Source: Mytilus trossulus (lineage: Eukaryota). From it: DNA of 64,000 nt. The translations under genes were made by a program, and so were the position numbers. The stretch spans positions 6,758,001-6,822,000 of the forward strand of contig NC_086381.1 in NCBI RefSeq assembly GCF_036588685.1. The letters are read 5' to 3'. Each line of letters opens with the position of its first letter. Within the stretch, counting starts at the first letter, position 1. Below are positions 1 to 64,000 of this stretch, in pieces. The notes under the pieces are model-generated. The model did no database searches, was not told where the DNA came from, and was given only the letters and a program-made list of their open reading frames with translations.

Positions 1-756
1 TGCTGTACAATTTTGTATTTTTTTCGTCACTGGTGAGTCTCGTGTGGACTAGACGCGTTTTTGGCGTATTGAATTTTAAACCTGATGCTTTTTGTTATCT
101 ATTAATCATGCTTTTCTTTGTCTAATATGTTCTGCTTTTTATTTGTATTGTAGTCCTGTAATTTTTTGTTTTCATTTCAATGTTATATTTAACTGTGCCA
201 TTAAAGTGCGAGGTTTGGCATGCCTTAAAACCAGGTTCAACCCACCACTTTTATTCCCCTTTAAAAGTGTCCTGTACCAAGTCAGGAAGATGGCCATTGT
301 TATAATATTGTTCGTTTCTGTTTTCTCTTATTTTTGAGATAAGACGTGGCACGGTACTTGTCTATCCCATATTCATGTATTTGGTTTTGATGTTATATTT
401 GTTATTCTCGTGGTGTATTGTCTGTTGCTTGGTCCGTTTCTGTGTGCTGTTGCGTTTCCGTGTTGTGTCGTTGTTCTCCTCTTATATTTAATGCGTTTCC
501 CTCAGTTTTGGTTTGTTGCCCCGATTTTGTTTTTTGTCCATGGATTTATGAGTTTTGAACAGCGGTATACTACTGTTGCCTTTATTTGACAACGAATGTC
601 CATTCAATCTGATTAAAAATAATACAACACTCAATTCTACTTTTAGTTTAAATATTTTTCGGGATCCTTTGGTTCTTATAATAATACACACGTAGGCTGA
701 CATTGTTTAAGTACCAGTAACATAAAGTAGAGCTGAGTGATGACGAATGCTTTTAA
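1..756 (+). repeat. Direct duplication, copy 1 (probably extends left of the window)
   Basis: Apparently identical to 18096-18851 at offset 18095; the ORF track gives identical peptides at both. Confidence 0.95.
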
Positions 757-1084
757 GGGAGTATGCTGCTCAGGTTGATGTAATTAGAATGCTTTAAAAT
801 GGCATAGAAAATAAAGATATAACACTTTTTAACATGTTTTCATGTTTAATTAAGAAATCCATGTCAAAATTTTTTTTTATCATACAATCAGAAAAGGGAG
901 GTAATTCTTCCCATTTTCAATAGAAAAAATACCTTTACCTTTAAATAAAAAAAATCTCATATAAGTAAAACATAAAACAATAAATCAATTACAATTCATA
1001 ATATTTAGTATAAATTCTTGTCAAATTGCAAAGAATTTAATACTTGTTTTGCAGAATGATGATAAATTTCAGCACCACCTATAA

Positions 1085-1845
1085 CATGGATTTTTCCAAA
1101 AATCCACACTTCCTACAACTTTTTAGGTAGTAAAAAATAGGAAATTGTAATTAGAACCATATTTCAATAATTAATAGTTAAAAAGGAAGGTCTTATGACC
1201 TTAAAAACTGATACAAGAAAAAAATCCATGTTGGAATTAGAAAAAAATCTTCATTTCAATTTTCAAAAACTGAATTTTGCCCAAAATCTTCACTTTTTAC
1301 GACCTTTAAAGGCTTAAAAAATAAGAAATTGTAATCAGAACCACATTTTAAAAATTAATATTTAAGAATGAAGGTCTAATGATTCTTAAAACTGATTAAA
1401 GAATAAAATCCATGTTGGAATTCCAAAAAAAATCTTCATTTGAAATTTTCAAAAACTGGATTTTACCCAAAATCTACACTTTTTACAACCTTTTAGGGTG
1501 TACAAAATAGGAAATTGCAATCATAACCACATTTCAAAGTTACGGGTTAAAAAGAAAGGTCTAATGATCTTAAAAACTGATACAAGAAAAATATCCATGC
1601 TGGAATTCGAAAATTTATAAGCATAATTGAGATTTTCAAAAACTAGATTTTACTCAAAATCCAGACTTTCTACAACCTTTAAGGGGTAAAAAATTAAAAT
1701 TGTAATTAGAACCATATTTTAATAATTAATAGTTAATAAGGAAGGTATTATGATCTTGAAAACTGATACAAGAAAAAAAATCCATGTTGGAATTAGAAAA
1801 TAAACTGAATTTGAATTTTCAAAAAACTGTGGTTTTGCCCATATT
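1085..1845. repeat. Subterminal tandem repeat, ~185-bp unit x ~4, inside the transposon
   Basis: AAAATC(C/T)..ACT...AAATTGTAAT..GAACCA...AAAAACTGATACAAG...ATCCATGTTGGAATT recurs at ~1099, 1283, 1468 and 1655. Confidence 0.85.
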
Positions 1846-2631
1846 TTGTTCAATTTCAGTAGTATTACTGCCTCATTTTACTTTAAAAACTTCATAAACA
1901 AAAATTAAAGTATATTTATGGAGCAAATTATTATGTGATGTTAGCTAGTAAACATAGTTTTCCAACTTTTTCCTTTTGTCAATCTGTAACACACAGTCAT
2001 ATGTTGACCATCACAGGAAGTTTCTGGAAAATAGCCAAGTTCAAAAATCCAGAATTTTGTTAAAATTTAACCCTTTAACATCATAACTGGAAAAATTAAT
2101 AAACTTATCATGCATACCATAATATGATACAATTGTTATTATACCTTGAAAATGAAAGGGAATTAAAACAATTACATGTAAGGCACCATTCAGGTACCAA
2201 CGTTCCCTTACAATGTAAATATTGACAAGTGCAGTAAGAGGTCCATGACAATACTCAAAATTATCCCCTTTATTTTTTCAGAATAAATCATTTGTAATAG
2301 CTGATATATTTTTTAAGTACAATACAGTCCCTATGATCAATTTGAATTAAAGTATTTTCCAAAATATCAATAGAATTAGATGACTCTCCACTCTTGCTTA
2401 GACCAAAATTTCATGCTTCAGATAATAAATGGATAGAAAAATTAACATTCTCAATAACAAAAAATACCTGAACATTAATTTACATGCCAATTAGTTTTTT
2501 AAACAAAACAAATTTACACTCTGAAAACCATAGTCTATATAATAAATTTTGAATATGAAATAACCTAAAGCAAAATTGGAATGCAGTTCAAATTCGGATA
2601 TACAAATATGAAAGATACATGCTAAAGTACA

Positions 2632-3437
2632 TCACTCATCTGGTTTTAAACTTTTGAAAAAGTCTGATATGGCATCAACTATCTTCTTTGATTTGGTAAC
2701 ACGCACTTTTCCATTTACATCCTCCTCTTTCAGAACATCTTCTATTCCTTGGCGGCCATCTCTTGCATATGAAATACGTAGGTGAGAAAAAGACATGCCA
2801 CTTGCTGCTATTACATTTGCAGTTCTTAGTGTAATTACTTTCTTCTCTGTAAGAGGTGTCAAAGTAGGGAGAAGTAGTTTTGTTTTCTGGTTGTGGTCAT
2901 ATCTCCTTGCAGCTGAATCAAAGGAAAAAGATGACAATTGTTTTGCTTCTGTTGATGGAGCCAAGTGATGGAAAAGACGACTCAAAGCAACAACGTCCTC
3001 CATTGAATCATGACCGTCATATGTTTCATTTAATACTGTATTGTACAAATTTGATTGTGCATATGAGGTTAATCCAGGTAACAAAGATTTAAAAAGTTGT
3101 AGTGTGTCTAAAAATCCAAGAATGGAACATGAAAATTCATTCATAATTGAACAGTTATTTAAAGCACAAAACAGCACTGGTATGTCATATGACTTGATGT
3201 TATGACCTATAATTACATTTTTCTTGTATTGTGCTAAAAATAATATTAACATCTTTAAAGCCTCTTTGATGCCAACAGATTTCACTTCCTTGTCATGGCA
3301 AAACATCTTGCTACCTTCAACTTTGATCCCTGTTATTTCCTGTGCCTTAGGTGTTATTGGTTTCTTTGGAAGTACATATGTGTTGATAGAACCTTTGTCA
3401 GATGTTGCAGAAATCTGTGTTATGTGAGAGTTTCTTG
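2632..3437 (-). CDS. Exon 9, DEDDh exonuclease body and PML-like C-terminal region
   Basis: Lies in ORF 2632-3495; ExoII GHNIKSYD and ExoIII HDSMED; acceptor TTTCAG; ends in TGA. Confidence 0.92.
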
Positions 3438-6400
3438 CTGAAATATAAAAGGCATAATATTGGTAAATCACTTTCATGATAGGCATGTTGAACAAGCACT
3501 ACTAGCCAACAGAATCATGCCAATAAGAATTGAAAAATGCATTTACTAGAAATTTTTTAAACTATACAAGCCCAAGCTTTCGAAGCCGGTCATTCATATT
3601 ATCTATACTATTTGAATGCTCATTGATCCCAGTTTTTGTTTTCAAGAAAGTAGTAAACTGAAGCTAAAATTGTCAAATCAACGACTATAACATAACCTGG
3701 GTACTGAACAGTCCATTTTGAGAATAAACTTGTTTTGTAAATTTGAGACCTAACATTTGACCATACATTGTTCTTTGACCAAAGAATCCATACATATTTT
3801 GGACTTTTTATAGCTTACTAGGAAGTATGGGCTTTTTTCATTGTTGAAGGGAATACAGTGACCTATTGTTGTTAATTTCTATGCTATTTGATCTCTTGTG
3901 AAGAGTTGTTTCAGGGGCAATCATACCACATATTTTTTAAATACACAATATATTGGAGGCATACAAGTATAACATATAGCACACACAGCTCACCCTTTTA
4001 GAGTACCTGTATATAATTTATGTTTTAAGTGTGGTTCATCGTTTTTGTAGTTGATCAATTTTATAAAGAATTTGTCTGGTAATTTAGACACATGTATAAA
4101 GTTTCAATTTTTTTAATGAAAAATAGGGTTGCAATTTCAACACATGACCATATGAAAGCAATTCTGAAAACATATGTCAAATCAAAATTTCTATAGTAGA
4201 GATATATCTTTTTACTGCAATCATACCTAAGCCTGTTGCTTCAATGTCAAAGAAAATGTTATTCACTGTAGTGGACCATTCAATAGTTTGGTATGCAGGT
4301 TGAAGTGATGGACTTGGAATTTCTTCAATGTCATCTGAAAGGTGGTCTTCCAAGCCAATGCCAGAAGAATAAGTGACACCTTCTCTAACTTCTCTTGTTG
4401 CAAGCTTTTGATGTCTGAAATAATCCAAAAGGAATAAGTAGCAAAATGAGGCATCATAAAGGGTCTCTTCAGCCTTAGTCAATTAATTATCAATTACTGT
4501 GGATTCATAATTATTCGTTGGATACCAATTTTCGTGGATTTCGTGGGAACAGTAGAACCACGAAATTAAATGTTCAACGAATTACAAATTTTCAATAGGC
4601 TTGTATGCAGACTTCGGCAAAACCACGAAATCAAATATCCACGAACATGTAAGTTTAGCTCAATCCACGAAAATTGGTACCCACGAAAATAAAAGAATCC
4701 ACAGTAGTCAAAATACATTGAGTTATCATACAACATAGGTATTTGTACAAAGGCGGTACTTATTAATTTGAAATTGTTTGACATTTGTTTCTTTTTTTCT
4801 TCTAAAAGTAAAAGAAGTTTAAAATAATCATTTAACGAATTTTAGTCAGATTAGGTTTTATTTCTAATATATGAAAATGTTCCACAGTGTTTAGTACATT
4901 ATTTACGAATAATACGAACATATGGATAGAGTAGCTACTAAATGTAGAAGGACTTGATTGTTTTACTCACAAACTGAATACAGTCCTGACATTTTGGTGT
5001 TTTTTTTTAAAGCATGCTTTATCATTATTATACATGTTATATGCAGCAAAGGTAAAAATATTTTCCAATTGGTTGCAGGAAAATATTGTCACAAGTGCAC
5101 TGTGTTTGTATGCTTATTGTGACATTCATCAATCAAATAAACTTATTTGATAGTCAGCTCATTGGTAATCCCACCCTTAAAATTCAAATAGTCCTGTCAA
5201 ACTAAGATTTAACCTCAAATTAATTGCAACAGAAAATGTTTCAGTTAATCTATAGCATTATGCCCTTTATATACACAGAAAAAAGTCCCATAAAATCTAA
5301 CTTGAGGAAAACTCAAAATCAGCATTTCTAATTTCCTATGGAAATTTATATTGGATGGGGAGATAACTCTTGCAAAAATAAGTCTTTTTTGGTCAGTTTT
5401 TGGTTGTTTTTCTAGAAATTTATGTAAAGTATGATACTTTGATGGGGTTATAAGTTTGTATTTGACTAAATTATATAATCTTCTGCTCCTGATATATACA
5501 AAACCGAAGTGTTCTGGATAGTTTTATTTTTTTCTTGCACCTTTATTAAAGAAATTGCAAATTTGAAGCTTTGTAATCATTTTGAAAAAATAATGTGAAA
5601 ATTTGGTATTGTTTATATCTGTATATTATACTTAAAGTTGTTTGTTATACTCTAAAGACCGCTAAAAAGTCAAGAATCAATACATTCTGATGAATAGAAG
5701 CAGTAAAGATATAATTTTGTATCCTTTTGTATCAGTTTTTATTGATATATCTGCCTTTTTTTGCAAGAGTTATCTCCCTTTTCAATGCAAATCTCCATAA
5801 CATGGTGATTTTTTAGTCTTCCTAAAGCTAGATTTTATGGCACATTTTTCTGTGTATATTTGGGGTATGATGCTCAAGATTAAAACTTTAAAAATGTACT
5901 GTTGCAATTACTTTCAAGTTAAGGTCAAATTTATGCTAGATTGACTTGAATAAAAATTAGTAACACAGAAATAATCCCCTAAAAGATGGATCCTTTGGGA
6001 GAACATTCCGCTAATTTCAAAAAGCGTTAAAAGTTTAGGTACCTTGTTGACTTTAAATTTCTTCGTCTTTGTTTGAACCTATAAGTATTTGCTATCGCCT
6101 TTCTTTTCCGGTGTTGAATATCTCTTAGGACTGCCAAACGTAGAGTATAATATCCTGGGGATACAGACATGTTCTTGTTAACCTGAAATATAAAAATATC
6201 ACATTATAAATAATCATTACTATTCATGTTATTATAGAACTGTCATTGTAGTTGCAATACTTTCATTCCTGCATATCAAAAGAGATATATATTGTTTTGA
6301 AAATATTACAAAGGTAACACAGTTATCTGTGGACACAGCTTTCTTCAATTGACATTGATGTCATAAACAATCAGCCATAATAGATTAATAATTATATTTT

Positions 6401-9400
6401 GATATCTCCTGCACATAGGTACCTAATTCAACATGATAGATGATTAAATTTAAATTCCAATCCTAATTAGTATAACTTAATTCTGAATTTGTTTTTCATG
6501 TATTTATTCTTTTTTATTTGGGAGAGTGGTCTGTTGTCTTTGGTCAATTGATGTTTAATTTTTGGTTTGGCCTATTATCCTTTGTCTCATTTCTTTCAAG
6601 TAAGAATTCATCAGTTATGCTCAGACAAAATTAAATTATCAGTGGGATATTTCCAATTATCATTATCATGGTATTTGTGCAATTTATTATAATTAAGGAG
6701 AATAATTAACAGTAAAACCTTACATCTAATATATATTTATTCCCTTCATTCTTCTGAGCAACACAAGCCGCTATTCTATAGTTCAAAGAACCAGACGAAC
6801 TGTAGTGTTGTTGTTTAGGGGCCTTGGAAGCTACAATTCTATTAAAACTTTCGTTTGCCTGAGTACTTCCTAATGACGAAAGTTTACCACTATTCTCAGC
6901 ATACTTGGTGAACACACTCTTTAAATCATTCTGAAGGGCCCCATCTGTGAGTGGTTTACCATGTGGCAATGAGTTAAACTTTTCATTTGGGTTATCCAAG
7001 AACCTACACCAAGTGTTGTTACAACGCTCATGCTGTCCAAAAGGGTGACCAGAAAGAGCCAGTATACTTTCTTTTATCATGTCTGGATTTCCTTTGCCTT
7101 GAGCCAGTATATAGTTGAAACAGCGTTGTAAATACTGAATAACTTTTATTGTCAATGTTTTATGCTTCTTCCTTATTTCATAAAGACTGTTTCCCAGCAG
7201 TTTTTTAACATGGTTTGAGTCCGACACCTTTGTTATATCCTTGTCAACATTTGCTCTTAGTCTAGCAATAGTAGTGCTGTCTTCATCACCTACTATTGAG
7301 CTAACACTAACACCCTTTTTCCCCACATCTTTGACCATTTCTGTGACCATGTCTGCTTCCATACTCTTTGCACTCCCAGACCAATTCATGTGACACTCGT
7401 GCACAGGTGGTGAGCTTTTAGATTTTTCTGCCAAAGAGCAAACTCTGCATGACTTTATTCGGACTGCATAATTAACTATTTTTCCAGTTTCGGTACCTAT
7501 CATAGAACAATGACCTGAAAAAAATGAAGATTCAATAAATTGATAATAAATTTCTCACATTTATATAAATATTTTAAGAAGTCCATGAATGTCAGCATAC
7601 ATTTATACATTGTATATTCTAAAATCATAATTCATTACTTTTTTATCTAGTATACATGTATATTTCCAAAGCAAAGGCATTCCATTCCCATTGTGGAACA
7701 ATTTATAAACCTCATACACTACATGGTTAAATTCAGCATATTGTTGTTTGCCCCTAATTCCTAAACAGTTAGGGCCATAGCACCGAAATCAATCTTTTTT
7801 TTAGTGGAACCTTGTGGAACAAGATCCATACACTTTCACACAAGTTATTGTCTTAAAACTAGAAAAATGCTTTTTTAATACCGTTTTTTTTAGGCCCATA
7901 ATTCCTAAACTGATGGGACTATAACCCCTTAAATCAATCCAAATCTGCCTTTTGGGATTTTAAACCTTGTGTTTAAATCTAAAATAGACCCATTCACTTA
8001 AACTTAAGTTATTGTGTGGAAACTAAGTGTCTTCAGACCACACAGACAACGACGATGTGATACCAATATACAGCAGAAAATGGTTTTTGTTCGTATAAAA
8101 ACAAAAGGATCATGAACTCTCCTGGAAACTATGAATCTATGAGTTGGCGAACAGGTTCTATCAATTTCTACAGTGTACACATTTTATGTATTAGGTGCAT
8201 TAATTTTGAATTAAACACTGTTTATCCAGTCAAGTTCATTCATGTATAAATAGGGTCAATGCAGTCACAAAATTTTGCTATTCTATAGTTTTTTGACATG
8301 TTTATGGTTTAAAAATCTAACAAGAGCAAAGTCAGCAATGGACATTTGCCCCTATTCATTATAAACAATGCACATACTTGAAATTGCATTCATTGTATTG
8401 TGACCTTTGGTAATTCAGAGTTGTAGAAAGTAATTTTTTTTTTGCAACATTTTAAAGTGGAAATTTATATGGAAATCTTTTATTTTATGACCAGTGGTTT
8501 GCTGTTTAACCTAAATGTAATTGGTTGTTGTGTCATTAGATATAGGAAGATATGGTATGAGTGCCAATGATACCTCACTCCCTCCAAATATTAATAACAT
8601 CTTATTAAAGTAAACAATTATAGGTCAATATGAATATACGGCCTTCAACACAGAGCCTTTTCTTTGACTATTTATACAGACATCATTTAGAGAATTACCT
8701 ACCAGACAAACTGTTATAAGACCTTCCACTGCCCCTCATTTGCCATCCCGCATCTACAGCAGCTGTTATACTATCTTGGTCTTTATTTCTGAAAGAAAAA
8801 AGATCAATTTCCATTACAGTATATAACACTGACAAACTATACAATTTTGTAAGCAGGTCTATAAGTGACACCAAAGGTGAAAGCATGACTAGTACTCGCC
8901 CGTCAGTAAGGTTTCAACTTTTTTGGGATTATTTATTCCCTATTGAAATAACAATAAAAAATTAGCTATGAAACTCTTCTTTGATGAGTAACTGATCAAG
9001 TTCGCGTTTGTTTTCGTGGTCAGTTTTATTTTTTTTGCAAAATTACTGCTTATGGAGTTTATTTTGAAAATTCCTCCATATAGCTTTTTTTTTGGTATTT
9101 TTTTCTTAACAGGTTGTTTTATTGAGCTGATTTTAAACCAGATGCCATTCGCCCAATCCGGCATTTATTAAAACATCATTTCTTATTTACTTATATTGTC
9201 TAAGCTATCAATCAAGTTTCATGAAACTTTGTTCAATAGTTCCCGAGGAGAAAGAGATGAAAAGAATACATGTTAATTTGTTTCCCTACCAATGTGAGGG
9301 AGCCATTAATATATAATACTAGTAAAAATATGTCTTACCTTTTAGTTAACTCTACTTCCTCACACAGGGCTTGATCTACTGTTTCTTTTGCTACTTCTTG

Positions 9401-12400
9401 TAGTGCAACTCCAACATCCTTTTGCCTAGCTGACATCATACAATGGCTCACAGGAGGAATATTTAAACCAGATAGTAATGTGTTGACTTGCCTTTCACCC
9501 AGTCCTGCATTTATTGAAGCTATTAAAAAAAAACTATAAATAATAATAGTGAAGGCAGTTCTATAAATCAAAAACCTAATCTAATACAATATTTTTGTAA
9601 ATCATTTTCATTTGGTAATAACTGACAGTAAAATTCTCTATGTATACATGCATGCCTTGGCCAGGACAGGGCATGTTTTTTACTGCCATTTGGCAACAAT
9701 TTTTAAATTGCAATAGATTTAACACTGATTATACTGCAATCACCTATTTTACTATACAGATAAAGCTATACGTATAAACATTAGCTTTACACGTCAATGC
9801 CCTCAATTAATCTATAAGCCCCGCCTTCTTACTGGAACTACTGTATTCCATCAACAACGTCACGTCACGACCATGACATGTACTTGATTAATAACATTTG
9901 ATAAACATGGTTTATAAATAACAATTTAAAGACATAAAAGTTTAAATTCATAAAAGAGTGACCATTGTTACTTTACACTGTCAGGGGTTAAAAAATCCAC
10001 TAGCCCGACGCCCGGGACTAGACATTTACGTCTCGGGCAACCAAAACTTATAACCCAGTATGCCCGACGGACTAGTAACAAAAAATTCTTGGCGTGTCTA
10101 AAATAGAAAGTGGAAAATCCCTTCATCACTTTTCTGTCTTAGCCAATCAGATCGGGATAAGCAAAAAAGAACGTTCATAGCGACATGGAATGAAAGATTC
10201 CTGTGGGCAAGGTCACTTGTTGAGGATGAAAAGCCAGAGACTATGTACAAAATGCCCTTTCAAAAAATGACACACATTCCCAGCATCTTATGCAGCACAC
10301 CCTGAGTGATTTGTAAGTGATACTTGGGCTAGCAGGTTGGTTTTGATGGGCTAGCAGTTCTTGAAACATGGCTAGTAAAAACCACCTGCCAAAAAGTCCT
10401 GGGCTAGTTAGCTGTAACAAAAATTTTTAACCCCTGGACTGTATGTATGTTATTAAATCAAATACCTGAAGCAAGCTTTACATTTGCATCCCATATTCTC
10501 TCCTGTCTTTTCCCAGTTGGTATATTATTGACATGTCTACACACTGTGTTACTACAAGGAATCTGCCAAAAAAGTTAAACCACATCTTTACATTTATTCC
10601 ATTTTATTCATATATAATTACATTAGATGTGCTTAATACAAAATGTACTTCGGTCAATGCTTTTACACCCAAATGAATTTACAAAAAGAAGCATTCAATT
10701 CTTAAATATATTACACTAATTGAAGCAAAAGTCAGTCCATTTTCTACTGTAAAATTTTACAAAGCAAAATAAAGCAAAACAGAAAATAAACTTAAATCTC
10801 AAAGTTTAAATTTATCAAATTCATTTAATTTCTGAATGACTTAAAAACTTAAAAAGGGGCAAAAGTCAGAAACAATGATTGAAAGTGATCCCACATTGGA
10901 ACTATAAATTTCAAATCATTTTGATGATGCAACGTTAAGTAAGAAAACAGAAAACAATTTCTTAGGTACTGTTGCACCAACAGACATACAAGGGAACAGT
11001 CTATTGACAGTCACACATGTTTCGAAAGTCAATTCGGCACCAAATTTTTCATCAGTATTATAACAACAAACAATTTCAATGATCACTCAGTATATTTTAA
11101 CCCAGTTGTACCTTTAGAATAGCAGACAATCCACATGTAAGTATACTGGTAGTGTGTCCAAGTTGTAAAGGAAGTCCACATTTTGCACACCCACGCAATC
11201 CATCAGCAAGTATACCAAGCTCAACAACTCTTCTTCCTTCTCGCCATTGTGTAAAGCTTCTTGAATTTGGCACTTGAACCTCTTCTTCATGATCAACCCC
11301 AATTGGAAACACTAAAATTACAAAAAGTAACTTGAAGTTAAATAGATGTCATAAAATCTGTATTTTATTCTTTTACATAAGAATTATTTCTTGAGAATCA
11401 GGCCATGGAAAATTAATTGTTGGTTTCCCCAAACTAAGGAAAATTTAAAGACCCGGCAGGCAGGCTATTTTTTTTTTTTTTAATTTTTTTTTAAATAACC
11501 CGATCGGGTTAGGGGAAACCATGCTTCAATTATTTTTCCATGGCCTCAGTTGTGATGATAGAGTAAGGAAATATTGTAAATGCCTTCCCTTTCAATAACA
11601 ATTGATAGATCTAATTCTATTTATATTTGCCGTACTCTAATAAACAATATATTAAATACATGTATATGTCAACTTTCTCCTATAATAATAAGCATCTACT
11701 TTTAGTTATTCCTATTCAGTTTTCAGTTTATGGCTGTTTTTAAGTTAGGGACAGTACTGATATAAGTAGCTTAGATAAGGAACATGTTAAGGGAAGATAC
11801 TGTAGATGTACATGATATTTTCCAAAACATATATGAAATAAAAAATGTGTTAAGAAGGTTTTTTTTTCACATCACCAAATTAACCCCCTTTTTCTAGAAT
11901 TTTTCAATAACCATAACATAATAATTCAGTATTCCATCAAAAGAAATGAATTATCTAATATATATATATATTTTTTTTGTCAACAGATACTATGAAAGTT
12001 CAGCCTACATGTAAAAATTTTCAGACAAATATCAGAGGGTGGTAAATGTTTTTTGTCTTCCTTTTTGTTTCATATGTTTCCTTGCCAGGTGGTTTTTACT
12101 TACAGTAGTTTGTGATAATCATCAAAACAACTCTACAATTATTTCTATGCAATGTTTTTGCGATTTTAATTTCATGTTTTACAGTGTTCCGTTATCAGGT
12201 CTGTTCATGCTTAATAATACAGTTTCGCACCCTACATGTTTGCACCTCTCATGTTCGCCCCTAAGTTGGTTCGCACAGAATACATGTTGAAGTCAAATTT
12301 TCATAAAAATTCCAGTTAAATTATTAGATATTTTTTAATACATGTACATTTATGTATACAAATGTACATTGTATGTATACAAAAATATTATAAAAATTAT

Positions 12401-14375
12401 CTTACCATACAAATCCTTGACAAAACCAATAAAATGTGTTTGAATGGACTTTGGCTGTGAACGTGTAAGGTGAGAAAGTGAAAGGGGGCAAAAGAGAGTA
12501 TGGGAAACATGTTTTCAGGCGAACAAACACAGATTTTGGGGGAACTTTTCTTGGAAAAATTATTGATTATATAGGAATTCACTGAAGCATGACCAGAGCC
12601 CTCCCCTCTTAGGAAGTTATGAAAAATTCTGGATCTGCTGATTTCCATATAATCAGACCTCACCCCATTATCATGGTTGTATTGTCATGTTTTGGACAAA
12701 ACATAAGGATTAAAGGTCATAGTTGTAATGCATAAAAACCCTTATTCTTTATTCCATGTATGTTTAGTATTTGATGATTGTTTTTTTTTAATTAGATGTT
12801 AACTTAGTGGCTTTGAACTAGCTGTCAGATGACTGCCGGTACTCTCAAATCTGTTCCTAGTCTTTTTGTTGTCAGGATGTACATGTACAAGTACCTCAGG
12901 CCATGTCCAATTTTATTTTTGTCCATCTGATGAGTTAAGCCTTTTTCAACTAATTTTTATACTTCGTTTTTATGTTGTACTATTATACCACTGTCCCAGG
13001 TTAGAGGAGGGTTGGGACCCCCATCACATGTTTAACCCTGCCACATTATTTATGTATGCGCCTGTCCCAAGTTAGGAGCCTGTTATTCAGTGGTTATCGT
13101 TTGTTTATGTGTCACATATTTGTTTTTCGTTCATTTTTTATATAAATGAGGCTGTTGGTTTTCTCGTTTGAATTGTTTTACATTGTCATTTTGGGGCCTT
13201 TTGTAGCTGACTATAGATGCGGTATGGACTTTGCTCATTGTTGACGGCTGTAAGGTGACTTATACAATGTAGTTGTTAATGTCTGTCATTTTGGTCTCTT
13301 GTGGATAGTTGTCTCATTGGCAATCATACCACATCTTCTTTTTTATATAAAGGTTTGACTGACTAGTTAGATTTAGTTAGATTTTTTTTCTTTGGTTATA
13401 TATACGTACATCTTGACATCAAATTAGCAAAATGCCACACTTCCTAGTAGAAAATTTTGCTTTCAAATAAAAATAAAATTATAGCAATCATGGCTTCAAC
13501 ATAGTCAAGATGTCATATAGATTTTTACTACCCACTTCCATACTTAATCCTGCTGCAAATGTTTGCACCTGTCCTATTAAGTCAGGAATCTGATGTACAG
13601 TAGTTGTCGTTTGTTTATGTAATTTATATGTGTTTCTTGTTTTTTATATAGATTATACCTTTGGTTTTCCCGTTTGAATGGTTTTACACTAGGCCTAAAA
13701 TAAAATATTGTTTGTTTCCCCAATCCCGACTGATACTGCAAAACTTGATGCTACTCATGAAATTTTATTGTCCAAACTAAGTCAAATATTATTTTATTCT
13801 TTTTGGATTTTCAGGCTTGCTGGATCGTGCGATAATGTTAAGCTTTTTGGAAAAATAAAATTATTTTCCTACCTACCTTCACACACCTGGCTAGGCAGGG
13901 TCGAGATTGGGGACTTGGGGAAACAACAAAGTTTTTTTAATTATTTTGATTTATATGTATCACAATACATGTATGTATGCAGGCATTTCGTAAATATGTG
14001 AGGCATTTCTTAAAAAATCTGACATTTCGAAAATTCAATGTGATGTTCAGGGTTAGTGTTATCGTTATGACTCTATGTAATCCGAGATTACTCTGACGTC
14101 CAACGTCTGTTTTGCCAGACAAGCTGGTTTCGTCCCACTGCAAAACAGCAGTTGTACGTCGGAGTAATCTCGGACTATCTGCAGTATCATTATGATGATG
14201 TTATTTTCAAGTTCCACCGCCACAGGCTTTATCACTTACTCGTCGTATTCTGTTGTGTTGAATAAGAATGATCTTCTAGTGGAACATTCCAACGCTTCTT
14301 CTGTGCTTCAGAAACTTTCTCGTATCTATCCTTGTACTTTTTGTGGGAGAAACCACCTTTCTTGAATCGTCCCAT
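2632..14375 (-). CDS. Spliced 9-exon gene, ~874 aa: Cys/His zinc-binding N-terminus, DDE transposase (Mutator-like/Kolobok type), DEDDh 3'-5' exonuclease with PML-like C-terminus
   Basis: Exons 14375-14240, 11311-11112, 10562-10466, 9519-9339, 8788-8703, 7514-6724, 6182-6043, 4414-4227, 3437-2632. All introns are GT-AG and the phases (1,0,1,2,1,0,2,1) are mutually consistent. Transposase motifs: VDAGWQMRGSGRSYNSLSGH, IVGDEDS, SDSNHVKK, STQANESFN. Exonuclease motifs: FFDIEATGL, IIGHNIKSYD, HDSMED. Confidence 0.88.
4227..4414 (-). CDS. Exon 8 (REVREGVTYSSGIG...FFDIEATGL), includes exonuclease motif I
   Basis: Lies in ORF 4177-4482; acceptor TTTCAG, donor G|GTATGA. Confidence 0.88.
4497..4704. 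mobile_element. Tc1/mariner-type MITE in intron 7
   Basis: TA|CTGTGGATTC ... GAATCCACAG|TA, with internal CCACGAA repeats. Confidence 0.85.
5195..5945. mobile_element. Degenerate foldback/MITE with ~190-bp imperfect inverted arms in intron 7
   Basis: TAATTGCAACAG...GGGAGATAACTCTTGCAAAAA (5221-5380) is mirrored by TTTTTGCAAGAGTTATCTCCC...CTGTTGCAATTA (5757-5910). Ends are approximate. Confidence 0.65.
6043..6182 (-). CDS. Exon 7, basic linker (VNKNMSVSPG...RKRKAIANTYRFKQRRRNLKST)
   Basis: Hand translation; acceptor TTTCAG, donor AG|GTAC; NLS-like basic run. Confidence 0.85.
6724..7514 (-). CDS. Exon 6, transposase catalytic core
   Basis: Overlaps ORF 6706-7503: CRVC..HEC, SAKSMEAD, IVGDEDSTT, HPFGQHERC..WC, STQANESFN. 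Donor GAT|GTAAGG. Confidence 0.92.
8703..8788 (-). CDS. Exon 5 with the first catalytic Asp (VDAGWQMRGSGRSYNSLSG)
   Basis: Lies in ORF 8695-8886; acceptor TTTCAG, donor G|GTAGGT. Confidence 0.88.
9339..9519 (-). CDS. Exon 4 (SINAGLGERQVNTLLSGLNIPP...EEVELTK)
   Basis: Lies in ORF 9335-9571; acceptor AATAG, donor AAG|GTAAG. Confidence 0.85.
9982..10436. mobile_element. hAT-like non-autonomous element in intron 3
   Basis: TIR CAGGGGTTAAAAA...TTTTTAACCCCTG; subterminal CTAGCCC/GGGCTAG motifs; flanks CACTGT / GACTGT. Confidence 0.8.
10466..10562 (-). CDS. Exon 3 (IPCSNTVCRHVNNIPTGKRQERIWDANVKLAS)
   Basis: Hand translation; acceptor GGCAG, donor CAG|GTATTT; supplies the second Cys pair of the zinc ribbon. 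Confidence 0.85.
11112..11311 (-). CDS. Exon 2 (WREGRRVVELGILADGLRGCAKC...GLSAILK)
   Basis: Lies in ORF 11097-11312; acceptor TTTTAG, donor AAG|GTAC; CxxC motif. Confidence 0.85.
11401..11545. mobile_element. PIF/Harbinger-type MITE in intron 1
   Basis: TCA|GGCCATGGAAAA...TTTTCCATGGCC|TCA (3-bp TSD). Confidence 0.85.
12800..13348 (+). repeat. Dispersed repeat, family A-related, in intron 1
   Basis: Shares the CCTGTCCCAAGT.AGGA core and the TTGTCTCATTGGCAATCATACCACATCTTC tail with copies at 29925, 31470 and others. Boundaries are approximate. Confidence 0.65.
14078..14177. mobile_element. 100-bp MITE / hairpin in intron 1
   Basis: TAATCCGAGATTACTCTGACGTCCAAC ... GTTGTACGTCGGAGTAATCTCGGACTA, a ~27-bp imperfect inverted repeat; no TSD seen. 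Confidence 0.7.
14240..14375 (-). CDS. Exon 1 (MGRFKKGGFSHKKYKDRYEKVSEAQKKRWNVPLEDHSYSTQQNTT)
   Basis: ATG at 14375, open frame to a strong donor A|GTAAGT; phase 1 fits exon 2. Basic N-terminus and a DHSY motif. Confidence 0.7.
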
Positions 14376-14610
14376 TGTGTCGTCTGGCAATTTGTTTACA
14401 TTGCCGGGAAACGGCGCGTCATTCGCAGTGTCGTAAAACTCGTTAAAACTATTTCATTTTAACAATAAAAATATTTAAAATTATTCTGGACATATAAAAA
14501 TAATATTTTTGTTTGTTATATGATTTCTTTATTATTTAAATAAAAAAAAACTCCGACCACGTTTTACGATAAACAACTGATTTTCCGCAGCCAAAAGCTG
14601 ACCAGCAAAC

Positions 14611-16825
14611 CTATAACCTTTATGTGTGTTCTTTGCAATACTGTTGGAGACTCCTGTTACCTATAACCTTTCTATGTGTTCTGTGCAATACTGTTGGAGA
14701 TTCCTGTTACCTATAACCTTTTTGTGTGGTCTGTGCAATATTGTTGGAGACTCCTGTTACCTATAACCTTTTTGTGTGGTCTGTGCAATATTGTTGGAGA
14801 TTTCTATCACCTATAATCTTTCTGTGTGTTCTGTGCAATATTGTTGGAGACTCCTGTTACCTATAACCTTTCTGTGTGTTCTGTGCAATATTGTTGGAAA
14901 CTCCTGCTACCAATAACCTTTCAGTGTGTTCAGTCCAATGTTGTTGGAGATTTCTATCATCTATAACCTTTCTTTGTGTTCTGTGCAATACTGTTGGAGA
15001 CTCCTGTTCCCCTATAACCTTTCTGTGTGTTCTGTCCAATATTGTTAGAGATTGATGTCACTTATAACCTTTCTGTGTGTTCTGTGCGATATTGTTGGAG
15101 ACTCCTGTTACCTATAACCTTTCTGTGTGTTCTGTGCAATATTGTTGGAGACTCCTGCTACCAATAACCTTTCAGTGTGTTCAGTCCAATATTGTTAGAG
15201 ATTTCTATCACCTATAACCTTTCTGTGTGTTCTGTGCAATACTGTTAGAGACTCCTGTTACCTATAACCTTTCTGTGTGGTCTGTGCAATATTGTTGGAG
15301 ATTCTCCTGTTACCTATAACCTTTATGTGTGTTCTTTGCAATACTGTTGGAGACTCCTGTTACATATAACCTTTCTGTGTGGTCTGTGCAATACTGTTGG
15401 AGACTCCTGTTACCTATAACCTTTATGTGTGTTCTTTGCAATACTGTTGGAGACTCCTGTTACCTATAACCTTTCTATGTGTTCTGTGTAATACTGTTGG
15501 AGATTCCTGTTACCTATAACCTTTCTGTGTGGTCTGTGCAATATTGTTGGAGACTCCTGTTACCTATAACCTTTCAGTGTGTTCAGTCCAATATTGTTGG
15601 AGATTTTTATCACCTATAATCTTTCTGTGTGTTCTGTAAAACATTGTTGGAGACTCCTGTTACCTAAAACCTTTCTGTGTGTTCTGTGCAATATTGTTGG
15701 AGATTCCTGTTACCTATAACCTTTCAATGTGATCTGTCCAATATTTTGCGAGATTGATGTCACCTATAACCTTTATGTGTTATGTCCAAAGTTGTTGGAG
15801 ACTCCTGTTACCTATAACCTTTCTGTGTGTTCTGTCCAATATTGTTGGAGATTCATTTTCCCCTATAACCTTTCTGTTTGTTCTGTGCATTACTGTTGGA
15901 GACTACTGTTACCTATAATCTTTCTGTGTGTACTTTGCAATATTGTCGGAGACTCCTGTTACCTATAACCTTTCTGTGTGTTCTGTGCAATAATGTTGGA
16001 GATTCCTGTTACCTATAACCTTTCTGTGTGTTCTGTGCAATATTGTTGAAGATTCTTGTTACCTATAACCTTTCAGTGTGTTATGTCCATTATTATTCGA
16101 GATTGATTTCACCTATAACCTTTCTGTGTGTTCTGTCCAATATTGTTGGAGAGTCTTATCACCTATACCCTTTCTATGGGTTCTGTCCAATATTGTTGGA
16201 GAGTCTTATCACCTATACCCTTTCTATGGGTTCTGTCCAATATTGTTGGAGAGTCCTATCACCTATACCCTTTCTATGGGTTCTGTCCAATATTGTTGGA
16301 GAGTCCTATCACCTATACCCTTTCTATGGGTTCTGTCCAAAGTTGTTGGAGAGTCTTATCACCTATACCCTTTCTATGGGTTCTGTCCAATATTGTTGGA
16401 GAGTCTTATCACCTATACCCTTTCTATGGGTTCTGTCCAAAGTTGTTGGAGAGTCTTATCACCTATACCCTTTCTATGGGTTCTGTCCAAAGTTGTTGGA
16501 GAGTCTTATCACCTATACCCTTTCTATGGGTTCTGTCCAATATTGTTGGAGAGTCTTATCACCTATACCCTTTCTATGGGTTCTGTCCAATATTGTTGGA
16601 GAGTCTTATCACCTATACCCTTTCTATGGGTTCTGTCCAATATTATTGGAGAGTCTTATCACCTTTACCCTTTCTATGGGTTCTGTCCAATATTGTTGGA
16701 GAGTCCTATCACCTATACCCTTTCTATGGGTTCTGTCCAATATTGTTGGAGAGTCTTATCACCGATAACCTTTCTATGTATTCTGTCCAATATTATTGGA
16801 GATTCATGTTTCATATAACCTTTCA
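14611..16825. repeat. 50-bp tandem satellite, ~44 copies in two subarrays
   Basis: Unit ACCTATAACCTTTCTGTGTGTTCTGTGCAATATTGTTGGAGACTCCTGTT up to ~16130, then the homogeneous variant ACCTATACCCTTTCTATGGGTTCTGTCCAATATTGTTGGAGAGTCTTATC. Confidence 0.95.
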
Positions 16826-18095
16826 GCGCGTTATGACATATATATGTTTTAATTCTAACACCAATGATGTAATTATGTAAACAAGAAAGAAAACATGAAG
16901 CTAAATCACTTAATTCTGATAACATCAAGTTTGTTTTGTTGATCTAATTTGCTTTTAATGCACACTTCTTTGCAAAGCATATGTACCCATGCAATGTTCA
17001 GACATTAAGTTGTCAAATTAAATCAATCAATCAATTGTAACAGTCGACCTTGTTCCGTACTTTTTACAAATTTGATTATACAAAAAAAAATGTATGAAAA
17101 TCTGTTCCTGTCAGTCAAACAGTTAAAACTGATTCGGTAGAGAGCTTTAAGTGCAATTTTTTGGCATTAAAATATTATAGCTTGAAATTTCATGATATCG
17201 ACTAGATCTTCAAATAAACGCATGTCATATTGAGCCATATTATTTTTTCTGCAATTATAGCAACTTGTTTTTTGAGTGGACTACCTTCGACACTTATGTA
17301 TTGCCAAGTAAAAGTCATATTGCAGATATTGGCGTTCAGAACACTTCCAATTCCCTATCCTTCATACGATTTTTTTACACCTCAGATCAGAATCATAAAA
17401 TACAAATGCATTTCTCTATGAATAAATCTTCTAGACTTTCACTAGAAGATATAGACTAGATCTCTCCCTTGCAACATTCAGGTATATAAGCCAACCAGAT
17501 AAAGTATCGGAAACCAGTCTTAATTTCAAGCAACTGTCAAAATATTGCTTCTCTGGAAGTTTAGAAGTATTATTCGACCAATATAAGACAAAAAAAATAA
17601 AACCTATAAAATGAGGATGGAAATGGAGAATGGACCAAAAAGACAGCAAGCCGAACAAAGAGCTAAAACAGTCGAAGGCCACTTATGGGACTTAAACAAA
17701 GCGAGAAGTTCCTGCAACCAGAGGCGGGCCTCGCTGGCCCCTAAACAAAAAGAAGTACTAGTTCAAAGAAAATGGGCGTCATAATAAACCCCAAAACATT
17801 TAACTGCAAACTAAAATAAGAAAAAAAACCGTACAAGACTAACAAAGCCAGAAGCTTCTGACTTAGGACATGTACAATCATGCGGCGGGGTTAAACATGA
17901 GATCTAAACTCTCCCATATATCAACTCTTACTAATGTAGATTAAAATACACACAATAATACATATAGTAAAACTCAGATTAAAAGAGGTCCGAGTCTGAT
18001 ATGTTGTGAATTGTTTTATATAATATGAATGTTCTTATCCTGGGCATACAAACAATGCCGTATTTGGCAAAACCTTTTCAACTTTTGATCTTCAG

Positions 18096-18851
18096 TGCTG
18101 TACAATTTTGTATTTTTTTCGTCACTGGTGAGTCTCGTGTGGACTAGACGCGTTTTTGGCGTATTGAATTTTAAACCTGATGCTTTTTGTTATCTATTAA
18201 TCATGCTTTTCTTTGTCTAATATGTTCTGCTTTTTATTTGTATTGTAGTCCTGTAATTTTTTGTTTTCATTTCAATGTTATATTTAACTGTGCCATTAAA
18301 GTGCGAGGTTTGGCATGCCTTAAAACCAGGTTCAACCCACCACTTTTATTCCCCTTTAAAAGTGTCCTGTACCAAGTCAGGAAGATGGCCATTGTTATAA
18401 TATTGTTCGTTTCTGTTTTCTCTTATTTTTGAGATAAGACGTGGCACGGTACTTGTCTATCCCATATTCATGTATTTGGTTTTGATGTTATATTTGTTAT
18501 TCTCGTGGTGTATTGTCTGTTGCTTGGTCCGTTTCTGTGTGCTGTTGCGTTTCCGTGTTGTGTCGTTGTTCTCCTCTTATATTTAATGCGTTTCCCTCAG
18601 TTTTGGTTTGTTGCCCCGATTTTGTTTTTTGTCCATGGATTTATGAGTTTTGAACAGCGGTATACTACTGTTGCCTTTATTTGACAACGAATGTCCATTC
18701 AATCTGATTAAAAATAATACAACACTCAATTCTACTTTTAGTTTAAATATTTTTCGGGATCCTTTGGTTCTTATAATAATACACACGTAGGCTGACATTG
18801 TTTAAGTACCAGTAACATAAAGTAGAGCTGAGTGATGACGAATGCTTTTAA
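18096..18851 (+). repeat. Direct duplication, copy 2, ending at the empty TTAA target site
   Basis: ...GAATGCTTTTAA|GCGAAAGG here versus ...GAATGCTTTTAA|GGGAGTATG at 757. Confidence 0.95.
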
Positions 18852-19687
18852 GCGAAAGGTGAATACATGATCTAAAATTCAATAAGATTGTATTTCCATC
18901 AGTTCTAGAAATGATACATCTATCAGGTGCTGCGGACGGAATTGCATATCCTGCTTCACGTGCAACATCCGTCATACAGCTTCCGATTAAAACCAATAAT
19001 CTCTAAAATTCTGTAAAGTTAGCAATCAATAAAAGGAAATTAGAAAATCAAATACAGGTTTTCAATCTGCTAATGGTAAGATGAGTTACAATAATGATAA
19101 GAAAAATCATCCATATGAATGAACAAAATCCTATATGTTTGTTCTTGAAAGATTGATTTTTACCATTTACGACTTTTGTATCGATAGTTTTAACTCATTA
19201 CATTTTTTGCATTTTGTTCTCTTTTTCCCGTCTTTAATAATAAACTGTAATGGTTTACATATGTTTTAGTATTTGTAATTTTACTTAGCAGTTAAAAAAA
19301 TCAATGGTACCGTCAAGCTAAATTAAATGACTTGAAACCTTGATTGCATCGCGTTCTCATTGACTCTAGGTATTATATGTTATTATGTGAATTAATGACG
19401 AGATAAAACGATGCTACAAGAAGGAAACGGATGTTTCTAAAGAATAAAATAAAGATATAATCTGTCACAGTATCATTCTTAAGACATAGCTTTATCACAG
19501 ATATATAGAGATAGCTGATTATACCATTGTATACATTGGTGCAAAGATGAATGCTAAGTGTTAAAGGTGAAATTCAATAGTGTTCAGCATTATGTAAATT
19601 GTGTATTGTTATAAATAAAAACATCGATTTTACTTGTCGATTATAAGAATGTCTTTTTTAATCTTAAAAACTAAATTCTAAATCAAG

Positions 19688-20075
19688 GTACGACCTTCAA
19701 CACGGAGCCTTGGCTCACACCGAACAACAAGCTATAAAGGGCCACTGAAGAGACATGTATTGTCGAAATGCGCATCTGGTGCAACAAAATTGGTACCGTT
19801 GATTTTTATTAAAACCATTCAAACGGGAAAACCAACGGTCTAATCTATATAAAAAACGAGAAACGAGAAACACGTATAAATTACATAAACAAACGACAAC
19901 TACTGTACTGATTCCTGACCAAGAACCTGTGAAGGTGCAAACATATGCAGCGGGATTAAACGTTTTAATGGTACCAAACCTTCTCCATTTTTCGGAAACA
20001 ATAGTATATCATCACAACATAGAAAAACACACGAAAACATATCAATAGGAAGGCTTAAATCAATCAAATAACGTA
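19688..20075 (-). repeat. Dispersed repeat family A, interrupted by a hammerhead-bearing insert
   Basis: Reverse complement of the 31470-31899 copy; foreign segment at 19744-19810. Confidence 0.8.
19741..19782 (+). ncRNA. Minimal type I hammerhead ribozyme motif
   Basis: GCCA-CTGAAGA-GACA(TGTAT)TGTC-GAAA-TGCGCA-TC^TGGT, with palindromic stem III ATGCGCAT. Confidence 0.65.
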
Positions 20076-20674
20076 AATTAACACACTATGAAGGAATAAA
20101 TTTGATCTGCGATACCTGAATATGTTGATATTAAATGTTTGTTACGGAATGTAAACGTAAATCTGTTATTTTAAGCTGTCGACTGTTGTACAAAGGGCAG
20201 TTAATACGGGTAACTTTTTCAACTGATCAATTTAAGTTTCTATATATATTTGTTTGTGCTTGGTAGAAGGGTATCGGCTATGTTGATGTTTTTTTTTTAA
20301 CTGAAATTGATGTGGATATATTTTGTTTCATAAAATCTACTTGTCTACTTTTTGTGCTTCTCATTTGTATTCTATACCACTGTAGATATTTCAGTATATC
20401 TGACACAGAGCTTAAATTGTGGTTTATTGCTAAATTACTGTTCTTGATATACATATAAGAGATTCACGAGATAAAACAGATAAAGAGGAATATTTGTTTT
20501 TGGAAAATGGTTATTTCAAGCATTTCCATCGGAAGGGACGAAAATGCATGTACATTTGGCAGAACAAAGAAAAGACTGTAAACTTTTAAATAAATACATA
20601 GACAGACTTTCAACCAACACAATTGCACCATCGTTTATAAAAGTGTAATATGTATCTTGTCTTATGGAATACCA

Positions 20675-20935
20675 CATTATCATTGATATGGTCATATTTA
20701 TAAATAATTATTAACTGGTTACAAAACGTTTTAATTTTTGAAATAATCAGGCTTTTCTACCTCAGGAATAGACTGCCTTAGCTGTATTTGGCAAAACTGT
20801 TAGGAATTTAGGTCTTCACTGCTCTTCAACTTTAAATATTTTGGATTCGGGCGTCACTGATGAGTCTTTTGTAGACGAAACGCGCGTCTGGCGTCAATAC
20901 AAAACTTAATCCTGGTATCTATGATGAGTTAATTC
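20675..20935 (+). repeat. Retrozyme/Penelope-pLTR-like repeat copy carrying the hammerhead
   Basis: GTATTTGGCAAAAC...GCTCTTCAA...hammerhead...CCTGGTATCTATGATGAG is similar to ~18055-18190 and ~53590-53735. Boundaries are approximate. Confidence 0.6.
20850..20895 (+). ncRNA. Minimal type I hammerhead ribozyme (retrozyme/Penelope type)
   Basis: GGCGTCA-CTGATGA-GTCT(TTTGT)AGAC-GAAA-CGCGCG-TC^TGGCGTC. Stem I is 7 bp, stem II 4 bp, stem III palindromic, with a GUC cleavage triplet ending at 20888. Confidence 0.85.
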
Positions 20936-22134
20936 CCAACCATGCTTTTTTCTTACTTTCCAATAAATTATTGTATTTGGTACGTACTAGGTCAATCATT
21001 TTTTTTTATAAAACAGCTAGATAGAGAAGCAGACATTTGAAATTCCACCAGTCGACAATAAAACCTATAGTGTAATAATAACTTAAACATTACATTGAAT
21101 TTTGCTGTAATGATGTATTACTGAAGGATCTGCGCTGACACTGTAATCGACACATACACACACAATACGTCAATTTAATTTGATTTCAATACCTCCCGTA
21201 TGCTTTTCATGGTAATTGTGTTATGACGGTTCACTTTTCCGGGAAGACTTGATGCGTGCTTCCGCGTTCTTTTATTAAAGAGATACATTGTTCTAATTCT
21301 GGCGTTTTATCTGTAATTTTATATTGTTAGTATGAAAATAACAGGATCTGTAAATTTTCCTTAATTCAATTTAAAAAAAAAGTTTGTTATTTTACTAGAT
21401 AGTATCCGTACGTACGGGGAAGATAAGTGAATTGCAAGCACATTAGTATCTTTTTTTGATGCAAGGTTCTAGTACCTTGGCCCAGTTTTTATAGAAAATC
21501 GTGTCAAAGAACTACTTTGTCAAATGCGTTTTGACTCACATTTTGGTTTTGACTGAACGAAGACTTTGACTCGATCTTAATTAATAAAGGTTATACATTT
21601 ATTTCGTTTCGACTGAAATTTGTACCATGTCATTAGGTTTGTAGCAAAGCCTGATATGGAGCATCAATTCTATATCAATTCTATATTTTTCGATTATGAT
21701 ATAGGTGTAGAAACAACTTTTGATGACTTTCGAACTTTTAATTATTGAAACCAGCTCTGTTGTTCAGAACCAATATTTTCTCGTAGTATGGTTTGTATAC
21801 ATTTAGTCTTCCAACACAATTGTCCTGTCTATGGTAGCGGATTCCCCCTAGTACGTGTTAGCGTGTGTCAGAAACGGCTTCGTTAAAATATAGGTATCCT
21901 TCTAACATTTGCATTTTTGATAGATAGAAGAAAGAATTTGATTGAACAACAACCGAACTTATATTAAACAATCTTTATCACTTTGTGATGGCTTCCTAAA
22001 TTATGCAAAAATACTTATAAACGTTGTTTCACCCCTTCAGTGATGGTACCAAACATTGCACTTATTTCAACAGTTTTAACTACGTAAAGTTATGACCCAG
22101 ACACAAATAGGTTTGATTGCCAATTTTACAACTA

Positions 22135-23325
22135 TACTGAGTGCCAATGAAAACGCAACACTTGGTTTTTCAAAAATAAAATTTATATTAGAAATGATAA
22201 TCTTTCAAAATAAATTGTTTTTGAAAATTAACAATCCTAACAATAGATCGATATCAAACAAAAATGTTTCATTGTCATCTTTCAGACGCTATAGGTAAAC
22301 GAAACATTCAATGTCGAATCATCAACTCACAGTCCTAACAAAACATGTTACAACCCCGTTGTGCAGCGCAATCTCGACATTAATCATCCCGGACGTTTAA
22401 TGTGATCTCGAGGAATGTTGTTCCACTTGTCCCGCATATCAAACTCAAGCTGACTTTATGATATTGGTGGTGGTTTTCATCGTCTAAACCATGTCCAACC
22501 TGATGCGAAATTTGCTCGATCGGACCAAAATCGGGCGAAACACATGACTTTTCGCCAAGATGGGTGTCAAATGTCTATGTAACCGCCACCGACGGTTTTT
22601 GGTACACAATGTATGATTTTTGGTCTACAGAATTCGATATTTACGTCTTACGGCCGTTTATATGTCACTATGGAAAGACTTTGGTGCTCTTTAACAATTT
22701 CTGCGCAAATGGTGCTTTACTGAAATTGCTCCAAAGGATCTGTTGTGACCACCATTGAACTCTCGTGACTTTTGTACACCCATCAGAGTCAATATCGAAA
22801 ATGTTTAAGACCTAATGTATCGGTCTGGCTGAGCTTTTCTTGCTTTTTGTACCCGGGATGTCGCTTGTCATTAAATGATCCATTTTGGTTGAATTTGTGG
22901 ATGATTTGGGATATTGTAGAGGCTACAACTTCAGTCTTCTCGTAATTGTACGCAGTGAAAGTCTTCGTTGGATCATGCCCAAAACTGCATGTCGCTGGTT
23001 GTCAGAAAGTCTTAGCATTTACTCAGATGTTTATTGCAGTTTCCTTAAAATAAGGGCGGGAAAATTCATGACATTAGCAAAGCTTTAAATGACAAAATCG
23101 TGAAAATGGTGCGTATGTTGAAAAGCGGTGAACTCGGTTCATGTCCGTTCAAAATAATCCTTACTTTGCATTTGTTCCAAAAATCACTCAACCGTAAAGT
23201 TGTCGTCAATTGTCTTAAAAGTCATTTTAAACCAACTGTACAAAGTTCTTATATAAATAAACAAAAAAAAAATTAAAAGATCTTTTTGAAAAACAAAAGT
23301 GTTGCGTTTTCATTGGCACTCAGTA
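22135..23325 (-). mobile_element. Defective Tc1/mariner transposon
   Basis: 29-bp perfect TIR TACTGAGTGCCAATGAAAACGCAACACTT with TA flanks. A frameshifted minus-strand HTH relic reads STISQIIHKFNQNGSFNDKRHPG...QPDRYIR (~22810-22925). Confidence 0.88.
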
Positions 23326-26300
23326 TATAATTCAAAGTTCCAATGGAATAAATGGAAGAAATTATACAGCCGTTTCCAATGAAAAAAAGTCGGATATAAA
23401 AATCCTCCATATGAAAAATATGAAACATTCAATTGAGAAATCTAACGGAAGTTTGTTATTATTATATATAATAATTGTGCTTGTTTTCAATAAACTATAC
23501 CGGTATTTAGAACTTCTTCTGAGCTTAATTGTTTTATCGAATATGCATGAAGTGTTAGCCACGGGACATACATCAACCGACAATCAATCAATGTTTATTT
23601 AAAAAAAGTACTTTGTTTAATATTTAATTTGATATTGAATAAGATTCAATAGGGTAGGTATATATTTTTTCGAACAATATCTTTAACATGCTTAAAAAGG
23701 CCTGACTAAAGAGCTTAGCATATTGTAATAACTGGACGTCCTGTCGATAGCCATTTCACCATACTCATAAAACAATCACTGTTGAAATCTTTCATTGCTT
23801 TTGATCTTATTGTTTTCGTTTTAGGACCGTTGTCTTGCAACTTTAACACCTGTGGCTGTTGAAAGTAAAAAAAACCTAAAAACTAAAAAAATGCACTAAT
23901 GAAAAATACTCGATGATACACGTATCACAACACAGCCATCTTACAATCAATGTTTTAATGGTCAACGTACTTCATACGCAAACCGTAATCTGCAATGACC
24001 TAAAACTATACATTGCCCAAGACTGTTAAGACACTTTCCAAACAGCTGACAAGGTTTATGCTATAAGAATAAAATTTCTAATTGTATTTTATAGTTTGCC
24101 ACAGCGTTGATAAATTCTTAGTTTTCTAAAGTTCTATTACTTTATTTTTAAAACAGTTTCTGTTTTCGTGGGAGTTGATATCAAAGAATCTGGCTGTATA
24201 ATTTGATGTCACGTTGTACAACACTGAGACATCCCGTTGTAATTCTATGGATTTCAATTCATTATTTTCCTGCAATTGCTTTTAACTTTTTGCAACATTC
24301 TACTCTTATATTCATTTGAAACGTTTGCATCAAAGACTAATATTGAGGAAAAATATAAAATCCAATAATTGCTTAGTATTTTAACAACCCGTAAACCTTA
24401 TTTGAGGACCATGTTTTAATTTCTTCGGACGGAAAAATTTACAATGGAACAAAGAAAATGGAAAATTTACAAGAAATTAAAACATGATAAAAAGTAGGAA
24501 TTATGAGAAACTCACATGAGTCAAACATTTATAGTGCTTCACACGATATTACAACAAATGAAAAAGGAAATCAATGCATAAGCTGACAATTTCAATAATG
24601 ATTTTTACAACTGATATTCCATTGCACCATAGCAGCGACGATAAACAAATTTTCATATTTTCTTATTTTTACACTCGACGTCCTAACAGCATGGGATAAG
24701 TTAGCCTCATATCAATGTATACTCTCTAAGCTGGTTAATTGTTCAGCATTGACTTCAGGCGAAGCTCCATTCGATACATATCTGTTATCATGTTACTGAT
24801 ATATTTAACAAGCATTGCATCAATTTGCTTTCATCAAGTAAGAGCAACAAGTATAAAGGTGTAAAAAGTAGAGGTAACTAATTACTAGAATCGTTATCGG
24901 ACCGCAACAATTTGTTTTAATTGTCAGGATATGCTTAAGAAACTTACAAAAAAGTGTAATTTTCATTTGATTTGTGCAAAAGCTTGAACTAACGGATATT
25001 TTGACTGATTTTTATAGTGTTATGGATAAATAGCAGCAAAGCATTATTGAGGTAAGTGTCTCTTTTTTTTCTACATTTCAATTATGTATAAATTTAAAGT
25101 TATATTTTACCAATTAAACGAAACAATGTATATTTTATATGTAAATCATCAACATTTCAATGTGTTCTAAGAAATATTATTTAAAAAAACAAGAAGGAAT
25201 ACTATAATAAACGATTAAAAAACACAAAACAAATTTTGCAATTTGTAAAAGAAAGTCGAAAGATGCCAATGAACATTTGGATAATTTCTATAAAGAATTA
25301 TCATCATAAGGAAGGACATAAATATCTCACCAATTATTTTGCCCATATCTTTATGAAAACAGATTATCAAGGTTTGAAAGGGAACGTGAAGAAGATTATG
25401 ACTTCGCTGTCTTATTTCTTTGTATGTACAGTTGAACATTTTTACAAGACTAAGTATTCACGTCTACATGCAATCAGCATATTTGGGTTTCAGTTCGAAA
25501 CATTTCATCTTAATCAAATGTGCCTAAAAAAGTGACTCAGAAGCCCAAAAGGGTGGATGAGGTATAGAACATTTCTTTTCATGTCTAAAAAAACAAACGT
25601 TACTAACAAATTTCGCATAAGGATGAATCCGGGTGCGATCACCACCAATATCCTAAACCCGCTAGTTGTAGTAGCTTTTACATCGATATCTACAAGTATT
25701 TTATTGAAATAAAATTTTAAACAGTATTGGCATTGCCTTTTATTTAACTGAAATAGCTAATTATTATTTTTCGACTACTGTTTATTGTTTTTTTTCTTCT
25801 AAATCAATCGAAATGAGCAATATTGTTCTAGTTTAGTACAGAATTATATTTTGTGTATAGAAAATTGTTGGGGTTGTTTTGATATGTTTATTTAGAAGAC
25901 TTAACAAATGCAAATACATTTTACCACCTGTAATTGAGTTGTAAAACTACAAAATCTAAATTATCAATAACGTTAGTAAACACATATATAGAGAGAAATA
26001 AAAAGCCATATTTGATTTCAAGAAATACACATTATTGAGAAACTGATGGTAGATAGTATGTGTCTGTGTTTCACTTCAACCTGACTAAATGGTACATTCC
26101 TTGCAGTCGATATATTTATATTTATCCTCGTTAAGGGTATTTCTTGGAACTGTCGCAGTATTATCTAATGTTACCCAATATAGTAAACGTTTTGTGTATT
26201 CCGAAGTACTTATATATAAAAATATAACATTACAGCTTTTGTGTATAATGCAAATATGCACAAGCAGACCAAGAACCGAAAAAGTGAATGTGGAACCCTG

Positions 26301-26609
26301 AAAAGCTCTTTTGTCTTTTTGGCATGCTAACCACATTCCCCATTTCCATTCTCATTTAAATCTTTAGGACGTTATTAACATCTACGAGCTACACAATACA
26401 CACCAAAGCAGTAAACTTCAATTATCCGATGAGTGGCTTGCTCCACAAACTATACACAATTTAAAAAATAAATAAATAAGGTGTAACAATTTATAACACA
26501 TAATTACAATGCGGAAATGACAAAAAATAAATACCCTGAAGCTAAGGAACAACGATTTTATTGCGGTGTTTCTTCTATAATTGACATCGCAGCCATAGAC
26601 ATGAAACAC

Positions 26610-26808
26610 AAATAAAATTGAGAATTGAAATGGGGAATGTGTCAAAGAGACAACAACCCGACCAAATAAAAAACAACAGCAGAAGGTCACCAACAGGTCT
26701 TCAATGTAGCGAGAAATTCCCGCACCCGGAGGCGTCCTTCAGCTGGCCCCTAAACAAATATATACTAGTTCAGTGATAATGAACGCCATACTAATTTCCA
26801 AATTGTAA
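26610..26808. repeat. Dispersed repeat family C
   Basis: ATAAAATTGAGAATTGAAATGGGGAATGTGTCAAAGAGACAAC...; related copies at ~17595-18000, 52640-53000 (opposite), 57390-57700 and 61370-61500. Confidence 0.65.
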
Positions 26809-28614
26809 AAACTATTACCTCACTGTCTTTACGTAGTTTTACTAAAAATGCTCTTCATATTTCAATGATTCTATAATTTCATAATTCAAAATGTATTCAT
26901 TAATCCTATAGACAGAAAAAAAAATTCTTGAAGTAAAATTCAGCTTTGGGTTTCGGTGTAACCATTTAAATGATGTACATACTAATCGCAAAAGTATGTA
27001 AAGGATCTAATACGTCTGATACATCTTATTGAGATAATTACTTTGACATTCATGCAACACGAAATTTTTATATGTAATCAAATCGGTAATTTTGTAACTG
27101 TGTTTCAGTAAATGGATTTCCGTTTCCCGGTAGAATCGTATTGCGTCGAATATAATATTAATGCTACAAATGTTAGTTCGCTAAATTCAGTAAATAAAAA
27201 AAAAAAGAAAATAAGACTATGTAACACAAATTTATTTCAAGTGTACAGAAAGTACACGAATCGTCGATAGCTATCATGCCCATAAGAGGCGTACTAGCTT
27301 AAGCAATAGACTCATCATAGAAACAAGGCATTAACTTTTGTACGCTAGATTTTCGTCTTCAAAAGATTAATCAGTACCGCTGACATAAAAAAGTTTAAAG
27401 CCAAAAAGAAAAGTACGGTACTTGTTTTTTTTTTCAGTTAAAAGTTTTAGAGGATTTAGTGGAAGGAATGTTAGGCAAAGAAAAAATAAAAACCGAAGAC
27501 AATCTTATGGTCAATTGAATGTATTGCTTGGGATTTGATATTCTAAAAACGATAGATACTATTGTAGGCGTTTAGTGTCCAGACGTCATAAATGTTATTC
27601 TCTGACTATTGAAACCCTTTTACGCCATTTATATAGATGTTATGAATTAAACACAATTATGCATATACGATTCCGCTAAATGGTTTATTGGAGAAATATG
27701 TTGTATGCAACACGGTATAGACATATCCGTTATAATTCAAATCAAATTAAGACATTTGTGTTCAAATCGTTCTTTTTTACTTGATATAATCACCGTTAAA
27801 AGCTACGACGTTATTGTTGTTGCCAATTAGAGATTTAAATATATTTGATGTTTTCTTGTTTATCAAATTTGTAGGGTGCCATAAAGTCAAATATCGGTTC
27901 TAATGGTTTCAAGTATACTGTTATATGTTTTCAAAATAGCAGTAGTCAAAATGATAGTATTTCAACGGTACTCAGTTTGATCCTATTTAGCATAGCATAT
28001 AATACTATTGTTTTAATGGAATGTAAACAAAAGAAAAAGAATCGGATATCTCAAGTTGATTGACGTTTAATGTAAGTCATCGTAGATATATAAATATTGT
28101 ATACAACACTGGTAGATTAAACGCGTTTGTCAAATGGTCTTTATTTACCCACACAAATCGACTACTTTGGTTTTATTTATTTTTTTATTAAACAAGAAAC
28201 AGAACGACATCTCAAACACAATTTGATAACTATGTACATTTTACAAGTTTCATTCACAAAAACATCAAACAAAAATTTCAATTTTCTTTTCTTCTTCAAA
28301 TTAACACCAGCATAAGATTTTGCAGAAGAAGACACAAAGTCTACCCTTTGTCTCTAATTTGTTGATAAAAACTTTACATAACTTATTTGACAAAAATAAT
28401 TCTTTTTTCTGGAAATGCTTAGCTTTTTCATATATAAAGTTTTTAATATTTATTGTAAAGATTTATCAACAATTTCGCTGAAGTATCGATTGTATAGTTT
28501 CGTTTGGAAGTTAGCATGGTTTTGTCGCTGATATCTTGTTAAAGTCCTTTAATGGTAAAGGGTTTTCTTTGCTTAATTAACTTCAAATTAACCAAAAAGA
28601 CATTTAGAAAAAAA

Positions 28615-29090
28615 ATTAAAATCACAAAAATACTGAACTCCTTGGAACATTCAAATAGGAAAGTCCCTAATCAAATAGCAAATCAAAGGCTCAAACACAC
28701 CGGACAAATGTATAACAAATGCCATATTCCTGACTTTGTACAGGCATTTTGTTATGTAGAAAATGGTGGATTAAACCTGGTTTTAAAGCTAGGTTCGAAG
28801 CTCACTTGAATGACAGTCGCATCACTATTGACAACGACGTTTAAACAAAACAAACAGACATACTAGGTTAAAATGTCCAAAATAGGGTAACATCAGTCGA
28901 CATTGTGTTATAATCTAATCACTATAAAAACAAATAAATACATGATGTAACAAAAAAGCACAACATGGGATATAGGTCAAGGATTATAGCAAAAAAAAAA
29001 AAAAATGACAAGAATACACAAATTTACCAAAGTACAACATTAACACAATGACGGGAAGTTAAAAACAGAGTCACGTCATATTATACGTAT
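28615..29090. repeat. Dispersed repeat family B
   Basis: AAAATCACAAAAATACTGAAC...TTCCTGACTTTGTACAGGC...AAACCTGGTTTTA; other copies at ~33120-33660, 46080-46262, 46750-46960, 52068-52420, and inverted at 42145-42290 and 54225-54530. Confidence 0.7.
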
Positions 29091-29924
29091 ATGTACATTG
29101 TAGATAAAAAAAATATATATTGGCATACTAGTATTTCCAAAAATGAAAGACAATACAAAAACGCACTAAAATACAAATTACTGTCTGAACGAATTGCCGT
29201 TTCTGAGCACTCTAAGTTTATGTAAACTCGTCCATTATGCAAAATCACCATGGACAAAATTAACTTTAAGGCAATAGTTTTCTTGAAAAAAACACCTCAC
29301 CTAAATATGAAGTAAAGAACAGCACATTAAAATGTCCGATCGAGACATAAACACATAGATATGGATAAGTCGGCCCTTTAAATAATGTTATATACCGATT
29401 TCAATCGTTGATGGTATAAATGGTCGATTTTAAAAGTAGATGCGGTATGTGGACAGTCAGTTGTCTATTACGGAAGACCATATGTTTCCAATCTGATGGT
29501 ATATTATGTTTAAAGCTAATATCGGAATGAGTATCTAACTGCAATCATCTAGTTTGTCATTCATAACTTATCTTAACATATTTCACAGCTTTACTTTGAG
29601 CTAAAACTTAAATATTATGCGTTGAAATGGGTTTGTGATTTGAAGATATGCCTTGCCTTGGCCTCCTGTGGGACGAAACAACGAATTTCTCTCTTAAGTA
29701 CCCAATTAAAATATATTTTGCGTTACTGTTACCCAGTCTATTTAATGCTTTTATATTTGGCTGTTATTATGAAAAGTTGTACCATGTAGATTATGATAAA
29801 AACCAGACATCGACGTCTTGTTCGACGACGCTTTTTGTTATACAATACTCATAATCTGTACTAAGGAATGATTTGATAATTGATCATCATCACACACTGT
29901 ATGATGCTGAGTTGTAGCATGCTT

Positions 29925-30530
29925 TGATATGTTTTTCTATGTTGTGATGTTATGCTATTGTTTCAGAAAAAGGGAGAAGGTTTGGATCCATTAAAACGTT
30001 TAATCCCGCTGCAAATGTTTGCACCTGTCCTAAGTCAGGAATCTGATGTACAGTAGTTGTCGTTTGTTTATGTAATATATACGTGTTTCCCGTTTCTCGT
30101 TTTGTTTATATAGATTAGACCGTTAGTTTTCCGTTTGAATGGTTTTACACTAGTAATTTTGGGGCCCTTTATAGCTTGTTGTTCGGTGTGAGCCAAGGCT
30201 CCGTGTTGAAGGCCGTACTTTAATCTATAATGGTTTACTTTTTAAATTGTTATTTGGATGGCGAGTTGTCTCATTTGCACTCACACCAACTTTCTATATC
30301 TAGCTCTCTCTCTCTTTTTTTTTTTAAATATATAAGACCGTTGGTTTTCCCTTTTGAATGGTTTTAAACTAGTAATTTTGGGTCCCTTTATAGCTTGTTG
30401 TTCGGCGTGAGCCAAGGCTCCGTGGTGAAGGACGTATATTGACCTATAGTGGTTTACTTTTTAAATTGTTATTAGTATATGGATGGAGAGATGTCTCATT
30501 GGCACTCACACCACATCTTCCTACATCTAG
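29925..30530 (+). repeat. Dispersed repeat family A, one copy plus a tandem partial 3' copy
   Basis: Near-identical to 31520-31899; the 3' half is repeated at 30327-30530. Confidence 0.85.
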
Positions 30531-30704
30531 TTGTTTGATATCTGCTGGTCAATCACTTAACGTTTGAAGGTAATATATACTTTTATCAAACCTAAAAACA
30601 TACAACTTTTTGTGGTAAGGGTATACTTTGCACGATATATCGTGTATACTTTTCCGTTTTTTTCCCCGAGTTAATTCCGATAGAATACTTCGGTTTTCAT
30701 CTGA

Positions 30705-30872
30705 GTTGAGATATTATCCCTTACTCTCGTGTGTACCATAGGCGGTTACATGTTGTCAGTTGATATATTATCCCATTACTCCCGTATGAACCATAGGCGG
30801 TTACATGTTGTCTGTTGAGATATTATCCCATTACTCCCGTATGAACCATAGGCGGTTACATGTTGTCAGTTG
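30705..30872. repeat. 55-bp tandem repeat x3
   Basis: GTTGA.ATATTATCCCATTACTCCCGTATGAACCATAGGCGGTTACATGTTGTC. Confidence 0.9.
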
Positions 30873-31469
30873 TATGTTTGTAGGATGAGATTGAATCTGA
30901 TGAAGTCTCTGATACGATGGATCAATTTTCTTAGCTTATACCATTTTAATCAAAACATTATACACAAGAAGAAATTGATTGATGCATTTAATATGAAAAT
31001 AAAGTTTTAAACAGCATGTACAGTGATGTAGAGTTTTCATATCGTATTGACTTTTATGATACGAATATAACTGATGAGATATTTGTAGACGAAACGTGCG
31101 TCTAGCGTCCTAGTATCGTTTATCATTATGAAGTTTGACAATGCAAACTTCCCAACTAAACGAAATGAAAAGACCATGTTATAATCGATGCATGTATCAT
31201 GCAAATATTCTGCGTAAATTTTTTTCCTGAACTGAACTTATTACTCGTTTATTTTATAATGATCAATTAGTTGGTTTTCCTTTTGATTTGTTTTTAATTC
31301 TAGTCATTTTAGGGGCCCCTTAACTTACTGTTCGATGTGAACCAAGGGTCTGCGTTGAATGCCATACGTTGACTTATAATTGTTTACTATTTACTAAATG
31401 TGACTTTAACGGAGAGTTGTCTCATTGACGCTCATACCTAATCATTTTATAACTAAATATAACTGTAAT

Positions 31470-31899
31470 CATACGTTTTTTGATTGAGTTAAGTCTGCTA
31501 ATTGATATTTTATCGTATGTTTTTATATGTTGTGATGTTATGCTATTGTTTCAGAAAAAGGGAGAAGGTTTGGGCCCATTAAAACGTTTAATCCCGCTGC
31601 AAATGTTTGCACCTGTCCTAAGTCAGGAATCTGATGTACAGTATCGATATTGTCGTTTGTTTATGTAATATATACGTGTTTCTCGTTTCTCGTTTTGTTT
31701 ATATAGATTAGACCGTTGGTTTTCCCGTTTGAATGGTTTTACACTAGTAATTTTGGGGCCCTTTATAGCTTGTTGTTCGGTGTGAGCCAAGGCTCCGTGT
31801 TGAAGGCCGTACTTTAACCTATAATGGTTTAATTTTTAAATTGTTATTTGGATGGAGAGTTGTCTCATTGACACTCACACCACATCTTCCTATATCTAT
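31470..31899 (+). repeat. Dispersed repeat family A, near full copy
   Basis: High identity to 29925-30302 and to the reverse complement of 19688-20075. Confidence 0.85.
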
Positions 31900-33119
31900 T
31901 ATACCAAAAACGTAATTTAATTGCACATATTCCTTTATTTATTTCAATATTTATGGCAATGACACATTTAACAAACAAAACACACATATAAAAGTCAACT
32001 CAAGGTCCGTTTACAGTTTCAACAATGGACGTCAAATATCTATAAAGTATATTTTACTAAAAGCTCAACTTACCTTTTTCAATACTGAACTGAAAAATCG
32101 TTACTCTATTATACAGCTAACTGTACAGTATGAGCTTCGTTTATTGTTGAATGCCATACGTTGATTTAACATGTGTACATGCACATAATAATACGAGATA
32201 TGTTATGCTTTCAATTGAGACAATTATCTACTAATTTAAAATGAAGTGAATGTAAGAATTATAGGCTACCATACGAGCTTGTTCAATGATAAACACACGG
32301 TATAGTCGTGTGTAAAAGACCCTAACAAAAAAAACCCAAATACGGTAAAGTCGGATGTTAAAGGCCCTAACAATTAAAATGTAAACGGATTCAGCTAACG
32401 GCCTTTTTAGGGCAAATTAATTTACGAAAACAAAATGTCAGAAATAAAACTACTGAATTACCGGCTGCTGACTTGGGATGGACGCATAAAGACTATGACA
32501 GGGTTAACTATGTTTATTAGCCAAAAGACATCCTCATAACTGGTACAGTGTCGTTACAGCACAATAAACTGTAAAAACAATGTTGCAATGGACTGTACTC
32601 AAAAGATCAGTACGATGAACTAAAAGAACTAACATAAAACAATAGGCATAAAGCACTAACATAAGAGTACTCTCAGTTATCAAAGTCAATTACTTAATAA
32701 ATAAATAACAATCTCCCGGACAAAAGTATCAATTAATCCCTTTGGGATCATGCGGATAGCTGTAATTGGCAATCACGCACCATCCCCTCATTTAGATATA
32801 TATATATATATATATATATTAAACTCTAAATCATCTCTTGTAACAACTTATAACAATAAAAAAGTTATAAATTATTTAAATCAAAACTATCAAAGAGTTT
32901 CAAAAATTTAAAAAAACGTGAAGATATAACTAAATTCTCGAATAAATAATAAACTCATTCCGCTCTGTGTCAAATAACAAACAAGAAAGAATTATAAATT
33001 TAAACAAACAGTGTAAAGATAGATTATGTCCCTGATGATTAAAAGTTTTATAAAACTAGAATAATAGGCCTAGTATACACCAGAACACTACTTTATAAGT
33101 ATGCTGTGTCAAGAAAAAA

Positions 33120-33660
33120 GTATCATCACAAAAATACTAAACTTCATGGAAAATTAAAAAAGAAAAGAACCTAATCAAATGGCAAAATCAAAACACAGAA
33201 AACAAAAAGATAACAACTGTCTTATTCCTGACTTTGTACATGCAATTTCTTATGTAGAACATAATGGTGGAATAAACCTGGTTTTAAAGCTGCAAAATAT
33301 CTCACTTGTATGACAGTTGCATCAAATTCCGTTATATTGACAACCATGTCTGAACAAAACAAAGACATAATAGGTAGACATGTCAAAAATAGGGGTACAA
33401 CAGTCAGTTGTGCGTTATAATCTTAATCACTAAAAAAACAAATCAAATACGTAATAAAGATGTACAAAATGGCATACAGATAAATAATATTAGCAAAAAT
33501 TAAAGACAAGAACACACAAATTTACCATATAGCATAAATACAACTGTGATGGGATGTAAATGTACAAAGTCACGTCATATATGTATCAAATAAACATAAA
33601 AAGGCATCCAGACAAAGCTCATCAGCAAACATGAAGACAAGAATTCAAAAATGTTTTCCA
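33120..33660. repeat. Dispersed repeat family B
   Basis: Colinear with 28615-29090. Confidence 0.7.
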
Positions 33661-33667
33661 ATAGCAG

Positions 33668-33766
33668 AATATAAACTTAAAGCACTTGAAGTAGTATGTT
33701 AATATAAACTTAACGCACTTAAAGTAGTATGTTAATATAAACTAAACACACTTCAGGTGATATGTT
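33668..33766. repeat. 33-bp tandem repeat x3
   Basis: AATATAAACTTAA.GCACTT.AAGTAGTATGTT. Confidence 0.8.
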
Positions 33767-34548
33767 GACATAATCAAAAGTCAGTGTTAGAGTAGCTCAT
33801 ATCGTGCAGCTTTTAAAATCATAATAATTATAATATTGATCAAATAGCTTGTTTTCAAGCTACATATTGGGACTGAGTGAACTCATATATTGTGTAAGAA
33901 CAATACAAAACAATACAGCACATTTATAGATTAGATTGCATAAAATGATCAAACATACACATCAAACATAACACGATACAACATACAAGGAAAAGTAAAC
34001 AGTAGTCATTGTCTCCTCTCTTTGACACATTCCCCATTTCCATTCTCAATTTTATTCATAACAAAGTAAACATGTCTAGTGGTTATACACATTGAAGACA
34101 ACAGTATACTACTGATATTAAAAAAAGATACAAATTGAGGTAAATAAAATTGAAACTAAGGAAACACCTGCCAGGTGTGAATCATCCGCCAAACGAATCA
34201 AAACACAGTCAGAATATAAGCCGAAATCAGTAAAATTACAGACGACTTTTCTGGACACCAATTTGGTTACTGACTGTCTGTTGAAATGTCAATCAATAAA
34301 ACTCAACAAAATGTTGTAATACAAAAAATCTGGAACTTGTATGTTCTATTTGAAATTTGGATTCTTTGTGGTTCTTCAAAAACTACGAACATGACAAAAA
34401 CACAGAGTTTTTAACAACAAAACAATGTCCATATTTTAAAATAAAATTTCCTATAGCATCGTGTTTAGTTAAACGTTCTCACAGAAAAAGAAAACAAAGT
34501 GATACGACATCAAACAATATTTTGAAAATAAAAATAAACCAATCTTAA

Positions 34549-35323
34549 GGATGTACACCTCTGAGGAGCCAAAAATTTCTAGAATTAAACTTTTTTTCTA
34601 ACCCTGTTTTTTGGGTTCATATGATTGTAAAAAAATAATTGGTGAAGAAAAAATCATATGGTGGTGCACTTCTTTCTTTGCTACGGCCCTTTGAAAGTAC
34701 CCAATTTTGATGATTTTCTCATTTTTCATCAGTTTTTACCTATTTTTGGGCTATAATCATGAAAAAAATCACATTTCCACAATTAAACTTTTTGTCATAC
34801 TTTCAATAAAGATAAAGGGGACCAATCTGAATAAATTTGAATTACAAAAACTATAGTTAGGTGTTAATATAAGAAAGTTTTATCATATTTTGATGCTTTT
34901 TTGTGCCAAATTTACCATGTTGTCAATTTTGTAAATTTGAGATTTTTCTCCGTTTTAAGTACAAATTGCATATTTTTTCAACTTCTTTGTTATAAATGTT
35001 TGAAAACATACATATCTAAGAAATTTGAAAAGAAAAAAGGGATGTGGGTTGTACATGTTTCTGGTAAAATAATTTTTTGTATCCCTCACCCATTTTCTCG
35101 AAATTTTGGCTAAAAATACTGACTTGATTGGTAATAAAATTTGAAAAACTTATTACTCAAAAACTACTCGTTGGAAATACCCAATTTTTCACATAGTTGA
35201 ATTTGATTATAACATTTTTTAAATTCATTCATATTTTCCACTTGTACCACATGTTTTAGACATAATTCCAGAACGAGATTTCAACGAGACTGAACGAGAC
35301 TGAAATGTCAGAAGAATACATCC
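34549..35323. mobile_element. Non-autonomous Kolobok-type element, 775 bp
   Basis: TTAA|GGATGTACACCTCTGA ... TCAGAAGAATACATCC|TTAA: 16-bp imperfect TIR (13/16), TTAA TSD on both sides, subterminal AACGAGA x3. Confidence 0.88.
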
Positions 35324-37967
35324 TTAATATGTTTGTCTTGTGGTGAACATGGTGAAGAAGGTTTTCTTTTAATTGAACTTTATATGAATTAAGTCAAGGA
35401 TGGGATAATAGTATATATTTTGTATAGATTATTTTGTGTTATCTAAATATTCTTTATTAATCTTCAATAATTCTAAATTTCTAAACATACCAGTCAACTA
35501 TTGCAAACAATTGCCAAACGTCATCACCATCAGTATCTACCACGTAATATAAACAACTACGTTAATGTCATCAATATCAATATTAGATCAATGGCAAATC
35601 ACAAAAGAAAGTCTTTGAGAAACAGGCAGAGTTTGTTATTAGGACTATAAACAATCCATCAAACTATACTATCTAAGGATTGGTCAGGTCAGCACTGATA
35701 TTAAATTCTTATTAATGGAAGATATTCACGCTGTAAAAAGATTGTACTAAGATCTTTATACGTTCGCGATACTTTTAAACTTCCGATCTCTTCTAATTCT
35801 ACTTCCGATATCGTTGCATTCTTAATCTAAGTTTTATTTCAAGAAAATCGAGATGATTAACTATTAATTTCTTTATATGTATCTCAGTTTTATTGATCAA
35901 ATGGCTTTTTAAAACTGTCAATTTATATAGAAATTGATTTTGTTATTATGTGTTTGTAAGTATAGCTATTAAAATCCGGTGTAAGCATCATTAGCCTGTT
36001 TAGGTATATACCTTTTACAAACTGTGTTTTTAATTTTGTAAATGTCTATTAGTAAAGAACAAAAATTGAGTAAAACTCTTCCTATATTTTAGTTGTGTTG
36101 CTGAGTTGCTGTCTCATTGAACTATATACCGGTATCACACATGCTTTATTCGTTTCAACTAAATGGCCGCGGTCGAAACTTATATCCATATGAACACATT
36201 CAAAATATGTTGCTTCATTTTATTTCCTTTGAAATGAATATTGAATTTTTGAATTTAAACATGACATCTGCGCAGTTTAATCAATTAATCATTTAAACCC
36301 TTGTCTCCGAGATATCGATTGAGGTAAACGTTTGTTTATTGAAATAAGAATTAAATCGAAACAATTGTAGGTGAAACAATCAAAATCGAAACATCTGCTT
36401 TTCATTTAAAAGGGCAACACTTTTTTTCGCTGCGACATTGGCCACTTTGTGTTATGATTGCCAATTATACAACTGAGGTAGTTGTTAGCAACTTTATGTC
36501 CAAGTTCCACTTTAAACCATTAGTAAAACAGGCTTTAAAAGTACCGAAAACTAGCATATAAGAAAACCAATGGATTGATGTATGTAAAATACAACAACTG
36601 AGTTATAGACCATATTGTTTTGGACAAGCACGGACAGAATGAGGGACAGTTTAACATGTCTTGGAAGTATTAAACTTGTTTGTTAAGATTATAATATGCT
36701 GTTTTAATTGATACGGTTTTGATATAACCAGTTACTTCCGTTTTTTTCAATAAGTAATAACTAGTAGATACACTTTAATTAAATAGTTGAAATGACATTG
36801 GAAACAATAATCAATCAATCAAGCGAGTAGTTTCTTATTCATTGATCAATAACTTGCACAACCTTCAATGTTTTTTTCTCACGTACCAGTTATTAATACT
36901 CATTCAAACAGAATGGTGAAAGAGAACATATCCATTTTGAGAAAAGTAATGTCAAATTGTTGGCGTGTTCTTTCATTACTACTTTAAACAACTTAATGTT
37001 ATCTAAAATCAATATAAATATTCCTAAGCTTTCTAAAGTCAAATTTGATTGATCTGTTATGCTGCTCAGCTATCGTCTTTCAATCGTAGGGTGTTTTTGT
37101 CTGAAGTTGTAATTAATATGTAAGATTTATAATTGCCAACCGGATAACTAGTTGTTTTTGATTGAGTTTAAAAATCTGAAACCGTTAAATTATCAATCAG
37201 GTCTAGCTTTACACTTGAATAAACTAGTTTGTATTAATATTAATATTTGATTTAAAAAAATACATAAGCAAATCGATTACTATAGGTTGTTGTTAGTATT
37301 GTGCAGATATAACCCTAACGGTCAGTGACTGATATCTCAAGTTTCAGTCGTATTTACATTAACAAAATATTTAGGGACGCTTTGTTTTCTATCATGCTGT
37401 TTTTGGTATCACTATGCAGAATTAATTGATACAGTTACACAATACGTATCCCGAAAATATTGTCAGAAATTTAGAAACTTGTGGTTTTTACCTATGATTG
37501 ATGAGCTATGAAAATAGGAATATTATAATTGTTACCTATGATTCCTTTTGTGAATACAATGGTACACAGAAAAGAATAATAACGAATTACAGTAAAATGT
37601 ACTGAATGTGTAGAAATTTGTACTAGCTTACATGCTAGCTGAACCGTGAAGGCAATATTTGGTAAGGAAAACTATCCTTCTTTCGGAGTAGTCCTGCGGA
37701 CAGATAGATCAGTTTTCTGTCAGACTTTTCTACTTTTAAAGAAGGGTAGTATACCTAACTTATAATCACTTCAAGGTTCAACTTGCAAGCAAGCTTGTCA
37801 AAGATAGAACCCTTATGCCGTAATAAAGTTTTCTTATGATCATTGAAACATGTGCACATTCAAAAGGATATATAAGTTAAACGTTAAAATCAAATAACAA
37901 ATAGTATAACAACATACATGCACATGTGCATTAAGAAGAAATTGACCCAAAATGATTTCTTGCATTT

Positions 37968-38282
37968 ATGCAGATATATCATTCTTTCGGTAGTTCTAGT
38001 TTTAGGTTCACACTTTCTTATACTAATTCAAGAGCAGATATAGCATACTTTCGGTAGTTCTAATTTTAATTTCAAACTTTCAAGTACCAAGAAAAGTGCA
38101 GATATAACATACTTTCATTAGTTCTAATTGTAGGTTGGAACTTTCTTGCTTTAAGAAAAGTGCAGATTTAACCTAGTTTCGGTAGTTTAAAGTTAAGATT
38201 CAACGTTCTTGTCTTAAGGCAAGTGCAGATATAACCTACTTTCTGAAGGTCTAAGTTTAGATTGAAACTTTCTAGTCCTAAA
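37968..38282. repeat. 64-bp degenerate tandem repeat x5
   Basis: GCAGAT(A/T)TA..TTTC..TAG recurs at ~37970, 38034, 38098, 38162 and 38225. Confidence 0.8.
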
Positions 38283-38421
38283 TTAAAACGACAGTAGTCA
38301 ACCGATGTTCAAATCTCGTTAATCGACTAGTACGATACATACCGAAGGAATAGACATAAACTAAGGGAATCGGATGTATTGAACTAACATGATTAATAAG
38401 ACATTTAAACACAAGTGAGAC

Positions 38422-38640
38422 ACAAATATATCAATACAAGTTAACACTCACATATCACCAGAGAACAACAAATATATCAATACAAGTTAATCAGTATAGT
38501 AAAACACTCACATATCACCAGAGAACAAGAAAATACAAGTTAATCAGTATAGTCAAACACTCACAGATCACCAGAGAACAAGAAAATACAAGTTAATCAG
38601 TATAGTCAAACACTCACATATCACCAGAGAACAAGAAAAA
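38422..38640. repeat. ~53-bp tandem repeat x4
   Basis: AATACAAGTTAATCAGTATAGTCAAACACTCACATATCACCAGAGAACAAG. Confidence 0.85.
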
Positions 38641-41600
38641 AACTTCGTATTTAAAATTCTCACCTAATCAACCAGTGACCTTCTAATAGAAAAAAAAATG
38701 ATCAGGCTCAATTAAATATTTTTGAATTCTTTTGTTTTATTTGCAATATGTTTGTTTTATTTATACTAAGGGTGTTAAGGAGCTTGACATACTGATACAT
38801 ACTTATCTCAACAACATCCCTTATTGTATATATTGAAGAGAATAGCTTAATGCGTTAAATTAATACAAAAAAATACCTATAAAACCCCTCAATTACTCCC
38901 TCCCCCGTTTCTATACAATACGTGTGTAAGTAACAACGAAAGGCAACTTAGCTACCTAAGGTGACTCAGAAACAAAATAACATTGCCAAATATAATAAGG
39001 TTTGTATTTCATCTTTCCTCAGCTTGAGATTATCGGTTAAATAGTTTATTTACATTTTCTTTTCATTTACTTTCTCGTCACTAAGTCTGCAAACATTGAT
39101 TCTTGTTGAAAGACTGTAATGAAAATTTGATCGAAAACTAATGGATTTATTGCAGAATTTCAAGTACACTGTAGAAGGAGCACGTTCTAACATGATGGTT
39201 TGTACTATTATGTAGTATATACTTCTGGAACCCAAGCTAGAACAGCAGTGGAGCTAGTGTTCTATCTATCTAAATTTAAGTTTCTAGTTATGGATTGACT
39301 TAAACAATTCTGTAGATCATTTTTGCTTAATTTATTGATTCTCTCATTATGTGAATTGTTTTTTTTAATCATTTTGATGTTTCCCTGTAAAATTACTGTA
39401 AACATTTAGAAGAAATATTAAACGAAATACAATTTTAACTATGTATCCGATTTAGCTACGTTTCCGATATTGTATTTCGACTAAAATAGTCAGAATACAT
39501 AAACAACATAAAGCTTAAGTTTTCTTTTGTGTTATTATTGTTGGTATGTTTATTTACCTTATTTTATTTCACTGATTTTTTGTTTGGAAGAAAAATAAAT
39601 ACACGTCAATAAGAAAAATATAAAAAATGAAAATTCAGGCTTAATAATTTATAATTTAAATGTGCGTTTCGTCAACAAAAGGCTCATCAGTGACGCTGAT
39701 AAAAACAAATTGACGGCCAAACAAAGTAGATAAACAAAACGCAAATGCCATCATTGTGTGAAATACATTGTTTATAATAAAATGTAGTCATTGCAAGTCG
39801 AAGAACACAGTTGTGAATAAATCTAGCAGGGCCTAGAATCAAATTAAATCAACCCGTCATTCCCAAATATACCCCCCCCCCCCCCAAAAAAAAAGCAAAG
39901 CAACAGCAACAGGAATTAGATTTAGGCTAATTGTAGATCTGAAAATTTTACCTGTTAATCAGTTTACTTAAACGGCACTTTACATAAAACAAAATTCAAT
40001 AAGAAAAAATGGAAAATACTTAATCTCTCTAATAAGCTTATAATACCTTATTTTAAAAACACATTACAAGTAATGTACACAACATAAAATAAACATAAAC
40101 TACATCATATCAAAATTAAAAATAGTTTCATGATGGGATCTAGGTAAGCAGTCTTCTTATTTGAATAAGTTCGCTCAGTTCCTTGACTTATTAGATTTGT
40201 TTTATTTAGTTTTGATGTCGATAAGCTGAATGTTCATGTCTTCGTGACTTTCGTTATTATTCTTAACATGTAATAGCAGATCACCAATAAAGACTACCCT
40301 TCACCCACATTCTACTTTATAATCATGGATCTATTTATAACAATACTATTTCAATTTTTGATTGGCATGATTTTTTTGTGTTAAAGATGAACTCGTTATA
40401 ATTGTTGATAAGCGTTTTACTAAGCATTCCTTTCTGTTAAACCTTTTGCTGATGCATAAGATTGATATGGGTGTTGGCATTTTCTTTGAACACTTTGGCA
40501 GAATCTATTATATGTACGTTGAAAATCTTATGTAATAACAGTTTGAGCTTGTCTCTGGTGCACAATGTATGCACAAGTTTTTTGCTCAACTGTTCAATAC
40601 GATAACACTCATTTCTGTTTTAACAAGGTCAAATGCAATCCTTAATTAAACTCAATTTCGGTTAACTTTACTGGAAACAGTCGTAATATATAAAAGTCAA
40701 AACTTCAAAACCACGTCCACTCTGTGTTTTTGTTATATGTATTTCTATTTATTTTTTTATATAAGCAAGTATTAAATTAAAATTGAGAATGAATAAACAG
40801 ATGAAAAACTTTGAGAGAAGTTATATTTTGCTGTGTGTTCCAAACATATTTATGTTATACGTTTTCACTGTAGTAAAACACATTATAACACTCAGTCAAA
40901 TGTCGTCTTTTTAAACATGAGAAAACAGCTGCGTAGAAATAAAAACGTTATTACAGAGAACAGGTATCTTAATTGAATCTGTTATGAGTCGTATACTTAC
41001 CGAGACAAGATTTAGATGATTTAAAAACGCTAATTGCTATTTGTCAAATCAATAAATATTCATATTTAAACGATATCAATAGGACAATTATAAACAGTGA
41101 GTTGAAGAAGTACAGCACCAACATGGAAAAAGTCAACGTCAAATCTAACTCCTTCCCATACAAGTATAACAACAAATTACTGTTGATTGAGTGAATAATT
41201 TCAGCGATATCGTCCTTAATGTCGATTTGCATAACATAATTATGTGTGTTACTTACAGTACACGGTCTGCGTTTGGTTCATGTTGCTTTGTTTTCAAATG
41301 TTTTATTTTCCGTGTTTGCTATGGCGGTGTCACTTTATTCGACTTATAAGGTTGAATTTCCGTAGACATCGTTGGAATCTGTTATACATATTTAAAAAAA
41401 AACCACAGAAATAAAACAACAGATTGGGTAAAACTATGACATCATAATAATTAAATATGCTATTAATACGTTTAAGTTTCTATAATATTTTTTTGTATTT
41501 TCTTGATTAAAAATTAATTGTTTAAACTATGTGTTGCTGCATATTCAATAACAATACGTAATTTGATTTTTTGTAAACGAATCGATTGAAATTTTTTTAA

Positions 41601-44600
41601 GAACTTATGGTTATATTTGACATTATAAAACAATTGATTAACCCTTCTATTTTCATTTCAAATTGAAAAAATAGGAAATCATAATTGATCCAAGCTTTAT
41701 ATAATTAGTTAAGAGTTAAGAACAGGAAATCCCAAATACCTGCAAAATAGAATGATGAAACGTACTATGAAAATACATGTAATGTAAATACGTGCTCTGA
41801 GCAATGGAGAACGTGGTTCTAAGAATTGATATTAACGACTTGCTTATCTTCCCAATTGTGTGACAATTATTTCAGAAACAACAAAAAATCACTCGATTCC
41901 TGTTACGGCATATATTATATGCTATAAAAGCCATTAATACATTAGTGCTTCTCTGTTTACATAATTATCATATTTTTTTCATTTTCACCTAAAATTATTA
42001 GACAAAAGCCACCGAAACAAACATTCGCCCTTTATTTGGAAATTTTCGTGCACGAGATATTTTGAACCAGAACATTTACAAGGATAATTTTTGATGCCTT
42101 CATGTTTGTTTATTCCACTTTACAAGGTTTAAGCCACAATTGTCTACGTAAGGAAATGCCGGTACCAAGTAAGGAATATGAAAGTTGGTTTTTTATTCGT
42201 CTGATGTGTATGAGCTATTGATTTTGTCCTTTGATAATAGACTTTCCGTTTTGAATTTTCCTCGGTATCAGTGTTTAGTTTTTTTTCACTTTTCGCATTT
42301 ACCTTCTTTAAAACTGTTATGAATATTTTCGTTATCTGTATTTATTCAAGAACGTAGAAAAATGACTTGTAGTTTTCGTGCATCCACCTTGTATATAATG
42401 TCATTATAAGACAAATATCTATTGCATGTAGTCATGTTATATTGACTTTCAGCATCACACAAAACAACAGTTTGTATGCATCAAACACGGGTGTGACTTT
42501 AAAAGAATGTGATTGTGTTTGTTCAAGATTGAAGATTCTGAATGAAAGTCACTCATCGTTTCGAACTAGCGTTATTTAGCAAATCACCATGACAAACTAT
42601 GGAAGGAATTCATTACCTTACCTTCTTATTATAACGCAATTTATTTCATTGATCGTGATCATTACATAACAAAAATAGTTACATGGTTCGAATTTATACT
42701 TAACCATTTTAAATAGGATAAACTCATCAAAGATACAAGTAGAGATTAACGCCTTTTTCTTAACCCTCATTCCAAATTCTTTCACACCTTTCTATAGAAT
42801 GAAACTTTGTGCCTGACGTTTAGAGCAGTTAATTATGCCATTGAGTAAACAGATGTGCCAGCTTTATTTGATCCAACGGCTATTCGGTACACTTGTATTT
42901 CTAATTAATCATTCCTTGTTTCAGCTATGATTTGATCCATTTCATCCAAACAGTACATTCATGATTTAATACAACAGAATAAGCATAAATATTCAGTTAT
43001 GTAACACTTGCCTTCGTCAAGCGTTGATAACTCTAGTATAATCAATAGTAGTTGGGTTTATTTATAACAATGATGAATAACATTGTGATAAGAACACGGT
43101 AATGTTAAGATTCTTTTTAAAGAAAACAAAAAACCTTCATTTGATGTTTGTGGTTAAATTGAATGAGCCTTATGAGCACATTATTGGTGTATCTAAACCT
43201 TTCTACTTTGTGACAATTGTGTTTCCTTATTTGGATTAAATTTAACTATGCTAACGAAATGATCTTCATTGAAAGCGTATCCAAACAAGTACCATTTTTT
43301 TTAAACTTTTGATTTCGGAATGTATTCAAATGTTATTGAATGATTCAAAATACGTAATTTTATATGTTTTTCAATAAATTTGTACGGCTGTCACTTTTAA
43401 CAAATTATCAAATGTAAATGGGACTTGTCTTCATTGCCACGTTTTGCTACATGATTTCAAAAAATGACACAGTATAATTAATCTATCAGATAACATGTAT
43501 CTGGTATTCACGAAATATCTGTCGGTAGGATAACTGGTTTTTTCCGTAGCATTGTCTTGCACAAGCTGAAGAATTTCGTCTACTTGTTTTAATGCTCAAC
43601 TTGAGATTGATAAATTATGACCTGTAGAACTGTGTTTGAACAGTGGAAATGACAACCAATCAAAAGAGGAGTTATATATCATAGTTCATAGTCTTAATTT
43701 TTATAAATATATTGACTAACTTGATTCATAAAAATAGTCGCACGTAAAACTATATTTTCAAAGGTCGACTGAACCGGCGGATAGAAAAAGAATTATTTTT
43801 TAGAGTATCTGTAATCTAATATAATGCGACGTCATTTAACGAATTTCATGATATTATTAAAAGTTTTTAAAAGGTGTATACTTTCGATTGCTTATTTGAA
43901 AAATATAAATGATCATAACTGTACACCAAAGAGTCATTAAACCATATATTGGTATTTTCAAGAGGCGATATGATACATGTATCTATAAAATTTCAACAAA
44001 ATTTAATGATCAAAAATAAAATAAAATATAATGCACTACAAATTATGATTCAGGGATAGTTGGAAATTAATAATAAAGCAACTGTAGCCTTTGCACGAGA
44101 TTAGTATATGATAAATCCAACCAAAGAAGTATATCGACCTCGGACTTCGTCATCAGTGAATATACTTTTGTTAGCTCAATATATCCTTGTATATACCTCG
44201 TGCAAATGGTCTAATTGTATAACACAAACGGTACATAGACACCTTTCTATATCTATGATCAACACATTATATTTAATAAAGATATGGACAACATCACTTT
44301 GTAAATATATATTTAGGTTCAATATGTCTTATAAGTAAATACTATGATATTACTATTAGTAATACAATTAACAATATTAATTTTACTGCGGGAGATACAC
44401 ATTTCCACAATTAATGTCCAGAATTGTGTATTTATAAATATTTAGAGTCCAGACTATTTTTAAAATCAAAAACCTAATACAAATGTCGAAAGGCTGATTA
44501 GCCAAGAAAAAACAAATTAAAGTAAACCTAAACATATACAAAAAGTTAGGGCTTTACATGAAAAATATGGTTTCTTATTGGTCAAGTGATTTCTAAAATT

Positions 44601-45689
44601 TTATAGCATAAAATTTCAATATCTGTTGCATATTTTTTAGCTATTGGTATGTTGCACGTCTAAAATGTCCAAATAAATTGTCATTATAGGTCTCGAATGT
44701 CTATTCTAACATGCTCTTCACATTATATTGATATTCAATCGTACATGTCTGTTCTAAAGTTTCAGGATTGAATCCGCCTCTTCATTAATTAAAAAAACTA
44801 TTAAAACGATTACTCCTATGTTGACTAGCATTGTATGCTATACAATTGTTTTATTACATTTGAAATAGTTTTATAACAGCCAAAAGTTTTTAAAATTATA
44901 AGAAAACAAGCCTTTTTTCTTAGTAAATACGCTAAATGTAAATGAATGTTCGAAATTCTCATTGTAATTTTTCTTCATGCTTGCATTGTTTAAATCAATC
45001 CACATTTCTCTTAAGTTGAAGCTTTGATCTTTCAAGTTCTTTAGATACATTTTAGTGCAACATGCACGTAAAACATTCGTGTTATCTTTTCTCCATCTAT
45101 TTTTATAATTAAATCAAAGTAAGAAAAATAATATCCTCCAATCTCAATCAATAATTTTTAAAATCATGCAGTTCGTAAATGAATATTGCCTGTTTTACAG
45201 ACATCATTTCTGTAATGTAGGTGTCTGATGAATACTTGTGGTTTTTGTGTTTAGCCTGTCATTACTGCAATCCATGCTGTGTTATTGAAATACTCATTAA
45301 TGATATTATGTTGTGAAGTTAGTGGTTTCATTTACAACAAATTTAATTAGTACAGTTCACATGCTCTTGTGTGAGCTAATGTTGTATGTGTATTCTAGTT
45401 TTCTTCTGGTTGCGTATACCACTTACATGTTTACTGATTTCGGTGTATGTATAAACTGATATTTGGGTACCTCATAATCAAAAGACGAACGATAATCAAA
45501 CAAGTTAACCAGATTAACATAAAAAAAGGCAAAATGAGAGCAACATATATAAAGGATCATCAGTAGCACACGTCGTCCCAAGTACAAAAAGGGCACAAAT
45601 ACTACGTCATAAAAAGATACGACCACCACAGTCGCCGGTTAAATTGCAAAATGGTTTAAATTTTAGCAATACTAGTAAATGGGCGGAGT

Positions 45690-46050
45690 AGAGAAACACT
45701 TTATACGTTAATTTCATGAAAAGTCTTCCTTATTAGAGAACAAGACAGATGCCAATAATATTTTAATAGAAGACGATGTTTTGAATATGTTTATATATGT
45801 TTTGACTGACAACTTATTTGTCAAGTTTGATTTATTTAAATTTCATCACACAGTTATTCCAATGGGTACTAATTGTGCACCCTTATCTGATTGAAATGTT
45901 TCTTTTTTGTTTTTATGAAAAGGAATTCTTTCAAAACATTTACCGAAGACAAAATAATGCATCTTGTTAAGATCTTCGATATTAAGTTCAGATATTTTCT
46001 TATACATGTAAGTGCTGTCACATTATAATCTAATTTTAAGGAAGCTCTTA
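45690..46050 (+). pseudogene. Degraded Penelope-like reverse transcriptase fragment
   Basis: EDDVLNMFIYVLTDNLFVKF...HTV-IPMGTNCAPL followed by a stop and frameshifts, then YEKEF...FRY...VLS. This matches the PLE RT pattern GIPMGTNCAPL...FRYIDDVLS. Confidence 0.8.
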
Positions 46051-49000
46051 TCTCATATTTAAAAAAATTATAAATCATCCAAAAAACGAACCCCCAGGAA
46101 AATTCCAAACGGAAATTACCTTCTCAAATGTCAAACTCAAAAGCTCAAACAAACGAATGGATAACAACTCTCATATTTCTGACTTGCAATTTGTACAGGC
46201 TTTTTCCTATGTAAAAAAGATGGATGAAACCTGGTTTTATAGGTAGCTAAACCTCCTACTTTTATCGAAGTGAACTATACTTTAACAAAATTCTGGCAGT
46301 CTAACGTGATGTCACTACTTTTATTTCCCCCATCTCGCAGTAGTAAAATACCTTGATTACAGATTGTTTATTTATTCAATAATTATAAATAAGTCTTTCT
46401 ACATGTTCTACTTCAGTTCTTGCTTTGAAAATAACGACTAAAACCTCCTGTTTTAGGTCTTTTTAAATATACACAAATGGCAGTCCAAATATACGGTAAT
46501 GATTCCTTCTTCGTAATATATCAATAAAATAGCCGATCACATGTCTTTTATCATATGCGGTAATTGTTCAAACCTAAATGTTTGAATGTCATAAACAAAA
46601 TCTAACTTTTTATCAATCAAAAGCCTTTTTCTACTTACTAGTAGGTTATTGATAATGAATACTGAAGTGCATGGTAATGAATAATGTATCATCTGCATAT
46701 GCATGTATTGGTAAAATAATACAAAAAATGCAAATGTGTTGCTCATAAAAAAAAGTTAAATCACAAAAATACTGAATTTAGCAAAATCAAATGACAAAAC
46801 ACATAAAAAACGAATGGAAAAGGACTGTCATATTCCTGACATGGTAGAGGTATTTTCAAATGTAGAAAATGGTGGATTGAACCTGATTTTATGATGCGTG
46901 AACTAAAAGACATAATAATTTTAAAATAATCAAAATATGGGTACAGCAGTCACCATCGTGTAACATTTATGTATCATCTCCATGGATAGTCAATTATTTA
47001 AATGTTGTTTTATTCATCAAATCCCTTAACACCATAGTCATGTGGTAATGTAAATGGATTGCAAAAGACGGACTTATAAAATGTGTGTGTTTTTTAAAAT
47101 CTTTTGGATAGATGATGAATGATTATTAAAGAGATAACTAAATATTAAAATCAGGCAGGATATTGCAACAAAGCCGACAATTTGGTTCAGATGACTATTC
47201 ATGCAAAATTTATGATATTAAGTGTGTTCTTCAGTCATGTTCTCTTCATAACAACATAATGTGTAAATAAAGTCATCATAGTTATCTGGACTGAGTCGAC
47301 TTTGGTAATTTCGTTAAGTTTCTACCCAAAAGTTATTTTAAACACATTGGAATTTTTATCGGATATATTTTGTTATTTAAGGTTTTTGGATCTTTAAGAT
47401 CTAGACATACGATCTTAATGTCAGTATTTCTTAATTCTTTGCATAGGATACAATATAATGCATAGCAGGTGTATTTTGCTTGGGTAGTGGAATGATTCGA
47501 ATATTTCTTATCGTTCATAAAGGATCACAGATTTTAAATCATATGTTTTTATTATTAACATTTACATGTATATGTTAAAATGTGAGATCATAATTTGTTC
47601 TGTATCATTATGTACCTGGCATAATGATTTGTTTTACACTTTGAACCCTAGAGTGAGTAATAAGTAAAATTTTACTGAATGTACAATTGTAAACAATTTC
47701 GAAAAAACCAACATTTACACATGTAAGTATCCCTTTTCAATGATGAATGACCGTTGTCTATCAGTTCTATATCTATCGTATGGTATTTATAATTAACTTA
47801 CCACTTCAAACACTTAAATGAATAACACATATGTCTCTATGGTGGTTACAAGAGTTGAAATGGTTATTGAGTGCTTGGTTATATGTTCACAAGAATGTGG
47901 AAACATTTTACACGTGTTTCATAATTGATTTTGTGCTTTTATTAATTTTAAACAAGAACTTTTTATGATCATTTTTGTGTAATGTAGCTCTGAATTGACA
48001 TTTCTAAATCAATTTTTCTTTTCTTTTCTTTATTACATTTTTTATATCTATTCAGTGACACAAGAATAAAAAAAAATATATAAAGGGACACAAGATACAA
48101 ATAGGACAATCAATACATAGTTATTATTGTAGTAGAGCCCTATTTATCTATTCACGTTTAAAACCCCGACACTTGTTTAATGCATTCGTATTCAACAATT
48201 CATCTAGTTTCAGCAAATGTTTCCACGTAATCAAAGATAAATTTATTGCTAAATTAACGTAGAATTCTTTGCGTTTGAACATTTCTTAATTCGATCTAAT
48301 TGCTACAAACTTATTTAGAGGAAACATTGAGTTAACCAAACTGTCTACTTAACTCTATTTAGGTGTGTCGCTTTAACTCGGGTTTTGCTACATGTAATTT
48401 CCTGAAATCGTAAAGAATCGATAAAATTTCTTGCATATAACATACTATAAATAAAGTTAAATGTGAACAAAAGTTGAAATTGTTTTCGTGTTAATTAAAA
48501 AATTGTAACAATTTTCAAGTTGTATGTTGACCTTTTGTGTATCCACTGTAAGTGAAGGAAGTTAATATTGTTTTAGTATTTTGGAACAGATTTTACTATT
48601 CTCGTTAGTATTTAACGTGAAGGCTTCCTCGTTTTCATAAATTTGATTTGAAATGACGGTGGCCATAAATATAATTAACCTTTTTTACGTTCGAATATGA
48701 TAAACCCCCATTGCACTTACATTTCTAATACAAAAGTTAAACCGCAAGAAACTGTTTTGTCTAAGTTTTAATTATAAAATGTGGTAAATTTAGATTATGA
48801 TAGTATTGGTATTGTTAGAGGAATGCCTACCACCGTTTTCCGTTTTCCCTTACTGTCACTGGTATGATAATTAAATGGTGTATTTAAAACTTCCGTAAAG
48901 CTCTCACGGGTCAAAATTCATCGCTGACAATCTGCTGGCTACACAAAGTCATTTAAATTATATGAACAGTCTCGGTCCTACAAGATTTGCACCCGTTTTT

Positions 49001-52000
49001 GTTTTTTACTATAATTAATTTATAAAACATTACAAATAGATAAGTAGACATAAGCCATCTTTCGCTACATCTTTTTCATGTTTCAGGAGAAGTGCGTACT
49101 TGAACAGTTTAATTAAGCAATGTTCCAATCGATTTTATGATTGCAAAACATCCCATATGTTTGGACACACAAACTTTATTAAGTGTTATCTTTATATTAT
49201 TACATTAACACAATAAAAATCTAATTAGCAAAACGTTTTAACTAAATTCCCAAGATGCACGATACGATGTTATCGCAATTTTATTCAATTTTGTTCTAAT
49301 TATTTAGTGCTTTATTTTTTTTAGAAAAAGCTTATCTAATTTTTTAATCTTTTTAACATTATTTATTGTTACATGTATAATAAAGAACAAAAGTCATGAA
49401 AATTGGAAACAATAACAGAATATAATAGATTTATAAAACTCAAATAACTATACTGTATATATTTTTGTAAATTGAAATGCATCTTTTTATCGTCAATCAT
49501 CCACCTGGGAATAACGATGCATCTTCAACCGTTATAATAACACGATTTGTTTCTGATTACGTCATTGATTAAATTAAGTTGATATATATCGAAATTGAAC
49601 CGTAGGAGCATGACGTGCAAATATTCTCACATTTATGTTTAAGAATTTTTTCAATCAATATGTTCATTGTAAATGGATTTATAATAATTACCAGGATTGC
49701 ATATTCTAAGGTAGGCCTATGTATGTTTTTACAAATGTTACCTAAAACTGATATTTCCCATAGGTCAAGTCGTCGAATTATGTTTTTTTTTCTAAACGGT
49801 TTATTGAAAACTGATTTTTTTTATTTAACTACAATATTATTGATAATTGGTAGTTGTTATATATCATTTCCGCATTCGAAAGTTAAACTATACTCAAATA
49901 ACTGTCAACAACGAATAAAGAAGTGCCGCTGTTAGATTACATGTAGTTCTAAGTGTTTTGGTTGATAACACTATTTAAATTACCACTGTCATTTTGTTGG
50001 CTGTTCAATGTATTTTAAAAGTAGATAATTCAAAACTAATACATCTGTTTTATACTATTTATACAATTGATATATTAACGACAATTTGACATCGATAAAT
50101 TGCAGCAGTAAAATTGATGATATATATCATGTTTGGTATTTACTGATAGTGTAGACTAGAGAAGAATCACACACAATATTCCTGATTTTCTGAGCGTTAG
50201 TCTTTTTGGTATTACATGTATCAACTCTGTTACAAGTGTGTCTGTACACAAATTAACAAAAGGAAACGCTTTTCCCATTGTAGCCCTCAATAGAGGTCCC
50301 TATTGAGTATCCCGTTCAAGTCCTCAATAGTGGTCCCTATTAAGTTTCCCCTTAAAGCCCTCAATAGTGGGTCCTATTGATTTTATCGCTTTGATTTCGT
50401 TTGTTTTTTTTCGGAATAGATTTAAGAGATTTGGACATCGGTACACCTCTTATGCCCCTCATTTACAATGACTTATGCTTAGAATTGATTTTCAAAATTG
50501 ATGATAAATATAATATTATATTATTGATTATATTAGTTCAATAATAAAATCGACCACTAAGTTATTCGAATTGTGATGCCATTCTTTTGTACCGTTATCA
50601 ATTGAAAACGTATTTAAATGTAAACAAAAAAATAGCCTGAGGGTTTCAAAAATATAAAATATAAGCAACAATTTAATTAGTGAAACTGCAGGTTATTAAA
50701 ATGAAAGTGAAACTTAAAATGAAAGTGAAAGTAATAATGAAAATGATGCAAAATTTAAATAAACGAATGAAAAGAATAAAAAAAAAACAAAGACTAAAGA
50801 CCATGTTTTTCATCAGGTTTATAAATATCGCATTTCTAGATCGTTATGCTCATTACGAGCCATATGATGCAGTACATGGGTACTTGTATCGTTATAATAA
50901 ATATTAATTGATGTCCAAATTTTCTATAACGTAATCATTCTCAAGTTAAGGCTTTTTGTATTTGGTTTCGATCGTGACAACAGGTTTGGCATTAGGTTTC
51001 CTCTTCTTCTAGCCAACTTCTATCCTAATTCAAAAGCAGAGAGAGAGAGAGAGAACGAGATAACTTTACTTCTTTATGCATCATGAATGCATGGCATATA
51101 TTATTATCCTATAATAGGTTTAAATTTCTGCGTACTGCAGTCAAACATATTTGAAAGTGCACCGACCTTTCTTATCAGGTGATAATAAACATTCCTTTTC
51201 AGCTCCTTATTACAAATTATAACACAATATAAACCTGCAACGAAGCAACATTCACCACATGACGCTAACATACTAAAAGTATCTATGTCTTTGATGTAGT
51301 TGATGCATTGCATGTAATAAAATATTAAAATAACAATCATAACGAGAAAAACAATGTTATTATTAGCCCACCTTATCATAAACCCACTACCACTTGGCCT
51401 CAGTCGTTCATCGTTTGTTATTTTTTTTTAAATACCTTTCTTCTAAAATTACAGAACCAATTGAAAACATATCATCAATAATAGAAAATCTCCCTTGATA
51501 TCTATGCTTTAGACAAATATCAAACATGAAAAAACATATGATGGAACAAATGTCAAAATAGTATTTTCTTCAAATTTATCTCGAAACACAAATTGGATAG
51601 ATTTCTCTATGTAGAGATGCAGCTATCAATAGGTTCACAGGCTATTTTAAATGAACAGTATACAGTTGTAACATGTAATATGATTTTGTCGGTTAAGTAG
51701 TGTTGTCATTATAGCGATGTCTTATCATAGTCAAATCAGCGAGCGATTTGGGCTAGCCATAAAACCAGGTCCACGCCACCATTTTGTCCTAAAATGCCCT
51801 TTATCAAGTCAGGAATATAGCAAATGTTAACACCAGTTTGTTTCTATGTATGTTGGTAGGATTTGTTTTGCTGTTGTAATTAAGTGCTTTTGTTGTAACA
51901 TTGTTTTCCGCTTATAGTTGTTGTGTTTCTCCCGGATTTGTAGGAGTTTGAACCGGATTTTAGTTTGTTTAATCGAATTATCATTATTGAATAGAATATA

Positions 52001-55000
52001 TAAAGTTATAAGCTGTAAATGTCATATCAATCGGTAATAATAGTTTAGCATAACAAACTTAAACAAAGTTAAAATCACAAAAGAAAATTCAAAACGGAAA
52101 GACCCAAATCAAAACGAATGGACAACAACTGTCATATTCCTGACTTAGTACAGGCATTTTAAAATGTACACATTGGGGAATTAAACCTTGTGTCATAGCG
52201 CTAAACATATGCCTTGGATGACATTCGCATCAACTTCCATTATGTTTACAACGAGGTGTGAATAAAACAGATATACTAGGTAAAATAGTCACAACAGTCA
52301 TCATTGTGTCACAATCTTAAAACAAATATTTAACTAAAAAACACAAAAAGCATCTATCAAATTTAAAAACCACATGCATTGCTTCGCATGTATGACGTCA
52401 GATGATATAAGCGTCACATAGGAAGAATGTATAATGATTTTGTAGTTCAAAGTACAATTTCACATGGGAATGGTGGTATAGAGGGTTATAAACATCAACG
52501 TTAACTTTAATGGCTCACGTTTCAGTTACTGTTAGTAGTCCTTTGTTAATTTATGTATCATAAAAAGTTTGCTTAGTTTTTTTTGTTACCTTCTCTGACA
52601 TTGAACTCGGACATCTTTTATTTTTACTGTGCGTTCTAAATTTGCTAGATGCATAAGGGGAGGATTGAGATCTCACAAAATATGTTAAATCCCGCCGATT
52701 TTTTTAGCCTATGCCCTTAGTTAGTCTTGTATGAGTTTCAAATTTAGTTCATTTATCTTAATAGTATAAGCCTGGTACCTTTCACAACTGTTATATATTT
52801 TGGAGTTTAATATGATGTCCAATATCATTGAACTAGTACACATTTTTATTTATGGACCAGTTGAAGCAAGCTTCGATTTCTTGGTGCCTGATTTTCTCGC
52901 TGGAATGAAGACCCATTGCTGGTCTTCGGCTGCTTTCTGCTCTTTGGTCGGGTGGTTGTCGCTTTGACACACCCGTCTTATCCCTTCTTAATTTATTTAT
53001 TTATAAAATTATGATTAAACTGCGTTTACTTTGGTCAATCGTTGCATTCTTTTTTAAAAGAGATGACCATCAACCTGGTGATTTACAATTTACAAATAAA
53101 ATAAAATATACCATTGATTTTCCTTCTTTAAAATTCTGTATCTATCAATTTAATATGATTTTTTTTTACAATATCGTAACTTCCTGTAGAGCTTATGGCT
53201 CTGTTGGTGGGTTTGGTGACTGTTTCTTTTTAATGTCCATTGTGTATCATTCAAAGAGTTTATTCAGAATGAATGCTGTTGTTTAATTGCGGGCATCTAT
53301 ATCATAGAAAAGACAACATTGTTAAATATTTTCAGTACAAGTTATTTGTTTTTTTTTTCCGTTTAATTGGAAACCGTTATCCATTGATAATAAGGCAATT
53401 CTGTTAATTAATGATGTTTTTATGAAATATATCTCTGCATTTCTATACCTTTATTTTTGAGGTAAAGTGATTATCCAGAATTGATATTTAAATAGTATAT
53501 TCTTTAAATTTATCTTTTGTCGTTCAAACAAAGAAGGTGACAAGTTAAACAATCTATTGTTTTCTACGCCACGGTATTACTTGCCGTAACCTCGTATGGC
53601 AACTTTTTTGGAATTTTTAATGCTCTTCAAATTTGATTTTTTCAATGTTTTTCATTTAAGTGTCACTGACGTGTCTGATGTAGACAAAACTTGAGTCTGT
53701 CGACACAATTATTAGCCTGGTTTACTTGATGAAGTTTGATAGTCCTTGTTTACTAGTGTTTATTTAGAGCATGATATGTTGTAGAGACACCTATTTATTT
53801 TGGAATATTGTATATGGACTTCTATATGATGTATATCCCTTTTTTGTGTATCCATGTACCATTAAGTTAAAGCTAGCAACCAGTTGGCAATGAGTGATAA
53901 TGGATTTACCTTGTTTGGATAACGGTTACCTTAATAGTCTTTTTATTGTTTCAAAGTAAATTATGTATGCACATTTAGATACAGAACGTTAGACAGTGGC
54001 AGAAACTATTAACTATTTAACTTAAGTTTCGTTGAATTTCTTTGTTTAGCTCATATAATATTAAAAATACAGAAACTAGACACACGTGTCAGTGAAACAT
54101 GTATCAGATTAAAGACCTCTTAAAATATTGAATTTCCAAATTAGTTTGTACACAGCCAAGTGAACTTCAATTAATGTAATATTAAAAAATTAATATGTGT
54201 TTGTGTTTATAGTTATTAATGTAATACCACTATGTTGATTGCTGTGTCTTTATTTTTGACATTTTTTCCTTTAATGTTTGTGTTGTTCACTTATCGTTGT
54301 CTTTTTAATGGAATTTCATGCGACCGTCATACATGTGAGAGGTTTAGCTAGCTATAAAACTACGTTACATCCACCACGTTTTACATAAGAAAATGCATGT
54401 ACCGAGTCAGGAATATGACAGTTGTTGTCCATTCGTGTGATGTAATCAAACTATTGATTTGCCATTTGATTAGAGACTTTCTGTTTTGAATTGTCCGCGG
54501 AGTTTTGTATTTGTGTGATTTTACTTTTTATTCTTTAAACATCCTCTGGTACGATGGAACTTAATTAGACATAACACAATGTCTTCCTATAAAGTAAACT
54601 ATCTAAAACCGTGTAAAATTATCAATACTTAACTGTTATTTATAAAACATTTATGTCTGATACCATTTTAACTCGCAAATGACACCCAATTCATCATTAT
54701 TGTTATAATCATCCAAAATAATAGTAAGAAATAAAAAAGGGTCCATAAATGTTCTGTTTTATATCATATATGTAAGCAGTCCCTATTTAGCATATTATCC
54801 ATTGAGACGGTTAATGATTATGATAAATCAAATGCAACACTCTAAGAGCATTACACATCTATGGTCAATATCGACGGATAGATATAGGAAGATGTGGTGT
54901 GAGTGCCAATGAGACAATTAATATTAAAAGTGGAATAAAACAAAGCAAACAAAGTCGAAGAGCACAAACAAAACGATGAATTAAAAAAATAACTGAGCTA

Positions 55001-55702
55001 AATAAGAACAGATAGCTTGATTTAGCTGCCAACATCTTCCACTTGTGTGATTTTCTTTTATACTTGCATCAGTACAAACTTAGAACATATCATGGTTCAG
55101 CACATTAAAATTATGCAATTCACTTATTTTCCAAATGTTTATTTTTATCTGACGATAACTATATATAATTGAAAAAGAATTATATAATAAAATACGTTTG
55201 CAAGGCCGTAAGATATCATTACGACATAATTGTTGTGGTTTTTAACAACATTATTTATATCCTTATCTTCATTAACAAAGCAATACTCTGATGCATTGAT
55301 GAATAAACATCATAACATGAAAAAAACTTCAAATTAGTTAGTTATGAGGAACTGTATTTATAATAGAACTGTATCTAAAATCAGGGGAGCATGAAATGTA
55401 ACGAAAATATCAAAAAATTCTTTGCAACATTAGTAGCTACATTAATAACATTAAAGTAAGCATAACATGAAATGATATAACCATCCCGGGATATCGATAT
55501 CTCTACTGAACAACACAAGTTACCACGAGGAGAAGGTGATAGCTATTATAGCAATCAATCATTGGAAATTGTTTTTCAATAGAATGGATGCAAATGAATA
55601 TATTTTGTTTAATGTAGGATCCTTGTTTCATGCTGACTTTTTCTTTTTATAAAAGTACCTTATTAGCATATATTAACATAGGAATATAATGGTTAGATGC
55701 AA

Positions 55703-55874
55703 TACACCTTATCGCTATTTGTCCGCCATTACTGGATATCACACAGGTTCCCGTAAAATTTTGACGTCATAAAACAAAATGTCTGACGCCACAATGGAAA
55801 AGTGATTGTTGTATGCGTCAAAAGGTCAAGCGGTCGGGTCGGCCGGCCGAGTAGGCTAATAGCAATAAGTTGTA
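55703..55874. mobile_element. ~170-bp MITE-like element
   Basis: TACACCTTATCGCTATT ... AATAGCAATAAGTTGTA (15/17 inverted) with a GC-rich subterminal palindrome TCGGCCGGCCGA. Confidence 0.65.
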
Positions 55875-58800
55875 TATGTCTTCTTTGGACTATATCTATG
55901 CATATGTATATAGGAATTTTTCCTCGACCTTTAGTGATATCGGTTCATCAGAGGCATTGGCCAAAAAATACCAGTCGTATACGGTAAAATTACCGAATCC
56001 CAATATTAGGGGAAAAAAAACCCCCAAAAAACTGGCATTATTTGCACTAATCTTATCCATGTACATGTATTACGTTTTAATGAAGGTTTGTCTTTTACCA
56101 AAGACTGAGAGAATACAAAGCAACGATATATTACAAAAAAAAGTATTTATAACGATCGTCGTGACATACAAATAACAGAAAGTATATAACTGTCAGGTGT
56201 GTTATGAACAGAGCTTAGCAACTTCAATATGACCAAATTATAGCGCTTTGATATACACCTGTGATAAATAACATAAATGCATGAAATTGTGTACGGCATT
56301 ATTTCAAAGTGAACATTCAGTATATATCAATATAAAAACAAAACAAGGAAAGATGTACCTTCAGTATGTGAACAATGGGCAATAATGAAGAAAAGATTTT
56401 TTAAAATTTTTTTTAGAAATCGTTTTAATTCATTGAAATGACTGATGTGTTCATAAAAAATTCATCCAACTGCGGAGGTTTATGAAAAAAATATATATAG
56501 TATAGTAATAAAGAGGGACGATACCAAAAGACAAATGAATAAACGATTATATACACACACGCAAACAACATCCCTTTAATCACGAACTCCAAAATAACAA
56601 ACACTGAAGTCATCATGATGTTTGCATACAGTCTAATCTTTACGCTTTACCACCAAAAATACTGCACAAACCGTAATCTCGAACAATGAAGACAAAATCT
56701 CGAATACGATTAAAGTTGTGAATGTATTTAAGGGAAAACACTGGGACAATAAGGCACAATTTTACATTAGTGATCATAAAAAAGCGCATTAACATGCGCA
56801 TTATGTTACACTCCTTCCTTTTTCGTCGTAATACAATTAGTTTTTGAAAGTAATCAAACAAGGCTTACAAATGACAAAAGAAAAAATATGCAGACGGTTT
56901 AATTTTATAAAAGGAATCATTTAGATTGAGCATGTTTATTTGTAGATTTTATATAGACAATACCAGATGAATATATCTTAGACTCATTAATCATATTGAT
57001 ATTTCTCCAGAGGTTTGTCTTATGTCAGGATAAGGAAATTAAACCACACAGCTGACCATTTTAGACAATAATTGTGTTGTTATATGTACAGTCCAGTTGT
57101 CCAAAGTTAGCTGTTTATCTTATATAACAATATTTTCTCCGGGGAAATTGTCTTGCGGGTGATGTTTTCCTTACTTAAATCGATTGTACTAAAATCTTCT
57201 CTTATCAATCTAGTGAATGACAGTATAACTGTCCAATCAAAAACGTTATAACCAAAGGTCAGAAAAGCTGTCATCTTCTATTATCAGTTGTGAACAACAT
57301 AGACAAGAATCAATTTATACAAAATCGGAAGACATGAATTGATAGTACCAAAAATAAAAGAATGATTTTGTTACATAATACGCTTGTATGTAGGGGAGGG
57401 TTGATATCTAAAAATCATGTACCACCCCAATGCATTTTTTAGACTGTTTCAATGCAATAACCTTGCCTTTTGTAAGTCTTCAGTGTTTTATTTCTTACGA
57501 TTTGGTTTATTTATATGTTTCTAAATGTAGTGCGGCGCCCATTTCTTTGAACTAATCTACCTGATTGTTATATGACAAGCTGAAGCTCAAATCCTTTGGT
57601 TCTTGATACGTTTGGTGCAATGAAGACTCATGGTGGTGTTATGTTCAGCTCTTTGGTCGGATGGTGTCCTCTTTCACATATTTTCCTTTCAACCGTCATT
57701 TTACCTTTATTTGCGTTAATAGATACAAAATGTTCAGATAAAGCTTGTAAGTACATGTGAATGCGAAAAAAATGTCCAGAGATAAAAAAAAATGTAAAGG
57801 TTTTACTAAAAAAATATATGTCCTAATAAAAGACCAACGTTGCAAACCTTTTTTTCGTATACCGGATGGGCGAGGTCATTGAAATTGTGTTCTACCGAAT
57901 CATGTGTTGAAATTATGTGACGCTGCTTTAATATTTGACTCTTGACATATTGTTCATATCTGGTAGAAATCTGACGCACCATTTATCCTCTGAAAAACCT
58001 AGAGATTTATTATTAAATGTTACCTAATGGGGATATATTTAAAACAAATCGTTAGGCGCTATGAAAGTATTATGCTATTAACGCTCTGCAACGTCTTTGA
58101 TCTAAATAATTGCTTTAAATTGTGATGTATTGGCTGTATGTCTGCAACAGAAATAAATCTGTTTATTTAAGCCGAAACAAAGATTGTTCTTATTCCCATT
58201 GACAAAAAAATCACAATAAATTTGCAGAAATTGGCCAATTTTCAGAAACCATAAATATAACGCCCCTTGTCATAAGATATATTTAGCTATCGGTATTATA
58301 TATACACAAATACATTTTATGTAGTATGATTTACTGAAGTTTTATATTATGACATCAGAATTACTTAAACTTCTATGTATTATTTTATATCAATTTCAAG
58401 GACAGTTGCTTGTGCTTCTTCATCACACCATCAGTAAATAATTCATATTCTATGATTGATTGAACTTTATATAATATAGATACTTCAATAGTACCATTAA
58501 GCTGGTTGTTTGACTTCTATTAGAGTCTAGAACGAAGTTTTACAGGTGTTTTAATATGTAGATTCGAACTAATTTGACAAATAACTTGAAAGATGTATAT
58601 TTTTATTTAGTGGCTGAATATATGTTTATGCCCCTCCCGGTAAATCTTATTCTGATAATCAGTATATAGCAGAAAATTTAAAGATATTTGAATGCATAGA
58701 CAATGTAAAAGAAACACACGTTAAGTCTTAAAAATATTCAATAACGTTTGAAGTTTTATTTGCAAACCCCTGTGAATGTTACAACATGGATCTTACCGAG

Positions 58801-59554
58801 TACAGAAGATACATAAAGGCATTATGAATCTATAATTAATGAAACACGTTAGTCTGTATCGCATGATAATTACTCAATGTAAAATAGTATAAAATGCTAA
58901 AAAAGAGAACAAAATGTAGCTAGTTGGAAATTTAAAGATGCATTTACTACTTTGAATTTTTTTTTTTAAATTAATCATTGTTTGTTTAAAAGACAAGGGC
59001 ATACTTGAAATAACATACGAAAAAGGTTTTGCAGTCAATCGCACTTTATTATCAGTTGATTGTGTTACAAAAACTTTATTAAAAAAGTATTTTTTTTTAA
59101 AAGTTTAAATTATGTAACATACAAGTTGTATACTGCAATATTTTTTTTTATCAAGACCCAATATTCATTTTCTTTCCATGCGACTGCAAACATTAGAGTG
59201 TGCATTTATTATTGTGGTTTTTAACAATGAACAAACATGCGTATGCTACATACATATGATGCCATAACAAATTCAATTGAAAACTCGAGTGTTTTTTTTT
59301 AATCCTCACCCCTTGATTTTATTTGCATTTGTATAATTGAAAGGTGAATGTTGGGTCATGCTAGTTTCATTTGCATTATATAACTTGTCCCATCAATCAC
59401 AATGGGAAAAAATATCTCACAAGTTTCTAAAACAAACAGTATATTTTGCAATATTATCCAAAACAGTCACACCCATCAATAGAAAGATGAATTGATAAAA
59501 GATCAATTATATGTTAGTGAATGAAAACTCGTTAGCTTTTATTTATCGGCTAAC

Positions 59555-60142
59555 AAATAAGTAGGTCCGGTAGTGGCGGATTTCTGCCTCTAATTTCTGG
59601 TTCATCTAATGAAAGATTTTGGACACTTTTTAAACACTTTAAAGTGTCTACGTCAGTCGATTTTAAAATTTGATGTAAAAGATATTAACTGATTTTGTCA
59701 TTAGAGACATTCTTATTCAAGCGTAAATATGAAAAATCTATCAAACATGCCAAATTATGTCACTTTTCAAATGTCTTATTTGTCAAAAATAAAAGTGGCC
59801 GGATCCACGTTCACTCTAAAACTTTGTATATGTTTTGTATTATCATCAAATACAATTTACATTTAAATATTAAGAATGAACACAAATGCAGCCACTTTCA
59901 TTTAAGACGGAAACCATTTCAAATTTCAAAAGCTAGAATTGTGAAGATTTTAGAAACATTGCATGACTTAATGATGTTATTATCCCATATATGTGCACAG
60001 TATTGTCAAAAAACAGCCCATTTTTATGTAATAGAAGTATACTTCTACTTTCCAATAAATAGCTAAAAATTTACATTTTAACAATTTTGTAAAAACTGCT
60101 ATACTTTGGGACAAAAAGGGGTCTTACTGTATCCACTCCTTT
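59555..60142. mobile_element. Degenerate Kolobok-like non-autonomous element, ~590 bp
   Basis: The ends AAATAAGTAGGTCCGGTAG and CTTACTGTATCCACTCCTTT are decayed inverted repeats; TSD not preserved. Confidence 0.5.
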
Positions 60143-62598
60143 ACATTGGGAAGAAATATGGTTTTCTGTAAATTTGAATACCTCTATTACCAAACAGTAC
60201 CATGCAAATACATTTAATTCGTCCTCTTTATCTAACAATGACTGCCTGATGTTTTACATTTAGCTTACATTTTTCACCATATTGCCAATTAATGTTTCCA
60301 TTGTCAAGTTTACAAAAAGCTTTGACCAGTTTGACACGTTCACGTTCGACAACTGAGACATACCTTGACGAAAAATGGATTCCTGAAATAGCCAAAGCCA
60401 AGAGTTATGTTTTTAAGGATAATTTTATACTATAAATGATCTTTTTCCTTAAGAAAAACCGGTTAAACAACCCTTGAGAACTTGATATCAACTCGCGATT
60501 TTTGATTTCAATAATAACTTTATAAATAACAATAAAAAGACTCGTTTATTATCATATTAAGATTAAATAAAGTTTATACCAAGCGACATCAAAATGCTCA
60601 CTCGTTACGGAAAGTAACAAGCTGCATATACAATGTAAAAAAGATAAGATATTTTGATTGAATACGATATGGATGAGTGAACTTTAATTTGATCGTGGTT
60701 TTATAAATTGTCTTTCGTTGTCCTCTGTAGAAATGATACCATGATCCAAACTATGAAAATTGAAGGATGTGCTAGTATTGACAACACATTCATAATTACA
60801 AAGCGAATATGGAGAAAATTGCATCGGAAATAGAGAAACGATTTTTAGAACGGCTCAGTAGTCATAATAAGTTGTAAATTCAGGTTGCAATTACAAAAAG
60901 ACAAGCGTTATTAATTTATAGTCATGGCATCTTAAGGGTCCAGTAGGAGAGTTTCCTTCTATTTTCTTTCTCACCCTTTTAAATGAATATACACAAGTTA
61001 GTGTTGGCGTAAATGTTTAAATAAAGGTAACCAATTCGCTTTTGCGTATATGTAAATCTGTCCCCTGTTGTTCAGTCTGTCGTTTTCTACGTGTTGGCAT
61101 GTGTCATTTGATCTGTTTGTGCCAAGACATTGTGAGTTTCTCTACCACGTATACATTTTGAATGTCATTTTGGCATCTTACGCACGTTTTGTTTTAAAAT
61201 ATACCCATGTAAAAAAAAACAGTTTTTATAAAGTTTATGGAGTTTGGATGGGAGGTTAGGAGGGATTCTTTTAACAAACAAACCGTATTTTCGTAAATTA
61301 AATAGTTAAACAATTAAACTTGCAAAACACATGAAACGGTATTGATTAAACACCGTGACTATAAAATTATATGAATCTAAAGACGCCTCCGGGTGCGAGA
61401 GTTCCTCGGTACAATGAGGACCCATTTGTAGCCTTCGGCTGCTGCCCGATCCATGGTCGGTTTGTTGTCGCTATGACATATTCCCCATGTCCTTTCTTAA
61501 TTGTATAGCTAACATCTTTACAATGCTTTGATGTGACGTGAACTTTTCTAATAAGATAAGATATTGTTTTTACGTAAAGTTTCTCCCAGCTGCCGATTGA
61601 ATAAAATATTGTCATATGTGACACCATTTTTATAATACGTCTGCTTTAAAAAGATATATTGGCATAAATAAGTTTTTGACATTTAGGTTCCTCGCGTTCT
61701 AATAGAACCTCGTTTTTACAGAATCAGCATTAATCTATTGACGTAAATATGATGAATTGCATAGTTCAATACGTCACGTAAAAAACTAATAAAAATGATG
61801 ATTTCATTTATATGTATTGAAGGAGAAGGAATAACATTTGATTATACACCAGATTTTTTAACAAAACAGATCACAGCAAGACAAGAATTAATTCATATAT
61901 ATTGTAGATTGCTACAAATTGATACAGACGTCATTTACATTTCACACAAACATATATCATATATATATATATAGTACATTTGTAAATTAATAAAAGCATT
62001 ATTCTAGAGTTAAATGATCTTTATTTGAACTTTGAAATGAATCTAAAAGAAATTGATATGTTTATTGTGTTAATGAATTAGACACTGAAATAAGCACAAG
62101 CTTGAGTGCAAAAAAGACAAATTAACAAACTGAGATTGTGTTTGTGTTACTCAAGCTTTAGTTTTCGGTGTTTTCATTTTTTGACGTTTGTTTTCTTTTA
62201 CTGCTGATTTTTGCATTGATCTCCTTATCTTCTCTCATAATTTTTATCACTAATTTGATTCATTTAGGCCAAATTCAGAAAAATATATGCAAATGCAAAT
62301 AAGTAGAATAACTATATGACAACGGACGTAAATTGTTGACACAATTGATGATTAAAGTCTATATTTGTGCCGTAGACATATTCTGATCAAAGTTTTCGAA
62401 TAATAACTGGTTGATTATATTTTTGAATTCACGATTTACGAATATTTCCAAAAACACTCATTATCTATCAAAAGAAGACAATACATTAAATCATTATCCA
62501 AAGACCCAGTACTTTGTTACACGTGACAAAACAGATATTGTGGTATGTTATTTTACTGTTATCAAAATTGAAAAGAATACACAAATGTATCCTTTATA

Positions 62599-62815
62599 CG
62601 GTATAGCGTGGTTTTCTTTGCGGGTGTAAAAATATGCGATTTTTATTGAGTAAGGTATAAGAAATATTTTGGCGGTTATTATGTTGGCAGATTCGATCAT
62701 TTGTTAATACCTTTGCATGTGGACTTTTATATTGACGGAATTTATTTTGACGATTTTGTTCAATCCGCGAAAATAAGCGAAAATTTACACCCCGTGAAAA
62801 TAACCCGCTATACGG
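62599..62815. mobile_element. Tc1/mariner-type MITE
   Basis: TA|CGGTATAGCGTGGTTTT...GGGTGTAAA ... TTTACACCCCGTGAAAATAACCCGCTATACGG. Confidence 0.7.
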
Positions 62816-64000
62816 AATATGTGACACCATATTTATAATACGCCTGTTTTTAAATAAGATAATGGCATATACATGAATTCATTTGGAATACATCTGACTC
62901 TATGAACGTACATATTTTCACCTTTTTGTGACATCGAGCGAGCATCACTGAAGAGTTATTAATAGTCGAAATTCAATGATTATGAGCCATTGTACCATTA
63001 ATGTTATGATTACCACGTTTTAAATACCTCTTCTAAATCCCCGAGGGTATCAGTAGCCAATGCAAGCATCAACTACCTTGGTATACACAATTTGTATTGT
63101 TCGTATTTCCGGTTAATCAACAACATCCCCCTTTCCACCAACAATTCCAACTTCTAATAATAAAAAAACTCAACAAAAACAATAAAACAAGACATCCCAT
63201 GTTTTGTAATTAACTTCGTCTTAGAGAATAAAAGAAACAGAAGTGTTTTGTTAATAACTATGGGATGATATTAACTTGATTTAATCGAGTATTTGTTGTT
63301 ATAATGTCTTAGTGCTAATAACTTAAATCAGTACTTTTATATTTCCACAGCCTCCACAGATCTTGTCCAGTATCGATTTATTGTAGTCGTTTTAATAAGT
63401 TCATAATGTTATTTAACTATCATTAGTCATAGCATGCTAGACAACAGCAAATATTTAAACGTGGGAAAGTAAGAATGTTAATGTGCATCTCTATCTACGA
63501 TCTCCATGAACGGTTTAATAGTTATAGTTATAATAATCACTGTTGCACTATATTTTGTTTTTATACAAATTGCATGCAATATTTAAATGTTGTTTGGGTT
63601 CCGCCTACAACTATTAGTGGCATATAGAACCACGGCCCTGTTAATCTATTATAGTACCATTTGCTAGTAAAACATAATTTTTCGAATTTTACAACAATCC
63701 CTGTCAAATTAATTGAAACGTACATACCTGTAATTCAAGCTGTTTCTAAACAAGATTTTTTATTTCTGTAGATAAAATGTAGGTTATATTTGTTTTGTGA
63801 TCGTTTATGATAATAGGGTACATTAAAATTGATATTTTACACTATAATTACATCAAATATTAATCAAAAGAAACAATTATCGGTTCAATTTAACATTAGT
63901 GTATCGGTGTTCTATATTTTTATTTTATAGGGAAGTTTGTTCTGTGTCAAAGATTTAACAGGATCCGATGAGCTCTAAAGTACAACTGAATTTTATCGAT

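Follow-up and report, generated by a model that had tools for sequence, protein, structure and literature searches.

A KolobokD-type DNA transposon of Mytilus trossulus that encodes a transposase-exonuclease fusion on one spliced mRNA

Transposons of the Kolobok superfamily are characterized by duplication of TTAA, termini of the type 5'-RR...YY-3', a DxxH signature and zinc fingers (Kojima and Bao 2022, PMC9587614). One paragraph of the same article deals with the KolobokD lineage, which is recorded from molluscs, arthropods and cnidarians and in which a Kolobok transposase is followed by a DEDDh exonuclease (Kojima and Bao, Mob DNA 2022, PMC9587614); processing of DNA ends by the exonuclease was also proposed there. 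Plex9 proteins are encoded by stand-alone host genes in synteny with the PML locus (Mathavarajah et al. 2023, PMC10123124). In vertebrate PML isoform 1, the module encoded by exon 9 (PXL domain) lies behind a TRIM/RBCC region; it no longer has the DEDD residues and lacks activity (PMC13659232).

The window analyzed here is a stretch of 64,000 nucleotides of the M. trossulus genome, and its positions 757-14610 very probably represent a single copy of a DNA transposon of the KolobokD lineage, with the gene on the minus strand. A preliminary description of the locus had left open whether a transposase-exonuclease fusion of this kind had been catalogued. This design already received the name KolobokD in 2022 (PMC9587614), and the Mytilus element is a further family of it. 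The assignment is based on architecture, termini and motif features, and the likeness to Kolobok was judged by eye and by PF20700. This family was not found by name, and the supplements of PMC9587614 do not contain the label "KolobokD". In the searched passages of that article neither PML (0 occurrences) nor a single spliced transcript is mentioned.

The element has a length of 13.9 kb. Comparison by blastn with the copies on C4, C10, C6, C20, C8 and C57 revealed likeness that sets in at position 753 and ends at 14610, in agreement with the boundaries given initially. Its termini are imperfect inverted repeats of about 20 bp, 5'-GGGAGT...ACTCCC-3', in agreement with the RR..YY rule. The left end of the window copy reads TTAA followed by GGGAGTATGCTGCTCAGG; the TTAA occupies positions 753-756, and the left inverted repeat GGGAGTATGCTGCTCAGGTT, on the 3' side of the gene, positions 757-776 (plus strand), of which 17 of 20 are the reverse complement of the right terminus of the family. 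That right terminus was ...AAACTCCC followed by TTAA in four other copies. TTAA directly preceded GGGAGTA at seven of eight left ends and was present at four of four other right ends, always with unrelated flanks; in the window copy it is confined to the left side. The element thus inserts at TTAA and duplicates it. A 184-bp tandem repeat with 4.1 units is located in the 3' subterminal region (1087-1841) and was also found in other copies. Two insertions are private to the window copy, one inside intron 7 (4497-4917, a gap in the alignment with C4, C20 and C8) and one in intron 3 (9982-10437, missing from C20, C8 and C6). The former includes an element of about 212 bp with inverted ends (4495-4706, inverted repeats I8/I9), which is very abundant in the run contigs, as judged from depth and loose ends.

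Searches with tblastn and full-length homologues revealed nine blocks on the minus strand, and a GT-AG search yielded a single best in-frame path across nine exons. Scripted joining gave 2625 nt encoding 874 amino acids with 0 internal stops and introns of 541-2928 nt, and thus the nine exons, the absence of stops and frameshifts and the eight introns of 0.5-2.9 kb were all as initially described. The protein begins with a Cys-rich region, followed by the Kolobok DDE core and its two zinc fingers, then a basic linker, the DEDDh exonuclease and PML_C; Pfam analysis of the spliced protein, which had been suggested as a check, returned PF20700, RNase_T and PML_C. Exon 1 (14240-14375, found by tblastn with P0006) contains the ATG at 14375-14373 and has the donor GTAAGT, and its junction peptide is identical in the M. 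galloprovincialis gene model P0117. Exon 2 (11112-11311), which encodes the Cys-rich region, and exon 3 (10466-10562) are based on tblastn, the GT-AG search and P0117. The GT-AG search and P0117 also support exon 4 (9339-9519), in which the PF20700 core begins (E 4e-14), and Pfam and the GT-AG search support exon 5 (8703-8788), which encodes the first catalytic Asp. Exon 6 (6724-7514; PF20700 E 6e-53) encodes both zinc fingers, the DxxH signature and the other two catalytic residues of the transposase in conserved columns. Exon 7 (6043-6182) with the basic linker and exon 8 (4227-4414) with further linker and the first exonuclease motif were both found by tblastn and the GT-AG search, and P0152 crosses the exon 8 junction. 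Exon 9 (2632-3437; coding part 3437-2635, stop codon 2632-2634) encodes the remaining exonuclease and the SAM-like PML_C, as seen with Pfam and with Plex9-type chains of the PDB.

The transposase motifs VDAGW (D217), GDED (D310) and ANESFN (E455) are intact and lie in conserved columns, and each of the three catalytic residues is conserved in 12 or more of the 13 proteins aligned. The DxxH signature is D332-S-N-H335. A CCHC finger follows the first catalytic Asp (C256, C259, H272, C274), and the other zinc finger lies between the second Asp and the Glu (H390, H395, C398, C403), as in KolobokD. The blocks DAGWQ.RG, ...DSTT, D.NH..K and STQ.NESFN correspond to those of Kolobok-7_CGi when compared by eye with a published alignment. 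In frame with the transposase is the RNase_T domain that distinguishes KolobokD, with the motifs FFDIEATG (D600, E602), SYD (D691) and HDSMED (H749, D754). All eight catalytic residues of both enzymes are therefore present in conserved columns, and the earlier claims of intact motifs and of a Kolobok identity held, the latter on the TTAA duplication, the termini, DxxH and the two fingers. The order PF20700-RNase_T-PML_C was found in 8 of 10 long homologues checked (728-913 aa), and a ninth has the exonuclease, PML_C being absent. The named homologues with the fusion are from Pecten, Saccostrea and Mytilus, and both enzyme domains are present in 72 of the proteins fetched.

Transcription and splicing of the element yield a single mRNA that encodes the 874-aa protein. 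The joints 3437/4227, 4414/6043, 6182/6724 and 7514/8703 were present in spliced contigs of four public runs from four studies, and one spliced contig of 2598 nt covers exons 6-9 and beyond. The four runs are taken as RNA by inference, with processed DNA copies as the alternative source; RNA is favored by the lack of introns in the contigs and by a share of words (0.27-0.37) that matches the size of the exons. Junctions 1-5 are identical in P0117. Of the eight junctions predicted initially, the last four were thus recovered in spliced contigs, and junctions 1-4 are based on the sister-species gene model and splice signals.

The M. trossulus genome contains 148 transposase and 145 exonuclease matches, mostly in pairs, which rules out a chance finding, and 21 left and 7 right ends of this family. 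Several copies that are 87-99% identical are located at unrelated sites; copies start with TTAA and GGGAGTA and finish with ACTCCC and TTAA. Both ends are present in five copies, namely the window copy, those on C20, C8 and C6, and one on C10 that is a deletion derivative of 4.3 kb. Apart from the window copy, all both-ended copies examined carry frameshifts or deletions in exon 6 or exon 9, and none of the both-ended copies examined combines an intact gene with intact ends.

The right end of the window copy deviates from that of the family. The truncated right inverted repeat (14591-14610, plus strand) ends with ...CAGCAAAC, while other copies have ...CAGCAAACTCCC followed by TTAA; the last 4 nt and the TTAA are missing, and the end abuts a satellite. 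Inverted repeats next to TTAA had been described as bounding the gene, and this was true for the left end, while the right end is not CCC and TTAA but stops 4 nt before the terminus of the family. Adjacent is a duplicate of the element's own upstream flank (14609-18852, plus strand, 4.25 kb, 97.6% identical by blastn), comprising a 50-bp satellite (14609-16824) and 2028 unique bp that end with TTAA (18848-18851) and a G. Positions 16825-18852 equal window positions -1270 to 757 with 0 mismatches, and ungapped identity enters the satellite; counted from the right, it extends over 2207 bp up to the first mismatch and over about 3.3 kb if one is allowed, and is then out of register. Because the reading frame is whole, the window copy probably can provide protein, but normal excision has probably been lost because the right terminus lacks its last 4 nt and the TTAA.

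An assembly error, e.g., due to a heterozygous insertion, could account for the broken right end and the 4.2-kb duplication, in which case the real copy would be complete; this is unlikely, though a real chance exists. The 100% identity of the unique part over 2028 bp and the position of the join in a satellite, where assemblers fail, would fit such an error. However, element and duplicate overlap by only 2 nt (AC) at the join, too few for any overlap assembler, the window contains no assembly gap (0 N), and the two haplotypes of a very heterozygous mussel should differ over 2 kb. A real break may be the natural footprint of a failed Kolobok excision. Membership in another superfamily is scarcely credible. 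piggyBac also inserts specifically at TTAA with a 4-bp duplication, and the Pfam name of PF20700 is "Mutator-like transposase", but no piggyBac or MULE domain was matched in Pfam at E values up to 1, and PF10551 gave no match. The piggyBac transposases are an unrelated family without an accessory nuclease, and their elements have the termini CCC...GGG, in contrast to GG...CC here. Mutator/MuDR elements have duplications of 8-10 bp and long terminal repeats, in contrast to the 4-bp TTAA and the short ends of this element, and the Kolobok-7_CGi-like motif blocks and both Kolobok fingers point in the same direction.

The gene could also be read as a domesticated host gene, in which an old transposase is joined to a PML-like exonuclease and mobility has been lost. 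In M. trossulus, NCBI names the exonuclease part "protein PML-like"; moreover, the reading frame is unbroken, the architecture with 8 introns is gene-like, and spliced transcripts exist. Nevertheless, this reading is extremely improbable, as many near-identical copies have the same inverted ends and TTAA within unrelated flanks, and most of them carry frameshifts, deletions or truncations like decaying transposon copies. The genome-wide blastn results thus bear out the initial view of a transposon, not a single-copy locus. It is very unlikely that the element carries transposase and exonuclease as separate genes or transcripts, in the manner of Kolobok lineages that have a second ORF. The RefSeq-type models P0151 and P0152 hold only the exonuclease part, and an internal promoter or an alternative transcript is possible, but contigs of all four runs connect exon 6 in one frame with exons 7, 8 and 9, and this frame is continuous across the two enzymes. 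Predicted proteins of Pecten, Saccostrea and other Mytilus (728-913 aa) contain both enzymes in one chain, and other families in the M. trossulus genome have both domains in one uninterrupted open frame of 667-693 aa. A single transcript for both enzymes, as originally proposed, is therefore retained.

The exonuclease is a Plex9/TREX-like DEDDh 3'-5' enzyme according to sequence and model, and it is most similar to fish Plex9 proteins. Pfam matches were RNase_T (4e-7) and PML_C (2e-23), and the catalytic residues are invariant or nearly so among 27 relatives. The AlphaFold model has a pLDDT of 87, and its best structural likeness is to zebrafish Plex9.1 (Z 27.8, rmsd 1.6 A, 32% identity). Plex9-type chains of the PDB match at E values of 1e-19 to 2e-28, and a Plex9-family protein of Channa argus is 36% identical over 187 aa. 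A stand-alone host gene at a conserved locus, as in the Plex9/PML-CDE group, was ruled out by the multi-copy nature of the transposon gene.

The DDE core would excise the element and paste it into TTAA sites. The most likely role of the tethered exonuclease, at somewhat less than an even chance, may be to trim, in cis, 3' ends of DNA intermediates at the excised ends or the donor break. It might instead clear free DNA or retroelement cDNA like TREX1/Plex9, which is unlikely, or bind nucleic acids like Exu, which is rather improbable.

The exonuclease and SAM-like module of PML isoform 1 exon 9 and fish Plex9 might descend from a KolobokD-type accessory domain, a possibility that we regard as tentative. 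Kolobok-borne exonucleases match Plex9 at E values of 1e-28 to 1e-35, versus 1e-3 for TREX, and also carry PML_C. A fish Plex9-family protein clusters with transposase fusions of bivalves in quick trees (SH-aLRT 94-96; one fish and no PML sequence), and an AU test with one fish sequence did not reject its position outside all transposon copies (p 0.67). The opposite direction, in which the transposon took up a host gene, is an equal possibility. In the library searched, no paper was found that connects Kolobok or a transposase with PML or Plex9; the only one with both words, a 2022 review, names "Kolobok" and "PML" once each. If the kinship reflects domestication, part of the much-studied vertebrate gene PML would have a transposon origin and be a domesticated transposon gene, and this would, if true, parallel the case of KolX and the P2X7 ballast domain noted by Kojima and Bao (PMC9587614). 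The present element adds evidence for the production of both enzymes as a single spliced protein, and for a recent family that is expressed in Mytilus. Public gene sets split such elements into host genes named "protein PML-like", "exuperantia-like" or "uncharacterized".

Among host proteins, Plex9.1 and the fish PML-like exon 9 exonucleases (PDB 9MRC/9MRD) have the same DEDDh fold with all catalytic residues kept, but here the exonuclease forms the C-terminal portion of a transposase that belongs to a mobile element; the one fish Plex9 member checked has no PML_C domain. The PML isoform 1 module, compared by description and Pfam profile (PML_C E 2e-23), also has an exonuclease-like followed by a SAM-like domain, whereas the element keeps the catalytic residues and has a transposase as partner. 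Drosophila Exuperantia (PDB 5L80) has the EXO-like and SAM-like layout (Z 25.4 over 205 residues of the EXO-like domain; Foldseek, 320 columns over both domains, rmsd 12 A), but is a host protein that binds RNA, has no catalytic activity and is 16-18% identical. TREX1 and TREX2 share the DEDDh 3'-5' DNA exonuclease fold (Z about 22), but match much more weakly in sequence (E 4e-4 to 2e-3), lack the SAM-like domain and are encoded by host genes. With the KolobokD lineage, the element has in common the TTAA duplication, the RR..YY termini, a DDE transposase with DxxH and both zinc fingers, a DnaQ-type DEDDh exonuclease downstream of it, and the occurrence in molluscs.

The gene of the 13.9-kb KolobokD-type element (window positions 757-14610) is on the minus strand. 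Tblastn with full-length homologues revealed nine coding blocks between 14375 and 2632, and a search for frame-keeping GT-AG pairs resulted in one clearly best exon path. It comprises exon 1 (14375-14240), exon 2 (11311-11112), exon 3 (10562-10466), exon 4 (9519-9339), exon 5 (8788-8703), exon 6 (7514-6724), exon 7 (6182-6043), exon 8 (4414-4227) and exon 9 (3437-2635), followed by the stop codon at 2632-2634. The introns have sizes of 541 to 2928 nt, and the surrounding DNA is AT-rich and eukaryotic (window GC content about 30%). Joined by script from the window coordinates, the exons yielded 2625 nt and 874 amino acids without an internal stop, the same figure as in the preliminary description. 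The joined form entered the frame check, local alignments to fetched proteins and, as one row, the exonuclease trees and the AU test, while for family searches the individual exons or database proteins such as P0152, an exonuclease-only model of M. trossulus, served as queries. An Rfam scan of the whole 64-kb window gave no match.

Exons 4-6 matched Pfam PF20700 (exon 6 with an E value of 6e-53), and exon 9 matched RNase_T and, strongly, PF25244, the "PML C-terminal domain" (2e-23). The transposase and exonuclease motifs had been described as intact, and the residues are indeed present in conserved columns. An alignment with 12 long homologues placed in such columns the catalytic residues D217 (VDAGW), D310 (GDED) and E455 (ANESFN), the CCHC finger C256, C259, H272 and C274, the DxxH signature D332-H335, and a second finger made up of H390, H395, C398 and C403. 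The exonuclease residues D600, E602, D691, H749 and D754 show no or almost no variation across 27 relatives.

Next, expression and splicing were analyzed. In 17 runs, 0.27-0.37 of the words sampled from 2632-8800 were present, and the exon share of this stretch is 0.33. Four of these runs, from four studies with four organism labels and presumed to be RNA from a guess at their kind, were compared with 2800-8799. In each of them, contigs passed directly over the introns at 3437|4227, at 4414|6043 (or a register equivalent to it), at 6182|6724 and at 7514|8703, i.e., the exon junctions 8-9, 7-8, 6-7 and 5-6, and the skipped stretches end in CT..AC, which is GT..AG on the gene strand. A single contig of 2598 nt spans exons 6-9 and 684 nt further upstream, showing that the exons for transposase and exonuclease are spliced into the same molecule. 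Two separate genes or transcripts were therefore rejected, as the contigs of the four presumed-RNA runs link transposase exon 6 to exonuclease exon 9. Of the eight junctions proposed earlier, 5-8 were thus recovered in contigs, and 1-4 rest on junction peptides that are identical in P0117, an independent M. galloprovincialis gene model. In one run (X2) the spliced contig carried a 2-nt deletion in exon 6, at window position 6912, indicating that frameshifted, defective copies are also transcribed.

In the M. trossulus genome the transposase exon had 148 matches, among them copies at 99%, 98%, 96% and 91% amino acid identity as well as numerous families that are more distant. When the window was compared with the close copies by blastn, similarity ran from 753 to 14610, with unrelated flanks beyond. 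The left ends read TTAA|GGGAGTA in seven of eight cases, and the right ends read ACTCCC|TTAA in all four copies other than the window copy. The termini are inverted repeats that match at 17 of 20 positions; being short and imperfect and, in the window copy, truncated, they escaped a search for inverted repeats of at least 14 nt and were found by comparing copies. The left end occurred 21 times in the genome and the right end seven times. Five copies have both ends, namely the window copy and copies on C20 (12.8 kb), C8 (14.0 kb), C6 (15.4 kb) and C10 (a derivative of 4.3 kb), and in all except the window copy, exon 6 or exon 9 is affected by frameshifts or deletions. The C10 derivative (C10:20875555-20879828) arose by internal deletion, has both termini with TTAA on either side, and is a candidate non-autonomous relative. 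Paralogues bounded by inverted repeats and TTAA in unrelated flanks are thus present, in agreement with the proposed transposon, and the locus is not single-copy. A domesticated host gene was rejected, because many copies share the same ends and TTAA in unrelated flanks and most of them are decayed.

The comparison of copies also matched the element boundaries of the preliminary description, but the right end of the window copy lacks the TTAA: it ends ...CAGCAAAC, 4 nt before the family terminus. Directly past it is a 50-bp satellite (14609-16824), joined with a 2-nt overlap (AC). The 2028 bp after the satellite are identical, with 0 mismatches, to window -1270 to 757, just upstream of the element, and the same satellite array is found upstream of the element at -5603 to -1271. 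Positions 14609-18852 are therefore a 4.2-kb duplicate of the element's own upstream flank, joined to the shortened right end. The duplicate ends with TTAA, then G, then new flank. In order, the parts are satellite, U, A, TTAA, the element less 4 nt, part of the satellite, U, A, TTAA and B, with U, A and B as flanking segments.

Three readings of this arrangement were considered. The right terminus could have been broken and repaired by copying an empty site, followed by end joining, or a tandem duplication could have been followed by precise excision of an intact second copy. The third reading is that the right-end join and the flank duplicate are an assembly error; the join of just 2 nt and the continuous sequence across it, free of gaps, both argue against an assembler overlap.

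Two intronic stretches, 4497-4917 and 9982-10437, are not in other copies and are later insertions into introns of the window copy. At 4495-4706 an element of about 212 bp with 27-nt inverted ends is inserted in the window copy only; each of the four runs gave contig depths in the thousands for it, and it is thus a very abundant small Mytilus repeat. The intron stretches 3800-4000, 5200-5900, 7800-8000 and 8400-8600 also had very high summed contig depth. Since these are common to other copies, they probably represent further high-copy repeats, nested in the element as early as the family ancestor. A subterminal 184-bp tandem repeat (1087-1841, 4.1 units), downstream of the stop codon and kept in other copies, could contain putative transposase binding sites.

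The Kolobok paper of Kojima and Bao (PMC9587614) gives a TTAA duplication, RR..YY termini, a DxxH signature and two zinc fingers as Kolobok criteria. The element fits these in spite of its Pfam label "Mutator-like", and its motif blocks match Kolobok-7_CGi in the published alignment, in agreement with the earlier assignment to Kolobok. PiggyBac was rejected, as there was no such Pfam match at E values up to 1 and the termini are GGG...CCC, and so was MuDR, in view of the 4-bp TTAA duplication, the ends of about 20 bp and the lack of a MULE domain match. The preliminary description could not say whether the architecture had been catalogued and had listed a named lineage of this design as an argument against novelty. 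Such a lineage exists: PMC9587614 describes KolobokD from molluscs, arthropods and cnidarians, with an encoded DEDDh exonuclease that the authors propose to degrade DNA intermediates from the 3' end. The label "KolobokD" is absent from the supplements of that paper. The preliminary observation is confirmed and its interpretation supported, and the element is a further member of an already named kind.

Transposase and exonuclease occurred together in 72 of the fetched proteins, and the order transposase, exonuclease, PML_C was found in predicted proteins of 728-913 amino acids, the named ones being from Pecten, Saccostrea and Mytilus. The M. trossulus genome contains 145 exonuclease matches, mostly paired with a transposase match at a distance of a few kb. 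Some distant families have the two domains within one open frame of 667-693 amino acids, and thus the intron-rich layout characterizes the element's sub-lineage rather than KolobokD in general. Dozens of other paired Kolobok families were seen, e.g., at C6:89052781-89054661, C4:44244794-44246689 and C3:67671250-67675028. In one subfamily (62% identity) the scores of several copies are almost the same, which suggests a recent burst.

In public annotation, pieces of such elements from Mytilus and Littorina are called "protein PML-like", and one from Saccostrea echinata is called "maternal protein exuperantia-like"; P0151, P0152, P0200, P0220 and P0212 bear such names or were compared with them. 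The exonuclease domain of the S. echinata protein is almost identical to that of P0212, which bears a transposase. Transposases and Kolobok are absent from the PML/Plex9 papers PMC10123124 and PMC13659232, a 2022 review contains "Kolobok" and "PML" once each, and PML is unmentioned in the passages of PMC9587614 that were searched.

Homologue searches that started from exon 9 by itself or from a profile of four sequences gave invertebrate proteins only, and a search with a region of a Littorina protein yielded a single protein from fish. A Plex9-family protein of Channa argus shares 36% identity with P0152 across the entire domain. In quick trees that included a single fish sequence and lacked PML, the fish protein clustered with the bivalve transposase fusions (SH-aLRT 94-96), and with the same sampling its placement outside all transposase fusions was not rejected by the AU test (p 0.67).

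On the sequence level, exon 9 matched PDB entries 9L8B, 9L85 and 9MRC/9MRD with E values of 2e-28 to 1e-19, 9MRC being zebrafish Plex9.1 (PMC13659232), and the match to TREX1/2 was weaker (about 1e-3). A model was built for P0152, which is 98% identical to exons 8-9, together with 27 aligned relatives (pLDDT 87). Compared with two-domain Exuperantia, the Foldseek alignment had 320 columns with an rmsd of 12 Å. The likeness was highest to Plex9.1 (Z 27.8, rmsd 1.6 Å), followed by the EXO-like domain of Exuperantia (Z 25.4) and TREX1 (Z about 22).
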